Both the position numbers and the translations under genes were made by a program. A stretch of 64,000 nucleotides of DNA from the IMG/VR virus record IMGVR_UViG_3300049846_002551, positions 1 to 64,000 of that record; one strand, given 5' to 3'. Under the pieces are notes generated by a model that was not told the origin of the DNA, did not search any database, and saw only the letters and a program-made list of their open reading frames with translations. Positions 1 through 64,000 of the stretch are shown here, piece by piece (within the stretch, counting starts at the first letter, position 1; each line of letters opens with the position of its first letter). The DNA comes from a virus.

Positions 1-268
1 TTCTAGAGTTCTTGAAGTACTGTGCATCTCGTTGAGCACGTCTATACCCTTCTTCAGCAATTGCTCGTAGTCTTTTTTGCGTGGCAAGCTCTTGTTTGAG
101 TTTAGTGATTTCAGATGCAGAAGCAATGGTGCTTACACCGCAGTATGGACACCACCATTCCAATCCCTTAATCGACGCCTTTTCGTAAAAATCCTGAGCA
201 AGCGCATAGGGTGCGTGGCAACTATAACAATTGATGATGGTGAAGACATAAGTGTGTTCAAAAGTCAT
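1..268 (-). CDS. Zn-finger/coiled-coil phage protein, runs off the window start
   Basis: Not in the ORF track. Manual translation from ATG 268: MTFEHTYVFTIINCYSCHAPYALAQDFYEKASIKGLEWWCPYCGVSTIASASEITKLKQELATQKRLR..., open to position 1; CxxC...CxxC followed by a coiled coil; AGGA upstream. Confidence 0.7.
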   Translation of the reverse strand, partial: MTFEHTYVFTIINCYSCHAPYALAQDFYEKASIKGLEWWCPYCGVSTIASASEITKLKQELATQKRLRAIAEEGYRRAQRDAQYFKNSR

Positions 269-384
269 GAGCGTTCCTATCTTGTTTATACCGTAGTGGA
301 AATTTGGGCTTGCTGGGAGCGGGAGAGGCGTACTTAATTCGTTTATAAACGCGAGTAGCGCGAAAGAACACGGAAAAAGCTGTC

Positions 385-606
385 CTAGGACCTGCGGCTA
401 TTCGAAACACGGTGCCATGCCCGATTCCCGCTGAGAATTTTTTCGATTTCTTTTTGCACATCGATACCCTCTTTGTGGAGTTCGCGTAATGCGAAAAGTC
501 GTTGTGTTTCTTTAACGCGAAAGCGCGGAGACGAGTAGGGACCACCAAGCGGAGCCGAGTCTGGAGCTATAGGTTTATTGTTGGGGATTTCGTAGATTCG
601 AGACAT
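385..606 (-). CDS. hypothetical protein
   Basis: ORF 385..735; likely start ATG 606 (MSRIYEIP...), which removes the overlap with the upstream gene. Confidence 0.5.
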   Translation of the reverse strand: MSRIYEIPNNKPIAPDSAPLGGPYSSPRFRVKETQRLFALRELHKEGIDVQKEIEKILSGNRAWHRVSNSRRS

Positions 607-622
607 AGGATTAGCCAGTGTA

Positions 623-847
623 TCAATTAGGTTTCTCGGTTTGTGGTTGCTCTTTCGGTGCATGATTATCATCGGCTCGTTGTTTGTTGACTTCTGGATT
701 GTAAAATGGGTCGTAAGTTGGCCCATAAGCGGCATATCCGGATTCTTGACAATGCGTAAACAACAACATTATGATTACGAGTCCTATCACGATTATAGTA
801 GTGATGTAACGAATGGTTTGTTGCTCTGAGTAATGTGGATCGTTCAT
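623..847 (-). CDS. small single-TM membrane protein
   Basis: Hydrophobic segment ITTIIVIGLVIIMLLF; packed in the minus-strand run of small genes. Confidence 0.55.
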   Translation of the reverse strand: MNDPHYSEQQTIRYITTIIVIGLVIIMLLFTHCQESGYAAYGPTYDPFYNPEVNKQRADDNHAPKEQPQTEKPN

Positions 848-855
848 GATAGTTC

Positions 856-1242
856 TTATTTAGAGGTTTCTTCAGGAGTGGGTCGATTAAACCACGCGAA
901 AATGTAATCACGTAAATCTTGGTAATCAATGTTTCCCGCTTTTAAACTAACGGTTAGAACAAAATGTCCACCTTCTAAATGACAAAGAAAGCTTCGTCCC
1001 CAGACACCAGTTGGATTTGAAATCATTGCGCGGAAAACATCTTCGTTGCCACTCCATCCGCCTGTAGATATTAAGTAGATTCCGTCGCGCTCGACGTAAC
1101 TACTGTAATCGGGATTCATGGCTTCAATACAGAATAGGAGCCAATCTTTTTCTTCACCGATTGGTACTTCCCAATTGCGTATGTAATCGAGAGTTTCCTG
1201 TGTTGGGTACTCGCCGTTTTCGTCGAACTCTGGTTTAATCAT
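856..1242 (-). CDS. phage hypothetical protein
   Basis: 128 aa; STGGWSGNE motif that I recall from phage hypothetical proteins; TGGTAGAAT -10 box upstream at about 1264-1272. Confidence 0.7.
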   Translation of the reverse strand: MIKPEFDENGEYPTQETLDYIRNWEVPIGEEKDWLLFCIEAMNPDYSSYVERDGIYLISTGGWSGNEDVFRAMISNPTGVWGRSFLCHLEGGHFVLTVSLKAGNIDYQDLRDYIFAWFNRPTPEETSK

Positions 1243-1305
1243 TGCGTTTTACTGAACAACTGAATTCTACCACGGATTGAAAAATTAAACGGGTTTGAGG
1301 GGGAC

Positions 1306-1336
1306 TTGACAAAACTACTCCTGAGTTAGGTATACT
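1306..1336 (+). promoter_or_regulatory. sigma70-type early promoter (TTGACA-N19-TATACT)
   Basis: TTGACA 1306-1311, GG-TATACT 1331-1336; shares TTGACAAAACTACT with the promoter at 5787. Confidence 0.7.
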
Positions 1337-1353
1337 GGTTTTCGAGGTGAAGA

Positions 1354-1710
1354 ATGAAAACGGTTATTAAACACGGAGTTCACTATCAGATTCTACACGA
1401 AACGGTTTTTAAGCCGTATGCAATTACAAAGCCTGTCGCACCGAACAGCATTCTTTGGAAACGTACCGGAAAAATGGATTCCAAAGCGCGACAAGTATTT
1501 CAAAAAGGACGTGGAATTATAGGAACTGTCACCAGTTCACATAGCTATGATAAGTGGTTGCGAAAACCGCGTGAGCAAGAGCTAGCTCAAGTTGAAGAAG
1601 CGTATCAAGAATTCAAACTTGCGGATAAAAAGTATCGAGAAGCCCTAAAGCGTTGTTTCGAAAAAGCAAACAAATTAAGCTGGGCTGAAATTAAAAGGGA
1701 GACACATTAG
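1354..1710 (+). CDS. hypothetical protein (probably early)
   Basis: 118 aa; strong SD GAGGTGA; first gene after the TTGACA promoter. Confidence 0.75.
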   Translation: MKTVIKHGVHYQILHETVFKPYAITKPVAPNSILWKRTGKMDSKARQVFQKGRGIIGTVTSSHSYDKWLRKPREQELAQVEEAYQEFKLADKKYREALKRCFEKANKLSWAEIKRETH

Positions 1711-2135
1711 TGATTCGTTGGAACATCAACGATGGCGGAAGAGCCGAAGCAGGTTATCGCGGAAAAACTGGAGATTGTGTTGTAAGGGCAATTACAATTG
1801 CAACTGGGATTCCTTACAAAGAAGTTTACAACGCCTTAGCTATTGAACAAGCAACGGTGCGTGGACGCAAGACTTGTAGACGTGGAGTAGCTCGACCAGT
1901 TTATGATCGATTCCTAAAAGACTTAGGGTGGACCTGGGTACCGTGTATGACAATCGGAAGTGGATGCAGAGTGCATTTGCGTGAAGATGAACTTCCAAAC
2001 GGAACGATTATATGCAGACTTTCTAAGCACCTTGTAGCCGTTATCGATGGGATTCTGCAAGACACCTATGACTGTTCGAGAATGGGGACACGGTGCGTGT
2101 ACGGCTACTATGAAAAGCGAGAGGGCTATCAATAG
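1710..2135 (+). CDS. conserved phage hypothetical protein (DCVVRAI motif)
   Basis: NDGGR..AG..G..GDCVVRAI.IA...HLVAVIDG...DT.DC motif pattern; abuts the previous gene. Confidence 0.8.
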   Translation: MIRWNINDGGRAEAGYRGKTGDCVVRAITIATGIPYKEVYNALAIEQATVRGRKTCRRGVARPVYDRFLKDLGWTWVPCMTIGSGCRVHLREDELPNGTIICRLSKHLVAVIDGILQDTYDCSRMGTRCVYGYYEKREGYQ

Positions 2136-2297
2136 AAGGGAGTGTACTAATAGCCCCGTTTAAGGATTTACGACCAGCACAGTCTCACTTGTGTTGCCCT
2201 TAAACTCGATTCCTGCAAGTGCGACGGTTTGCACGTCGGTAACAGTTCACTATGCGGATTTTACCGGAACGGTCCGAGAGCGAGTACAATTCGCATC

Positions 2298-2618
2298 ATG
2301 GCAGAAGTGAATGCGGCAATTATGGCTCCGCTCCAGAGTTACAATGATTGGAACATTGCGTTAACAACCGTTTCTCCGGACAATCGAGCAATATTCGATG
2401 ATGAACTCGCTTCTGGCACAACCTATCAACTTCGGGCTGTAAACCTGCTCGATAAACATACCGTGAAAACTTCTCAAACGTATTCCAGTTTACGGGCGTG
2501 TGTTTCCGAACTCGATGTGTGGCTGACTGCTGTGTTAGCGGTGAAGTTTGGGACACCGTTTGCGCGAATTATAATTAGCTCAAACGTAAACGCATACCAT
2601 CCGCAATCTATCGCCTAG
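2298..2618 (+). CDS. hypothetical protein (leaderless start)
   Basis: In frame with ORF 2229..2618; TACAAT (2285-2290) lies 7 nt before ATG 2298. Confidence 0.65.
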   Translation: MAEVNAAIMAPLQSYNDWNIALTTVSPDNRAIFDDELASGTTYQLRAVNLLDKHTVKTSQTYSSLRACVSELDVWLTAVLAVKFGTPFARIIISSNVNAYHPQSIA

Positions 2619-2639
2619 TTTCCGGTATAACCAGACTGT

Positions 2640-2936
2640 ATGGATATTCTGGTTACAAAACCGACTGACCTAGAAGGTTACGTATTAATCCCCAATGTGA
2701 CGACTGAAAAAGTTCACAGTTACTTCCGCGAAACGGAGCCTGGGGTTTGGAAAAACATTTCTGCTTTAACGTTTGATACGCTGGAGCGCAACGCATCGAT
2801 TGATTTATTGTTAATTGAGATCAAACGTGCGAAAAACGATATGGATGCTGTTATTATTCGGTTAGGAAGCCCATTGGAAGCCTTACAAGATTTTGGCTTA
2901 CGCTTTGATGCTCACTCGATTTTCTTTAATCTTTAA
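2640..2936 (+). CDS. hypothetical protein
   Basis: 98 aa; GGTATAAC lies 8 nt before the ATG. Confidence 0.65.
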   Translation: MDILVTKPTDLEGYVLIPNVTTEKVHSYFRETEPGVWKNISALTFDTLERNASIDLLLIEIKRAKNDMDAVIIRLGSPLEALQDFGLRFDAHSIFFNL

Positions 2937-2977
2937 AGAAAAGAAGGTGGCAAGCATCCATACTCACCACCTTTGTT
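2937..2977. terminator. bidirectional intrinsic terminator
   Basis: AAGGTGG...CCACCTT stem (2944-2973), A-rich on the left and T-rich on the right, between convergent units. Confidence 0.6.
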
Positions 2978-3026
2978 GTGTAGCCGCCTTCGGGGGAGGT
3001 GAAATCCGGCTACACGTAACACGGAC
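2938..3026 (-). ncRNA. putative anti-Shine-Dalgarno small RNA 1
   Basis: TGGTATACT -10 at 3041..3033; 9-bp stem 2978-2986/3007-3015 with a loop reading GAUUUCACCUCCCCCGAAGG on the minus strand; terminator follows; no ORF. Confidence 0.6.
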
Positions 3027-3042
3027 GATAAAAGTATACCAT

Positions 3043-3639
3043 TTAAGCGGCGTCTGAGAGCAAATTTTCTTTTTCTTCGTCTAAACAGGTTCGTAATTTG
3101 GTTTGAATGTCGCTTATGATTCCTGCAACTCGTGATTCGCTAAGTTGGAGTTTTTTAGCGCAAGTTTTATGATCCCAGCCTATGAGTTTGAGTTCAAGAA
3201 CCTGTTGTTGCCTGATAGTACATCGATGCCATAGCTTTTCGATTAGTAAATCTGTTTCAATGATAGATTGTGCGTTGTGCGCTAAGAAGTTTGATTTCTG
3301 GATTGAAGAGGACGAGACTTCAAGTAGATACGTAAAATCGTGTCCAATCATATTGTCCGGTAATCGTGGATACGTTCGAGTGCTACCGTGCGATTTTGAA
3401 TAACGGCGAAGGCATTGAACCATTTCTTTCTTAATCATGTAGTAAACATATGTGATTAGTTTTGCCCCAACTGAAGGATCGTATTGCTGGAGCGCACTAA
3501 AAACCGCGATTCTTCCTTCTTGAATCAAATCTTCTATAGTGATTGAATAAGGTGTCGCAATACGAATATATTTTTTCGCTAGTGTGTGGATTAGCGGTAA
3601 CCATTTTTCAATCTCTTTCTCGACGTTCGCTTCTATCAT
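3043..3639 (-). CDS. RNA polymerase sigma-70 family factor (regions 2 and 4)
   Basis: EDLIQEGRIAVFSALQQYDPSVGAKLITYVYYMIK (region 2) and a C-terminal HTH. Start taken as ATG 3639, 7 nt after TGTATAAT; the track's 3699 start lies inside the upstream hairpin. Confidence 0.85.
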   Translation of the reverse strand: MIEANVEKEIEKWLPLIHTLAKKYIRIATPYSITIEDLIQEGRIAVFSALQQYDPSVGAKLITYVYYMIKKEMVQCLRRYSKSHGSTRTYPRLPDNMIGHDFTYLLEVSSSSIQKSNFLAHNAQSIIETDLLIEKLWHRCTIRQQQVLELKLIGWDHKTCAKKLQLSESRVAGIISDIQTKLRTCLDEEKENLLSDAA

Positions 3640-3657
3640 ATTGCAGATTATACAGTT

Positions 3658-3727
3658 AAAAAAAGTCCCGTATGGTGCAAAAGGAGGTGAAATCACCATA
3701 CGGGCATCGTAATGGTTCTGACTTACG
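3658..3727 (-). ncRNA. putative anti-Shine-Dalgarno small RNA 2
   Basis: GGTACAAT -10 at 3741..3734; perfect 11-bp stem 3667-3677/3694-3704 with 16-nt loop AUUUCACCUCCUUUUG, followed by U7 (A7 at 3658-3664). Confidence 0.65.
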
Positions 3728-3761
3728 TTTAAAATTGTACCTGGCCTTTTTTCTATAAATG

Positions 3762-3797
3762 AAAACCCTCCGCTCGAAAATCAAGCGGAGGGTTTTT
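3762..3797. terminator. intrinsic terminator
   Basis: AAAACCCTCCGCT...AGCGGAGGGTTTT 13-bp inverted repeat just downstream of 3816..4241(-). Confidence 0.8.
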
Positions 3798-3815
3798 AGA
3801 ACGCAGAGTTGAATT

Positions 3816-4241
3816 TTAAGCGGGTTGGAAAGCCAACTCAAGATGATCGAGTCCACCAGCAACCAGTTCAACTTCAACTGAGGCTTCATAGGTCACATCG
3901 TTAATCGTGACTGAGCCTTTCAAAATACCAGTAGCTCCCGCTTCACCAGGATTAAAGGTGTCCATTGCATCGTTGACTTCACCAAAGTTCCCATTAGTGG
4001 GTTCCGCAGTAATAGTCAAGTCTGATGCGCTGAGGTCAATTTCGTTGCCTTCAGCATCGGCCCCTTTAGCTGTGATTTTAATGGGCTGGGTTGCGTCAAG
4101 TTGTAATGACATGATTAGTCTGTATCTCCTAGTTTGATTTATGATGCCTCGTGCCCACCAATAGCCCATTACTATTCCGGTAATCAATGCCCAAGACATT
4201 AAAATCGAAAAAGAAACTATCGGTGATACTTCGGCGAACAC
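3816..4241 (-). CDS. Ig-like domain protein with N-terminal TM; possible second start at ATG 4112
   Basis: GTG 4241 is 6 nt after TGGTATATT; internal AGGAGA 12 nt before ATG 4112 (MSLQLDATQPIKITAKGADAEGN..., beta-rich Ig-like). Confidence 0.7.
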   Translation of the reverse strand: MFAEVSPIVSFSILMSWALITGIVMGYWWARGIINQTRRYRLIMSLQLDATQPIKITAKGADAEGNEIDLSASDLTITAEPTNGNFGEVNDAMDTFNPGEAGATGILKGSVTINDVTYEASVEVELVAGGLDHLELAFQPA

Positions 4242-4261
4242 TACTTTAATATACCAGGTTT

Positions 4262-4918
4262 TCAGTACTGATTGTACTTTGGAGGCTGTTTGTACGCCAC
4301 CACTTTAGCGCGAATAGAGTTGTGCGGAATAACGAATTGACCGTAAGATGGGTAGAAAGGCGTTTTTAACTCTCGTGCTTTTTGGATGAGTGTTTCAAGC
4401 TTTGGTGCAAGGTCATGGATGGATCGCAATTTATTAATAGGAAATCCCCAACGTTTTCCCAACTTTGAATCAAGGGGTTTTAAATCAGGAATCATTTCAT
4501 CGGTATACGCCCAACCAATAAGGTCTACAATGTAATCGGATGGAGTTCTACATGCGATTAAGAAAATACGATCTACTTTTCCATTTCGAAACGGGAAACG
4601 GCTTTTTGGCGCGAAAAATATTTCCGAGTTTATTGAAGCCGTTCGTCGCATACTTTTAACCATGAGGGGAACTACCGTCTCGTCGCGTGTAAAGTCTGCT
4701 CGGTAATACCGTTTATTTTTTGGGTCTTTTGTTTGTGAGTAGTTTAAATTAAACGCTTTTGCAACTGCCAATTGTGCTAATACTGAAACAACATGCAGTT
4801 GAGCCGCAGACTCAATCTGTGCCATTTTGTTTTCAAGTTTGTATTTACGAATGTTGATGCGCTGATTAGCGAGTTTATAGGCTTGGTCTACTTCTTCGTT
4901 TGTAAGAACGATTCGCAT
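4262..4918 (-). CDS. hypothetical protein, possibly a degenerate PD-(D/E)xK-like fold
   Basis: 218 aa; AQLAVAK...ADF...MVKS...LIGW pattern resembles a phage nuclease-like family with the acidic residues altered. Confidence 0.6.
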   Translation of the reverse strand: MRIVLTNEEVDQAYKLANQRINIRKYKLENKMAQIESAAQLHVVSVLAQLAVAKAFNLNYSQTKDPKNKRYYRADFTRDETVVPLMVKSMRRTASINSEIFFAPKSRFPFRNGKVDRIFLIACRTPSDYIVDLIGWAYTDEMIPDLKPLDSKLGKRWGFPINKLRSIHDLAPKLETLIQKARELKTPFYPSYGQFVIPHNSIRAKVVAYKQPPKYNQY

Positions 4919-5145
4919 TACTTGTTAACAAGCTGTCCACCAGAAAGCGGGGATTCAACGAATTTAACATGAAACGGGTGCGCTTCGTGGTAAATAGTTT
5001 TTCGTAATTCTGCATGCAATTTGTTTTGATGAACGACACGAATATGTAGCCCTCTGGTTTGCCTCATTTCGACGGAAGTAATTCCGTGCGATCCTACGTA
5101 TCGAACCGCCAGTTCTTGAGCCATTTCGGTTATATTTTTTGGCAT
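4918..5145 (-). CDS. hypothetical protein
   Basis: 75 aa; its stop overlaps the next start (TAATG). Confidence 0.65.
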   Translation of the reverse strand: MPKNITEMAQELAVRYVGSHGITSVEMRQTRGLHIRVVHQNKLHAELRKTIYHEAHPFHVKFVESPLSGGQLVNK

Positions 5146-5162
5146 GAGTTTGAATTTTTAAA

Positions 5163-5756
5163 CTAAATTTTTTCAGCTTGCACGTTTCCTAGTGGACGTA
5201 GAATGGGCCGATTACTGAGGTCTAGGTCTTGATTTGGATTAAATATTGTTCCAGCAATTCGAATTGTGTCTGGCGTTTCTTTCCACGGTCTAGCTTGTAA
5301 TTCGATGTTTGTTTCTTTGAACATTTGACGAGTAGCTTCGAGCCCTTCTACCCAAGTTTGGCTATTAAGCATATGCTTTGTGAATTCACGCATAGCGTTT
5401 TCATCAAACACGACACGTTTAATTCCTGTTTGTACAATTCCACGAGCGCAGTCCGCGCATGGCATAAGAATAGTGTAAAGAGTGCACCCGTCTACAGCAA
5501 CACCGTTTCTAATTGCGTTGTCGATGGCGTTCCGTTCTGCATGCGCCATCCAATGATATTTATTAGGACGATTCCAGCGCGGATCGTCATCCTCAAATTC
5601 GGCGATGCCTCTAGGCCACCCGTTATAACCTGTGGATCGAATTGTTTGATCTGGAGCTACAATAACTGCTCCAAGTTGTGTGGATAAATCTGGAGAACGT
5701 TGTGCGATTAAGTAAGCAAGACGGATGTATAAATCATCCCATTCAATTCGGTGCAT
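5163..5756 (-). CDS. dCMP deaminase
   Basis: STGYNG, HAERNAI and PCADCA zinc motifs. Confidence 0.95.
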   Translation of the reverse strand: MHRIEWDDLYIRLAYLIAQRSPDLSTQLGAVIVAPDQTIRSTGYNGWPRGIAEFEDDDPRWNRPNKYHWMAHAERNAIDNAIRNGVAVDGCTLYTILMPCADCARGIVQTGIKRVVFDENAMREFTKHMLNSQTWVEGLEATRQMFKETNIELQARPWKETPDTIRIAGTIFNPNQDLDLSNRPILRPLGNVQAEKI

Positions 5757-5786
5757 GTTTCTTATTCTACCATTTCTAATCGTACA

Positions 5787-5817
5787 TTGACAAAACTACT
5801 GTATATTGTGGTACACT
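5787..5817 (+). promoter_or_regulatory. sigma70-type early promoter (TTGACA-N19-TACACT)
   Basis: TTGACA 5787-5792, TGG-TACACT 5812-5817; first 14 bp identical to the promoter at 1306. Confidence 0.7.
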
Positions 5818-5838
5818 CAGACAATCACGGAGGACGCA

Positions 5839-6537
5839 ATGGGGAGAAGCAGGGAATTCACGGCATTCACTAATAACGACTTAGCAGAAGCTTATGCACG
5901 AACGCGCAATCAACAATACAAATCGGAACTGGTTTTTCGATACGACGCACTTGTTATTTCTTGTTGTAAAAAATATCGAGAACGACGCGATTATGAAGAT
6001 ATTGTACAAGAGGGGAGGTTAGCGTTTTTACAGGCTCTTGAAACCTATAATCCGGATGTTGCAAAATTTAGTACGTTGATGGTGTACTATGTTAAAGGAA
6101 AAATCAGTCATTACATTCGAGACAAATCGGAGATAATTCGAACCCCATCTTGGATTATGGAGCACTACCAAAAAGAAGCTGTAGCTTCTGCCGCTTTGGA
6201 AGCTACTTTTAATCGCAAACCCACACTAAACGAACTAGCTTATGCGCTGGGAATGACACCAAAACGACTGTACGACATACATACTAAGAGTCCAGGTTGC
6301 CGCGAATGTGAAGAACTAGACCTGGCCTCTAATTTCACCGAGTACACTGAAGATTCCTTGACGCCTTCAGAACTAAGTGCTAATATTTTTGGGGGTAAAA
6401 CGCATCTAGATGATCATTTATTTTTAGATCAAGAAGAAAAATTCTACCTTAAAACAGCATCGGTATCAGAGTTAATGCGGACTTTTAAAATAGGGATTTT
6501 TGATGCCAAGAAGCTGAAAAAGCTAGTTAACTCGTGA
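5839..6537 (+). CDS. RNA polymerase sigma-70 family factor (SigB/SigF-like regions 2 and 3)
   Basis: EDIVQEGRLAFLQALETYNP..AKFSTL..YYVKGKISHYIRDKS.IIRTP and RKPTLNELAYALG; GGAGG before ATG 5839. Confidence 0.88.
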   Translation: MGRSREFTAFTNNDLAEAYARTRNQQYKSELVFRYDALVISCCKKYRERRDYEDIVQEGRLAFLQALETYNPDVAKFSTLMVYYVKGKISHYIRDKSEIIRTPSWIMEHYQKEAVASAALEATFNRKPTLNELAYALGMTPKRLYDIHTKSPGCRECEELDLASNFTEYTEDSLTPSELSANIFGGKTHLDDHLFLDQEEKFYLKTASVSELMRTFKIGIFDAKKLKKLVNS

Positions 6538-6631
6538 CACAATTGTAGAATGGTGTTCCAGATTTTTTCATAAGAAGAGTTTGTCAGCCATCATTCCTCG
6601 GTCTACTTGCTAGACAGGAGATATAACTCAT

Positions 6632-7042
6632 ATGAGCCAAATGACTGATGCCTTTGAGAACTGGGTGCTAAACCAAGCGTTCGGAAAAACGCCAGGGTTC
6701 ACACTTGGAACTCAATTCTGGATTGCCCTTTGGTTGGGTGACCCGACAGATACAGGTACAGGAGCGACTGAAAACGCTTCCGGTACTTCATATGGTGCTT
6801 ATGCCCGTGTGACGCTTCCAGCGTTAATGGGCACTGCAACATCGGGTTACATCAACAACATTACTGATATTGTGTTCCCTCAAGCGATTGCAAACTGGGG
6901 CAACATCACACATATTGCAGTAATGTCGTCCGCGACAGGTGGAACGATGATTGTGTATGCGTCATTAGCGGCAACTGTTACGATTAACAACAACGAACAG
7001 TTCCGAATTAACGCATCCAACCTGACGTTCCAGGCTCTGTAG
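6632..7042 (+). CDS. small phage virion/tail-fibre-associated protein
   Basis: MSQMTDAFENWVLN...WIALWLGDPTDTG...YARV...VFPQA..NWG.ITH.A..S..TGG pattern typical of this virion family; SD AGGAGA. Confidence 0.8.
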   Translation: MSQMTDAFENWVLNQAFGKTPGFTLGTQFWIALWLGDPTDTGTGATENASGTSYGAYARVTLPALMGTATSGYINNITDIVFPQAIANWGNITHIAVMSSATGGTMIVYASLAATVTINNNEQFRINASNLTFQAL

Positions 7043-7072
7043 ACTTTTAAAGCTTACATTCACCCTGTCCGT

Positions 7073-7106
7073 AAAAGCCACCTCGGTATACTGGGGTGGC
7101 TTTTTT
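7073..7106 (+). terminator. intrinsic terminator
   Basis: AAAAGCCACCTCGG-tata-CTGGGGTGGCTTTTTT. Confidence 0.85.
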
Positions 7107-7152
7107 GATTTGGTAATTCAATCAGAATTTATGTGAAAATTTTCGTTGCGTC

Positions 7153-8283
7153 ATGCCGTATCTTCGTCCAAATAGCGATGTTTCAAATCCCGGTGGTTGG
7201 GTTGACCAGGCGGGAGGAACTACTAATCTCTATTCAACGATTGATGAAGTAACAGCAGATGACACGGATTACAATAAAGGTCCTAACTGTCCAACTAACG
7301 CGGCGATGACAGTTGGACTACAGTCCGGAACTGATCCTGAATCTTCTAGTGGTCATGTGGTTCATTTTAGAGCGAGACATCCGGCTGGTTCAGTACCTGC
7401 AACGACACTTACAGTATCACTTTTACAAAATGGAACATTAATCAGTTCTTTAGCTCAATTACTTCCGATTAGCAACACGTGGGTGGATTATTCTTTCACT
7501 CTTACTGGGTCTGAAGCAGATTCGATTACAGATTACTCACAGCTTCAACTGAAATTTAATTCAACTAGAAGTACGGCCTGTTTGGGAAGTCCGCATTCTG
7601 AAGTTTCTTACGCTGATTTATTGCTACCTGTGCCGCCAGGAAAAGTATTCGCTACAATAGCGATCACGTCTACTGTTGCGGGAGTTTCAGTTAACAACGC
7701 GACTGCGGTTAGCATTGTTATAATTAGTTCTGTTGACACTCCAACGGTTCGTGTACATACTACTCATCTTGTTGGGTTGTTTGGTCTTAATAATCCACTA
7801 ATTAGAATTTCGGCTCAAGATGTTTTAGCCCAAGGTTACACACCTGTTGCAGGATTTGGGCAAGTTGTTATTAGTGCATCAATTGTAGAAAATTCGTTAA
7901 AGGGTCAACCAAGCTTTAGTCAAGTAGTTATTAGCTCACCTTTAATCATCGAGAATTCACTTAAAGGTCAACCTAATTTTTCACAGGTTACTATTAACTC
8001 TTTAACGGCACAACCGATTGTTGTTAAGACGGCGAAAATACCTAGCACTACTATAATTGATGGATTAACAATTATCCACGCGCTTGCTCCGTTAAGAGTT
8101 GTCGGAAGCAAAATGGTGGTTAATCCTGTCCATACCGAAGTCGCGGTTGGGGTGCTATTGATCACATCTTTGGTGCAAGCCAACGGGTATACGAATCCAT
8201 TAACCTTTGGGCAATTGATCATCATTGGTTCCGTGATCGGAAGCCAAGTTAGCAGTATTCGCAGAGTGTTTTTGATTACTTAG
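7153..8283 (+). CDS. putative virion fibre protein (beta-sandwich head plus 21-aa repeats)
   Basis: N-terminal domain homologous to the C-terminus of 41356..42945; C-terminal half paralogous to 10023..12326. Confidence 0.7.
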   Translation: MPYLRPNSDVSNPGGWVDQAGGTTNLYSTIDEVTADDTDYNKGPNCPTNAAMTVGLQSGTDPESSSGHVVHFRARHPAGSVPATTLTVSLLQNGTLISSLAQLLPISNTWVDYSFTLTGSEADSITDYSQLQLKFNSTRSTACLGSPHSEVSYADLLLPVPPGKVFATIAITSTVAGVSVNNATAVSIVIISSVDTPTVRVHTTHLVGLFGLNNPLIRISAQDVLAQGYTPVAGFGQVVISASIVENSLKGQPSFSQVVISSPLIIENSLKGQPNFSQVTINSLTAQPIVVKTAKIPSTTIIDGLTIIHALAPLRVVGSKMVVNPVHTEVAVGVLLITSLVQANGYTNPLTFGQLIIIGSVIGSQVSSIRRVFLIT

Positions 8284-8314
8284 AATTTAGTGATGTAAAC
8301 TCTACCTTACTAGT

Positions 8315-10018
8315 ATGTCTGATACAAAAATTTCCGCATTACCCGCTGTAGTGACTCCGGCTACGACGGATGAATTCCCTATAAATCAAAGCAATTCGTC
8401 TAAGAAAATGACAGTTGCTCAGATGCTGGCTATGACGCCCACAGCCCCTACGGTTCGATCTGTTACAGCGGCATTTAGCGGTACAGGTGCTCCAACTGCG
8501 ACTCTTCCAACAGGGCATGCCCTTAATGATATCTTGTTATTAGTTTTACAAACATCTAATGACTCACAGGTTACGGCTCCGACAGGTTACACGCAGCTTG
8601 GACCACAAAATGGTGTCGGGGATGCGGCTTCGGCAGGTGCTACAAAACTGTGTGTTTTTTGGAAGCGCGACAACGGCTCCGAATCGGTTCCAACAATTCC
8701 AGATACAGGAGATCACACCTATGGATTTATGGCGGCAATTAAAGATTGTCCAACTACTGGTGATCCTTTTTGTATTGCAGGGCAGAACTGGAAATTCACT
8801 GCAAGTACAACAGGTACGGCGTCAAAAGGCGTTGCACCCGTTGATAACTGTTTAGTTTTAAATTTCTTCGCACATGCTTGGGATAATACAACTGACAACG
8901 TTACAGGCTCAGGCACTAACGAAGATTTAACCGATTTAACAAAACAATTTAGCGATTCTACTTCCGATGGAACAGGGGGTGGACTTGTAATGATTAGTGG
9001 AACAAAGGCTACTCGTGGTGAATATGCGGCAACAACGGTGGTTTGGGCAAACTCAACCGTTGATGTGAGTTTAACTATTACGATGCTTCCTGTTACGGTT
9101 GGCGTATTTTCCGATTTTATAAAACCTGTAGAGGTTCAAGTTTTCATTGGTTCATCTGCAAACTTAGACGACCTCTGGGTTAAACCGTCAGAAGCGCGAT
9201 TTGTGCGAGTGCAATTGGTTGATGGTGGTGGTGGTGGAAGTTCAGGAAATACTACAACGACTGCCGCTGGAGGTGGAGGTGGAGGTGGAGGTGGTTATGA
9301 CGAAGCAAACTATTTAGCATTTAATCTAAGTGCCGCATCTTATACTGTTCATGCGGGGAAAGGTGGGGCGGCTACTACTGCGCTCAACCAAGCTGGAAAC
9401 CCTGGAGTTATTTCTGAGTTTGATAAAGGGGGTCAAGGCCCATTAACAAGTGCTAGACGAATTGCAGGAACTGCCGCAACAGCGGCGGCAAGTGCTGACG
9501 GTGGCAATGGTGGATGTGGTTCTGGGGTCGGTACCTCTTCACCTGCTGTTCAAACTACTCGACGTACATTGAACGATGCGAATGCGGCTCGTGCAGTTGG
9601 TGCTTCCGGAGCACCTGGAGGCTCAGGTACAACTGCGCCTGTAGGTGGTTCAGAAGCCCATTGGGGAGGTGGTGGTGGTGAATCAGGCGGTGATACTGAT
9701 GCCGCTATTACTAGTGCAAATAATGGCAATAGCATGCGTGGTGGGGGTGGTGGAGCAGGTGGTCGAACTAATGGCAATATTTCTGGTTCTGGAGCAGGTG
9801 GAGGAGCGGCTGGCACAAACAGTGCTCAAGGTGCGGCTGGCATAGATTCCACTCGTTTGCCTTTTGGTGGTTCTGGAGGTTGTGGAGGAGGTACTGGAGT
9901 TGCGGCAGGTGGTGCTGGTGGCTTTCCTGGTGGAGGTGGAGGTGGTGGTGGAGGCGTTGCAAATGGCAACGGTGGTCGTGGTGGTCACGGAATTGTAGTC
10001 GTAACTACTATATTTTAA
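8315..10018 (+). CDS. glycine-rich tail fibre/appendage protein
   Basis: MSDTKISALPA N-terminus; WVKPS..RFVRVQLVDGGGGG...GG.GG.GIVVVTT glycine-rich domain. Confidence 0.8.
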   Translation: MSDTKISALPAVVTPATTDEFPINQSNSSKKMTVAQMLAMTPTAPTVRSVTAAFSGTGAPTATLPTGHALNDILLLVLQTSNDSQVTAPTGYTQLGPQNGVGDAASAGATKLCVFWKRDNGSESVPTIPDTGDHTYGFMAAIKDCPTTGDPFCIAGQNWKFTASTTGTASKGVAPVDNCLVLNFFAHAWDNTTDNVTGSGTNEDLTDLTKQFSDSTSDGTGGGLVMISGTKATRGEYAATTVVWANSTVDVSLTITMLPVTVGVFSDFIKPVEVQVFIGSSANLDDLWVKPSEARFVRVQLVDGGGGGSSGNTTTTAAGGGGGGGGGYDEANYLAFNLSAASYTVHAGKGGAATTALNQAGNPGVISEFDKGGQGPLTSARRIAGTAATAAASADGGNGGCGSGVGTSSPAVQTTRRTLNDANAARAVGASGAPGGSGTTAPVGGSEAHWGGGGGESGGDTDAAITSANNGNSMRGGGGGAGGRTNGNISGSGAGGGAAGTNSAQGAAGIDSTRLPFGGSGGCGGGTGVAAGGAGGFPGGGGGGGGGVANGNGGRGGHGIVVVTTIF

Positions 10019-10022
10019 TTCT

Positions 10023-12326
10023 ATGAGTGTTAACGGCGACGTACTGTTACTTGAGTCATCTTTAGTAGATGGTTATCTGCTGGAAGATGGTTCAGGCGTC
10101 TTGCTGTTAGATGGTGTTGACGTTGGTATTGCCACCCAATCTACAGTAGTCATCAGTGCCGTTGACACTTCCACAGTTCGTGTACGCACTACTCTTCTTG
10201 TTGGGTTGTTTGGTCTAGGCAATCCGGTAGTTAGAATTTCGGCTCAAGACTTAATTACAAGTGTCGTAAAGGCTACTTCAAGCTTTAGTCAAGTTGTTAT
10301 TAGTGCACCTTTAATCATCGAGAACTCATTTAAAGGTCAACCAAGCTTTAGTCAAGTAGTTATAACTACTCCGTTAATTGTAGAAAACTCTCTTAAAGGT
10401 CAGCCAAGCTTTAGTCAAGTAGTTATTAGTACGCTAAACGCGCAATCGGTTACAGTTAAAACTGCAAAAATTCCGAAGACTACTGTAACCGATGGTACGA
10501 TTCTTATTCAATCATTAGGCCCGTTACAAGTTAACGCTTTAATTATTGATGAGAATTCCCTTAAAGGTCAACCCAGCTTTAGTCAAGTTGTTATTAGTTC
10601 ACCTTTAATCATCGAGAACTCACTTAAAGGTCAACCCAGCTTTAGTCAAGTTGTTATTAGTTCACCTTTAATCATCGAGAACTCACTTAAAGGTCAACCC
10701 AGCTTTAGTCAAGTTGTTATTAGCGCATTTTTGGTTTTAGTTAACAGTGTGCACACAGCCGTTGCTGTTGGTGCCGTGGTAATTACAGCTACTGTAAATG
10801 CGGAAGCGTTTGTTCCATTAGTGATTGTCGATGGATCACCTGTTTTAAGCGTATTACAGATTCAATCTTTAAATGTAATTGCAAGCACCATTAAAGGTCA
10901 ACCAAGCTTTAGTCAAGTTGTTATTAGTGCGCCTGTAGTTGTTGAAAATTCGTTAAAGGGTCAACCCAGCTTTAGTCAAGTTGTTATTAGTTCACCTTTA
11001 ATCATCGAGAATTCACTTAAAGGTCAACCTAGCTTTAACCAGATTGTTATTAGCTCACCTTTAATCATCGAGAATTCACTTAAAGGTCAACCTAGCTTTA
11101 ACCAGATTGTTATTAGTGCACCTGTAATTGTTGAAAATGCATTTAAAGGTCAACCAAGCTTTAGTCAAGTAGTTATTAGTGCACTTTCGATTCAATCAGT
11201 CACATCAAAACTTGATTTTGGTTTTGGGCAACTTGTAATTGCATCTCTGTTTGTAACTCCAGTCATTGCAAAAACTGCGTCTAGCACCAATCAAGTTGTT
11301 ATTAGTGCACCTGTAATTGTTGAAAATGCATTTAAAGGTCAACCAAGCTTTAACCAGATTGCTATTACTGCTCAAATAGTTACCGAGACTACTGAAAAGA
11401 CTGCACAAGTTACTGCTGTTTTAACTTTCAATTCGATTGAAATTTTAAGCAACCCAATTCGATGTGCCGTTGCAAACGGTGCAGTATATATACTACAAAC
11501 AGAAATCATTGATGCTTCTTATAAAGGTGTAGGAAGTTTTTCTACGCTTAAAATAAGTAGTTTTACCTCTGCTACTAAAGCGGGAAATGTCGAAGTTTAC
11601 GCTCAAATCCAGGTGCATTCCACGGTTACTGCCGCATCCTTAAAAGGACAACCTGCATTTGGAGTGATAGTAGTTTCCGGAAGTACTGGCAATACTCCAG
11701 TCAGTAATATCGGACAAGCTTTTGGTGTTGTATATATACAAACCCTTGCAATTCAAGATATTCAAATAGTTAAAACAGTTTCCAGTTTAGGTACTGTTGC
11801 GATTACTGCGAATGCTCATACAATTCGAGTACGGTTGGCTCAAGCCTTTGCCTCTTTGGTCATAGGTGCAAACGTCTTTTATGGGGAAGGCTATGCGGAA
11901 GCTGTTGCTGTTGGTAATCTTCAAGTTTTAGGAGTAGTGCAACCTACTCGAATCTTATCTTCTAATTCGTTTACAAACGTTCAGATTCGTAGTGAGGTTC
12001 AAGTATCGCTTCTTCATATGGCGCATGCTTTTTCTAGCTTAAGAATAACCGGGTTTGGACGATCTGAAGCGGGAGCCGGACATCTAGAGATCAACCTAAT
12101 TCAGCTACAAGCTTTTATTTCGGGAGGGCGTACTTATCGGATTCCACCTCCAATCTATGTTAAACGTATTAGCACAGATGCTATGGACTTACGACATAAT
12201 CCTACTAATGATTCACCTGTACTAAAGTCAACGGAAATGAGTAATCTTGAAAGTGCTACTCGTAATCCTATTTCAAATGATTTGGACGGAACCTACGTGC
12301 CAGATGATCTAGCTTTAGTCGATTAA
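10023..12326 (+). CDS. Ser/Val/Ile-rich repeat virion protein
   Basis: About 11-12 copies of a KGQPSF-containing 21-aa unit; LLLE...LLEDGSG.LLLD N-terminus. Confidence 0.75.
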   Translation: MSVNGDVLLLESSLVDGYLLEDGSGVLLLDGVDVGIATQSTVVISAVDTSTVRVRTTLLVGLFGLGNPVVRISAQDLITSVVKATSSFSQVVISAPLIIENSFKGQPSFSQVVITTPLIVENSLKGQPSFSQVVISTLNAQSVTVKTAKIPKTTVTDGTILIQSLGPLQVNALIIDENSLKGQPSFSQVVISSPLIIENSLKGQPSFSQVVISSPLIIENSLKGQPSFSQVVISAFLVLVNSVHTAVAVGAVVITATVNAEAFVPLVIVDGSPVLSVLQIQSLNVIASTIKGQPSFSQVVISAPVVVENSLKGQPSFSQVVISSPLIIENSLKGQPSFNQIVISSPLIIENSLKGQPSFNQIVISAPVIVENAFKGQPSFSQVVISALSIQSVTSKLDFGFGQLVIASLFVTPVIAKTASSTNQVVISAPVIVENAFKGQPSFNQIAITAQIVTETTEKTAQVTAVLTFNSIEILSNPIRCAVANGAVYILQTEIIDASYKGVGSFSTLKISSFTSATKAGNVEVYAQIQVHSTVTAASLKGQPAFGVIVVSGSTGNTPVSNIGQAFGVVYIQTLAIQDIQIVKTVSSLGTVAITANAHTIRVRLAQAFASLVIGANVFYGEGYAEAVAVGNLQVLGVVQPTRILSSNSFTNVQIRSEVQVSLLHMAHAFSSLRITGFGRSEAGAGHLEINLIQLQAFISGGRTYRIPPPIYVKRISTDAMDLRHNPTNDSPVLKSTEMSNLESATRNPISNDLDGTYVPDDLALVD
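10280..11365 (+). repeat. 63-bp coding repeat array (ENSLKGQPSFSQVVISSPLII)
   Basis: Exact tandem copies at 10560-10622 and 10623-10685, partial copy 10686-10723; further near-identical copies around them, and two at about 7885-7995. Confidence 0.95.
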
Positions 12327-12384
12327 CAGGTGCCTTTTGCGTAAAACTACCACAGATTCAAAAATGGATTAAAATGGAACCATA

Positions 12385-12882
12385 ATGAGCCAGTACACTA
12401 TCTATGACATTTCTCCAGGGGAAACTGCAACCCTTACGTTTAACGTCTCCGGACTGTTAAGTGGTGAAGATATAAGCAACGCTACATTGGAAATACGAAA
12501 AAGAAGTGGTATCGTTATTTTGCCTCTTAAAACTATCACAATAGTTGAGACAGACAATGGAATTATTCAAGAAGGGAGTAGTGGGGTTGATTTAATATTT
12601 CAGCTAACTCCTGAAGAAACATGGGTCTTGGACCCAGCGGAACCATATTACTTGTTTTCAGTCAATATCACGACAAGTCTAGGACGCAAACAAGCTATCG
12701 TTCCCATTGGGCGTTTAAGTCCGAGCCTTCAATATCCGTTTGTTCCGTCAGTGCGTTTAGGGTCTGTTGCGTTCTCAGTGAAGTTAACAAGTGTCGATCT
12801 CGATGGAGTTGTGGTAAAAGCAGGAAGTGAAATCGATAGTGTTTGCGAAATCGATGCTCTTGTACATGCCACTAAGACATGA
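12385..12882 (+). CDS. putative virion adaptor protein (BppU-like beta fold)
   Basis: GETATLTFNV...DISNATLEIRK...FQLTPEET...YLFSVNIT pattern; lies in the fibre cassette. Confidence 0.55.
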   Translation: MSQYTIYDISPGETATLTFNVSGLLSGEDISNATLEIRKRSGIVILPLKTITIVETDNGIIQEGSSGVDLIFQLTPEETWVLDPAEPYYLFSVNITTSLGRKQAIVPIGRLSPSLQYPFVPSVRLGSVAFSVKLTSVDLDGVVVKAGSEIDSVCEIDALVHATKT

Positions 12883-13313
12883 AAACAATACAGACTGATG
12901 TTAGTTTAGAAAATCATCGTGTAATTAAATTACAAGGTGCAGTTCGTGACACGGATGCCGTCAATTTTCTACAAGCTGAACAATCAAAATCTATTAGCAT
13001 TTTAGCACCTGAATTAGGTGATAACATCACTTTATTTTTCACGAGAGTGGCGATTACTATCCAATTTGTAAAAGCCATCATTCAAGGATCAGGCAGTCCA
13101 TCAGTCGAAGTGAGTGCATATCATGCAGGAAGCCGTATTAGTGGAACAACTATTGTTGATGGACAAACAGTTAGTAGTGTTACTATAGGTGATACTTTAG
13201 CAACAACGTCTGTGAATATTCCAGCAAATTCTTGGGTGTGGCTTGAAATAGACGCTTTAAATCCGACCGTTACGGAACTTCATTTGACGCTCTTTTATCG
13301 AATTGACGCTTAA
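12879..13313 (+). CDS. putative virion/fibre-associated protein
   Basis: ATGA coupling to the upstream gene; beta-rich; D.DAVN..Q motif as in fibre repeats. Confidence 0.6.
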   Translation: MKTIQTDVSLENHRVIKLQGAVRDTDAVNFLQAEQSKSISILAPELGDNITLFFTRVAITIQFVKAIIQGSGSPSVEVSAYHAGSRISGTTIVDGQTVSSVTIGDTLATTSVNIPANSWVWLEIDALNPTVTELHLTLFYRIDA

Positions 13314-13596
13314 GAGGCTGAACTTTTTCAATCGCTTGAACTGCTGAAGCCGCTGTTTTAATTAATTCCGTTTCATATGCGTCAATTAGCTCTTCAGAAA
13401 GGGTTTCTCCGTTAGAGATTTGTCGATGAATGTATTGTAAAACGGAAAACGCTTTACCAATTTGTTCTGCACAAATACTAGGCCAGATGAAATCGGTAGC
13501 ATGTGTGTTGGTATGTTCATGCCCGAACAGCGTCTGTTGACGCTCTCGTTCAATTTCAATACTCTGAAGAATATCTTTTCGAGATAAATTCATCAT
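13270..13596 (-). CDS. MazG-like (all-alpha NTP pyrophosphatase fold) protein, degenerate
   Basis: I..ERERQ...W..I.AEQIGK...ELIKTAA matches the phage MazG-like pattern ER.RQ..W..IL.EE.GE..EL.QVAA. Confidence 0.65.
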   Translation of the reverse strand: MMNLSRKDILQSIEIERERQQTLFGHEHTNTHATDFIWPSICAEQIGKAFSVLQYIHRQISNGETLSEELIDAYETELIKTAASAVQAIEKVQPLKRQFDKRASNEVP

Positions 13597-14176
13597 ATAT
13601 GTTTTCCGCAATACGGTCCAAGTCTGTTATACCGAGTGCGTGATCCGTTGCGTAAATTTTATCAAATTTCATAGGGTCAACTCCTGCTTCTGAAGCATGC
13701 GAAGAATGCGGGGTGTTTTTAGCATACAGTCCTACGAGATTCACGACATACCCATTTAAGACGGTGTGAATGTAGTTAACTTCTTGGACAAATCGAACAT
13801 CAGGAATCACGATAACGATGTTTTTACATTTAGAGAAAACGCCATGAAATTTCTCAACAAGCAAGTGATGGAACTTGTCAACCCAATATCCGGAATAACC
13901 TTTAAACATTGGGTTGCGTTTGAAATCAGTTCCCCACCATTGCATCAAAGGACGTAGTATCTCTTTAGTTACAGGATCATCAAATAGTTTTCGATCAATC
14001 CCAGTTGCGTTTGCACATTCATCTTTTAATACATCTGCAAACGCAAAAGTGTGGACAGGAAGTTCTGGGTGTTTATTTGAAACGCATGTTTCAATCGCTT
14101 TACTTAAGAAAGTTTTTCCCGACCTAGCTTTTCCAGCTACTCCTATTACAATGATTTTATGCATGTCGTTCTCCAA
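13556..14176 (-). CDS. deoxynucleoside monophosphate kinase
   Basis: GKARSGKT P-loop, FADVLK, R.LMQWWGTD, IPDVRF..E, H.SE. Confidence 0.92.
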   Translation of the reverse strand: MENDMHKIIVIGVAGKARSGKTFLSKAIETCVSNKHPELPVHTFAFADVLKDECANATGIDRKLFDDPVTKEILRPLMQWWGTDFKRNPMFKGYSGYWVDKFHHLLVEKFHGVFSKCKNIVIVIPDVRFVQEVNYIHTVLNGYVVNLVGLYAKNTPHSSHASEAGVDPMKFDKIYATDHALGITDLDRIAENIYDEFISKRYSSEY

Positions 14177-14603
14177 TCGAGTTTGTGATGTGTTGATTGA
14201 CTTGTTTCACTACCCAAATTAAACAACAGATGTGATCCACTAAATAATTCGAATAATAGTGCTTATCTTCAATCCAAAGTTTTATCTCGTAGGTTTCTGA
14301 AATATCCCGAATCTCAACTCTGCAATATGCAGATAGAGTGTCCATAATCAGAACGTAGAAGCCTTGGACAGCTAAAGCATACTCTAAAAAGAATTCGTGC
14401 CGTTTTCGGATCGGAAGATTTTTAAATAATCCTAAATTCCAATCTAACTTTTTTTGGTGAGCGTAAACTTTGGTCGGAAATGAAAACTGTAATAGGTCTA
14501 GTGTTAGCTTCAACTCTTCGGCAAGCCGAAGGTGAGCATCGAGATCAACTCGCGCAAATCGAGGTTTCTTCCGTAATCCAAATTGATTTTTCAATCCAAT
14601 CAT
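14157..14603 (-). CDS. hypothetical protein
   Basis: 148 aa, coupled to both neighbours. Confidence 0.65.
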   Translation of the reverse strand: MIGLKNQFGLRKKPRFARVDLDAHLRLAEELKLTLDLLQFSFPTKVYAHQKKLDWNLGLFKNLPIRKRHEFFLEYALAVQGFYVLIMDTLSAYCRVEIRDISETYEIKLWIEDKHYYSNYLVDHICCLIWVVKQVNQHITNSIGERHA

Positions 14604-15469
14604 TCTGACTTATTTATCCCTAATTTTTTGAATAGTGCTCTAACCTTACGGTTATTACTGGCTTTTAGAGCAGGTGAATTTTCAATGAGTGGATATACTA
14701 CGGTTTCCATCACGTTGCACCTATCTAGTTCGGGATTGGTGAGCTTGTAGATTAGTTCGTGCAACAACGTCAGTTCATCCGCGCTAAATTTTTCAGCGTG
14801 AAGAACGTGCCTTTCATATGATTCCCAAGCTAACGGCACGGCTTGTCGCACAAATTGAGCCATTGCTTCAGCGTAAACACGAATTTCATATTGCGCGTGA
14901 TTATCTAAGCGTAGTTTTAAAAAGTGAAACAAATTGTGCAAATCCATTTGCCAATACCACTCGGTATAAGTGTTTAATGGTAATACGATTCTAGAAAGTT
15001 CTTTAGTCAGTCCTTGGCTCAATAACTTGTCATAGCGATCAAAGCTTGTTTTTGCAGAATCTGCGATTACATCTTGAACTACTTGCGTTTGCACTACTAA
15101 TTCATCATCGCGGCCTTGCTTGTTAATAGACGACTGAAGTTTAAGCTGATCCAACTCTGGAATGTAGTATTCATCAGGCATCTGGGAATAGCGTCCACTT
15201 AATTCATTTAGTCGAGCCGTTCGGTGACGCACCCATTGTCGCGCAACAAAGATTGGCATTTTGCAATGAAACCAGAAAACAACTTGTTCGAACGGTGACG
15301 TGTGTGAATGTTCTAACAAATAATCAATGAGTTTTGCATCATCGGAGATCATAGGTCTTGGGGCGTTTTTGTACGATAATCTTGCGGCGTCACAAATTAA
15401 TTGGTCGTTACCACCAACGGCAACTAAGCGTACAAAGCCTTTATCAAGACACTTTATTTGTTCGGACAT
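14600..15469 (-). CDS. thyX: FAD-dependent thymidylate synthase
   Basis: HTSPFE and RQWVRHR..RLNELSGRY signature, HAQYEIR. Confidence 0.97.
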   Translation of the reverse strand: MSEQIKCLDKGFVRLVAVGGNDQLICDAARLSYKNAPRPMISDDAKLIDYLLEHSHTSPFEQVVFWFHCKMPIFVARQWVRHRTARLNELSGRYSQMPDEYYIPELDQLKLQSSINKQGRDDELVVQTQVVQDVIADSAKTSFDRYDKLLSQGLTKELSRIVLPLNTYTEWYWQMDLHNLFHFLKLRLDNHAQYEIRVYAEAMAQFVRQAVPLAWESYERHVLHAEKFSADELTLLHELIYKLTNPELDRCNVMETVVYPLIENSPALKASNNRKVRALFKKLGINKSE

Positions 15470-15503
15470 GTTTTATTTATACCGTGCATGGAATACTGAG
15501 AGG

Positions 15504-15923
15504 GTGCCACGCAAGAAGTTTGTAGAGGACACGTCACGGGTTATTGGACGTTTTGAAACAATCAGGTTTACACGTAACGGGGTGCGTTTAACACTTACCC
15601 ATCCTTGGTGGTATTTTTGGACGTACATTCCTGGAATGCGGAAACAGCGTCAAACACATGATGGAAAATCAATCGTGCTTCCTAATCAGTACGTATTGGA
15701 TTGGATTATGGAAATGTTCATTTCGCTTCCGTTGTCTAATCCAGATGTTTATGTTATGGATTTTGATTTGTCTTTTACTTTCATCTCTGCAACCGCGCAG
15801 TTTAAAAGGCGAGGGTGTGTACGAAATGAATACAACCGTCCGGTTCGTCTTTATAAACGATATCCTACCTATGGCGATTACAAAACCACAGTAGATGTAA
15901 AAACTATTCGTCCTTTAATGTGA
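15504..15923 (+). CDS. hypothetical protein
   Basis: 3' part of ORF 15327..15923; start uncertain (ATG 15468 or GTG 15504); divergent from thyX. Confidence 0.55.
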   Translation: MPRKKFVEDTSRVIGRFETIRFTRNGVRLTLTHPWWYFWTYIPGMRKQRQTHDGKSIVLPNQYVLDWIMEMFISLPLSNPDVYVMDFDLSFTFISATAQFKRRGCVRNEYNRPVRLYKRYPTYGDYKTTVDVKTIRPLM

Positions 15924-16131
15924 AAATGAATCCAAATTTACCAGGACCGTTCAAACCTTCCGACGTAACTGTAAAGCTGTCGGTTAAGGAGGCCAACAAT
16001 GTGGCAAACTGAAAGAATGAATCCCGAATTGATTTCGCTCGTTCAGAATCTTCCGCATTTAGGTTTCTTGCATAAATACCCGCGTTTTTCAAGAATGGCA
16101 AAGGATGTTTAACACCGACACGAATTCGCAT
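15904..16131 (-). CDS. hypothetical protein (leaderless start)
   Basis: 75 aa; TGGTAGAAT lies 6 nt before the ATG. Confidence 0.65.
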   Translation of the reverse strand: MRIRVGVKHPLPFLKNAGIYARNLNAEDSERAKSIRDSFFQFATLLASLTDSFTVTSEGLNGPGKFGFIFTLKDE

Positions 16132-16145
16132 AGAGTAATTCTACC

Positions 16146-16715
16146 ATGCCTAGGTTATTCACTACGAATGCAGATTTAACGGTTGGTCACCCATATGAAA
16201 CCCTTTATGCTAAGTATGGGGTTTGTTGCCATCATGATAATAGACCTGCGTATATCCGTCTACAAATTGAGTGTAAGTCTAGCAAACATTCTATTCATCA
16301 AGTAGTTCATGTGGTTCAATGCCACACCAACCAACGTAGTCCAATCATGGTTATGCGCGATTGTGCGTTGTTGTTAAAGGTGGTTTCTAAACTTGATTAT
16401 CCGCCGAGTGACAATATGGTAATTGAAATTTGTGACCTAAACACTTTTTTAGGTATCACTCGACAAAGAAAGTTGGTCAATCGTATAGAACATTCTCACT
16501 ATCGAAGGTTTCGTTCTATAGTGAATAAGTTACCGTTTACAGTTATCGTTGAACTTGGAGAGTTTTCGTATAGTCAGGAACTTACAGAGTATATTGAAAG
16601 TTTAATAGACAAAAACAAAACGCTCACTCCAACATTTGAACGATTAGGGTTTGCAAATAACAAACTCTTTCTTAGAGTGGAGGACACGAGAAAAAGGTTG
16701 AACTTATGGATGTAG
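16146..16715 (+). CDS. hypothetical protein, possibly a degenerate RNase HI-like fold
   Basis: YGVCCHHDNRPA / TNQRS / IEICDL..L...RKLVN resemble DGASRGNPGPA / TNNxAE / VxxDSxLV..KVKN in spacing. Confidence 0.5.
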   Translation: MPRLFTTNADLTVGHPYETLYAKYGVCCHHDNRPAYIRLQIECKSSKHSIHQVVHVVQCHTNQRSPIMVMRDCALLLKVVSKLDYPPSDNMVIEICDLNTFLGITRQRKLVNRIEHSHYRRFRSIVNKLPFTVIVELGEFSYSQELTEYIESLIDKNKTLTPTFERLGFANNKLFLRVEDTRKRLNLWM

Positions 16716-17053
16716 CACCTGGCATAACAGCAAAAGCGTTACAAAAAACCGACGCTGAAGATATTGCGGAAATTAAAGGAAAGATTGCCGCGCAAAAAGT
16801 TTCGGAGATTGAAGCCGTACAACGGCGCAAAAAACAGATCATTGATGAAGTTAAAAAACGCATTAACGCTAATGATGGACCCATTCACATTACTCTAGAG
16901 ATGGAGGAACTAGGAATTGCGAAAGAAGTATGGTCTTTAGTGCAAACTGCCGCAATTGCGGCACCATTTCAGGCACTATGCAACAGAGCCATTGAGGATT
17001 ATGACGACGAATTTGGGGTTGACCTCAATGACTCTGATTTGTATCGAGATTAA
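16706..17053 (+). CDS. hypothetical protein
   Basis: 115 aa, helical with an acidic tail. Confidence 0.7.
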   Translation: MDVAPGITAKALQKTDAEDIAEIKGKIAAQKVSEIEAVQRRKKQIIDEVKKRINANDGPIHITLEMEELGIAKEVWSLVQTAAIAAPFQALCNRAIEDYDDEFGVDLNDSDLYRD

Positions 17054-17057
17054 CTAT

Positions 17058-17246
17058 CTAAGCTTTGAGTGAGATTGGTTGCTTAGTCTTGAAACGAAGC
17101 AAGATGTTGATTACAGCTAAAATTATAGCTGTTTTCGAAAGTGCTGGGTTGTTAACCACAGGGAGAATCTCGTTGGCGGTTAGTCCAATCGCCGCGAGAA
17201 AATTCAACCAAATGGTTAACGACGCGAATATTGATTTAGGGTTCAT
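17058..17246 (-). CDS. putative holin (2 TM)
   Basis: KSIFASLTIWLNFLAAI...LAVINILLRFKTKQPI: two hydrophobic helices and a basic tail. Confidence 0.65.
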   Translation of the reverse strand: MNPKSIFASLTIWLNFLAAIGLTANEILPVVNNPALSKTAIILAVINILLRFKTKQPISLKA

Positions 17247-17692
17247 GTTATATGTGCTCCTGTTTTAGATTTGAGTGAATTGGAAACTTCTTCTAACCAA
17301 GCGATAATCCCTTGAGCTTTATCGTTAGGGATTTCATTGACAACTTTTTGTATCAGGCCATGCATAACTACGGTTTTTTGCATCCACTCCAGTTTTTCAA
17401 GCACCAAAGCTTCGTTTTGGCTCATTAATTTGTCAACTTGTACTTTTAAAGCGAAAATTTGTCGTTGTAGATCATCGCGTTCAGTCTTTGTATTTTGAAG
17501 TTCAGTTCGAATTGACGCTTGGAATTCTAGTTGTGCGTGTTGTAAAGCTGTCCAGTAGTCGATGGACGCCTTTTTCATTTGAACTTTGTACGTAAAAACT
17601 GCCGCAATTGCGGAAAGAATAGCACCACATAGAGCAGAGACGACAACCGTTGCCCCCCCATTGAAGCCAGAATCGGCGATTACATTAAACAC
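17243..17692 (-). CDS. membrane-anchored coiled-coil protein (lysis-associated?)
   Basis: N-terminal TM then coiled coil; coupled to the holin-like gene; TAAAAT lies 7 nt before the GTG. Confidence 0.65.
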   Translation of the reverse strand: MFNVIADSGFNGGATVVVSALCGAILSAIAAVFTYKVQMKKASIDYWTALQHAQLEFQASIRTELQNTKTERDDLQRQIFALKVQVDKLMSQNEALVLEKLEWMQKTVVMHGLIQKVVNEIPNDKAQGIIAWLEEVSNSLKSKTGAHIT

Positions 17693-17792
17693 GGAGATTA
17701 TTTTAGTAGAAATTTCGTGTGTTTTGAATTTTTAATCGTTTTATAAGTATTTGTACTTAAACTTTCTTGCGTTTACGCTTTTAAATTTTTCA

Positions 17793-17862
17793 TGGTATGA
17801 TTCTTTTGTAAAGGGGGGTAGGGGGGTTAGAGTTTAACTAAATTGCCTTCGGCAATTTAGTT
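17793..17862 (+). other. -10 box, G6-TA-G6 tract and 12-bp hairpin in an AT-rich divergent intergenic region
   Basis: TGGTATGAT 17793-17801; GGGGGGTAGGGGGG 17813-17826; AACTAAATTGCC/GGCAATTTAGTT 17836-17862. Confidence 0.6.
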
Positions 17863-17900
17863 TATAAGGTTCAGTTTTTCATTACGGTAACATTATCCGT

Positions 17901-18680
17901 ATGTACGCTTCTGAACAGTTCAACGTCATCCGGACTTTTTTAACAACACAAGCACCTGCGGAACGCTTAGTGCTCTCGGTTAAATTGTATTATGCGTACT
18001 TTTTAACGATGGACGAGTTGCACATGCTTTACGATTCTTATCAAAATGAATTTCGGACTGAAGCGGCGTTGCAAGGTTACACCGATGCGTTTGCTTGGTT
18101 TAAGAAATATAGTGCATACCCAATTGAGACGTTCGAGGACTTGTTTAATAAGCCGCGTCCGTTTATTTGGAAGTATGAGGATTTACAGAACGAGTTCAAG
18201 TTGATCGTGGATTTGCTCCCTTCTTTGTGGGTTACTTCAGATGTGGCAGATTATTCGAATGCTATGAAACTAGGGGATGAACCTCTGTTTGCAATCGAGT
18301 GGTTGGAAGAACGCGGCTTCATTTCGGTGGATGGACTAATCCTGTCTAGGACGATTCAGCCTGTGGTTATTAGTGAGCAGTCGAGCGAAAAGGTCGTGCT
18401 TGCAATGCCTAATATTACAGATAGTGAGTTTGCATCCGAGTTTGAAATGATTCCAGCTTTAGGTGGAGGGTGTGCGTTTAAAGCGGTTTACGGTCCTGCC
18501 CAGCTTAATATTAACTTTGCGGATAGTGTTGGCATCGATGACGTGGATAGTGTGATGTTATGTATCGGAAAGTTAGAAGAGAAGGACTCCCAATGGTCGG
18601 TTGTCGAGCGTCCAAGTCTTGATTATTACAAGATCAAAAGAATTCTATCGAACGGTATTACAGTTCCATTTGTAAATTAA
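17901..18680 (+). CDS. hypothetical protein (leaderless start)
   Basis: 259 aa; GGTAACAT lies 7 nt before the ATG. Confidence 0.75.
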   Translation: MYASEQFNVIRTFLTTQAPAERLVLSVKLYYAYFLTMDELHMLYDSYQNEFRTEAALQGYTDAFAWFKKYSAYPIETFEDLFNKPRPFIWKYEDLQNEFKLIVDLLPSLWVTSDVADYSNAMKLGDEPLFAIEWLEERGFISVDGLILSRTIQPVVISEQSSEKVVLAMPNITDSEFASEFEMIPALGGGCAFKAVYGPAQLNINFADSVGIDDVDSVMLCIGKLEEKDSQWSVVERPSLDYYKIKRILSNGITVPFVN

Positions 18681-19084
18681 TGGAGATGCAGGTTCTGCTT
18701 AATCGGCTAGGTGGTTCACTCTTTTGTCAGGCTCTGTTTCAGGATAGTGTGAAGCCGTCTCGTGATGAGTTTAATTTAATCAGATTGTTTGTGGAAGAGT
18801 TTTGTTGGGAGCATACGATTGATTTTGTAGAACGCGATTTTGTTGGTTATTACGAAGTTCGCCCATTAGACCGAATCGTTTGTGGGTTGTGGCCCGTTAA
18901 TTATATAGAAGTCGTTTTTTGGTTGTTGTACTGTTCTGTTGTGGTGTTCGACGCACCGGAGTTTAATAACACCATGCGATGGATTGAAGATGTGGGGAAC
19001 TATTCTAGGCATATTGACATAGGGAAGTGGAGGCATGCTTGTGGCGAACTTCGGAGATTCGTACAAAGAACAGTATTTGCTTAA
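18680..19084 (+). CDS. hypothetical protein
   Basis: 134 aa; TAATG coupling. Confidence 0.7.
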   Translation: MEMQVLLNRLGGSLFCQALFQDSVKPSRDEFNLIRLFVEEFCWEHTIDFVERDFVGYYEVRPLDRIVCGLWPVNYIEVVFWLLYCSVVVFDAPEFNNTMRWIEDVGNYSRHIDIGKWRHACGELRRFVQRTVFA

Positions 19085-20003
19085 AACTGTCCGCAACTCT
19101 TTATTAACGGCTTTAGTGATGGATACACTTGGGGTTTTGTTCAGTGATTTCAAATCGGCGGAGATTAAGAGTTGGTTACAAACGGATCGAACGGTTCTTC
19201 CAAAATCAAAGAGGACGAGAAAGGCATCTTTTAATACTGATTTTTCTGTGCTACTGCTCCATGTGTTTAAACAGACTACTCCGATATTCTCAGAAGATTT
19301 GCATGATTATAAACGCGAGTTAACTGAAGCTTTACAGATTTATTATTACGCTGTTGGTTCTATGAAGAGTGACAATCGCTATGTGCGAACTGTTCGCGGA
19401 GAACCAAATACTGGGATTTCTCTTCCGGTCGGGTTATTGTTAGGTATGTATGCATCGTGCGTGTTTATGGAACGTTCGATGCTCTATGATTTAGTGGAAG
19501 TAACATGTCGGTGTTTAGGTTTAAAATCGAGAGATAGGGATGACGTTCGGATGTTGGCGTTTTTGAGCTATCAATTAGCCAATCATGGTTATTTCGGCTA
19601 TCAACATTTTCAAGAGTTGTTTTCCCATCGAGCAGTTCCGGCTTTTATGTACAGGATATGTCGAGAGCTAATGCGTAATCACTCTGATTTGGAGTATTTG
19701 TCTGAACCGTTTGCTTCACATGTTTGTGGGTCGATGTCTTACGCTGAGTATGTTACGGTGGAGTCTATGTATTATTTGTGTCGAGTTGACTCTAGTTTTT
19801 TAAAAGAACTTTTACCGTCTGGTCCTAAAGATCAACTGATTCATGTTTTTCATACTCAAGGAGCAGATTTGGCTGATGTGGCTTTCATATATGGTGGGTT
19901 GTGCACTCTATCTGAGCAGAATTATTCATTGGTGACCAAGCCATTGCGAGAGGGTGTTTCGGCTAGGCGCATCGTAGATGATTTTTTTCAAGCGATTGCG
20001 TAA
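19035..20003 (+). CDS. ADP-ribosylglycohydrolase-fold protein, catalytically degenerate
   Basis: LL..LVMDTLG (cf. GDALG), FNTD (cf. TDDT), GADLADVAFIYGGL (cf. GGDTDT.AAI.GAL); 322 aa matches the family length. Confidence 0.55.
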   Translation: MLVANFGDSYKEQYLLKTVRNSLLTALVMDTLGVLFSDFKSAEIKSWLQTDRTVLPKSKRTRKASFNTDFSVLLLHVFKQTTPIFSEDLHDYKRELTEALQIYYYAVGSMKSDNRYVRTVRGEPNTGISLPVGLLLGMYASCVFMERSMLYDLVEVTCRCLGLKSRDRDDVRMLAFLSYQLANHGYFGYQHFQELFSHRAVPAFMYRICRELMRNHSDLEYLSEPFASHVCGSMSYAEYVTVESMYYLCRVDSSFLKELLPSGPKDQLIHVFHTQGADLADVAFIYGGLCTLSEQNYSLVTKPLREGVSARRIVDDFFQAIA

Positions 20004-20069
20004 ATGTGCTTGTATGTTTTACAGTATTTCGTTGTATTCGAAGGAAACGGTGTATGATTGTGAGGTTTT

Positions 20070-21524
20070 ATGGGTGAGTTGAGGAATTTTCTACAACGCA
20101 TGCTCTTTCCAAGAGACGTGGAGAAAAGTGCGGTTGATCGGGTGCATGCTTCTACGATTATTGGAACCGCTATTGCGGTGGACGGAGTTAAAGAGGCTTA
20201 TCCTGTTGTACCTACTACGGATACTATTAGCGCAAAACAAGCCGCGTACATTTATGCTCAATCACCAATAGTCCATTCTTCCGTGAAGATTGTGGCTGGG
20301 CTATTAGCGAATGTTCCATTTAATGTTTACATGCTTGATCGCAATCCTTCTGGTAAAAAACGGATTAAACGTACAGGATATCCATACCAGTTGTTGGAAT
20401 GGGTGAATCCACGTATGACTCGTCCAGAGTTGATTCACTATACAGTTTCTTGGCTTAAACTCTGTGGAAGTGCATATTGGGCTATTGAGGAAACGGCTTC
20501 AGAATATAAGGACATTTCTATTTATTCAATCTATCCATTGAATCCTAGTTATGTAAAAGTGGTCGCTGATCCTGAAACAGGAGTGAAGGGTTATATCTAC
20601 GATATTGGAACGGATAAGCAGTGGTATCCCGCTAACCGCGTAATTCCGTTTAACAATTTTAGCTCCACGAATTATTGGAAAGGTATGTCGGAAGTTGAGG
20701 CTCTTAGTTATGATTTGCAAGTTGATAAGTTCAATAAAAGACAGCAACGTAACTTTCTTGCGGGTGGAACGATTTTGGATGGTGTTCTTTCAATAGAAGC
20801 AGATATTGATGAGAATGAGATTATAAAATTGAAGCGAGAATTTAAGGAACAGCATCAAGGAACTCGAAATGCTCATCGAATTTTAGTATTGACTAAAGGA
20901 ATGAAGTTTGATGTGCCGTCACCACCTGCTCCATCAGAAGTGTTAGCTTTGTTGGCAGATAAAAATTTAGAAAATCATACGATGGTGTTCGGGGTTCCAG
21001 TTAATGTCTTGCTTGGAAAAGGTGAAGGGCTTCAAGAAGCTAAAGCTTTGATGTGGGAAAACACTATCCAACCTTTAGGCAATATTATCGAGAACACAGT
21101 TAAGAAACATTTGTGTCTCCCGATTAGTAGTCGTTTGACTGTAGGGTTTGATTATTCAAACGTTTCTGCACTACGATTGCGAGACTTGGATCGAGCGCGG
21201 GTGGAGGTGGCGCATTTCAATACAGGTATCCGTACAGCGGATCAGATTCGAGAAGAACGAGACTGGGAAGCCTACGGGGATGAGTTTGGCACGACGCCGT
21301 TTCCACAATGGCAAGCTATGCAGAAAGAAAAGCTTCAACAGATGGCGGCAGATGCAGGGCTAGCACAGGCTCAGGCACGTGGAAGTGGTGGTTCTGGAAC
21401 GGGAACTAGTCCATCTTTAACGATGCCAGGTAGTGAAGGTGGAAGGGATCAGTCGACTACTGGGGAGGCGCAATTAGTCGATACTTCTGGTCAAAAAGGC
21501 ATTTCGGATTTGTTTTCCATCTAA
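20070..21524 (+). CDS. portal protein (HK97 family)
   Basis: L...NP.MT..E........L.L.GSAYW, PLNPSYV, GMSEVEAL, FGVP..LLG. Confidence 0.93.
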   Translation: MGELRNFLQRMLFPRDVEKSAVDRVHASTIIGTAIAVDGVKEAYPVVPTTDTISAKQAAYIYAQSPIVHSSVKIVAGLLANVPFNVYMLDRNPSGKKRIKRTGYPYQLLEWVNPRMTRPELIHYTVSWLKLCGSAYWAIEETASEYKDISIYSIYPLNPSYVKVVADPETGVKGYIYDIGTDKQWYPANRVIPFNNFSSTNYWKGMSEVEALSYDLQVDKFNKRQQRNFLAGGTILDGVLSIEADIDENEIIKLKREFKEQHQGTRNAHRILVLTKGMKFDVPSPPAPSEVLALLADKNLENHTMVFGVPVNVLLGKGEGLQEAKALMWENTIQPLGNIIENTVKKHLCLPISSRLTVGFDYSNVSALRLRDLDRARVEVAHFNTGIRTADQIREERDWEAYGDEFGTTPFPQWQAMQKEKLQQMAADAGLAQAQARGSGGSGTGTSPSLTMPGSEGGRDQSTTGEAQLVDTSGQKGISDLFSI

Positions 21525-21555
21525 AAAGTTGCGCTAAAATGTGAGGTGCAAGGTT

Positions 21556-23124
21556 ATGGCAGACGTACCAGAATTACTCGAATCCATTGAAGATGCTCCG
21601 TTGCGCTATGTATTTGGCGATTTAGAAGTGGAGAAAGCGGCAGGAGATGACCGTATGGTTATGTCCGGGTTTTTAAGCACACCACGAGTGGATTTATCGA
21701 AGGAAGTTGTCGAAACAGATTGTTTTGAGAAATATCTCTCTTACTATCAGCGTAATCCGATTTATTGCTATAACCACGATAAGTCCCTGCCTATTGGTCG
21801 AGTAGCGAATCCCCGCATCATAAAGTCTGGACAGAAAACAGGCTTGTATCTAGAGGGGATTACGCTGTCTCCCATTCCTATTGTTAAAGATTTTCTTTGG
21901 ATTTTGATTAAAGATGGAGTTCTAACTCAGCAATCGGCGGGATTCTTATCTTATGCCGGAAAGTACGTTAACGATGTTTATCACCATATTTTAGGGTACT
22001 TGTTGGAAGGTAGCCTTGTGTCAATTGCGTGTAATCCTGAAGCTGTATTAGACACAGTTAAATCAGTTTTTGGAGTAGTTCCCGAAGGTTATCATCAATA
22101 TGATAGTTTAGGGGATTTAGTGCAAGCGTATGAAAAAGGGGTGATTCGTTTACCTTCGGAAGTACGCAGTACGTTTTCTAGATCGGTTCCTGAAATTCAA
22201 TCTTCTGTAAGTGAAAAAACAATGTCTAATCAATTGAGCCATGTTAAGTCAAACGCTGTTATTCCGGATTTTGCTGATGCTGAAGTTCTTGCTTCCGTGG
22301 AAAGCGCGTATGATCCAGATGGTGTTGCACTAGCTAAACCACACCGCAACGCGAAAGATTACAAAGTTGTTTGTGATCTGATTCATGCGGCAAAGTCTGA
22401 AGTTCGTGGAAGCTATTTATTTCAGATAGCGGTGCCAACCGACAAAGGCTTCAAATATGATTGGAATTGTATTGCGATGTCGATGTCGCGTGTTCTTGGT
22501 GCAAATGGTGGAGCGCATTTTACTCGTGAACAGAAGTCAGCAATCATTGATAGAATTGCTGAAGGTTATCGTGCGTTGGAGAAGAAACTTCCGGTGGTGG
22601 AGTTTAATGACGGTGAGGTAGCTGTTGATAAGCTTATGCCTGAATTTCTTGAGACTCTTGCTTACAAAGACGTTATTTTTAACGAAGGTGAGAAAGAGGC
22701 TGTGCGTTTTTCTTTCTTACAACAGAATGTCCAAAGTGTAACTGATGCGCTGGTTTCTTATCAGAAAGATGGTGAGATTCCGGACGCTGTTAAAGAAGTA
22801 ATAAAAGCCATCGGCGGGTACGTTGATATTTCTATCTATGCATCGGTTCGTGATCCACAAGCATTGGCGTTTATGAGTAGTGTGATGTCGATGTTGGAGG
22901 ATTACGTAACCCCTTCAGACCCTGCAACGGTTATTGCGCCTGAATACTATATGGATTCACCGGAAGCGTTGCGAAAGTTTGCCGCGCATATTCTGGAAAG
23001 AGCAGATGCTTTAGAAAGGTCGCCAAAAGCTGAAACTAAGTCAGAGGTTTCAGGGATTACGTTCGGGCAGATTAAAGAATTGCTAGAAACCGTGGGTCAG
23101 GTGGACCCAATCTTTTTAAAGTAG
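21556..23124 (+). CDS. prohead maturation protease (HK97 family) with long C-terminal extension
   Basis: GFLST...DLSKEVV, YNHD..LPIGRV, SAGF, LLEGSLVSIACNPEA; likely start ATG 21556. Confidence 0.9.
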   Translation: MADVPELLESIEDAPLRYVFGDLEVEKAAGDDRMVMSGFLSTPRVDLSKEVVETDCFEKYLSYYQRNPIYCYNHDKSLPIGRVANPRIIKSGQKTGLYLEGITLSPIPIVKDFLWILIKDGVLTQQSAGFLSYAGKYVNDVYHHILGYLLEGSLVSIACNPEAVLDTVKSVFGVVPEGYHQYDSLGDLVQAYEKGVIRLPSEVRSTFSRSVPEIQSSVSEKTMSNQLSHVKSNAVIPDFADAEVLASVESAYDPDGVALAKPHRNAKDYKVVCDLIHAAKSEVRGSYLFQIAVPTDKGFKYDWNCIAMSMSRVLGANGGAHFTREQKSAIIDRIAEGYRALEKKLPVVEFNDGEVAVDKLMPEFLETLAYKDVIFNEGEKEAVRFSFLQQNVQSVTDALVSYQKDGEIPDAVKEVIKAIGGYVDISIYASVRDPQALAFMSSVMSMLEDYVTPSDPATVIAPEYYMDSPEALRKFAAHILERADALERSPKAETKSEVSGITFGQIKELLETVGQVDPIFLK

Positions 23125-23228
23125 CTTAATCTGGATTTTTAAAAAACTGCTTTTTGCGTTACATAATGTCACTCAGACTTCGTTAGTCGGGGATCAACCC
23201 AGAAATTTTACGAGGTTGGAGAAACATA

Positions 23229-25013
23229 ATGAGTGATACAGAAAATAAAGAAGTTGGTACTCCAGGTGTTCCCGACAACGCTCAGGCTGTGCCTGAAATT
23301 CCGGTGACTCTTGAAACGGCGAAGGCCCTAGGTTATGATAGTGTTGAAGCACTTCAAGAAAAGCTAAAAGCGGCTCAGAACTTGAATAAGAGTTCTGAAA
23401 CTATTGCCTCTTTAGTAACTGCTCTTACTGATTCGGTTCAGGCTTTGACTACTGCTACGAATGCTTATCGTGAGGAAAAAGTCAAACAAATCCAAGAGGA
23501 TGAGTTTGATGCTCTTGCGAAAGAAAAGATCGTTGCCACGTTTAAAGCCCTTCCGGAAAATGATGAGCGGAGACAGGAAATTGCAAAAGAACTGAAGCAA
23601 GCGGGTTATGGAGCGAACGACATCAGTCTCGTCTTAACCGGAACTGAATTGCAGAAGACATTACTGCGTCCAGTTTCAAAAACTAATAAATACTCCGATG
23701 AATATCGAGAATTTCGAAAAGCATGGGATTTGACTTGGATTCTTGCCGCGTTTTACAAAGGGGTTGGCGAAGGTGCCAACTCTGATGACGTGGCTATTAA
23801 GCCAGAATTGTTGATGAAAGCCGCTGATCGTCTCGATATGGCGGGTTTGTACGGTATGGATAAAGTCAAAGAGAGCATTGAAGATGCGCGTCAGAAGGCT
23901 ATGTCAGATACGACAGGTTATGGTGGGGATTGGATTCCAACCATTTTGTCTGGCGACATGGTTGCGGACGTTTGGCTTGCTCTGCAAGTTGCGGCGTTGT
24001 TCCGACGTTACCAGATGCCTTCTAAGACTTTTGAAGTTCCGATTCGAACGAGTCGTGCTCGTGCGTTTTTGGTTGACGAAACTACTGGCGATACGAGTGT
24101 TGGTGATGCAACTCCGTTCTTCGCTAACCAGATTCGTCCGTCCAGTATGGGAACTTCGAAAGTTACGTTCCTTGCAAGAAAGCTTGGTGCTGTTATCTTC
24201 GTCTCGGATGAGTTGGAGCAGGATAGCATCATTGCAATCTTGGAAATGCTTCGTGAAGAAATTCTTTACGGAATGGCAGATGCAATCGAGGACGCAACGA
24301 TTAATGGAACCTATGGAACTTCCCTTGGCGCAGTACAAGGCAAGATGGATAACGCGGCGGCTGGTGCTGGTGATCGATTGTGGTCAGATAGTGGCGCGGG
24401 TATTCGAGATTCACGTGCGGCTTGGAATGGTTTGCGTTTTGAAACCTTCCTTTCAAACGTGACGACAATTGATGGTGCGCCTTCATCGTCTTGGGCCGCA
24501 GAAGGTCTGGACTTTTATCGTAATGCTCGAAAGGAGATGGGCAAGTATGGTGCTGTAACTACAGATGACCTAGTTTGGTTAATCTCGCCAGAACAGCACA
24601 TTGAATTGCTCAAACTCAATCAAGTTATTACGATGGACAAGATTGGAGATCGTGCCACTGTTTTGAGTGGTCAGATCGGGATGCTTGACGGAGTTCCGCT
24701 TGTGATTAGTCCGAGAATTTACAGCAACTTGAACAACAAGGGCTTTTTCTCGAACGGTAGTGCTGAAACTCCTGGTGCAGGTAACGGCTCTTTGACGGGT
24801 GTTGCATCATCCGCAACTGATAATAAGACTACTTCGGTCTTAGTTAATCGACGTGGGTTTGCATTCGGAGATCGTCAAATGATTCGTGCGGAATCCGAGC
24901 GACAACCACTAGCAGGTCAGCGTTATGTCATGGCAACGGCTCGAATGGACTTCAAGAAGTTGTTCGAGACGGCAGAGCCTCTGTCTAACTTGATCTACAA
25001 CTTAGCGAAGTAA
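23229..25013 (+). CDS. major capsid protein (HK97 fold) with long N-terminal scaffold-like domain
   Basis: GGDWIPT, VTF.ARKL....VSDELEQDS, I.D...INGT, G.L.GVPLVIS, R.DFK. Confidence 0.93.
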   Translation: MSDTENKEVGTPGVPDNAQAVPEIPVTLETAKALGYDSVEALQEKLKAAQNLNKSSETIASLVTALTDSVQALTTATNAYREEKVKQIQEDEFDALAKEKIVATFKALPENDERRQEIAKELKQAGYGANDISLVLTGTELQKTLLRPVSKTNKYSDEYREFRKAWDLTWILAAFYKGVGEGANSDDVAIKPELLMKAADRLDMAGLYGMDKVKESIEDARQKAMSDTTGYGGDWIPTILSGDMVADVWLALQVAALFRRYQMPSKTFEVPIRTSRARAFLVDETTGDTSVGDATPFFANQIRPSSMGTSKVTFLARKLGAVIFVSDELEQDSIIAILEMLREEILYGMADAIEDATINGTYGTSLGAVQGKMDNAAAGAGDRLWSDSGAGIRDSRAAWNGLRFETFLSNVTTIDGAPSSSWAAEGLDFYRNARKEMGKYGAVTTDDLVWLISPEQHIELLKLNQVITMDKIGDRATVLSGQIGMLDGVPLVISPRIYSNLNNKGFFSNGSAETPGAGNGSLTGVASSATDNKTTSVLVNRRGFAFGDRQMIRAESERQPLAGQRYVMATARMDFKKLFETAEPLSNLIYNLAK

Positions 25014-25030
25014 CCTGAGTTGAACGTATG

Positions 25031-25068
25031 AACAGGGAACTGTATGTTTTTACAGTTCCCTGTTTTGT
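25031..25068 (+). terminator. intrinsic terminator after capsid gene
   Basis: AACAGGGAACTGTA...TACAGTTCCCTGTTTT. Confidence 0.85.
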
Positions 25069-25101
25069 TGTAAGGTATTATGATTTGGAGGTTTTCCAAG
25101 T

Positions 25102-25560
25102 ATGAAATATCAAGAAACTTTTCACTACAAAGGGTTGATGAACGTTTCAGTTCAAAAGTACGCGACCAACCTATTTGTGTTAAATCCACAACAAGCGGTT
25201 ATTCTAGAAGCGGATGTAGCGGATAAGGTTGTCGAGAATGCTGGAGTTACTGTTGCGTTTCTGAATCAAGAGTTTGTGGACCGATGTGTAGAACGTGGGT
25301 TTCCAGAATGTAAGGAAGTTTTTAATGTGGAACCTGCTATGGCTGACATGGGTGAAGGTGCCCCCCCTTTTTTAGGAAATGGTGGGGTGTCTTTAAGCGG
25401 CAAGTCACCTCAATATCAGTTGGTGTGGAACGGGCGTCCACGAACGGGCCTGTTCTGGAGAGTTCCAATAAAGGAGATATCAGCGAAAAAGAATTCTATG
25501 CGATCACCGCGCACTCAAAAAAACGCTGAAAAGAAAGGTCCAACTTTAAACAAGAAGTAA
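25102..25560 (+). CDS. hypothetical protein (head-neck region)
   Basis: 152 aa; GGAGG SD. Confidence 0.7.
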   Translation: MKYQETFHYKGLMNVSVQKYATNLFVLNPQQAVILEADVADKVVENAGVTVAFLNQEFVDRCVERGFPECKEVFNVEPAMADMGEGAPPFLGNGGVSLSGKSPQYQLVWNGRPRTGLFWRVPIKEISAKKNSMRSPRTQKNAEKKGPTLNKK

Positions 25561-25563
25561 TCA

Positions 25564-26217
25564 ATGTCAAAAGGATACATTCAACCGTCAGAAGTAGCGA
25601 TAAGTCTTGGGTACGATTTATCGGATACCCAATTTCTTGCAGAGATCGCGGTTGCCATTGAGTTTTGTGAAGGTCATGTGGATCAATATTGCAAGACAGA
25701 ATTTCAATGGCAACCGTCTGCATCTAAAGTTTATGACGGCACAGGCACGGGCATGCTTACGCTTGGTGCCTATCTTAGGCGGCTTGAATCTGTGTGGTTG
25801 CTTGATACCACAAATGAACGTTCAAGTGAGTTGAGTGATGTGGTAGCTGAACCTACGCCGTTGCAGTCGAATCGTGCTTATACTTGGTTACAACGTAGAC
25901 CTATACTTAATTCTCTAGGTGAATCAATTGTTGATAACGTGTTTCCTTTAGGTTTAGCGAGTGTGGAAGTAGTAGGGGATTGGGGCTGGAAACCGGATGA
26001 AATGCCGACTGCTATTCGTAATGCTATGACTTATGCGGTCAAGCATTTTTTTGACCTTAGAATCTATAACGATTTGGTGCAAATGGATAGTGGTTTGGGG
26101 CGCACTACGGTTTACAAAACACCTAAACAAGGGGTGGATTTGCCTGTTGATTTTCTTCCGGAGGTAAGTAGAAGAATTTTGGATGGATGGAGAAATAGAT
26201 CATTCTTTAGGGCGTGA
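25564..26217 (+). CDS. head-tail adaptor/connector
   Basis: VDQYC...F, YDGTG, FP.G...V.V.GDWGW...P.AI..A; position after the capsid gene. Confidence 0.75.
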   Translation: MSKGYIQPSEVAISLGYDLSDTQFLAEIAVAIEFCEGHVDQYCKTEFQWQPSASKVYDGTGTGMLTLGAYLRRLESVWLLDTTNERSSELSDVVAEPTPLQSNRAYTWLQRRPILNSLGESIVDNVFPLGLASVEVVGDWGWKPDEMPTAIRNAMTYAVKHFFDLRIYNDLVQMDSGLGRTTVYKTPKQGVDLPVDFLPEVSRRILDGWRNRSFFRA

Positions 26218-26223
26218 TGCATT

Positions 26224-26598
26224 GTGATTAATATCAAGTTTTCCATTTCTATTCCAACTTATAACTCCGCACATAAACGCTATGTGATGGGGGATACACC
26301 AGTTTATACCGATTTAGTGGGGGCTTTTGCAGAAATACAAACTACTCTAGAAAGTGAGATTGTTAGAGGTAGTGATGGTGATAGGCCCATACGTTATCGA
26401 TTATTATTCCAACGGCTACCTGCTTTAGATGATATTCGTGTGGGTTCTATTATTGAGGTTACACATAAGCGGCATCCAGTCACTAATAGCTGGGTTAAGC
26501 AGTCGGTGATCGCGCAGTATATTATTCAATCAGAAACTGACGTGCAGTTTATTGGCAACGAAATCAATCTGGGTCTAGTTAGGAAGGATCAACAATGA
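26224..26598 (+). CDS. putative head closure protein
   Basis: Size and synteny. Confidence 0.55.
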   Translation: MINIKFSISIPTYNSAHKRYVMGDTPVYTDLVGAFAEIQTTLESEIVRGSDGDRPIRYRLLFQRLPALDDIRVGSIIEVTHKRHPVTNSWVKQSVIAQYIIQSETDVQFIGNEINLGLVRKDQQ

Positions 26599-27224
26599 GA
26601 GGTAACCCTAAGAACCTAACGCATGGTAAACGTGTTCTACGTTTTGATGTGAAGTTTGCGAATCAAGCCCAGATTGAAAAATCGATGTTGTCGGTGGTTC
26701 AGAATTTTGATCGGGATTTGCGTAATGAAATTATGAATGATGCTACGGTTATGCTCGAAGCACGAGCAGTTCACTATATTCGTGAAGGTAAAAAAGAGTC
26801 TAGAGTGCCGCGTGATAACCCCCGATCACAAGGACTTGAACATTCTTTCCGTTCATTTTTTCATGAAACAGACTCGGTGCAAGTGACGATGGGTGAAGGT
26901 ATTTCATATGCACGGATACATAATTTGCCGATTGGTCAAACGCGAACTATCGTTCCACATAATGGAAAATGGTTGTTGTTTCGGTGGTATCGATTGGACA
27001 AGAAAAGCCGTATTGCGGCGAGGTCAGTCGAGAAACCTGGTATTGCATTTTGGGATCGAGCACTAGATGATGTTCGTAAGAACATGAAAAAACTCATGGC
27101 GAAGAAGCTTAAGGAGCTAACTGCTATGGGAAGAACTGATATTTTTTTATCTACAGGTGCTCACGTTAAGCGTGGTCCACGTTTGAGAAATAATGCCAAA
27201 GTGAGAAGCATGCGTTATGACTGA
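26595..27224 (+). CDS. putative tail completion/neck protein (HK97 gp10-like)
   Basis: Basic; L..SF, YARIH, K.L.F.W motifs; synteny. Confidence 0.65.
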   Translation: MRGNPKNLTHGKRVLRFDVKFANQAQIEKSMLSVVQNFDRDLRNEIMNDATVMLEARAVHYIREGKKESRVPRDNPRSQGLEHSFRSFFHETDSVQVTMGEGISYARIHNLPIGQTRTIVPHNGKWLLFRWYRLDKKSRIAARSVEKPGIAFWDRALDDVRKNMKKLMAKKLKELTAMGRTDIFLSTGAHVKRGPRLRNNAKVRSMRYD

Positions 27225-27924
27225 TATTCAAATGTTAAACGTGTTCACAAGTATGTTGGAGCGCACTTTTCCAACGACGATTGACTCTATCGCACTTACT
27301 AGCTTTGGTGGATTGCAATTAACGTTTGAGTCGAATGTCGAGTCAGTGGTTAATAGTTGGGAAGCAGGGCTTGTTGAATTTTTAGATGGTGATTGTGCAG
27401 GTTTGTCATTTGTAATTTCTGAGTCCAATATGGATAGTGTATTTCTTACTTCCCCGTTTTTTAACCTTAAACCTGCGGCTGGTGATCACGTAAAAATTTA
27501 CGGAGGACCGCTATCGGAAGTACGGGTTTTCGACGAGGACCCAGAGACTCTTAAGGAAGCGGTGGAATCAGGTGTTAAGTATTTTTCAACTTGTGCGATA
27601 GTGTCAGGAAGTGTCGCGTGGAGGGCTTTAGGCGCGAGAACTCGTCGGGGTGCTGAGGCGTCTCAGCGGATGTACGGGTTTGAAGTTACGTTGGAAACTA
27701 AACACATTACTGGGATTCCAACGGAATCTGATATGTATACTCAGTTCGTTGCTCTGCCGTTACTGAAAGAGCAAGTAGTGTTTTTAATCCAGGCATTTCG
27801 AACAGACGCTCAAAACCGCCTGAGTGGGGACGGGAACATCGAGTGGACTAAAGGATTTATTCAGCGTCCAGGGAACGAGGTTATGCGTGTCTATCTTATA
27901 AACTTCGATGTGGCTTTGAATTGA
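27217..27924 (+). CDS. putative tail terminator protein
   Basis: Synteny just before the tail tube gene. Confidence 0.5.
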   Translation: MTDIQMLNVFTSMLERTFPTTIDSIALTSFGGLQLTFESNVESVVNSWEAGLVEFLDGDCAGLSFVISESNMDSVFLTSPFFNLKPAAGDHVKIYGGPLSEVRVFDEDPETLKEAVESGVKYFSTCAIVSGSVAWRALGARTRRGAEASQRMYGFEVTLETKHITGIPTESDMYTQFVALPLLKEQVVFLIQAFRTDAQNRLSGDGNIEWTKGFIQRPGNEVMRVYLINFDVALN

Positions 27925-27998
27925 TTTTTTAAATCCTTTCCCAGATTTATAACTAAATGGGCAGAATGGTGGATAATACGGGGTGCTGAGTACTGAAG

Positions 27999-28298
27999 AT
28001 GCCAGAAACGAAAGAACCTACTTTGAACAAAGCGTCTAAGGCTGAAAAGCCAGTAGACGAAGAGCCGAAGGATGAACCGGGGGTTGTTCCAATTCAAACG
28101 GAACCTGAGCCACAACCGACTAGCATAAAAGTGAAATATGTAGGGGGCCAAGGGATCGAGTTGGCATATCCTCTTTCTAATGGTTTGCGGTCTTTTGTAG
28201 CAGGGAAGGTTTACGAGTTGAAAAACTATGGTGATTACTGTAGGTTGATTGAAGCAAGTAAACATTTCGTGGAAGTAAAAGAGGAATCAGCGAGGTAA
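27999..28298 (+). CDS. hypothetical protein
   Basis: 99 aa; Pro/Glu-rich N-terminus, VKYVG motif. Confidence 0.7.
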   Translation: MPETKEPTLNKASKAEKPVDEEPKDEPGVVPIQTEPEPQPTSIKVKYVGGQGIELAYPLSNGLRSFVAGKVYELKNYGDYCRLIEASKHFVEVKEESAR

Positions 28299-28304
28299 CA
28301 AGAA

Positions 28305-30116
28305 ATGTCCGTGAATTTTGAAACCACTCCTATTTATCCAGATTCGGCGTCTCGTCGTACTGATGGAAGTACGATTGACTCAGGCTCTGGAGCATCGACT
28401 GCTAATCGTTTTTTATTAGGGCTGGAATCTTCGGGAGGTAATTCTCCGGGATTCCATGCGTTGTTGCGTTTTGCTACTGGAGACGTAATTACCGATGAGG
28501 ATATGACGGTAGTTCGTGCGCGGTTGCGTATTAATGCTCAAGCTAGATCAACACTTGGTGCAAACTACTCTTGGTATGCGTGGGCCTCAGACTTTGGTTC
28601 TGGTGCGTTAGCAGTAGCAGATTACAATCAACCGTATAGCAATGATGCGATTACAGCGGCGACGTTGCGTGTTCCGATTGGTGTGTTGTTTGCTACAGGT
28701 GGAACCGTGACTGATGGTACGGTTGGTGAAGTTGCGATTCCGAACCGTTTTATTAAGAAGGGTTCTGGGAATGTGTCGGACTTTGAAGTTCGTCCATACT
28801 TCGCTTCAACCTTACCTGCTGGTGCAAACCTTAACATCTATGGTATTGATTCTGGAGTAGGTACTGCTAGACCACGAATCATTGGGTGGGCATATACCGA
28901 TGCAGAATTGATGGCGCAGAATCCGTATCGGTTCCAAGCGGTTGGCGCGGAAACGTTTGTTGCGTTCCAATTAGAGAATTCGGCTGGTCGAGCTATGAAA
29001 GCGGGGATTTTGTTGGATGCACGGAACACCACACTTGACTCCCATGCTGTTAACTTGGAAAGCCAATCGCTCACTCGTCAACGTGCGCGTCCGCGTAAAG
29101 TTGCGGTAGGCAGAGCAGGGGCGGGTGGTGATTTCACTTTCGAGGTGACACCTGAAAAGTGGATTCCGCTTATGCTTGGGATGATGAACTACATCGGTAC
29201 TGAGGATGTTTCATCGGCTTATGGCGGAAGCAATTCTGGAGTCAATGAGCACTATTTCCGTACAGGCGATATCGACGATGTGAAAACGTTCACGTTTGTA
29301 CAGCGTCGAGGCCCGTTTCGACATGTTTATCCGGGTGCCATGATTTCAAGTATGGATTTTAGTGCATCGTTGGATGAGATTGTGACTGCTGGTGTGGCAG
29401 TTGAAGCGAGATCAGAATACAACTATGATGCCGATGCGTCTGGTATTAATGATGCGAACTTGCTGTTAGGTTCGGCGGGTTATGATACTGTTGCTAACTC
29501 GGTGTTGTCGTTTGTAGGTGCACAGGTTTTGTTTGATGACAATGTTGATAGAGGTATCGTTCAAAACTTCTCACTTTCATTGCGACAAGACGTGAATGAA
29601 CGTCGGGGTATGAACCGCAAGCGCGATCCGTTTGGTCACTTTCCTCTCGGATTTCGTGCTGAGTTAAGATTCAGTCTTTACTTAGAAAATGAAATTCAGA
29701 TGCGTAAATATCTTGGTGTGGAGCATAAGGACTTCCCGTTCAACGCAGAGAAACGGATTGTGTTCCAGAAGGTCGAGTTTAGGTTGGCTGGTGCGGGTGG
29801 AACGGGTACAGAGTTCCTAACTGATCAAACAACTTATCGACAAGAATTTATCTTTACTGTTCCCAAGGGTATGTACTTGACTTCAAGTAAGCCTGTGAAC
29901 GGTGAAGCAGGAATTATGATGGACTGTACGCTTGTAGGTACATACGACAGCACAACTCAGGACCCAACGCCTGGTGATAGCGGAAATGTTGGAACTCCTG
30001 AAAACGGCAACGTGGAGCTAACTATTCGAAACTCCGAAGCGGCTACGGTGTTTACGGCTCCAGATGAGACTATTCCCAACCTCATCACCGTTCTTCCTGC
30101 GGGTACGAGTATCTAA
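28305..30116 (+). CDS. tail tube protein with an extra N-terminal domain
   Basis: From about aa 210: G.ETFVAFQLE..AG, AGGDFTFE, TFTFVQ, Y.GAMISSM.FS typical of tube proteins; followed by a terminator, the chaperone and the tape measure. Confidence 0.8.
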   Translation: MSVNFETTPIYPDSASRRTDGSTIDSGSGASTANRFLLGLESSGGNSPGFHALLRFATGDVITDEDMTVVRARLRINAQARSTLGANYSWYAWASDFGSGALAVADYNQPYSNDAITAATLRVPIGVLFATGGTVTDGTVGEVAIPNRFIKKGSGNVSDFEVRPYFASTLPAGANLNIYGIDSGVGTARPRIIGWAYTDAELMAQNPYRFQAVGAETFVAFQLENSAGRAMKAGILLDARNTTLDSHAVNLESQSLTRQRARPRKVAVGRAGAGGDFTFEVTPEKWIPLMLGMMNYIGTEDVSSAYGGSNSGVNEHYFRTGDIDDVKTFTFVQRRGPFRHVYPGAMISSMDFSASLDEIVTAGVAVEARSEYNYDADASGINDANLLLGSAGYDTVANSVLSFVGAQVLFDDNVDRGIVQNFSLSLRQDVNERRGMNRKRDPFGHFPLGFRAELRFSLYLENEIQMRKYLGVEHKDFPFNAEKRIVFQKVEFRLAGAGGTGTEFLTDQTTYRQEFIFTVPKGMYLTSSKPVNGEAGIMMDCTLVGTYDSTTQDPTPGDSGNVGTPENGNVELTIRNSEAATVFTAPDETIPNLITVLPAGTSI

Positions 30117-30142
30117 CAAGTACAGTCCGTATTGTTGACAGG

Positions 30143-30170
30143 TAGGGTGCTTTGAAAAAGGCACCCTATT
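30143..30170 (+). terminator. probable terminator hairpin
   Basis: TAGGGTGCTTT-gaa-AAAGGCACCCTATT. Confidence 0.6.
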
Positions 30171-30193
30171 CTGGTTATGGCATACTAAGTTGT

Positions 30194-30925
30194 ATGCGTA
30201 GTCCAACCCCAAAGGTTCAACCTCCTGAAAGACCGAAGCATCGTAGTTTACGAGTGCTTTCGGCAAGTCGAGAAATTATTCCTTATTTCGTTCAGGGTGA
30301 CTCTGATTATATTGATCGCACAATTGATGCTGGAAAAATGTTCGAGTTATTTGAGGACCAATCAATTATTGCATTAGGTGTCGGTCACTTGCCTCTTAGG
30401 TCGTATTTGGATTTCGAAACGCAGTATGGTGAGTTGCTTGATGCGTATGTAAACAAAATTCTTTGGGTTTTTTACGCTATGGGGCAAATAGCTAACGAGA
30501 ATATTCCAGTAGATCAGAAACCTGAATTAAAAATCGTAGACGGGGTTACGACTACTCCGTATGGTCCTATGTATGGATCACTACAAAAAAATGTTGCAGA
30601 AGCAATGGCATTCTTGTTAGTTCAGTTTGGTCGAATCGTTGGCACGAATGCAGATGGTACATATCAGTTCGAGTCTATGAATCAAAACGATATTTACGAG
30701 TTGTTAGATGTGGCGTCGTTGATGTCTGTGGATGAGGGAAGTACAGGCCCCGCGTTTTTTGACCTAATAAACATTGCAGGGTTAACTCCTGTTGTGGAAG
30801 GCGATGAGTCAACGGAAAAGGATGATGGTCCAAAAAACTTAGTCTCTCTGATCAAAGGAGAGCCATCCACGACAGGCTCAAAGCGGCAAGGAAGCTCAAG
30901 AAGCAAGCCGAACAAGGCGACTTAA
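30194..30925 (+). CDS. tail assembly chaperone (gpG-like)
   Basis: Between tube and tape measure; start ATG 30194 lies 7 nt after TGGCATACT; contains a slippery heptamer. Confidence 0.8.
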   Translation: MRSPTPKVQPPERPKHRSLRVLSASREIIPYFVQGDSDYIDRTIDAGKMFELFEDQSIIALGVGHLPLRSYLDFETQYGELLDAYVNKILWVFYAMGQIANENIPVDQKPELKIVDGVTTTPYGPMYGSLQKNVAEAMAFLLVQFGRIVGTNADGTYQFESMNQNDIYELLDVASLMSVDEGSTGPAFFDLINIAGLTPVVEGDESTEKDDGPKNLVSLIKGEPSTTGSKRQGSSRSKPNKAT

Positions 30926-31101
30926 CTGTAGATTCTCCATCTACGGATTGGGGGGAAATTGTTTACATCTTAGGGAAAGTCTACAAATGGACTTTTGACT
31001 ACATGGTGGAAGAACGTATGTCCATTCTTTGGTTATTTTACGATTGGGCTGTGTACGATATTCGGAATGATTTCTATCTTCGAGCGATCACGCTTATGTA
31101 A
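30832..31101 (+). CDS. -1 frameshift extension of the tail chaperone (gpGT-like)
   Basis: A AAA AAC at 30832-30838; the -1 frame reads LSLSDQRRAIHDRLK...DWGEIVYILGKVYKWTFDYM...RAITLM* to TAA 31099-31101. Confidence 0.85.
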   Translation, partial: KKLSLSDQRRAIHDRLKAARKLKKQAEQGDLTVDSPSTDWGEIVYILGKVYKWTFDYMVEERMSILWLFYDWAVYDIRNDFYLRAITLM

Positions 31102-31164
31102 TTGTACTTAATTGGTATTGGTTAGAATTTCCTGTGTCTAGTAGGTATGACAAAATAGCGATTA

Positions 31165-34100
31165 ATGGATCAGATTCGCGGCGAAATAAAAATCACGTCT
31201 GACCTACGGGAGTTGGAGCGTGAATTAAGTGCGCTTTTTGCTCAATTCTCTAAGAAAGTTAAGCTTGGTGTTGATTTCTCTGAAACGCTTAAGGACATCG
31301 AGAAATTTACGTCTGCAATGACGACTCTCGATACGCGCATTAAAGACCTATCGCAGAATTTACGAAAGGCTCAGGCGGAAAATAAAAAGCTTGCTGATGC
31401 TTCTCAAAAGTATTTTACTCAACCTGTCAAGAATGCGCTTGCTACACTTTATGGTTCGCAGAAGGGTGAGAAAGGCACACTTGAAGAAGAGTTAATTCGT
31501 AAACATAAATCACGGTTATTGCGCGAAGCGCATGCGCTTGGGCAACAGATGTCGGAAGCACATGCGGCAGGAATGGCGAAAGGGTTAGCACAAAAAGATA
31601 TCCATCAAGCAGTGTTGTTAGCTCTTGGTCCTCTAGCGGATACACGAGAGCAACAAGCGATTCAAGCTAAAGCGCAACAGTTTTTTAGAGGATTAAAACC
31701 TGGAAAAGAGTTTACTCAAGAAATGCGCGTTATGCTTCGCGTGTTGTTGGACGCTCGAAGCGGGATTCAATCAACGCAAAAAGAGTTGGATGCATTAGCG
31801 AATAGTGCAACTAAATCAGCTAAGGTTCAAAAAATTTCTCAGCAGTCGTTAGCGCAAGGGTACAAAGAACTTGCAAAAATTGCTGGAGACGCTAATCGAA
31901 ATACGACGGCGTTGGCAACTGCACAAGCAAAACAACTCGCTGATTACATGCAACGTGTGCGTCAGGCGACTCAGTTGGCACATAGAGCGGCCCAGCATGG
32001 TGCTTATGATCCTAATCTACAGCGAAGTGCGTCTGGTCAAATTAGACATTTGGGTGGAATGATTAGCTCGTTGCGTAGTGAACAGATTGGTGGAATGATG
32101 ACTGCCGCACAGTCTGCTCATGCGGATCGGCAAATACTTAAAGCAGAAGAACTAATTAGAAAATGGCAGAACGATATCATGCCGTCGATTGCCCACATTC
32201 GAAGTGTGAAGGGAAGTGAGCGCACTCGTCGAAGCGCACAGATGGGAATGTGGGATGTAGAAGGTCGTGTGACTTCTGCGTTTCAACAAGCGAAAGAGAT
32301 GGCGCGTGAAAACATTTTTGATGTTAATCCTACCGCTCTTCGTGCATTGATTCAGGATTTAGTTAAGAAACGTGCGGTTTATCGTGGTCAAGCCACTCGT
32401 GCTTTAGGTAAAGGTGATGATGTTGCGGCCCAGCAATATCAGATGTTGGCGACAGGTTTAACTTCTAAAATCGGTTCGCATGGAGAAACGCTATCGAATT
32501 TGGAATGGCAGTTGGCTAAAGCCGGAGCCGGAGCAATGGGTGCACCGGGGGGTTTTGTGAATCTTCAGGCGCAGGGTTTGGCAACCGGAGTAGGTGGGCT
32601 TCGAGCCGCGTTAGATCGAGCAAAGATTAGCCAATTGGGTGGTGGCATTGCAGGGAGCGGAAGTTTTCAAGGAATTCGTGCTGAGTATGCAAGTTTAGAG
32701 CGGTATATCTTGGATGGTCAAAAAAGGCTTGCGGATAAAAAGAAGAAGCTTTCTATTGAAGAACGAGCCGAATTAGACAAGGCTTTAAAAGAAGCTATTG
32801 CTTTACAAACTCGATATCAACAAGAGTTAGAGCGTTTGCGTGTTACGGATTACAATAATATTCAAAAGCATCGTAAAAATCGACGTGATGCGGTTACTCG
32901 TTCTGCAAAAGAAGAGTTAGAGATTCGTAAAAAGCAACGTTTAGAAGAGAATCTTGAGATGGTGCGTGGTACGTCGGCTGACCCTACGTTGGTACGTAAG
33001 ATGAATCGAGATCAGTTGTCACGACTTAATGAAGCTTTAAACGAGAGTAGATGGGCGAGACGAAGAGGTTATCAGGACGTTCCTGATGTGGCAGTTATTG
33101 ATTCATTAAAACGTGAAATGCATTCACGTGAACGTGAACTCGGCAAACCTAATTTGTTTAGTAGGTTTTGGTACGGGCTAACAGGTATGCGTCCGATGGC
33201 GGGTGGAGCCGGAGGTGGAGGCGGTGGAGCGCATGCTTATGGAAATTTAAACGATACGCTATTTCATAACTTGAATAAGCGTGTTACCAATATTTCGCAG
33301 ATGCTAGGCACTTCCCTTTACGGTATGGGATTATTTGGTGCTGGTAGTGCGCTTGCAAAAGGAACGATTGGCGCGGCGGCAGAAAAGGAGTCAATGGTTA
33401 ATACCCTTGGTGGTTTGATTAACACCTTTGCTAAGTTTAGAGATGCGACTGGTAAGACTGTGGGGACGACAGAAAACTTTGTACGGGCTATCGAATTCAG
33501 CGGGAAAGTTTACGATGAAGTACGTGCTAAAGCGGCAGACTCAATTCTTACTACGAAAGAGATGTTTGATTACTTCATGTCTGGTGCGCCGCAACTTATG
33601 GCACGAGGCTTGAATACAAAACAATCGCTTGACATTGTTACCGCTATCGCGTCTCTTGGTAAGTCAATGGGCTTATCTTCAACTGCGGTGCAATCAGATA
33701 TTCGTGACTTAGCGACTGGTCAAGTTACAGTTCGTTCGCAGGTGTTAAGAACAATGGGCTTTGACAAAACCGCGTTGGGAAAAGCGCGTCAACAAGGTCC
33801 AGAGGCGTTAGTCGCTTACTTTAATAAAATTATGGATGGTTTTGCTCCCGCATTGAGGCGGTTGTCCACTCTTAATCAAACTGCGATTACTCGTTTAATG
33901 AACGCTTTACAACAGTTTGGGATTACGATTGGAGAAAAGATGGCTCCAAGGTTGATTCCGTTGTTGGCGCGTTTACAGGCAATGTTTGAAAAGTGGGCTA
34001 CGGATGGAACTATAGATAAGTTTGCTAGTAGTTTTGGTCAAACAGTTGAAGCGTTTGCAAAATCACTTATGTGGTTTATGGAAACGCTTGGTCCTACATT

Positions 34101-37100
34101 TGCAGATATTCGTGTTTTGTTTGCAGGTTTCTTAACTTTCATGACTGGAAAGTTTTTAGTAGGATTAGCTTTGCAAACTCAAGCGGTGCAAACTGTTTTG
34201 AATAACTGGGTGGTTTCTTTGGGTTCCGCATTTAAGAGTCTTGGGGCTGGATTTTTTGGGTTAACGGCAGTCATTGGCGCATTCGTACTTCGATTAATCG
34301 GTTATAAAAACGACTTGCAGGAAGAGGAAACTCAGCGAAATACGCTATTAGCAAGACGGTCTGGAAAAGATGGCTATACCGAGGAAGAGAAAAGAAAAAT
34401 TGACGCTAATACTGCTGATTTGATTGCGAAGGCGTCTGCTAAAGGGATGTCTCCAGAGCAAATTAGTGCGTTAGTGTTTCAACGTCGAGGATATGTGTCG
34501 AGGGCAATAACTACTGCTGTAAATTCGGCTCAACCGGAATTAGGTGATTTTTTTAATTCTGGGGCTAATGCTGATACATTACGCATTGGTATGGAAGCGT
34601 CGATGGAAAATGTTGATCCTGAATTTGCTCGATCAATAATGGCGGAAACTTACGCATCTGTACTACGAGACATGCGCGTTGGAATGTCATCGGAACTTTT
34701 AAAGTTACAAAAAACGAACCCCATGCAGTTTATTAAGCGGGTTTCCGCGCTGTATCCTGATGTTGTAGGTAAAGCGGGAGCGCGATTAGCATTAGCAAAT
34801 AGTGTAGATTTCTTGGGTAGACCTCTTGATTTACAAGAAACATTTCCACGTGAAACCGCAGTAGCGGGATTAAAATATCAATCAGGTTTAGTGGCAGGAC
34901 AGTTGTCTCGATTAGACGCGGCATTAGGTGTGACTCCGGATAGCTACCGTAAAGCCGTATTAGCCGCTCAGAAGTATGGTTTGACGGCCCAATCGTTAGG
35001 TTATGGTTTTCAAGTCGAACAACAGGGATTTGCAAAACAATATTTGGATGCTCAAGGAAAACCTGACGAGTTAGTGAAGTTGGGTGGTGAGATAATTGAA
35101 TCTCAGCAAAAGTATAAGCAGTCGTTAGCTGAGTTGCAGTCATCTTATGAAGAGCAGATTCGCACGATGCGTGAATCGATCATGGTTCAGAAAGACGAAC
35201 TTCAAACGAGAAAAGAAAATCTAGATTTACAGAAAGCTGAATTTGATTTGAATCAACGTAAAGACCGTATCGACCGTATTGACCGTACATCTGCGGAAGG
35301 CCGGGCTACTTGGACCCGCGCTATGCGCTCGTTTATTGTTGACCAGAATAAAGCGATAGATACTCGTACTGGAGTAGTTAATGCTCAAGCTAATCGACAA
35401 ATCGGAATTTTGCAATCTCGCGGTGACTCTTGGGAGGTTGTGGCTAAACAAATGGGTGTTTCAAGTAAGGCCCCTGTAAGCTTAGAGTTTAATGCGAAAA
35501 CCGTTGAGAATCTTCAGAAAATTGGGGAAGTATTCAATGAGCATAAAGCTGTAATTGTGGAATGGTCCAAAGAGATGAAAACCTTTGGAGATGTTCTGGA
35601 TAAAGCATCGAAAGTTAATGCAGATACTGCAACGGTAATTCAAGGAGTGGCGAATACGCTAGTTACGTTGCCTGGTTTTGGAAATGTAGCAGGACCACCG
35701 ACTATCGGTGGTGGAGGTGTTGTTGGTGTTACAGGTGGGAGTGCGTTAACTCCCATGCCGAGAACCGCATCTAAAGGCGCATTCTTTGGTGGAGTTTGGG
35801 TTCCACCTGAATCACCGTCTAGTAATAAAGCGTCACTTAAACAAATCGGAAGAAGCATAGCTTTGGAGTTTGGTATTGATCCTGATATATTTGAAAAACA
35901 AATTCAACAAGAATCGAGTTGGAATCCTAGGAGTAAAACGTGGTCTGGTGATAAGCGTGTTGGCTATGTTTATGGTTTAGGACAACTATCATCTAATGAA
36001 ATGAAGGACGTTGGGGTAACTGATCCGTATGATCCGGTTCAGAATATGCGTGGACTTGCAACGTTGATGAAACGGTACTTGACTCAGTATGGTGGGGATT
36101 ACGCGAAAGCTTTAATGCGACATTTTCAAGGTGGTCCTACACCTAAAGGTCCTTTGGGGAGAATGTATCTGGATCGCATTTTAGGTCCGGGGCATGCTGG
36201 GCCTCTAGCTCCTATGCGCGTGGACGCGGCGGCAATTATGTCGAAAGGCTTCCTTAAGACAGAGGAAGCGGAGCGTAATCGAGAAGCTAAAATTGAAGCA
36301 GATCAACGTATCGTAGCGGCTGTTGCATTAATGGCAGATGAGGCTTTATCTCGTCGACAGGATTATCGTCAGGCGAGAATGGGGTGGATGTCTGGTGGTT
36401 TAGGTGAAGGTGAGAATCGCGGAGTATTTTTAATTCAGCAGAATTTGTCTCGATTAGCTTATGAGTATATGAACGGTGCTGGTGCCTATGGTCCGGGTGG
36501 GTCATTAGAGGCTTATGGTCTGCCTTCAAGAATGGGTTCAGCTAGACGTTACAATTTAGCTTATGAGTATTTCAATTTGCACCCAGGTGAAGCGGGTAGG
36601 TTGTCTCAAAATCCTGCGGAGTATCGAAAGGTTTTAGAAACGCTTGGATTTTTGCCAAGTGAAGTGAATCAGGGCATAACTCAAACTACGGCAGGTGGAT
36701 TTGCAAAGTTAGGTCGCGCTATCGAAGAAGAGATTAATGCGACGGTTGCTAAAATTAATCAAGCAAATGAAATGATTCGCGGAGCGTTGAGTGAATTCGG
36801 AAACGCAATAAGTAAGTATTCGGAACGTGCCGCAATTCCATATCAAGAAGCGGCGCGTTTGGTTGGTGTTAACTTGTCCGATATTGCGGGGCAAACCGAA
36901 CTAGACAAAATTGATAGACATCTCCTTTCTGTGAGGATGTCCCAGATTGGTTTAACTTCACAAGCAAATACGCTTTTTGCTGGCGCGGTTCAGAGTGCGC
37001 GAACGGCGAAGCCTGGTGATATGTCTGCCATTAGTGCGTTGCTTGGGTTTAGTTTCCCAGGAATTGGTAGAGTGCTTTCTTCTGACCAGGTTAGTGGGTG

Positions 37101-38457
37101 GACTTCTAAGCTTGGGGGTATTACTGATCCAGATGCGTGGCAATCGGCTTTAAGCCAGTTGTTTATTGAAATGGCTCCGTCGTTCGGTGAAAAGTTTGCG
37201 AAGTTGCTTGCGGACCAGGTTGGTCCAATTGAAGTGGAACGACGTTTGAAAGAATTGTCCATTGAACGTGCGCGATCTTTAAGAGAAGATAAATTTGCTT
37301 ATGATCGACAGGTTAATGAAGCGCAGATGCATCAAGAGGAATTGACTTATCAGAGACTTTTTGATCAAGTAAGTTCACCACAAACGAGTGTTAGGTTATG
37401 GACAGATACACATGGTTTGCAGATGGAATCCGTGTCTCGTCGTTATGAGTTGCTTGGGCAACAAGCGCAATTAGCGATGGGGGCTAAGATGCTTGCGGAT
37501 AAGAAGGCGATTGTTGGGTACGTTCCAGCGATTGGTATGTATGGAATGCCCATGCTTGGATCAGATGGCAAACCGTTAATGCGCCCGATTAGTTTGTATG
37601 AAAAGAACATCTCTGCGAACCCCAATTATTATGAAGATTTTCAGAATTCGCTAATTAGTTCAGGAAGAGGTGCGCTGATGGGCGAACTTCAAGGCATGAA
37701 TTTGGCGAGTATGCAGAATGCCCAAGCTTATCAATCCGTTGCGGGAAATCTATTTAGTATGTTGATAGGTAATCCGCTAGGTGTTATGAATGGGACAGCT
37801 TTTAACAATGAAGGAGTAGGGGGTTTGTTTAGTCCACTAATGGATTTACAGAGTCAGCGTCAGAATGTTGCCGCGCAACTATTGATGACAGCGATGTTTA
37901 AGAATCCTTCGTTAGAGCAAGCGTTGAACGATCCTACATTGCGACAGTTTCTAAAAGTAGTAAATCTTCCTGGCGGTGGAATGACACTCAAGTTTGACAA
38001 ATGGGGAGCTATAAAATCTGGATTAGGAAATTTGGCTGGTGGTTTAGCTGGAAACTATGGTGGAACTTTGTTAGGGACTGCGCTATTTCCTGGACGTGAT
38101 CCTAGTGCTATTAGTCTCGGTGCAAATATTGGAACTTCACTTGGCGGAACTTTCGCAAGTGCTTTAGGTATGGCGGGACCGTGGGGCATGGTAGCTGGAG
38201 GTTTATTAGGTGGATTAATCGGTGGTCTATTTGGTGGAAGTAAACCGAATCCTGCGGAAGAGCGCAGACGCGCTTTGGAAAAACAGCATCGAGAGCGAAT
38301 GGAAGAATTACTTTCTAGAATCGACAAAAGCTTAAGACCTCAAGCTGACTACTTCCGCACGATTAAGGGTGACGTATTATATGGAACATCGTCACGTTGG
38401 TACTCAGGTAGAGCCTACGCACAACTTGGACTTCAAGGCGCATTGGGTGGTCGTTAA
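31165..38457 (+). CDS. tape measure protein with lytic transglycosylase (SLT) domain
   Basis: 2430 aa, helical and Ala/Gly-rich; QESSWNP...GLGQL...DPVQN...YGGDY.KAL at about 35840-36180. Confidence 0.93.
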   Translation: MDQIRGEIKITSDLRELERELSALFAQFSKKVKLGVDFSETLKDIEKFTSAMTTLDTRIKDLSQNLRKAQAENKKLADASQKYFTQPVKNALATLYGSQKGEKGTLEEELIRKHKSRLLREAHALGQQMSEAHAAGMAKGLAQKDIHQAVLLALGPLADTREQQAIQAKAQQFFRGLKPGKEFTQEMRVMLRVLLDARSGIQSTQKELDALANSATKSAKVQKISQQSLAQGYKELAKIAGDANRNTTALATAQAKQLADYMQRVRQATQLAHRAAQHGAYDPNLQRSASGQIRHLGGMISSLRSEQIGGMMTAAQSAHADRQILKAEELIRKWQNDIMPSIAHIRSVKGSERTRRSAQMGMWDVEGRVTSAFQQAKEMARENIFDVNPTALRALIQDLVKKRAVYRGQATRALGKGDDVAAQQYQMLATGLTSKIGSHGETLSNLEWQLAKAGAGAMGAPGGFVNLQAQGLATGVGGLRAALDRAKISQLGGGIAGSGSFQGIRAEYASLERYILDGQKRLADKKKKLSIEERAELDKALKEAIALQTRYQQELERLRVTDYNNIQKHRKNRRDAVTRSAKEELEIRKKQRLEENLEMVRGTSADPTLVRKMNRDQLSRLNEALNESRWARRRGYQDVPDVAVIDSLKREMHSRERELGKPNLFSRFWYGLTGMRPMAGGAGGGGGGAHAYGNLNDTLFHNLNKRVTNISQMLGTSLYGMGLFGAGSALAKGTIGAAAEKESMVNTLGGLINTFAKFRDATGKTVGTTENFVRAIEFSGKVYDEVRAKAADSILTTKEMFDYFMSGAPQLMARGLNTKQSLDIVTAIASLGKSMGLSSTAVQSDIRDLATGQVTVRSQVLRTMGFDKTALGKARQQGPEALVAYFNKIMDGFAPALRRLSTLNQTAITRLMNALQQFGITIGEKMAPRLIPLLARLQAMFEKWATDGTIDKFASSFGQTVEAFAKSLMWFMETLGPTFADIRVLFAGFLTFMTGKFLVGLALQTQAVQTVLNNWVVSLGSAFKSLGAGFFGLTAVIGAFVLRLIGYKNDLQEEETQRNTLLARRSGKDGYTEEEKRKIDANTADLIAKASAKGMSPEQISALVFQRRGYVSRAITTAVNSAQPELGDFFNSGANADTLRIGMEASMENVDPEFARSIMAETYASVLRDMRVGMSSELLKLQKTNPMQFIKRVSALYPDVVGKAGARLALANSVDFLGRPLDLQETFPRETAVAGLKYQSGLVAGQLSRLDAALGVTPDSYRKAVLAAQKYGLTAQSLGYGFQVEQQGFAKQYLDAQGKPDELVKLGGEIIESQQKYKQSLAELQSSYEEQIRTMRESIMVQKDELQTRKENLDLQKAEFDLNQRKDRIDRIDRTSAEGRATWTRAMRSFIVDQNKAIDTRTGVVNAQANRQIGILQSRGDSWEVVAKQMGVSSKAPVSLEFNAKTVENLQKIGEVFNEHKAVIVEWSKEMKTFGDVLDKASKVNADTATVIQGVANTLVTLPGFGNVAGPPTIGGGGVVGVTGGSALTPMPRTASKGAFFGGVWVPPESPSSNKASLKQIGRSIALEFGIDPDIFEKQIQQESSWNPRSKTWSGDKRVGYVYGLGQLSSNEMKDVGVTDPYDPVQNMRGLATLMKRYLTQYGGDYAKALMRHFQGGPTPKGPLGRMYLDRILGPGHAGPLAPMRVDAAAIMSKGFLKTEEAERNREAKIEADQRIVAAVALMADEALSRRQDYRQARMGWMSGGLGEGENRGVFLIQQNLSRLAYEYMNGAGAYGPGGSLEAYGLPSRMGSARRYNLAYEYFNLHPGEAGRLSQNPAEYRKVLETLGFLPSEVNQGITQTTAGGFAKLGRAIEEEINATVAKINQANEMIRGALSEFGNAISKYSERAAIPYQEAARLVGVNLSDIAGQTELDKIDRHLLSVRMSQIGLTSQANTLFAGAVQSARTAKPGDMSAISALLGFSFPGIGRVLSSDQVSGWTSKLGGITDPDAWQSALSQLFIEMAPSFGEKFAKLLADQVGPIEVERRLKELSIERARSLREDKFAYDRQVNEAQMHQEELTYQRLFDQVSSPQTSVRLWTDTHGLQMESVSRRYELLGQQAQLAMGAKMLADKKAIVGYVPAIGMYGMPMLGSDGKPLMRPISLYEKNISANPNYYEDFQNSLISSGRGALMGELQGMNLASMQNAQAYQSVAGNLFSMLIGNPLGVMNGTAFNNEGVGGLFSPLMDLQSQRQNVAAQLLMTAMFKNPSLEQALNDPTLRQFLKVVNLPGGGMTLKFDKWGAIKSGLGNLAGGLAGNYGGTLLGTALFPGRDPSAISLGANIGTSLGGTFASALGMAGPWGMVAGGLLGGLIGGLFGGSKPNPAEERRRALEKQHRERMEELLSRIDKSLRPQADYFRTIKGDVLYGTSSRWYSGRAYAQLGLQGALGGR

Positions 38458-41336
38458 TGGGCGATTTGAATTATGGAGATTTTAGTTTAATAGACGGGAG
38501 ATTCATATTAGAAGATGTTGAATATGACTCGTTGCCCGATGGTTGGCAATGGCTAAGTGGTGAAGATGGGCTAAAAGGCGAGACAGTTAGGACGTTAACG
38601 CAAACACGAAAGAATATTGTACAACCTGCGCGTACAGGAAAGAATTGGTATAGCTATTCTGACGAAAGTTTTTCTGGTGATGCGGTTAACAAGTACGTTG
38701 ATGCTCGTTACATTGTCAGTCAAGTTTGGTCGGTATCATGGAATAACGCTTTCATGTCGTGGTGTATGCGCGATCATTTGATGACGCTGTACACTTTACA
38801 AAAGGGTTTCTGGTTACAATACGACGACGAAATGAGTCGAGATTGTGCGACTCTTCAAGCTATTGATAGTGACCGAACTCAGTTTGTCACACCTACTTAT
38901 CCTATTGCATTTTATCGAAAGGGTGATCCAGACGGTCAGTACTCTTTAGATACTTGTTATTTTGAACTGAGGATTGATAACGTAATTGTGGATTGGAACG
39001 ATAATCCATACAGAATTGATCCTGACATTGGGTTAGTGGTGTTTGAAAGTTCAATCAACGCGAATTCTATTGTGACGTTGAAATATTTATGGAGAGCGTA
39101 TGTTCGAATTAAGGAATTAAATTTAGCGCAGTTAGTGATGGCGCAACATCTGTATGTAGGAACTGTTGTATTCGAACAGCTAAAGCCTCCGTTAAGCTTT
39201 GAAAGGTTCGATGAATTTTTAGTGGATGAGCCTTGCCGCGATTGCGAAAATGGTGATCGTAGAATTAATGATGTCGGGGAAGTTTGTAACGATTTCGTTG
39301 GGCCAGCGTTAGTGACACACGGCGATGAATCTTTAATTGGGTGGGCAAACTTAGGAAACGCAAAGGTTTTAGATGGAGCTTATGCACAATGCACTTTGTT
39401 ATTAGGGGAATTTTCAGAGCAGTTGATCGCTGAGGAGTTTAATTTAGCGCCACCAGCCGATGTTCAGTTACGGGTTTCTAAATTTAAAGTTATTATTCAT
39501 CACGATGATATTAATGTTAACGTTAGGATGGTTTTTGCACGGCTGTTCTATAACGATCAACTTATAGGCCAGAATAAAGCAACAGGTGATAATGGGGTTG
39601 AAAAAACAGTTTCGTTTTACGTGACTTCAGATGAACTGGAAGGCTATTCGTTTACGTGGGACGAGTTACAGAACGGTGCGATGGGTGTTTCTGTCAAGTA
39701 TGAAGCTTTAGACGATACGGTAGTTTCGGTGGACTATATTGAGTTGACTGCTTGTTACGATGATGGGGATGAGATTGGTCCGGACATTGGTGATTGCGGA
39801 TGTGACAGCGACGAAGTTTCGGAAATTACTATTGTCAATTCTTTATTGAGTTGTACGCATCGAGAGGATGACATTTATATTACAGGATTCTCTATACCGA
39901 CTAATCATTACGTGCATGGAGTGGAGATTACGAGTTTTATTGCGGGAGCAGACAAGGGGTGTTTAGAGCCTCCAACTGAAGTAGCGGAAGTTGACATGCG
40001 CCTAAAGTTGAATACGGCTCCGTCCTCTTATTCCAGTTGGTTTTCGAAAAGTGCTCAACCTGTGAGGGTTTGTGATCATGCCTATTTGAACTTCATCGAT
40101 GCCACTAGCGATTATTCTTGGGGAGGTAAGAACGACGACTGGGGTAAGCCTTTTGGTGTCTGGTCCCCTGCACTTGTAAATACTAATGGATTTCGTTTAC
40201 AAACGGTGTGGGATACGGTTTGTGCCCCGGACGCTGGAGCTAACTGGAGTTATACTAAATCCTATGACGGCTCGGCAGTTGGAGTCGGAATTGTAGATGG
40301 TGGCTGTGACGCCGATTTTGATGACGCCTGGGGAAGTTCTGGTGAGAACACATCTAGGCAAATGTGTTGTGCTGGGGAAGTTCAAGGAACGCTAAGTTGC
40401 GAACAGTCTGGATCGATTACGCACGAGTTCACGTGGATTGGTGGTGGTGATCCCCCACCGTTTCTGTATGTGAAGGTTTACGCTAAAGCCTATGCAGGAA
40501 ATGGGTTATTTTCTTCAGACGCTGATCATTCTCAAACAGCGGATAACGGAATAGGAAGCCCCTTTGTCATGGACGCGAGTGGGCAGTTTGGAGTTTCGGA
40601 AGAAACGAAACTCTTACAAGTACAGGTTCTGGATGGGGTGGCGTCGTTGACTCTTCAGATGTATGCATATGCTTCTCAAGGTGCACCGTTATATCCTGTA
40701 AACAATCCATGTTGCACAGTTTACGTTACCACTACTGCAACTATTGATTCACCTGATACTTGCATCTATCCATCGATTGAAGCGGTTTCGGTTAAGGTGC
40801 ATCATTCACCTGTTTGTAGTGTGGATGCGCTTACGTATCAAGAAGCGGCAGTTTCCGGATGGAATACCGTATTCAAAGGTGAGTCGGGGGGTTTGGCGAT
40901 TAGTTCTGATGGTTCGATTGATGGTGCGTTTTCTTTGTTGGCGGAGCGTTTTGATGCACCAACGTTAGGGGCTAATAGCAGAATTGTCGGCTTTAGAGTT
41001 AGTGGCGAGTTTCGCGTTACACCTGCATATGTTCGTGTGGCGGATTTAACCTGGAAAGTTCATGTTGGGAGTTACGACTCTGGAAGAGCGGGACAAACTA
41101 TTAACTATCCACAAATCAACGATTGGACAGAGTTTTCGTTAGGTGGTAACGGAGACTTTTGGGATTACGGAACTACATACGGAGAAACGGGTGTAACGTA
41201 TCCCACCGCTACGGGTGCTCAATTAAACTCGTTTTTGAAACTAGAGTTGTTGGGAGATAATGATGCGAGTTATGCTTATGAGTTTAGAAGCCTAAAATTG
41301 AAGTTTTGGTATGTCGATGTTTGTGATGGAGTTTAA
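38457..41336 (+). CDS. distal tail/tail-tip protein with appended beta-sandwich domains
   Basis: Directly follows the tape measure; N-terminal ~240 aa paralogous to the next gene; Cys/Asp-rich repeated domains. Confidence 0.7.
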   Translation: MGDLNYGDFSLIDGRFILEDVEYDSLPDGWQWLSGEDGLKGETVRTLTQTRKNIVQPARTGKNWYSYSDESFSGDAVNKYVDARYIVSQVWSVSWNNAFMSWCMRDHLMTLYTLQKGFWLQYDDEMSRDCATLQAIDSDRTQFVTPTYPIAFYRKGDPDGQYSLDTCYFELRIDNVIVDWNDNPYRIDPDIGLVVFESSINANSIVTLKYLWRAYVRIKELNLAQLVMAQHLYVGTVVFEQLKPPLSFERFDEFLVDEPCRDCENGDRRINDVGEVCNDFVGPALVTHGDESLIGWANLGNAKVLDGAYAQCTLLLGEFSEQLIAEEFNLAPPADVQLRVSKFKVIIHHDDINVNVRMVFARLFYNDQLIGQNKATGDNGVEKTVSFYVTSDELEGYSFTWDELQNGAMGVSVKYEALDDTVVSVDYIELTACYDDGDEIGPDIGDCGCDSDEVSEITIVNSLLSCTHREDDIYITGFSIPTNHYVHGVEITSFIAGADKGCLEPPTEVAEVDMRLKLNTAPSSYSSWFSKSAQPVRVCDHAYLNFIDATSDYSWGGKNDDWGKPFGVWSPALVNTNGFRLQTVWDTVCAPDAGANWSYTKSYDGSAVGVGIVDGGCDADFDDAWGSSGENTSRQMCCAGEVQGTLSCEQSGSITHEFTWIGGGDPPPFLYVKVYAKAYAGNGLFSSDADHSQTADNGIGSPFVMDASGQFGVSEETKLLQVQVLDGVASLTLQMYAYASQGAPLYPVNNPCCTVYVTTTATIDSPDTCIYPSIEAVSVKVHHSPVCSVDALTYQEAAVSGWNTVFKGESGGLAISSDGSIDGAFSLLAERFDAPTLGANSRIVGFRVSGEFRVTPAYVRVADLTWKVHVGSYDSGRAGQTINYPQINDWTEFSLGGNGDFWDYGTTYGETGVTYPTATGAQLNSFLKLELLGDNDASYAYEFRSLKLKFWYVDVCDGV

Positions 41337-41355
41337 AAAATTAAATCGGTGAAAC

Positions 41356-42945
41356 ATGTCTAGGCAAGATGGCTACTTTATTGTAGACGGGGTTTTTCAT
41401 ACCGATCTACCAGTGGCATTCAGTCAAGTGCTGGACGACAATTTTGGTGTGCCTGATGCGGTTTATCATATTGCAGATGGGCAAAAGGTTGTGGCTGTTC
41501 AATCACCACAGCTTCTTGATTTAGATACCTATCAGGATTATTTTCACAGAAGAAAGATACATGTGCAAGCATGGAAAGCTGATTGGGGTGAAGAGTCGTT
41601 GATGACTGTTTTGATGGCGGAACAATTACGCCAATTGTATAATACTCAACAGAATTTCTGGATTCAATACGATGATGAGATGGCACGATGCTGGGGAAGG
41701 TTAGTGGGTTTGAACGCGGATTTAGTGAATGGGCATGCCGACCATGTGTACTTTACTCCGCATTACCCGATTTTTCCATTTGGGCACGAGCCACCAGACG
41801 ATCCAGAAGCGAGTGACGCTTGGGAATCGATGCTGATGGTTGGAAGAGAACTCTTAGATGTAGATGCGTATAGCGTTTATCCTGATTACGGAATGGTTGT
41901 CATTAATGCAGACGGTCGCCGTTATCATGATCGAATTAAAGCACATCTCAAATACACTTGGAGGGGTTATGTTCGAGTTAAGGAGTTGATGTTAAGCCCT
42001 CATCAATTAGCGCAAACTTATTATACAGGAACCGTCGTATTTGAGCAGGTAGCGATTCCAATTAGTGGCGTGGACTTAACGTGGCGCGATGCACCTTACA
42101 CTGGAGTGTGCACAGTATACGCTACAGTCAGAACCAGCACGTTTGCTAAGATTGCGATTGTTAGCAAAGCGGCGGGTAGTCGTTACGGCAAGATTATAGG
42201 TGGACATAACAACATCACGCCTATCCGTTTGGGTTCACGGGTTCGAGCTATTAAAGACATCGTGGCTCACAAATACGGAAGGACGGTTGTGAGTGCGTTT
42301 TCTATGGGAGTACCTGGAAATGGGACAGTAACGGCAATTGTTGCCGTTTCAGAAACAACTACAGGAACTACGATTGATTCATCAGGTACTGGGTGGTTTG
42401 GTTCTACGAACAGCAAGCCATTGGCAGAATTACTTGCGGATGGAGATGACCTCACTTATATTTATGGTTCTACGTTTAGTCAAAAGTTTAAGCTGACTTC
42501 GTTTAGTGATCCTTTAGTTAATAGTGGTCACACTTTGAATATTAAATGGAGAAGGGGTACGGGAGGCACGACAAAGCTTACGGTGTATTTGTTGCAGGGG
42601 ACGGCAAAAATAATTGCGGCTGTCACTTTCACACGGAGTGTGGACGATGACGCGGTTGACACGTATACTTTGAGTGGAGCGCAAGCAGATTTGATTACGG
42701 ATTACACTAACTTGTATGTAGAGTTCTATTCAGATAGGTTAGCGATTGTGCCAGCGTTTTTAATTGAGATTCCGATTCCTGGGGCTGGGGTTATTAAGAC
42801 TCGATCTGTTACTGGTAATGTTGCTGTTCAGTCAAAGGTAACTGCTGTACGACCACCGATTAATGGATATCCTGAACTTTCTAGGGTAAAGATTGTGACA
42901 TTAGCAAGCGGCATTTTGGGCTACTCTTGGTCTGGTAATGATTAA
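41356..42945 (+). CDS. distal tail/tail-tip protein paralog
   Basis: FWIQYDDEMAR, LKYTWRGYVRVKEL and YTGTVVFEQ match the upstream gene. Confidence 0.7.
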   Translation: MSRQDGYFIVDGVFHTDLPVAFSQVLDDNFGVPDAVYHIADGQKVVAVQSPQLLDLDTYQDYFHRRKIHVQAWKADWGEESLMTVLMAEQLRQLYNTQQNFWIQYDDEMARCWGRLVGLNADLVNGHADHVYFTPHYPIFPFGHEPPDDPEASDAWESMLMVGRELLDVDAYSVYPDYGMVVINADGRRYHDRIKAHLKYTWRGYVRVKELMLSPHQLAQTYYTGTVVFEQVAIPISGVDLTWRDAPYTGVCTVYATVRTSTFAKIAIVSKAAGSRYGKIIGGHNNITPIRLGSRVRAIKDIVAHKYGRTVVSAFSMGVPGNGTVTAIVAVSETTTGTTIDSSGTGWFGSTNSKPLAELLADGDDLTYIYGSTFSQKFKLTSFSDPLVNSGHTLNIKWRRGTGGTTKLTVYLLQGTAKIIAAVTFTRSVDDDAVDTYTLSGAQADLITDYTNLYVEFYSDRLAIVPAFLIEIPIPGAGVIKTRSVTGNVAVQSKVTAVRPPINGYPELSRVKIVTLASGILGYSWSGND

Positions 42946-42947
42946 TA

Positions 42948-45900
42948 ATGGGTTTAAATATTGATAGCTTAATACGCGCTGGGGATGTAGAGATACAGCA
43001 CCGGATTCGTAGGTACGACGTTAATTGGGGTCGTCCGCATTTTGCTGTTACTTATAAGCGACTGCTTCTTGCTAAGATGCCCATCGTTTACTGGTCGATG
43101 GAGCAGTCAGACTATGGTGGTTCCAGTTTTTATTCGCGGAATTGGGGGAGCGCAGGACGTGATCAAGATTTACATTATTTTCCGTCTGATGGAACGGGCT
43201 TGGTTTGGGATACAGGACAAGCAGACCCAACTGATTCTGAAGTGGATTTTGGTGGTGTGGGTTACGCGAATAGTATTGTTAGCTTAAGTAATTCTTACTT
43301 TGAGTTGGGTTACAGCATAGTGATGTGGATTAAGCCCAATAGAGTTTTAGATGCGGATGAGATTAACGGTTTGCTTTGCAAACAATTAAATGTTGGTGTT
43401 AGAGATGGGGGACTTTGCTCTATTGTCCTACAAGGCTATGAAGGAGTGAATCGCTTAGGGATTGTTTTCAATGACGATGAATCGATTTACTTGGATACGG
43501 CAGATGTTATATTTGAAGTTGATAAATGGTATTGCGTTGTGGTTACGGTTCAGCCTGGTGGAGATTTGACGTATCCTAATTTACCGATTTCTGCTGACAA
43601 TCCGCGCTTATGGGTTGATACGAATCCTGTTTACGTTTATGTGAATGGTGTAAAGGTTTGGGATAATGACGCTGTAGTTTTAAACGAACCAGATTTTGAC
43701 GTAACTAACTGCAATTGGATTGCAGGGGCTGTTCGATTTAATGATGGAATAGGGTTTAATTTTGATGGTCACATGGATGAAGTTGGAGTTTTTCCAATCG
43801 TATTTAATCAACAAACTGCAACTCAAATATATGGATTAGGTTTAGGGGCTACTTATCTTGAACCAGATGAGGATTTCGATAATGATGTTGTTGGGAGTTA
43901 TGCCGATCAGAGACGGTACGGACAACTTATTCTTGCTGATAGCCCTACGAATTATTGGAAAATGGATGAAGTTTTGGATGGAGGTGGTGATGACTATAAG
44001 TACGTTCCCGATGCTCAATCAGGATTAGCGAATCGAAACTTAAGCGTGGCTCGTGGAGCCGGACAATGGAATGAAAACCGTATTGTTGAAAGCCCTATTC
44101 TTTCTGCAAATTACTTGTCGTCTGATCCGCCAGGTAAAGCCTTAAAAATGTCTGGTGATGATTATCCTGGATTCATCAGAGATTTTGAACAGTTGGAAGA
44201 TACTGGAGAGCAAACGGTTGAGGTCTGGTTTAAGAAGGATGCATGGTCTAGCCACCCAGACGGCATTATTGGATTAACTGGATTCGATCATGGAAAAGGT
44301 TTTAATCTCGCTGTCAAAAGCGATGACCATTGGGGCGTAATTTTTTACATGTATTGGCACGGGTCTGATCACACCAAAAAGCTCTTCACCAGCGGAAAGA
44401 TGATTTTTAAGCGAGATACTTGGTATCACGTAGTGTCTACGCTTAATAAAGACGGTGAAGCGCGTTTGTATGTTGACGGTCAGTTAGTGGACTCAGCTTC
44501 GTGGGGTAAAGATTGGAAGTATAAGTACGCGCCGACTTCCAATCTATTTGTAGGTGGATGGGATGGTGATCCCAGAAATACACAACCTGTCTTTTATATC
44601 GACGATATTGCGCTGTATTCAAAAGCGTTATCTGCAAACCAAGTTTATACGCATTATTGGACTGGGAAACTTGGGCCTTATGCAAAGATTAATCTAACGG
44701 GGGGTGATCCGTTGCAGGAACCGTCACCTTTCATTATTGGCGTTAATGAATACAGTGTTTTAGAAAACGAAGAAGATATCACAGAGTTTGTGGACTCTTA
44801 TAATTTCGATGAGGATATTAAACAACTAGTTTCAACTGCGTCGATGACTGTTTACGAAGATTGGAATGCGGGGCAGATTAACACCAAGTTAAACGCTAAT
44901 ACTTATGTGAAGATCGACCGAAGGTTTCGAAGCCAGTCTTTGGATTATGATTCGGGTTGGGTTTCGATGGGGCATTTTTTGGTTGAAGGGCCTATTGGAA
45001 GTAGTGTATCTGCGTCTGGTAGCCGCACCGCAATGGTGGCGTTGAAGGGGCTGAATAAACTTTTCACTTTGGATTTAGCGCACACCCCAATAGAACCTGA
45101 TAGGCTGTTAGTTCGGAAACGAAAATTGGATGTAGTTACCTCAACGGTGGAGTACACGAAATATCATATGAGTCGGGATTCGGATAATCCGGACATTGAT
45201 AATGTTTTCCAGAACTGGGCTGAGTTTCCTTCCACTAAAATTTGGGTTACCGATTTTAAAAATTATGATAAAAATGATTCGGATAAGGGTGGTATTAACG
45301 ATCCGAAAGAAGTTATTCGCATCAAAGGTTCGGAAGGCGCGGTTCGAATTCTAGGTGGTGAGGGTGCCGTTACGATTGATAATACCTATCTTTTAGATAA
45401 AGTGAGTGATCGTGGTTTGGGTGATCCGTCGACAATTATGGCGGAATTTTACCGATACGCGACTATCGAAGATAAGAAAGAAGCTGAAGTTTTGGACATG
45501 TTTGTTCTTCGAAATCGTTGGCAACTTACATTAGAGGATGCGGGGTTGTTGATTGATGGTAAATCAATTCTTGTTCGAACTGGAAATGCAAAAGGAAAAT
45601 TATGGAAGCTTGTTTCAAACGGGACTGCACGTGAGATTACTGCGAATGAGAAGATAGATGCTGATACTGTTTTAACAAACATCGGAACTGAAGATAACGA
45701 TTGGGTTAAGGGGTCATCTTATGGTAGCGCACCACCACCTCCAGGTGATGGAACTCAATACGCAATTCAAGCAGTAGGGGATCATACAATTGATAGTACG
45801 TTTAATATTGCAGACATTCCATTAACAGCATTTATACCACGTACTTCTGTTGATTGGGATGACAATAGCAAGATAACTGGAATTAAGGTTAAGTTGTGGA

Positions 45901-47741
45901 GGCGGTGTAGGAATCCTTACGGTTTTACTGCGTCGAGAGACGCGGTGAAAGACCATATTATGCAGATTCGTGTGGGAAGTTTGTATACCGTATCGAACCC
46001 GTTAACGAGTTATTGGCCTACTACAACTATTGACTGGACGCTTGTGGAATATGGTGGCGATAATCAAACGCTTGGCGTGAATTGGACTTGGGGACAAATC
46101 AAAGATTCGTTAGAAGATGTCTCGTTCCAGTTTGCTGTTACGATTGATCGTGGACCTCTTCTAGATATAGTCGCCGAGTTTTATGAAGTTTCTATTGAAT
46201 TAATCATTGAAGATTTGGGTGTTATTACACTTCATGATATACATGGTTATCCGGTTAATCCAGAATATGAGGGGTTGGCTGTTGGCGATGTCGTTCAGAT
46301 TGGTGATTACAACTCTGTGGAAGATGCTATTCGAAAGGTTGCTTATCGATGCGGGTTTCAAGAGAACGATTCAAGTAAGCCTTTCTACTTTGAATTAGAT
46401 GCATGTCCAACTGCGTTGGCTCCATCGGTTCCGCCTATTAGACCGAAGATTAGTGATCAAACGCATTGGGGAGAAATTGTTGAGCAACTATTGCAATACG
46501 CTCCACCGAACTATCGTTTATCGATTAACAGCGATGGGGTTCTTCGTGGTCAACTTGTTGGATTTTTAATTGGTGCGGCACCTAACCATCAACTGGTTGG
46601 TCGTTTGGATATTAATGAAGATCACGGTGACTACGGGATTGCTACACGCTTAGTGATTGAAGGAGAATCTACGGACACTTTTAATGTTGGATTAAACATT
46701 GCCGCAGGTGGTACATCAGCGGTTCGCGCTTACGTGCTAGATGGTTATGCAGACCCCTCGAAACATCCTGATAAAGATGATTATTTGGGAATCACTATTA
46801 CGCAAGATCAAGCGGACGCTAAATGGCAACAAGTGTTCAATGGGAATCCAAAAACTCCAGTTCCGAGTGGAGGCAATAGTGCGTGGGTTACTCGATACGG
46901 TGTGATTTTAGCTCAGGAAGGTAAGCCAAAAGATGTTAAGCGTTGGAAATATGAGGATACAGCTTTATGCGCGATAGATATAGGAAGAGCGTCTACAGGT
47001 ACACCGATTGAAATTGAAGCGTTGGAGTTTACGTGGTTTAACCATTATTTAGAAGGTAACACGATTTCTCAATCGTTAATCGTTCATTACATGACTGAAG
47101 CGGATTACGAAGCAGAGTTTGGTGCTGTTTTAAGTTCGTCTCCGGATCAAGATGACATGAGTTATTTCCCATCAGCGAATTCCAGAGCTTGGAAACTACT
47201 GGTCGATGAATTTGCGCTGGAAGAATCTACGACTACAATTGAATCTGGAGAGTTTGAAGGTGGACTTCCGGTTGGGTGTCGTTTCTTAAAGTTTACTAAC
47301 GGTCAATCGCATTATCGTTTCCCAATGGAAGCACCAAGTGATAAAGATGCTGGAGTGCGTGTAACGTTAGCTGAATGTAAGATTTGGACTAGTCGAAGAA
47401 TTATTGCAACTGCTGAACTTGGAGTGAGCGGAATATTTGGAACTGGTGATTATAAAGAGTTAGCAACGAGACTTCGACGAAGAACGGACTATTTGGAGAA
47501 GAATTTGTATTTGAATAATTTTGATAAAGCTAAATCATTTGCTTTAGCGGAATTGCAAGAACGCTATGTTGATTTTACACCGATTGCGGTGACGGCATTT
47601 GCTCCGACAGTTGAAGTTGCCGACATAGTTTATTTGATTCATCCGGAGACTCGAATCGGAAAAACTTATTTAGTGGTTGCGGCTTCCCATGATGTAAGTG
47701 GAGTTGGAAAATTCCAAGTCTTGAATTACGATATCAACTAA
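42948..47741 (+). CDS. large tail-tip/baseplate hub protein with two LamG (ConA-like) domains
   Basis: P..YW.M, SI.MWIK, WYCVVVT, YVNG, F.G.MDEV pattern twice in the first ~580 aa; hub-like C-terminus. Confidence 0.8.
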   Translation: MGLNIDSLIRAGDVEIQHRIRRYDVNWGRPHFAVTYKRLLLAKMPIVYWSMEQSDYGGSSFYSRNWGSAGRDQDLHYFPSDGTGLVWDTGQADPTDSEVDFGGVGYANSIVSLSNSYFELGYSIVMWIKPNRVLDADEINGLLCKQLNVGVRDGGLCSIVLQGYEGVNRLGIVFNDDESIYLDTADVIFEVDKWYCVVVTVQPGGDLTYPNLPISADNPRLWVDTNPVYVYVNGVKVWDNDAVVLNEPDFDVTNCNWIAGAVRFNDGIGFNFDGHMDEVGVFPIVFNQQTATQIYGLGLGATYLEPDEDFDNDVVGSYADQRRYGQLILADSPTNYWKMDEVLDGGGDDYKYVPDAQSGLANRNLSVARGAGQWNENRIVESPILSANYLSSDPPGKALKMSGDDYPGFIRDFEQLEDTGEQTVEVWFKKDAWSSHPDGIIGLTGFDHGKGFNLAVKSDDHWGVIFYMYWHGSDHTKKLFTSGKMIFKRDTWYHVVSTLNKDGEARLYVDGQLVDSASWGKDWKYKYAPTSNLFVGGWDGDPRNTQPVFYIDDIALYSKALSANQVYTHYWTGKLGPYAKINLTGGDPLQEPSPFIIGVNEYSVLENEEDITEFVDSYNFDEDIKQLVSTASMTVYEDWNAGQINTKLNANTYVKIDRRFRSQSLDYDSGWVSMGHFLVEGPIGSSVSASGSRTAMVALKGLNKLFTLDLAHTPIEPDRLLVRKRKLDVVTSTVEYTKYHMSRDSDNPDIDNVFQNWAEFPSTKIWVTDFKNYDKNDSDKGGINDPKEVIRIKGSEGAVRILGGEGAVTIDNTYLLDKVSDRGLGDPSTIMAEFYRYATIEDKKEAEVLDMFVLRNRWQLTLEDAGLLIDGKSILVRTGNAKGKLWKLVSNGTAREITANEKIDADTVLTNIGTEDNDWVKGSSYGSAPPPPGDGTQYAIQAVGDHTIDSTFNIADIPLTAFIPRTSVDWDDNSKITGIKVKLWRRCRNPYGFTASRDAVKDHIMQIRVGSLYTVSNPLTSYWPTTTIDWTLVEYGGDNQTLGVNWTWGQIKDSLEDVSFQFAVTIDRGPLLDIVAEFYEVSIELIIEDLGVITLHDIHGYPVNPEYEGLAVGDVVQIGDYNSVEDAIRKVAYRCGFQENDSSKPFYFELDACPTALAPSVPPIRPKISDQTHWGEIVEQLLQYAPPNYRLSINSDGVLRGQLVGFLIGAAPNHQLVGRLDINEDHGDYGIATRLVIEGESTDTFNVGLNIAAGGTSAVRAYVLDGYADPSKHPDKDDYLGITITQDQADAKWQQVFNGNPKTPVPSGGNSAWVTRYGVILAQEGKPKDVKRWKYEDTALCAIDIGRASTGTPIEIEALEFTWFNHYLEGNTISQSLIVHYMTEADYEAEFGAVLSSSPDQDDMSYFPSANSRAWKLLVDEFALEESTTTIESGEFEGGLPVGCRFLKFTNGQSHYRFPMEAPSDKDAGVRVTLAECKIWTSRRIIATAELGVSGIFGTGDYKELATRLRRRTDYLEKNLYLNNFDKAKSFALAELQERYVDFTPIAVTAFAPTVEVADIVYLIHPETRIGKTYLVVAASHDVSGVGKFQVLNYDIN

Positions 47742-47751
47742 AGATGATACT

Positions 47752-48381
47752 ATGAGAATCGATGCTTTTGAATTGTCGGCGTATGAAATTGTGAGTCAAG
47801 CGGATGAGGTTGCAGAACAAATCATAGGCACGGTTACGTTAGATGAACCTGCTCCGGAGGGTGGCGTCTTAGTACTCATTGGTTCAATTGATTCCGAATT
47901 GAAAGTGCCTAGAAGTGCGTTGGTTGAGCCTGGAGAAACGTCCGTTAATTTCTATATTGGATCAGGAGCGTTATTACCGCTTTACGTATACCATGTGTAT
48001 GCTCAAGTTCAGGAGAGTGTGGCGCGTCAGAAAGTAGTTTTAAAACTTCCTGGTTTGGCGTCTGTTGCCTTTAGCCCGAATAAAGTGGAAGGTGGTGAAG
48101 TTTCTCGGTTAACGGTGAATTTAGATTCTCCTGCTCCGGCTACAGGTGCGCTTGTTTTGTTTACGGAGGTGATTGGCTATGATGGAGAGAACACTCCATT
48201 ACTATTAGACTTGCCACCTAGTTTGTTTTTCGCGTCAGGAGACACGACTAATTATTGCGATGTAACCACTCGTGTTTGGGACGGTGGGCGTCGTCCACCA
48301 CCCCGTGAAATTAACACAGCCGTCGACGCAATTTATGGAACGAATACAAAACGTGCTATTCTTACGATTACAGACCCATGA
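47752..48381 (+). CDS. Ig-like repeat virion protein
   Basis: Two copies of a GTVTLDEPAPEGG / LTVNLDSPAPATG beta-sandwich repeat. Confidence 0.7.
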   Translation: MRIDAFELSAYEIVSQADEVAEQIIGTVTLDEPAPEGGVLVLIGSIDSELKVPRSALVEPGETSVNFYIGSGALLPLYVYHVYAQVQESVARQKVVLKLPGLASVAFSPNKVEGGEVSRLTVNLDSPAPATGALVLFTEVIGYDGENTPLLLDLPPSLFFASGDTTNYCDVTTRVWDGGRRPPPREINTAVDAIYGTNTKRAILTITDP

Positions 48382-48728
48382 TAGCGAGAAAACTTGACTC
48401 TGATTTCACGATTACAAAGCGGTTAATCAATCGCGTAGTAAAGAAAGCAATTAGCGATGAACTACCTGCTGGACGGTCTAATAAGTTTGTTCAGAATTAC
48501 GTGTTTGGAGTAGGCGGAGGCGGAAGCAACTTCGGGGGTAACGGTCAATCGCAAGGCAAGACTACAGGCTTAGTATATGATCCTGCCGACCCTGGAGTAA
48601 TCTCAGAGCAGACTCGCGCAAAAATTCAAGGCTTAAAAGGTGTGTATTTGCATGATAATCCAAGCGAGGATTCTATCAATATTGTCGCTGAAGCGGTGAA
48701 CGATCCGTTTTTTTGGTTAGGAATTTAA
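48378..48728 (+). CDS. hypothetical tail protein
   Basis: 116 aa; ATGA coupling. Confidence 0.65.
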   Translation: MIARKLDSDFTITKRLINRVVKKAISDELPAGRSNKFVQNYVFGVGGGGSNFGGNGQSQGKTTGLVYDPADPGVISEQTRAKIQGLKGVYLHDNPSEDSINIVAEAVNDPFFWLGI

Positions 48729-48731
48729 ACT

Positions 48732-49076
48732 ATGCCACAGTCATCAGTTGCTAGACGTTTAGCTCAAGGTGAAGTGCCCACTTCTCAAACAGTTGTGTAT
48801 ACAGTCGGAGATTCAGCACGAGCTATTTTATCCAGTATTTCGTTTCATAACAGTAGTGGTGCGGACCGCTTAGTGAGTATGTGGATTGTGCCAAATGGTG
48901 GTTCTGCGGATTCGTCGAATAAATTTTTAGAGACAATTTTATCTGATGAAGAGTCTTATCGAGAGAGTGGGTTAGGGCAAGTTTTAGAGCCTGGAGACAC
49001 AATTATTCTGACAGAAGATAATGGCACATCTGATGTTGCGTATTATTTATGTGGGGCTGTTTTAACAGAGGTTTAG
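48732..49076 (+). CDS. small virion structural protein
   Basis: T.VYTV...I...N.....V..WIVP.GG...QVLEPGD pattern of a common phage beta-sandwich protein. Confidence 0.7.
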   Translation: MPQSSVARRLAQGEVPTSQTVVYTVGDSARAILSSISFHNSSGADRLVSMWIVPNGGSADSSNKFLETILSDEESYRESGLGQVLEPGDTIILTEDNGTSDVAYYLCGAVLTEV

Positions 49077-49096
49077 TATCCGGTAGAATGTAGGAT

Positions 49097-52042
49097 ATGC
49101 GCGTTGATTCCACTTCTTTTGACCGAATTTGTACGTTCGGTCTGGTTATGATTGTTAAGAATGGTGCTCATTTACTTTATAGGATTTTAGACCAGATTGC
49201 TCCCTCAGATAAAGATGGCATAGGGTTTGATCAAGTTGTAATTTTGGATACAGGTTCTACGGACGGGACTGTTCAACTTTTAAAAGACAAATACCCTTGG
49301 GTTGAGGTGCATGAAGCGAAGTGGGAGTTTGATTTTTCAATCGCTAGAAATCAAGCATTGAAGTATGTGAATACGGATTTGTGGATGTGGTTAGATGCAG
49401 ATGACACCTTTACTTCTGAGACGCTTAAGCGGTGGTTCGAGATTGCAAAGGAGTTATGGTCTAATCGAACGACACCGGGGCATCCTGTTTACGCTTTAAT
49501 TCCATACATTTATGAGGTGGATAAAAACGATCTTCCTGTCGTGGTTCATTATCGAGAACGAATCATGTTGGGAACTGAAGGGTGGGAATGGCGAGAACCT
49601 TTGCATGAGGTTTGCTATTACAACTTACCTGACGGGCATTTTGTGGCTTATAATGATTGTCCAGTTGTGCATAGGCCCATAGGTACGGACAATGCGAAAG
49701 TTAACGGCGACCGAAACTGGAAAATCATGATGCGAAACTATCTAACCGAAGATAAAAGTGATCGCACTCTCTACTACATGGGACGTATGGCGAATGCGCG
49801 GCACCAATGGGAATTCGCAATTCAAATTTCTCAACAATTACTTTCGCGCTCTCCCGGAGGTTATTACGAATATGAGGCCGCAGTTGCATGCGGAGAAGCT
49901 TATGCTGAGTTGTTCAAGCGGGATGACATTGAGGCGTATAAAGCTAAGGCGATTGAATTTTTAACTATTGCCAAACGGTACGAACCAACGCGCAATGACG
50001 CTCGACAGAAACTTTGTGATTTGTATATCTTTAGTCGAGACACGAAGCTAGCGATCAAGGAGGCTGAAGGTTTGAATGAGGCTATGCCAGCTACGGTTGC
50101 GACTACGCTTCCAGCGTATTATGGGAAGTACAAGTATTCGGTTTTAGCTTTAATCTATTTTAGACTGGTAGGCAATGTTTGGTTGGCTATGGGGAATCAC
50201 TTTAAAGCGTTAGATTGCCCGAAACCTCATGCTTCGTCTTTGCAATTGGATTCTGCGATTCGTGCTTATTTGGATGATCATGACATCGGTGTTATTTACG
50301 CGGATGAAAAGTACGTGAACCAAGCGATGGGTTTGCGAAAGATTTTGTTACAACGTGGGACATTTAAAGAAGTACTTGTGTTTAACGATACACATTGTTT
50401 GTCTTTTGCATCTAAATATTATTTCCACTTTACGGAAAAACTCGATACTCTTTATAAGGAAGATGGGCATCCAAGGCTACGAAAGTTTTTGGTAACACCT
50501 CGTCCATTAGAGGAACACCCACTAGGTTATGAAAGCGTAATTTGCATGCCTGACACTCCAAGTATGCTAGAGGCGTCGCTTGATGAAGCGTTGTCTCCAT
50601 GTACGTTGGTATCTGGTCAATATGAACCTTTATCGGAGATTTTCGAACAAACTATGCGATGTCGGTCTGAGCGGGTATGTATCTCGTTTGTAACCGATTT
50701 AAATGATTGTCTTATGCAATACGAGAAGTCTAATCCTACGCAGTTTGATAGACTTAAATTTGTAGTTAATCGGATAGGAGAATGCTTTGGTATTATCGGT
50801 TGGACAGAGAGTGTAACATCTCTATTTGTTGATGAGTTTGGAATTGTAAGAACTCACGCTTTAGACAATATTGATTTTGTGATAGCCGATGAATCCTTTG
50901 GGTTTGATCTTGACAAACCAGGCGTTAAGATTCGAGTGGAATCTGTTGGGCAACCTAAAAAAGTGATTCATATTGTGGCTCCAGGAATTGAAGATTGGGA
51001 TGGAACTACGCCGCGTAAATGGGGCATAGGGGCTTCAGAGTCTTGTGTGGTTTATTTAGCGGAAGAACTGGTGAAGCGTGGTCATCAAGTTATAGTTTAC
51101 AACACTACGTTTAAATCGCGGATTGTGGCGGGTGTTGGTTATATACACATGGCGCAATATCACGATACCGGGCAACTGTGTGATTTATACATTTCTTCTC
51201 GGATTCCGGAAGCTCTTACAGGTCGCAGAGGAAAAATGCAGGTTCTATGGATGCATGATATTCCAGAATCGTACACTTATCGAATTACAAATGACCAAGT
51301 AATTGATCGATATGTGGCTGTTTCAGAATGGCAATTACAACAAGCTATTAAATGTAATCTTAAAGCTAGCAAATGTGTGCATATTCCAAATGGAATTAAG
51401 CCGTGGAAAAGTTTTGGAAAGAGAAGAAACGATACTCGTGTAATTTGGTCGAGTCAACCAGAACGTGGGTTAGATAATTTACATCGTTTTTGGCAAAAGA
51501 AGCCTGATTTATTTAGCGATGTTTGGGTGATTTATGGGTTTTACAATTTGTTAGTTTACGGAAAAGCGCGTAATAACATGGAACTAACGGAAGAAGCGTT
51601 CTATGATACTTGTCGATACAAGTATGCGCTTCGGCAAATGAAAGCGCGGATAGTGGGAAGGATTCCTCACTATCAAGTTTCCCAGTTGGCGCAAGCGTCA
51701 GGCCGTTGGATTTATCCTTCGGTGTTTCCAGAGACATTTTGTGTGGCGGGATTGGAGATGCTGTATAACGGAGTGCAGTGCTACTATACTAATAATGGCG
51801 CAACTTCAGAAATTTTAGGAAAGGCTGGACTACCTGATGTGGCAGATGGTAGAGAGGTTCGACGAATCAATTTATCACATGCAGTAGATGGTCCGGCGTT
51901 TGAGTTTGATTTGGATGCTAATGATTGGGTTGATATGCTGAGTACGCATTTATTGACTGGAACACGCGAGATAGGGTTTTCTAACACCGATTTTTACTGG
52001 TCACGCATCGCGGACCAATGGGAGGAATTAATCAATGCTTGA
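49097..52042 (+). CDS. multidomain glycosyltransferase (GT2 + TPR + GT-B/GT4-like)
   Basis: MIVKN, DTGSTDGT, DFSIARN, WLDADD, W..PLHE; TPR-like helices; GASE, WMHD, SSQPERGL, YPS.FPETFC...LE. Confidence 0.92.
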   Translation: MRVDSTSFDRICTFGLVMIVKNGAHLLYRILDQIAPSDKDGIGFDQVVILDTGSTDGTVQLLKDKYPWVEVHEAKWEFDFSIARNQALKYVNTDLWMWLDADDTFTSETLKRWFEIAKELWSNRTTPGHPVYALIPYIYEVDKNDLPVVVHYRERIMLGTEGWEWREPLHEVCYYNLPDGHFVAYNDCPVVHRPIGTDNAKVNGDRNWKIMMRNYLTEDKSDRTLYYMGRMANARHQWEFAIQISQQLLSRSPGGYYEYEAAVACGEAYAELFKRDDIEAYKAKAIEFLTIAKRYEPTRNDARQKLCDLYIFSRDTKLAIKEAEGLNEAMPATVATTLPAYYGKYKYSVLALIYFRLVGNVWLAMGNHFKALDCPKPHASSLQLDSAIRAYLDDHDIGVIYADEKYVNQAMGLRKILLQRGTFKEVLVFNDTHCLSFASKYYFHFTEKLDTLYKEDGHPRLRKFLVTPRPLEEHPLGYESVICMPDTPSMLEASLDEALSPCTLVSGQYEPLSEIFEQTMRCRSERVCISFVTDLNDCLMQYEKSNPTQFDRLKFVVNRIGECFGIIGWTESVTSLFVDEFGIVRTHALDNIDFVIADESFGFDLDKPGVKIRVESVGQPKKVIHIVAPGIEDWDGTTPRKWGIGASESCVVYLAEELVKRGHQVIVYNTTFKSRIVAGVGYIHMAQYHDTGQLCDLYISSRIPEALTGRRGKMQVLWMHDIPESYTYRITNDQVIDRYVAVSEWQLQQAIKCNLKASKCVHIPNGIKPWKSFGKRRNDTRVIWSSQPERGLDNLHRFWQKKPDLFSDVWVIYGFYNLLVYGKARNNMELTEEAFYDTCRYKYALRQMKARIVGRIPHYQVSQLAQASGRWIYPSVFPETFCVAGLEMLYNGVQCYYTNNGATSEILGKAGLPDVADGREVRRINLSHAVDGPAFEFDLDANDWVDMLSTHLLTGTREIGFSNTDFYWSRIADQWEELINA

Positions 52043-52826
52043 TGGAGAACAACAAATGGAATGTAAGACACCGGAGGAAGTTTACGCTTCTTGGTTTAAT
52101 CATATTCAAAGTATCCATGCTACGAATCCAAATCGTCATTCCAATCAAGCGAGTTATGACGCAACATTACGGGATAACTATCCTTGGGCTTTTTGGAATT
52201 TAAAACAAAACGACTTGCATTTGGTTTGTCACGATATTGGTTGCGCGTATGGTACGTTGTCTTTGGGGGCTTACACTTTAGGTTACAAAGTTTATGCCGT
52301 CGATATTGTGGATGAGTATGTAAATGCGGAAGCACTCAGTTTTAGAGGTATACCATTTATTCAACACGATATTGAGAGTGGGCCTGTACCTGATGTTCCT
52401 GAAGCAGATGTTGTGTTGTTTACAGAAGTGTTAGAGCACCTAAATAGTAATCCAATTCGTGCTATTTGTAATGTTCGAAATATGATGAAACCAGGTGCGC
52501 TTTTGATTTTATCAACACCTCGTTTTGAAGATAGTCGTCATTATCGTGGTCGCTATCAAGTAGGGCTTGATCCAGTTGAGCGTTGGACCGATATTCCGCT
52601 TAAAAGTTCTGAAGAGTGGATTGATGCTCATACATATCTTTATACCGAAGTAGAATTGCGGCAATTACTTGATCTATGTGGTTTTAAAATTCTACAAACA
52701 GGTAATCCTTGGGGAGGGTTAACGACTGGAATTACAGCGTATAAGACTATCGAAGTGGATACGTTGGTGACTGCTAGAGCGTATCAGTATGTGGAACTTA
52801 TGCAAGAGAAAAGCGTGAAATCGTAA
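52035..52826 (+). CDS. class I SAM-dependent methyltransferase
   Basis: DIGCAYG, AVDI, EVLEHL, KPGALLILSTP. Confidence 0.9.
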   Translation: MLDGEQQMECKTPEEVYASWFNHIQSIHATNPNRHSNQASYDATLRDNYPWAFWNLKQNDLHLVCHDIGCAYGTLSLGAYTLGYKVYAVDIVDEYVNAEALSFRGIPFIQHDIESGPVPDVPEADVVLFTEVLEHLNSNPIRAICNVRNMMKPGALLILSTPRFEDSRHYRGRYQVGLDPVERWTDIPLKSSEEWIDAHTYLYTEVELRQLLDLCGFKILQTGNPWGGLTTGITAYKTIEVDTLVTARAYQYVELMQEKSVKS

Positions 52827-53491
52827 TGGATGTTGTTGTGATCCCTTTTCGCAATGAGGAAAAAAACATTCCACTTACTCTCGAAAATATTCCATCCATC
52901 TATCCAATTATTATGGTAGATGGGGCTGGAGATAAAGCTTCCATTGATAAATCACGCTATGTGGCACAGAGTTCTCATCCGATGGTTGCGATAGTGGAGC
53001 AAGTTGGGGAAGGGTACGGTGGCGCAGTACTAACTGGAATTAAGTTTGCGTTGAAGATGAATGTTAAACCTTCCGATTACATTATTGTGATGGATGTTCA
53101 ATCCCATAATTTTAGAGAAATGTTAGTGGCTTTACATAACTACAAAGGTGAGGCTGATGTGATTGCAGGTAATCGTAAAGTTCAACATAAGTCTATTTTT
53201 CGCAAATGTCTTTCAAAGTTGGCGCGGATATTTTGTTTAAGCCCGATTCACGATTCTTCGAGCGGGTTTAGGGCGTACAAAAAACATGCGGCGCAAAGTA
53301 TTGTAGATCGATATACGGGAAGGCGCATTCCGTCGTATGCATTTAATATGGCGATTGCGCTTCACCCCAAAATTATGGATAAGACTTGGTGCGTTAAAGA
53401 ATTTTCTATGACCTATGTAGGGGGAAAGACAGGTTTAAATTGGAAGGAAATTTGGAAAGTCTTTATTTGGAGAATTGGATGCTATCGATAA
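52826..53491 (+). CDS. glycosyltransferase family 2 (DPM-synthase-like)
   Basis: VVIPFRNEE, MVDG..S.D, GYGGAV..G, DSSSGFRAY. Confidence 0.85.
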   Translation: MDVVVIPFRNEEKNIPLTLENIPSIYPIIMVDGAGDKASIDKSRYVAQSSHPMVAIVEQVGEGYGGAVLTGIKFALKMNVKPSDYIIVMDVQSHNFREMLVALHNYKGEADVIAGNRKVQHKSIFRKCLSKLARIFCLSPIHDSSSGFRAYKKHAAQSIVDRYTGRRIPSYAFNMAIALHPKIMDKTWCVKEFSMTYVGGKTGLNWKEIWKVFIWRIGCYR

Positions 53492-54138
53492 TTATTCCAA
53501 CGAAAGGCCGAAGTGACTCGTTAGTTCGGTGTTTAACGGCGATTATTCATGAGACAGCCACCCCATTTGAAATTATTTTGGTGAACTATGACTATGATGG
53601 GTTGGTTGTGCATGACCTGCCTAATAGTCGAGTTTTGCATTATCCTGGTTGTAGTTACGCTTTCGGGATTAATCGTGGATGTGAAGTGGCAAGCGGCGAT
53701 TATTTTACAGTTCCTGGAATTGCAAACGATATTGAAGTAACGAAGCATTGGGATGTTTCTTTAATTGAGGCTTTGCAGGATCAGCGTGTTGGTATGGCAG
53801 TTCCTGGAGTTCAAGAACGTAGCGTGGTCGACGGTCCGGTTTACGGCGCGTTTATAAGTCCGCCAGCTTTTAATCTGGATTGGAATCAAATGCCGGAATA
53901 CGCAGGGTATGGAGTGGTTAGGCGCGACGTGTTTCAAAATGTGGGGTTGATGGATGAGAATTTTACACCTATCTATTTAGAAGATGTTGATTACGGGTTA
54001 AGGGTACTGACAGCAGGATACACCATTAAACCATGCCGAGAATCATTGATTATTCATCATCACGAACTCGAAGGACGCACTTACGTAAATCAAGCGAATA
54101 AGGAATACTTTTACAAGAAATGGAACATTCAGATTTAG
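53479..54138 (+). CDS. glycosyltransferase family 2
   Basis: SIIIPT, FEIILV, NRG...ASGDY, VGLMDENF...YLEDVDYGLR; likely start ATG 53479. Confidence 0.88.
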   Translation: MLSIIIPTKGRSDSLVRCLTAIIHETATPFEIILVNYDYDGLVVHDLPNSRVLHYPGCSYAFGINRGCEVASGDYFTVPGIANDIEVTKHWDVSLIEALQDQRVGMAVPGVQERSVVDGPVYGAFISPPAFNLDWNQMPEYAGYGVVRRDVFQNVGLMDENFTPIYLEDVDYGLRVLTAGYTIKPCRESLIIHHHELEGRTYVNQANKEYFYKKWNIQI

Positions 54139-54971
54139 CTGTACAGATTAACGCAAATGGCGGTCACAGAGGCGTAAGTGCAATTGTTTTAAACTGGAAT
54201 GAATTGCATGTTGTAAAAGGGACGATTGAATTTTTAAACCAAGAGACTCTTATAGACGAGATTATTCTTGTCGACAACGGTTCACGTGACGGTTCTCCGG
54301 AATATTTCACTCATCTATCCAAGCGTCGAGAATATGTGGAGAGAGTTAGAACTGTTTTGTTGAATAAAAATTATGGGTCGTCTATTGGTAGAAATGTCGG
54401 GTTAGGGTTAGCGAGTAGAGAAAGTATCTTTTTAATTGACGGAGATATCTTGTATGTTCCTGGCACTATTCCGTTTTATCAAAAGATTTTGGATTCGTAT
54501 CCAGAGTGTGGGTGTGTTGGCTATAATGATTATGAACGTGTACAAGCAACTGGAATGAATGGAACTGCAAATTACAAAGAAGCACAAACAGTTATGCAAA
54601 GTACGGTGCAATTGTCGAAGTGGTTTCCAATGGCTTGGACACAGTATGGTTTATTTCGCGGTGATTTGTTACGCAAACTGCAATTTGTAACTGAAGGTTG
54701 TTTTGGAGAGTGTGGTCATGGCTATGAGGACGATTGGTTGTATCATGCGATGGAACAAGAAGGCTACTACTCTATTGCGGTAAATGCCCCACTATACTAT
54801 CATGATGGGCATTACTCGTTACGATTAATGCAAGAAATGAATCTTTCAGATCGTGGAGAGGAACGGGCCAAATTATTTTATGCCAAATGGGGAGAGGGCA
54901 ACGGTTGGCGTGAGCGTATGGGTACGATTCCTTATCAGGAAAAGAGGCCATTTCGTGTATATCCGTCCTAG
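54120..54971 (+). CDS. glycosyltransferase family 2
   Basis: IVLNWN, ILVDNGSRDG, GRNVG, IDGD, GYEDD. Confidence 0.9.
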   Translation: MEHSDLAVQINANGGHRGVSAIVLNWNELHVVKGTIEFLNQETLIDEIILVDNGSRDGSPEYFTHLSKRREYVERVRTVLLNKNYGSSIGRNVGLGLASRESIFLIDGDILYVPGTIPFYQKILDSYPECGCVGYNDYERVQATGMNGTANYKEAQTVMQSTVQLSKWFPMAWTQYGLFRGDLLRKLQFVTEGCFGECGHGYEDDWLYHAMEQEGYYSIAVNAPLYYHDGHYSLRLMQEMNLSDRGEERAKLFYAKWGEGNGWRERMGTIPYQEKRPFRVYPS

Positions 54972-56361
54972 TTATAATCGGGGGGAAATTGTTGGTAATG
55001 TTCCAGCGAAGTTAGAGGCCCTACTCCAAAATGAATTTGTTTGGTATGACATTAACGATTTAACCAATCCTGTTTATTTTTATTCCAATAAGGTGATGTA
55101 CCTTGGGTTGATGTTTCAAGTCGCAGAATTCATAACTGAATATGGTATCGAGTGCACAGTTAATCTCCCTAATTTGGACAAGCTTGATCGATATGATTGG
55201 AAGTTTATTGGCACTTATAGAGCTAAACAAAAAGAGGCTGTGAATGCGCTATACGCTTCACGTTATGGTGCATTAAAGGCTCCGCCTGGGTTTGGTAAAA
55301 CTACAGTTGCATCGGCGTTAATTGCTAGAATTGGTTTGAAAACAGCGATTATTGTACAAGCGGGAGAACCGTTTGATCAGGCTTACAACACGATTCTTAA
55401 GATGACAAACATTAAGCATATAGGTCGAGTGTCTGGAGAATATAAGGATTTAGGAGATGTTACGGTCTACATGATTCAAACGTTGTCAAATGAGATTGCT
55501 GAGAATCCTAAAGGAGAAATTGCTACTGCTTTCGCGCAATCGCAAGTCGTGATTGTTGATGAACACCATCATTCAGCGGCGGATACTTATTTGCTAGCTT
55601 TAAATTTTGTAACTAATCCGCAATTTGTTTTTGGTTTTAGTGCAACCCCAGAAGATAGAGAGGACGGTTTGCAACCTTTTGTAAACGCTTATATAGGTCG
55701 TCCAGTATTTGAGGTTACATATGGTGAGCAGATTGCACACGGGCATCTATGTCCTGTTACGGTTTATGTGATGCGAATGCCGGAAAGAGACTTCGGATAC
55801 TCCAAAAATCGTAGTATTCCCGCGTTTCGGAAGAGGCAGTTATATCAAGAAGTTTATCAAGAGTATGTGGTTGAAAATCGAGAAAGGAATAACGAAGCGT
55901 TGTTTTTTACTCAAGATATGATTGATGAAGGACATTCGGTGGCAATTATTGTTTCGAGAATTCCACACGCTCACGAAATTCATAAGCTGTATCCGCAAGC
56001 TGTGGTTTTAACGAGCAGTACACCTAAAAGCGAAAGACGGGATATTTTAGAAAAACTTCGTTCCAAAGAGATAATGTGCGTGGTAACCACTTTGTTTGAT
56101 GAAGCAACCGATGTTCCTTCGTTGGGTGCTGTTTGCATGCTTGCGGGTGGTAAAACGGAGATACGGTTGCGTCAGCGTATTCGTTCAACGCGAACATTTT
56201 CTGGACCGACAGCTAGAGGCCATTACAACAAAACTCGTGGATACGTATGGTATCCAATAGATCAAGCGGACTTTTTGCAGTCCCATTCTACGAAGTGCTT
56301 GAAAATTTTAAAGTCGATTGTACAGGAACATCCGGAGAACGAATTAGTATGGATACAATAG
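54853..56361 (+). CDS. SF2 DExH helicase (XPB/UvsW-like)
   Basis: PPGFGKT, DEHHH, SATP; true start is probably downstream of the track start. Confidence 0.9.
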   Translation: MERNGPNYFMPNGERATVGVSVWVRFLIRKRGHFVYIRPSYNRGEIVGNVPAKLEALLQNEFVWYDINDLTNPVYFYSNKVMYLGLMFQVAEFITEYGIECTVNLPNLDKLDRYDWKFIGTYRAKQKEAVNALYASRYGALKAPPGFGKTTVASALIARIGLKTAIIVQAGEPFDQAYNTILKMTNIKHIGRVSGEYKDLGDVTVYMIQTLSNEIAENPKGEIATAFAQSQVVIVDEHHHSAADTYLLALNFVTNPQFVFGFSATPEDREDGLQPFVNAYIGRPVFEVTYGEQIAHGHLCPVTVYVMRMPERDFGYSKNRSIPAFRKRQLYQEVYQEYVVENRERNNEALFFTQDMIDEGHSVAIIVSRIPHAHEIHKLYPQAVVLTSSTPKSERRDILEKLRSKEIMCVVTTLFDEATDVPSLGAVCMLAGGKTEIRLRQRIRSTRTFSGPTARGHYNKTRGYVWYPIDQADFLQSHSTKCLKILKSIVQEHPENELVWIQ

Positions 56362-56765
56362 GGTCACCTTTTTGGTTGTATATTCGTTTATTTGCGGATG
56401 CCATGAACATTGATTATTCGTTGTTTAAACGACGGTTCACGGATTTGCACATTAAGGAATTTAATGTTAGGATTAGTAACTGGAAAACCACTAATGGTTG
56501 GAGTAATAAAGAGGTATGTGGTTTAATATATTATTGCTATCTGCATAATCCTTTGGCTTCGGTGGATTTGAAATTGTATGGTCAGGCTGACAATATCGGT
56601 AAGTGTGTGAGTACCTATGCGAAATGGTTAAGAGCCAATCAAGAACGCATAGAAAAAGATGGGTTATTGAAAGCGATTTTTTCTACGAGTCCAAACACTA
56701 CTTATTCTGAATTGAGTCGTGCCATGTCTTTGGATGAAGTGCACGAAATTTATGGCAAACATTGA
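56349..56765 (+). CDS. hypothetical protein (replication module)
   Basis: Likely start ATG 56349; precedes the DnaC-like gene. Confidence 0.6.
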   Translation: MDTIGSPFWLYIRLFADAMNIDYSLFKRRFTDLHIKEFNVRISNWKTTNGWSNKEVCGLIYYCYLHNPLASVDLKLYGQADNIGKCVSTYAKWLRANQERIEKDGLLKAIFSTSPNTTYSELSRAMSLDEVHEIYGKH

Positions 56766-57546
56766 GCCGAATCAGTATATTCAATATGAGAAATGGTGCC
56801 GTAGCGATCATAAAAAATTAACGGCATTAGAGCAAGCGCGTGTTTTGCGTCTTAAAGAATTAGACGCGCTATGCAAAAAGTGTCGAATGTTTCCAGACGA
56901 TCAAATGAAATGTGAGGGAACCAGGCAAGTGTTTCCAGTAAACGCGGAAAAAATTGACCCTAAGTTTTTTCGTTTAGAGATGCAATCTTGTCACAAGCTT
57001 GACGCTAAAGTTGATCATCAAATGTATTTGGAGCGTTTAAAGAGGGCTGGGATTTCAAAGAAGATGGCGACGGAATTACTACGCACTAATTCACCAAGAT
57101 TGTCAACGGAAGTTACAAAGAAAGGTGGGCATCTGTATTTTGATAAAAAGAAACTACATGATTTCACTTATGAAATACTATCGGACGGGTTAGACCTTAA
57201 GATTAAGGAATACATTATTGCTTTAGCGAACTGCGGGTTTCAAGGTGTGTACTTATTCACCGTCAATTTTTATCGTAGTTGGGTGCAAGGGTCTAGCCGG
57301 GTCGAGAACATTAAAACTATTCAAGGTCCTTTAATTGATTGTGATTGGTTAGTGGTTGAAGCCATTGACTATTCAACGGAAGCGACTTATTTCCGCGAAG
57401 CATTGTTTACGATTGTTAGGACGCGAGTCTCACAATTGAAACCTACTACGATTATTCAGACGCGAAATACACCGCAGTTTCAAAGTGAGATGGAAAAGAC
57501 GTTTTTTGCGGAGGTTATGAAGTGGCCCAAAATCAATCTTACGTAA
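56752..57546 (+). CDS. DnaC/IstB-like helicase loader, degenerate
   Basis: N-terminal Cys cluster; DWLVVEAID (Walker B-like) and LFTIVRTR...KPTTI; no recognisable Walker A. Confidence 0.55.
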   Translation: MANIEPNQYIQYEKWCRSDHKKLTALEQARVLRLKELDALCKKCRMFPDDQMKCEGTRQVFPVNAEKIDPKFFRLEMQSCHKLDAKVDHQMYLERLKRAGISKKMATELLRTNSPRLSTEVTKKGGHLYFDKKKLHDFTYEILSDGLDLKIKEYIIALANCGFQGVYLFTVNFYRSWVQGSSRVENIKTIQGPLIDCDWLVVEAIDYSTEATYFREALFTIVRTRVSQLKPTTIIQTRNTPQFQSEMEKTFFAEVMKWPKINLT

Positions 57547-57842
57547 TTACAATTGTGGGTTGTAGTCATTATTCTGAAGGCTGTTCCGCTATGTTAAACG
57601 ATGATGACTGGATGGACGCGCTTACTTTCGAATGGGATGTCCATAATGTACATGATGATACGGCTGTTATTGTAAAATATACAAAACACGTTATCGGTTT
57701 TGTTTCGAGAGCCACAAAAGATTTAGTTTGGAAAGCGGTGAAGGCAAAGCGCATGATTAATATTTTGGGTTTAGTGGAATGTGCTTTTGTGGATAAATCC
57801 CATACGCAACTTAAGTGGTTTTCGGTGGAGGTAAGTGAGTAG
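57522..57842 (+). CDS. HIRAN-like domain protein
   Basis: IVG.SHY, N.HD..AV.V, IGFVSR. Confidence 0.7.
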   Translation: MAQNQSYVITIVGCSHYSEGCSAMLNDDDWMDALTFEWDVHNVHDDTAVIVKYTKHVIGFVSRATKDLVWKAVKAKRMINILGLVECAFVDKSHTQLKWFSVEVSE

Positions 57843-59278
57843 TGGAGCCTATTTACGCTAAGTTTTTAAGCTACGTGATTGATATGAACGGTCAACTTGA
57901 CCCTTTGTATGCACGAAAAATTTTCGCTAACACGGTTCTAACTTCGGAGTTCTTTTACGAGTATGACGCAAAAGCGAACACTTTTACTCCGACTGAAGCT
58001 TCGTTATTGTTTGATTTTTCAAAAGAACAATTTCATCGGTATGATGCTCCTGCAACTGTTGATTCTATTGTTACGGAAGTGATGAAGCGTAGTGAGTTGT
58101 CTACGTTCGATAAAGAGCGAATCAACGAAGCTTTGATTGTTATTTCTCAAGTGGGGGTAGTTCCTAATGATTTTGAATATAGTCTCGATTGCGTAATTGA
58201 AGCTTATACGGCTAATAAGACTATGCAAATTATGCAACGTGGAACCGCGACTTTAAAAAATGATCCACGTGGTGGTGTTGAATATCTAGTTCAATCGTTA
58301 ACACAGGTGCTTGCTTACCAGAGACTAGAGGAAACCGCGATTGAGCGCACGTTGACGCTGAGTACGTTTGCCGAATATCTGAAAGAGGAACTTCAAGAGA
58401 AAGGTTCGATCATGTCGGGTAGCGTGTCGTACCCTTATTTAGATGCGAATAGGATTTTAGGTGGCATGGCTCCTGGAGAGTTAATCGTTATTGCAGGACC
58501 TTCAGGTTCTGGAAAAAGCTTTATAGGGCATGATATTGCTTATTATGCGGCGTTGTCTTGCGGATTGAATACTGTTTGCGCTGATCGTGAAATGCTTCAT
58601 CCTCAAAATGGTTTGAGGTTTTTATCTCGACAGACACAAATACCTTCAAGAAAATTGCGTAATAAACGCAGTCGAACAGATGCGGAAAATCAGCTAATTG
58701 ACGCCGCATTAGAAGAATATGTGAACATTATTTCCGAGCAAGACCCTCTTCTTTTTATTCCACCTAAACTTTGTGCTAACACATATATGATTCGTAGAGA
58801 GATTGATAAGCATTGGGGTACGCGAAAGCCAGATTTGATTATTGCAGATTATCTAACAGAGTTTGAGCCTACTATAAGACGAGAAGGGTGGGAAGAAGTT
58901 CGACAGGTGACGCATGATTTAAAACAACTCGGTTTATATTATGCATGTCCTGTAGTAACGATGGCGCAGATTAATCAGCGGAAAGAAGTGCAGTATCGAA
59001 CGATTAAACATATTTGCGATACATTGTTGATTATTGAAGAGGACGCTGATCAACCCTATGTTCCCCCTAAAGTGGATGAGTTTGTGGGTTCACCTGGTAT
59101 TATCCATTGTACGGTTGATAAAGCGCGGAATGAAGCGCATAACGTCGGTTTCTCTTTGGAAATCGAGTTTGCGACGGCTTCTGTTCAAGCCGCTCCAGAG
59201 TATGGAAGAACTGCTATTGGCAGAGAATTGCAGAAATCTCCATATGATCAGGATGAGGATGCAGACTTACAAGATTAA
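57842..59278 (+). CDS. DnaB-like replicative helicase
   Basis: GELIVIAGPSGSGKS, IIADYL, LK.L....CPVV..AQINQ, KARN. Confidence 0.9.
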   Translation: MEPIYAKFLSYVIDMNGQLDPLYARKIFANTVLTSEFFYEYDAKANTFTPTEASLLFDFSKEQFHRYDAPATVDSIVTEVMKRSELSTFDKERINEALIVISQVGVVPNDFEYSLDCVIEAYTANKTMQIMQRGTATLKNDPRGGVEYLVQSLTQVLAYQRLEETAIERTLTLSTFAEYLKEELQEKGSIMSGSVSYPYLDANRILGGMAPGELIVIAGPSGSGKSFIGHDIAYYAALSCGLNTVCADREMLHPQNGLRFLSRQTQIPSRKLRNKRSRTDAENQLIDAALEEYVNIISEQDPLLFIPPKLCANTYMIRREIDKHWGTRKPDLIIADYLTEFEPTIRREGWEEVRQVTHDLKQLGLYYACPVVTMAQINQRKEVQYRTIKHICDTLLIIEEDADQPYVPPKVDEFVGSPGIIHCTVDKARNEAHNVGFSLEIEFATASVQAAPEYGRTAIGRELQKSPYDQDEDADLQD

Positions 59279-59751
59279 TGTTTGATAAACGCGATATTGT
59301 AGAAGTGGCAGAGGAACTTGGAATCGAGTTGACTTATCACGAACACACGGACAGACCTTACTATATGGGTTTCTGTCCGTTGCATGATAATGTTAAAACT
59401 CCTGCCTTTGTAATATTTCCACGCATACAACGTTTTTATTGCTACGGTTGTACACCTGAAGGTGGAGATGTTATAGATTTAATTCGAAAAAAAGAAGGGT
59501 TGAGTTTTAAACAAGCAGTACAACGAGTTACGATTGCACTTACAGCCGAAGATTCGTTTTTAAAGAGGTTGAAGCAGAACACTAATACTGTGGATTTAAA
59601 CTATTTGCAGATTCGTGCTATGAAATTGAATGACGAGCCGCGCCGTTTAAACTTCAATACGGTTCAGCGTCTATATCAACAGTTTGATTTTTTAATCTCG
59701 GAAAACAGGTGGTTGGAAGCAGATCATCTTCTTAGGAAAGTTGGCGCATGA
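59278..59751 (+). CDS. CHC2 zinc-finger protein (primase Zn-binding domain only)
   Basis: CPLHD..TPAF...FYCYGC..GGDVID; no TOPRIM domain in 157 aa. Confidence 0.88.
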   Translation: MFDKRDIVEVAEELGIELTYHEHTDRPYYMGFCPLHDNVKTPAFVIFPRIQRFYCYGCTPEGGDVIDLIRKKEGLSFKQAVQRVTIALTAEDSFLKRLKQNTNTVDLNYLQIRAMKLNDEPRRLNFNTVQRLYQQFDFLISENRWLEADHLLRKVGA

Positions 59752-61787
59752 TTCTAGAAAAAGAGTTAACAGGATTACCAGACGGGTGTCATTTAAACCC
59801 AATGCAGGAACTATTAGTTCCGCATATTAATGAGCATTACAATATTGTTGTTGCGGCTCCTACTGCTTCGGGGAAAAGCCAAGCGATTACTATGTTTGGT
59901 TATAAGCACTTACGCAATAAGAAAAGGGTTTTGTATATTGGTATCATGAGAGCTTTAGCACAAGAGAAGTTTGACGATTGGCAATTACCAACTCACCCTT
60001 GGAGTAAGTATGCTAAGACTGTAATCAGCGGTGACTACCGCATGGACACGGATAAACAAAAAGAAATTGATGCGGCTGAGATTATTTGTATTACCCCGGA
60101 ATCTTTGGCGTCGCGTTTAAGGCATCCTCATTCACCACGGAATCAATGGTTACATGAAGTCGGTATTTTGATTGTCGATGAATGCCATTTGCTTTCTGCG
60201 GATGATCGTGGAACCAACATGGAAGCCGCATTGATTGAGTTCACATATGAATTTCCGGACGTACAATTAATCGGGTTGTCTGCGACTCTTCCTAACGTTG
60301 ATGAAATTGGTCACTGGTTTACAATTCTTAATAACAAGGAAACCTATGTTATTGAGAGCGAATATCGTCCTGTTGTTTTGGAGAAGCATTTTATGTCTTT
60401 CTCGAACACGGTTCGTGAAGCGATGGAAGAAGAGAAATTAGCTATGATTGATCAGTTAGTTTGCGACGAGAAACCTGATCAGCAGTTTTTGATTTGTGTA
60501 TGGCAGAAAACATGGGGAAAGAAGATTGAAGAGTATCTTTCGAACAAAAAAGTGCCTGTAGCATTTCACAATGCGAATTACGATAAAGGTACGCGCAAAA
60601 ACATTGAGCAATCTTTTAAAGACGGTAGAATTCGAGTACTGATTAGTACGTCTACTTTGTTTACAGGGGTTAATCTTCCTGCCAGGAACGTAATTATTAC
60701 CGCAGTTGATATTGCACGAATGGATATTCCAGTTTACGAGTTGCAACAGGCGATGGGAAGAGCAGGTCGCCCAAAATACGATACTGAAGGCGACGTTTAC
60801 ATTATGGTTCCTAGTCAACGCTTTAGCTATCATCAGCGGCGTATTTTGACAGGAGAACCTGTGCGTTCTGTATTGCACAAAGAAGAATGGTTGGCGATGC
60901 ATTTTTTAGGTGCTCAATATCTTGGACGCATTGATAATTTTGAAGGGTTTAATTTATGGTTTAACCGCACGTTAACACAATATCAAAACAATTTCCCGAA
61001 AGAAGTGAAAGAAAGCATGCTTTCCAATATTTTGGATGATATGCGTATGCGTCGTATGATTATGTATGACGATTACACGAAGCATTTTCGTTTGGCACAT
61101 AGAGGAAAAATTGCGGCGCAGATGTATATGGACCCCTATCACTTTAGTGATGCGCTGATCAATCTTTCGAAGTATTTTTCGCTTGTGAACCCGAACGATA
61201 TGGATTTAGCTGTAGCGTTGGGTTCATGTCGAAAGTTTTCTGAGAACTCTATTTCGAATCGAGAAAAGTTGGCGATTCCAGATGAGGTTTTATTGCGGCA
61301 GGATGTTCTGAAAGCGTATATTAAGTCGATCAGCGTTATTTGGTATAGAATTAACGGAAAGCCTGTTCCGGAGCTTTTGTCAAATGTTAATTTTAAAATT
61401 TTTGATGATTTTCCGCGCTTGCATGCGGCAGTGGCAAGAGCAAATAACGAAGTTGAGCGTTGGAAGAGTATTACTCCGGAGAAACTTGATATTCTTTTTA
61501 TGCGAGTTATTTTGAAATGTTCGGAAGAGCAAGCGGAGTTAGGGCTTAAAAAATTTACGAGCAACGAGCGCAAAAAGCTGTTAGCAGTTGGAATTTACTC
61601 GGTACGTGATGCAATGAATAATTTGGGTATGGTTCTAAAAGTTATTCCGCATATTCGATGTATAGAATTAGGGTTGATTAAAGCTGGAGCTAAACCGCCA
61701 ACCGTGAATTCGGATGGTGTTGTAGAATACGCGGAAGTTTCCTCTAATCGTGGATTTGTTGGAAAGCGGGGTTTTGGAAAGCGATGA
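59748..61787 (+). CDS. Ski2/Hel308-like SF2 helicase
   Basis: APTASGKS, RALAQEK, TPE, DECH...RG..ME, GLSATLPN, RPV.L, TSTL..GVNLPA, Q..GRAGRP.YD..G. Confidence 0.92.
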   Translation: MILEKELTGLPDGCHLNPMQELLVPHINEHYNIVVAAPTASGKSQAITMFGYKHLRNKKRVLYIGIMRALAQEKFDDWQLPTHPWSKYAKTVISGDYRMDTDKQKEIDAAEIICITPESLASRLRHPHSPRNQWLHEVGILIVDECHLLSADDRGTNMEAALIEFTYEFPDVQLIGLSATLPNVDEIGHWFTILNNKETYVIESEYRPVVLEKHFMSFSNTVREAMEEEKLAMIDQLVCDEKPDQQFLICVWQKTWGKKIEEYLSNKKVPVAFHNANYDKGTRKNIEQSFKDGRIRVLISTSTLFTGVNLPARNVIITAVDIARMDIPVYELQQAMGRAGRPKYDTEGDVYIMVPSQRFSYHQRRILTGEPVRSVLHKEEWLAMHFLGAQYLGRIDNFEGFNLWFNRTLTQYQNNFPKEVKESMLSNILDDMRMRRMIMYDDYTKHFRLAHRGKIAAQMYMDPYHFSDALINLSKYFSLVNPNDMDLAVALGSCRKFSENSISNREKLAIPDEVLLRQDVLKAYIKSISVIWYRINGKPVPELLSNVNFKIFDDFPRLHAAVARANNEVERWKSITPEKLDILFMRVILKCSEEQAELGLKKFTSNERKKLLAVGIYSVRDAMNNLGMVLKVIPHIRCIELGLIKAGAKPPTVNSDGVVEYAEVSSNRGFVGKRGFGKR

Positions 61788-62488
61788 GTCGTAAAAAGAA
61801 TATGGACACCACAGAGACAGGTGGACTGCGAAGTAAGCGAACGACTGAAAGCTGGAGCGACATTTCTAATGCGCCATTACAGGCGGGAGATTTACTGAAA
61901 ATTTTCAATGAGGCGACTGAAGTTAAGCGCACGTTTCAGATTCATTCAGTTGTGTCGAATGAAGATGGTACTTCTCGTCGCATTAATGCAACGGTAATTG
62001 ACACTACGGATCATAACGAGCAGATTGGTTCTGTGGTGGATTTTGATTTGCCAAGAGCGCAACCTATTCTTGGAAGTCTGATTAAGACGGACGAGAAATT
62101 TGAACGTCTGGATATTGTTCAGGTTAATGACCTTATGGCTGTTGAACTTTATAAATGGCTTATGTCGCGTAGTACTTCGAATTTTGGTGCTCCTTTCAAA
62201 GCTTGTGTCCAGTTTTTGGTTACTGGTGGATTTCTTTCGGCAGATATCGATTACAAAGTAGCCCAAAATCGATTAAGAGCGATGATTAAACAACGTGGGG
62301 AATTGTTCCATTCTGGTGGAGGTCGAATTTTCGGAACAGGAATTGATTTGCAGTCAAGCACTAAGCAGGGTATGAAGTTGGGGCAAGGGATTGTTATGGT
62401 AAAACGAGTCAAGTTGTCCAAATTATTTATGGGATTTCGTTTAATGATTGAATCCGGTTTATTTGGAGATTTCATTATAGAGGAATAG
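61784..62488 (+). CDS. hypothetical protein
   Basis: 234 aa; coupled to both neighbours. Confidence 0.7.
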   Translation: MSRKKNMDTTETGGLRSKRTTESWSDISNAPLQAGDLLKIFNEATEVKRTFQIHSVVSNEDGTSRRINATVIDTTDHNEQIGSVVDFDLPRAQPILGSLIKTDEKFERLDIVQVNDLMAVELYKWLMSRSTSNFGAPFKACVQFLVTGGFLSADIDYKVAQNRLRAMIKQRGELFHSGGGRIFGTGIDLQSSTKQGMKLGQGIVMVKRVKLSKLFMGFRLMIESGLFGDFIIEE

Positions 62489-64000
62489 ATGGTAAAACCG
62501 AGAGGAAAGTTAGATGCGCCTATTGTGATTGTAGGGGATGCACCTACAGATAGGGAAATGGAAGAAGGTCTTTCGTTTTCAGGACATTCGTATGACTTAA
62601 TGTATGACTTACTAGGTCAAGCGGGGTTTGACATTGAAGATTGCGTGTTTGTGAATGCTGTCACTTTTCAAAAGTACACAAAGCGTGGTGCGCTTACTGA
62701 AAAAGAGATTCTTCCAGATGCGAAGAAGTATTTAATCCCATTTATAGCTCAGTATCCACGGAAGATGGTTATTGCGATGGGCAACAACGCTCTTTGTGCC
62801 ACAGGGGTTTCTAAAAAGCCACAAAAGGTTAATTCTTTTCGCTCAAAGGTTTCAGTATCCGAATTACTGGAGAAGCACGGCTGTACAGCGTTTATAACCG
62901 CTACATTGCATCCTTGGCTAGTGCTGAAGGAGCCGGATTTAGATAAAGATTTAGTGACCGACCTAAGCTATGCGCGGAGAATCTACTTAGGGGAGCATTC
63001 AGAACAGGTTGGGATGGAGATTCGGGATATTGATAAGCCGCAGGATGTGAAGCACTTATGGAATGCGATTAGTAAGAATTCATCGTTAGCTTACGATTTT
63101 GAAACCTCTTCATTAGATCGTGATAATGCATTAGTTGTTACGTCGTCTTTTTGTAACGGGCTTAAAAATTCAAATGGAGAATACATCGTTTGGTTCTGGG
63201 GTGGATACGATAAATTGCAACCACGTTACCCCGATACGCTTTTAAAGCAATTTGTTCGTGAATTCGATAGCCTTTTTATGGAGGCTGGAAATCTTTATGA
63301 TTTGATTGCTTGGAACATGGCATATGACGATTGGGTTGCGGAACGTTGGGTTGGGCATGAACTTCCTGGTTCACAATTCGATGGCATGATCATGAAGTGG
63401 AGTGTTGATAATCGCAGACCACATGATTTAAAATCATCTACAGCACGGTTTCTTGGTTACCCTAACTACGATAAAGCTGTCGATGAGTCTGTAAAAGCTA
63501 TTGCCGCAAGACGTAATAAAATTCTAACGTCTACTGATGATTTGTTTGTGCTGGAATATTTCGGGTACACACCGGAGAAAGCAAAAACTGGATACCGTTG
63601 GCCTAAAAAACTAGATAAAAAGCTAGCGGCATACGCAATGCAAGAGTTTGAAGAGTTGCGTTTGTACAATTGTTACGATGCCGTCTACACTTATTTGCTT
63701 TTTGAAAAATTAGGTGATCGTATTAATCGTGCGAACTTAGGGTTTTCATGCGATTTTAGGCATCGAGTTGCGCGAGAGTTCTATAGAGCAGAGCAACGTG
63801 GCATGCTTTGTGACGTAAAGTTAAATCGTGAGTTTAGCAAGACTTTAGCAGATTTGGAAAAGAAATGTAAGATTGAAATTTCGAATCAAGTTGCGAGTAT
63901 GGGTTTCGATTTACCAGATTTCAACTATCTTTCGGGGGACCAATTAGGGGAAATTTTGTATGGTAAGCCTGTGATGCTTCCTTTTATTGATAGAACACCA
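62489..64000 (+). CDS. probable family A DNA polymerase with N-terminal UDG-like domain (partial, runs off the end)
   Basis: Not in the ORF track because there is no stop. MVKPRGKLDAPIVIVGDAPT..E...G..FSG.S...TLHPW (family 4 UDG-like); then ExoI YDFET, ExoII WNMAYD, ExoIII YNCYDA, then E..GM..D. Polymerase motifs lie beyond the window. Confidence 0.85.
   Translation, partial: MVKPRGKLDAPIVIVGDAPTDREMEEGLSFSGHSYDLMYDLLGQAGFDIEDCVFVNAVTFQKYTKRGALTEKEILPDAKKYLIPFIAQYPRKMVIAMGNNALCATGVSKKPQKVNSFRSKVSVSELLEKHGCTAFITATLHPWLVLKEPDLDKDLVTDLSYARRIYLGEHSEQVGMEIRDIDKPQDVKHLWNAISKNSSLAYDFETSSLDRDNALVVTSSFCNGLKNSNGEYIVWFWGGYDKLQPRYPDTLLKQFVREFDSLFMEAGNLYDLIAWNMAYDDWVAERWVGHELPGSQFDGMIMKWSVDNRRPHDLKSSTARFLGYPNYDKAVDESVKAIAARRNKILTSTDDLFVLEYFGYTPEKAKTGYRWPKKLDKKLAAYAMQEFEELRLYNCYDAVYTYLLFEKLGDRINRANLGFSCDFRHRVAREFYRAEQRGMLCDVKLNREFSKTLADLEKKCKIEISNQVASMGFDLPDFNYLSGDQLGEILYGKPVMLPFIDRTP

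Follow-up and report, generated by a model that had tools for sequence, protein, structure and literature searches.

We describe two short intergenic units on the minus strand of an uncultured tailed phage, one on either side of a gene for a small sigma factor, which carry the same C-rich 12-mer, GAUUUCACCUCC, in the loops of two hairpins whose stems are unrelated. The reading we favor, to which we assign a probability of about 0.4, is that these units encode two small RNAs that occlude ribosome-binding sites, in the manner of SprX, RsaE, LhrC and the cuckoo RNAs. The anatomy of the units, the enrichment of their promoter motif, their predicted folds and the accessibility of their loops were obtained by computation; from these we infer the production of the RNAs, their action in trans and their targets. 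RNAs of this kind are already known, and the context, represented by a single genome, is new.

The DNA analyzed (the window, 64,000 nucleotides) takes up positions 1 to 64,000 of a virus record that is 93,936 nt long, has 42% GC, is approximately 81% complete and represents a tailed phage with genes for portal, major head and tail proteins, DnaB helicase, thymidylate synthase and dCMP deaminase. The gene lying between the two units encodes a small sigma-70-family factor of 198 aa (Sigma70_r2, E=8e-13; phrog_351, E=3e-19), with its stop codon at 3045..3043 on the minus strand. Judged from sequence features, its coding sequence most likely begins at 3639 rather than at the longest-ORF start, 3699: an N-terminally extended product from 3699 is disfavored, as that frame would cross the hairpin of unit 2 and lacks a Shine-Dalgarno (SD) sequence, while position 3639 fits the leaderless geometry exactly. 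The alignment length against distant homologues is compatible with either start. Read along the minus strand, the locus comprises a terminator (3796..3762), unit 2, the sigma promoter and coding sequence (3639..3043), unit 1, and a second terminator (2973..2934). Coordinates of these and related features are collected in Table 1.

Table 1. Coordinates and attributes of features at the sigma locus and of the strong promoter class of the phage.
Feature	Position	Strand	Attributes
Intrinsic terminator common to unit 1 and sigma mRNA	2934..2973	-	13-pair hairpin 2973..2944 and U-rich tail
Unit 1 hairpin	2978-2986/3007-3015	-	9-bp perfect stem, 20-nt loop; 12-mer at 3006..2995
Unit 1 extended -10 box, TGGTATACT (TGG-TATACT)	3041..3033	-	Overlaps sigma stop codon 3045..3043
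Sigma-70-family CDS, apparently leaderless	3043..3639	-	TGTATAAT at 3654..3647, 7 nt to ATG at 3639; without SD
Unit 2 intrinsic terminator	3658..3704	-	11-bp hairpin, then U7 at 3664..3658; ends 3 nt before sigma promoter box
Unit 2 hairpin	3667-3677/3694-3704	-	11-bp perfect stem, 16-nt open loop; 12-mer at 3694..3683
Unit 2 small 5' hairpin	3708..3727	-	5 bp, includes UUACG
Unit 2 -10 box, GGTACAAT	3741..3734	-	Predicted transcription start ~3727
Ordinary terminator of gene 3816..4241	3762..3796	-	13-bp stem, 9-nt loop
Strong promoters, TTGACAAAACTACT + 8-9 nt + GG-TAnnnT	window 1300-1336, 5781-5817; genome 80973, 83857, 84311, 86776, 87683, 91689, 92691		

The next gene upstream of unit 2 (3816-4241, minus strand) is separated from that unit by its own terminator. 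An ESM Atlas entry covers its product from residue 44 onward, and the model resembles Ig-like/Big_2 folds, which suggests a protein of the virion-decoration type rather than a regulator; the idea that it might be an RNA chaperone was rejected on the same grounds. Its candidate starts are a leaderless GTG at 4241 or an internal start.

On the plus strand, the complement of the 12-mer occupies positions 2995-3006 and 3683-3694, and no further exact copy occurs in the window or in the whole 93,936-nt record; when up to one mismatch is allowed, four matches are found against 0.27 expected. A copy of the plus-strand word with one mismatch, GGAGGTGGAATC, lies on the minus strand at 12140-12151 within a fiber-like gene (10023-12326), and a GG-TAGTTT box at 12351 on the same strand could give an antisense RNA over it, probably by chance. 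Both hairpins are intergenic, and in each the 12-mer adjoins the 5' arm of the stem in the minus-strand reading. Repeat and alignment analysis bore out the original prediction of an identical loop word on unrelated perfect stems of 9 and 11 bp; apart from this word and the -10 boxes, unit 1 cannot be aligned with unit 2. Nor is the word conserved as coding sequence, since its reading frame differs from one unit to the other. A further proposed resemblance, a UUACG in both 5' arms, fared less well: the pentamer does lie within the small 5' hairpin of unit 2, but its presence in both units is at chance level, and we dropped it as a common feature.

Folding of both units, which had been proposed as a check, gave z-scores of -4.4 (unit 1) and -4.2 (unit 2) for the whole predicted RNAs against shuffled controls, and of -2.8 and -4.7, respectively, for the hairpins alone. 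In unit 1 the segment ACCUCCCCC forms the apical loop, with each base predicted at least 0.92 unpaired, and the UUUC portion of the 12-mer is predicted to pair weakly within the loop; in unit 2 the whole 12-mer is predicted open, the probability that CACCUCC is entirely unpaired being 0.84. The C-rich motif is thus predicted to be single-stranded in both loops, with its CCUCC core open.

How much of this could arise without any use being made of the loop word was considered with two simple alternatives in mind. By the first, the structures are plain terminator or stabilizer hairpins, and the identity of their loops is a functionless duplication relic or a chance repeat. The components taken singly are indeed not rare: by our estimate, chance alone would supply about eight perfect 9-bp stems with loops of up to 24 nt in 94 kb, so that the 9-bp stem by itself is not remarkable, and a window this long should hold some two to three 12-mer repeats no more than 700 bp apart. 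The coincidence required is nevertheless of intergenic location, same-register placement in the loop, promoter and terminator on the same strand and anti-SD content, and we estimate the chance of a common 12-mer in two loops so sized at approximately 3e-6. Recent duplication is unlikely given that the stems have nothing in common, and loops of 16-20 nt, which weaken terminators, would be unlikely to last without use. We regard this explanation as unlikely.

The second places the function in the DNA, the two 12-bp direct repeats being operator or recombination sites around a sigma cassette and the hairpins incidental terminators. It draws on the exactness of the repeats and on their position, 688 bp apart around one gene with its own promoter. 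Against it, the flanks joined across the repeats yield no hairpin or inverted ends, there is no recombinase nearby, and the same register in two large loops and the promoter and terminator signals on the minus strand speak for RNA. The absence of inverted ends at the joined flanks is unlike a target-site duplication, and that version of the idea was discarded for want of support from the flanks; the explanation as a whole appears highly unlikely.

The original prediction had assigned each unit its own -10 box, and both are present as members of a class that is enriched in the genome. We scored as a box a GG followed by a hexamer matching TATAAT at five or more of six positions (GG-TAnnnT extended -10). 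The genome contains 34 of these, against approximately 26 in shuffled genomes, and intergenic DNA, which makes up roughly 5% of the genome, accounts for about 21 of them, a more than 10-fold enrichment. Most of the intergenic boxes precede genes, often 6-8 nt before an ATG that lacks an SD; correspondingly, leaderless genes of the phage start 6-8 nt past the box, nearly always with ATG. This enrichment makes it very likely that the boxes of units 1 and 2 are real promoter elements. The octamer of the unit 1 box, from which transcription is predicted to start at about 3026, recurs in the strong early promoter at 1329, and that of unit 2 in an early promoter at genome position 80996. A good -35 element was found at neither unit, and the conserved early-promoter spacer is likewise absent from both. 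A stronger promoter class, in which TTGACAAAACTACT stands 8-9 nt upstream of the GG-TAnnnT box, feeds both SD-led and leaderless first genes; the two units lack this upstream part. A search for the early-promoter pattern yielded six unrelated contigs. A design of the same type, with the -10 element beside the ORF, is documented in Deinococcus-Thermus, where an ORF-adjacent TANNNT motif drives leaderless mRNAs and GGAG marks other genes (PMC12340547).

Four boxes are orphans: besides those of units 1 and 2, these are the boxes at 17794 and, within a terminator loop, at 7085. The latter belongs to a bidirectional-looking terminator at 7073-7104 in the window, with a 10-bp stem and a 12-nt loop that includes GGTATACT, the same octamer as in the unit 1 box and the 1329 promoter. 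The box at 17794 (TGG-TATGAT, plus strand, without an ORF) opens a third orphan unit, 17794-17885, whose layout is like that of unit 2 plus sigma: within it lie a G6-TA-G6 tract and a perfect 12-bp stem capped by a UUC loop, and the next element is the box of a leaderless gene at 17901. For the CU-rich loop of unit 2, the G-rich tract ranks with the better partners (-19.1 kcal/mol), which may be an effect of composition.

A terminator for each unit, as had been predicted, is present: hairpin 2 runs directly into U7, and hairpin 1, which itself has no U-run, is succeeded by a separate hairpin and its U-rich tail. The latter terminator also faces a convergent plus-strand operon. At both units the terminator U-runs are confined to the minus strand, and the 16- and 20-nt loops are atypically large for intrinsic terminators. 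In silico, then, each unit combines its own promoter and an intrinsic terminator with the lack of any plausible ORF, and the anatomy of promoter box, exposed loop and terminator agrees with the claim of two separate non-coding units on the minus strand flanking the sigma gene.

The non-coding assignment was weighed against small peptides, encoded either by a 29-codon GTG ORF in unit 1 (3022..2933, minus strand) or on the plus strand behind the GGAGGTG complementary to the loop word, in the style of a type I toxin-antitoxin pair, an alternative that the original prediction had itself named. The GTG lies 10 nt past the unit 1 -10 box, but leaderless genes of this phage begin closer to the box and nearly always with ATG; moreover, the GTG ORF crosses two hairpins, and the frame of the 12-mer differs in unit 2. 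On the plus strand no ATG, GTG or TTG occurs 3-12 nt downstream of either GGAGGTG, with only ATC at SD spacing, which upholds the claim that these are not ribosome-binding sites and tells equally against the toxin-antitoxin arrangement. Peptides are in our view exceedingly improbable.

A more substantial alternative follows from the layout of the sigma transcript. No terminator precedes 2973 in the sigma mRNA, whose 3' UTR should therefore include the unit 1 loop. Both hairpins might accordingly be cis elements of that transcript, hairpin 2 an insulating or regulated leader terminator and hairpin 1 a 3'-UTR element; the loop would then bind a single trans-acting factor that controls sigma expression (e.g., an antiterminator, an RNase or an RNA-binding regulator), and no pairing to SD sequences would be involved. 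Several observations are in accord with this: the two copies bracket one regulatory gene and the word occurs nowhere else in 94 kb; hairpin 1, between the sigma stop codon and the sole terminator, is part of the sigma mRNA; hairpin 2 and its U7 stop just short of the sigma -10 box; unit 2 could simply be a second terminator or a leader; and a fixed loop on varying stems is also typical of hairpins recognized by proteins. On the other side, each hairpin has a promoter box of the enriched class, which would be superfluous for a pure UTR element, no RNA-binding protein was found nearby (the neighbors are the Ig-like protein and proteins without family match), and the identity of the loop word with the exact anti-SD core would here be a coincidence. 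We consider this explanation rather unlikely, though the strongest of the alternatives; were the loops to bind a protein, they would represent dedicated control of the phage sigma factor.

The content of the loop word was compared with the 3' tail of bacterial 16S rRNA, for which the canonical sequence is GAUCACCUCC; the form used for comparison was GAUCACCUCCUU(U). Against this canonical tail, which may not be that of the host, the loop has an extra UU between GAU and CACCUCC, and in unit 2 UUUU comes next. GAU and CACCUCC are in accord with the proposed 16S-like character of the loop, and the UU insertion departs from the canonical tail. A pattern scan in helix-45 context over 596 Gb of genomes found no 16S gene ending in the loop variant, none of the 120 matches listed lying within a 16S gene.

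This likeness admits a bolder alternative, in which the loop GAU..CACCUCC(UUU) is a decoy that mimics the 16S tail and titrates a tail-binding factor, or SD sequences globally, shutting off SD-dependent host translation and sparing the leaderless genes of the phage. The resemblance does extend beyond CCUCC, to the preceding GAU and, in unit 2, the following UUUU, and the first cistrons of most transcription units of the phage are leaderless, in keeping with the -10-beside-ORF design known from Deinococcus-Thermus (PMC12340547). Yet the inserted UU has no counterpart in the canonical tail, no genome with such a 16S end appeared among the 120 matches listed, the phage itself has SD-led genes (e.g., the DnaB helicase gene, the 901-aa ORF at 75505), and very high RNA levels would be needed to titrate all host SDs. 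We judge a decoy decidedly unlikely; if it existed, the sigma mRNA itself would bear one 16S-tail mimic in its 3' UTR.

Masking of individual ribosome-binding sites is favored as the function, this being the best-precedented role of an exposed C-rich word, and we infer that the loops could occlude SD sequences and thereby repress strong-SD mRNAs. Candidate targets were sought in the phage itself. Full GGAGG is scarce in its intergenic DNA, with eight sites, which resolve into five true ribosome-binding sites, the two unit loops and one terminator stem. With the loop, the GAGGTG-type SDs of the genes at 1354, 66385, 80717, 75505 and 83908 can form 7-9 bp (-12 to -15 kcal/mol), and these sites would match the 16S tail equally well. 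The gene at 1354, singled out earlier as a target, does have GAGGTGAA before its ATG, but its 9-bp pairing is no better than that of a generic SD. No extended SD tag peculiar to the early genes was found. Among the TIRs of the phage none matches the loop beyond a generic SD, apart from one weak lead for unit 1 (p~0.01); the best TIR for unit 2 does not surpass those obtained with shuffled loops. In that lead, approximately 20 nt of the unit 1 loop are complementary to the ribosome-binding site and start of an FkbM-family methyltransferase gene (genome 89888-89909; L194:689-710), at -26.2 kcal/mol, a value equaled by two of 150 shuffled loops (p~0.013); the gene has a GTG start at genome 89909 and overlaps the end of a 76-aa ORF. 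Separately, the 91-aa gene at 80717 has an anti-SD-like sequence in cis, GAUCACCUC, some 20 nt ahead of its GGAGGUG SD (genome 80684-80716); the two could pair, in a fold no better than shuffles (z -0.8).

Searches for relatives revealed the phage to be an orphan, without relatives in any collection interrogated. No match was obtained by blastn in 50,697 phage records, nor with the sigma factor and portal protein in viral contigs; the sigma factor and its 218-aa neighbor, compared with 5.8 billion proteins, retrieved only the record itself and sigma factors of about 30% identity. In metagenome contigs the sigma factor identified eight distant loci, with 33-41% identity over region 2; none of these eight has a near-gene hairpin with the full CCTCC/GGAGG core in its loop, one loop (in L201) having CTCC only. 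Further copies, which the original prediction had proposed to seek in Rfam and in related phage contigs, did not materialize as a family. No Rfam covariance model, including those for ar14/cuckoo, RsaE, LhrC (rli) and c4, reached its gathering score in the window, and at E<=10 nothing relevant was found over positions 1-8000. In viral contigs, UUACG combined with the 12-mer gave 44 matches, almost all of them coding or complements of ordinary ribosome-binding sites, and the 16-mer and 17-mer around the 12-mer likewise gave no family, retrieving coding sequence, complements of ribosome-binding sites, or terminators whose stem contains the word.

Among the viral-contig matches only one, L035, shows the 12-mer as a hairpin loop. 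This is an unrelated viral contig of 5.8 kb and 57% GC, in which the loop AUUUCACCUCC is carried on a 16-bp perfect hairpin (L035:5700-5760, minus strand) and shares 18 nt with unit 1. The hairpin immediately follows another one of at least 10 bp, and 2 nt separate it from the ATG, lacking an SD, of a 620-aa ORF. As a single case it is a suggestive parallel only.

The RNA-based masking of ribosome-binding sites that we favor may be outlined as follows. Two short minus-strand transcripts, of about 90 nt (~3026 to 2934) and about 70 nt (~3727 to 3658), would be made on either side of the leaderless sigma gene, each running from an extended -10 promoter of the phage-wide type to an intrinsic terminator. 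Unit 1 would be a small RNA of the 3'-UTR type, with its promoter over the sigma stop codon and a terminator in common with the sigma mRNA. Each RNA would display the same C-rich 12-mer, with its anti-Shine-Dalgarno core CCUCC, unpaired in a large loop, and the loop would pair antisense with G-rich ribosome-binding sites and block the loading of ribosomes. Targets would come from the SD-led minority of phage genes, from host mRNAs, or from both, and the many leaderless first cistrons of the phage would be immune. Should the RNAs be real and act at ribosome-binding sites, the phage would join a leaderless gene design with anti-SD RNAs of its own, two features not yet linked, providing a simple viral means to tell its own from other messages at the step of initiation; an uncultured phage of lytic type would also enter the short list of those with a validated small RNA that masks ribosome-binding sites.

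Known systems place these predictions in perspective. The c4 antisense RNA of phages P1 and P7 (Rfam RF01695) is a phage RNA with the role proposed for the units, in that it masks the region of a phage mRNA where ribosomes bind. It arises, however, by processing of a longer transcript and acts on a single specific mRNA by means of two dedicated segments, and it has no Rfam match to the units. Small RNAs derived from 3' UTRs with an internal promoter, such as MicL and DapZ, are enterobacterial and carry Hfq-dependent seeds at the 5' end. Unit 1 resembles these in that its promoter lies where the upstream ORF ends and its terminator is that of the mRNA, whereas its putative seed lies in a loop. 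The layout of the units also resembles that of RsaE/RoxS and LhrC1-5, which are multicopy or conserved RNAs with their own promoter and intrinsic terminator, whose C- or CU-rich single-stranded sites occlude SDs; those of LhrC are redundant CU-rich sites that mask ribosome-binding sites (PMC4132741). They differ as chromosomal small RNAs of Bacillota with defined regulons, and their covariance models do not match the phage units.

The original prediction had recognized no described phage system of this kind, a statement that proves too strong in view of SprX (PMC4005690) and the cuckoo RNAs (PMC4615179). In the cuckoo RNAs (RSs0680/CcsR, ar14/NfeR) a fixed anti-SD-like loop word is carried on freely varying stems (PMC4615179), a pattern that recurs in the phage units. 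Each alphaproteobacterial transcript, however, has two to four adjacent hairpins with the word CCUCCUCCC, while the phage has one hairpin per predicted transcript, 700 nt apart, with another word, and no Rfam match to the cuckoo RNAs at E<=10. SprX (RsaOR), present in one to three copies in converting phages of Staphylococcus aureus, uses an accessible C-rich hairpin loop to pair with a ribosome-binding site and block ribosome loading (PMC4005690), and thus has in common with the phage units a phage-encoded C-rich loop, with no relation in sequence or in Rfam. SprX is a single multi-hairpin RNA of a temperate phage with a known host and proven targets; here, two predicted units surround a sigma gene and present a longer, 16S-like word in a leaderless genome.
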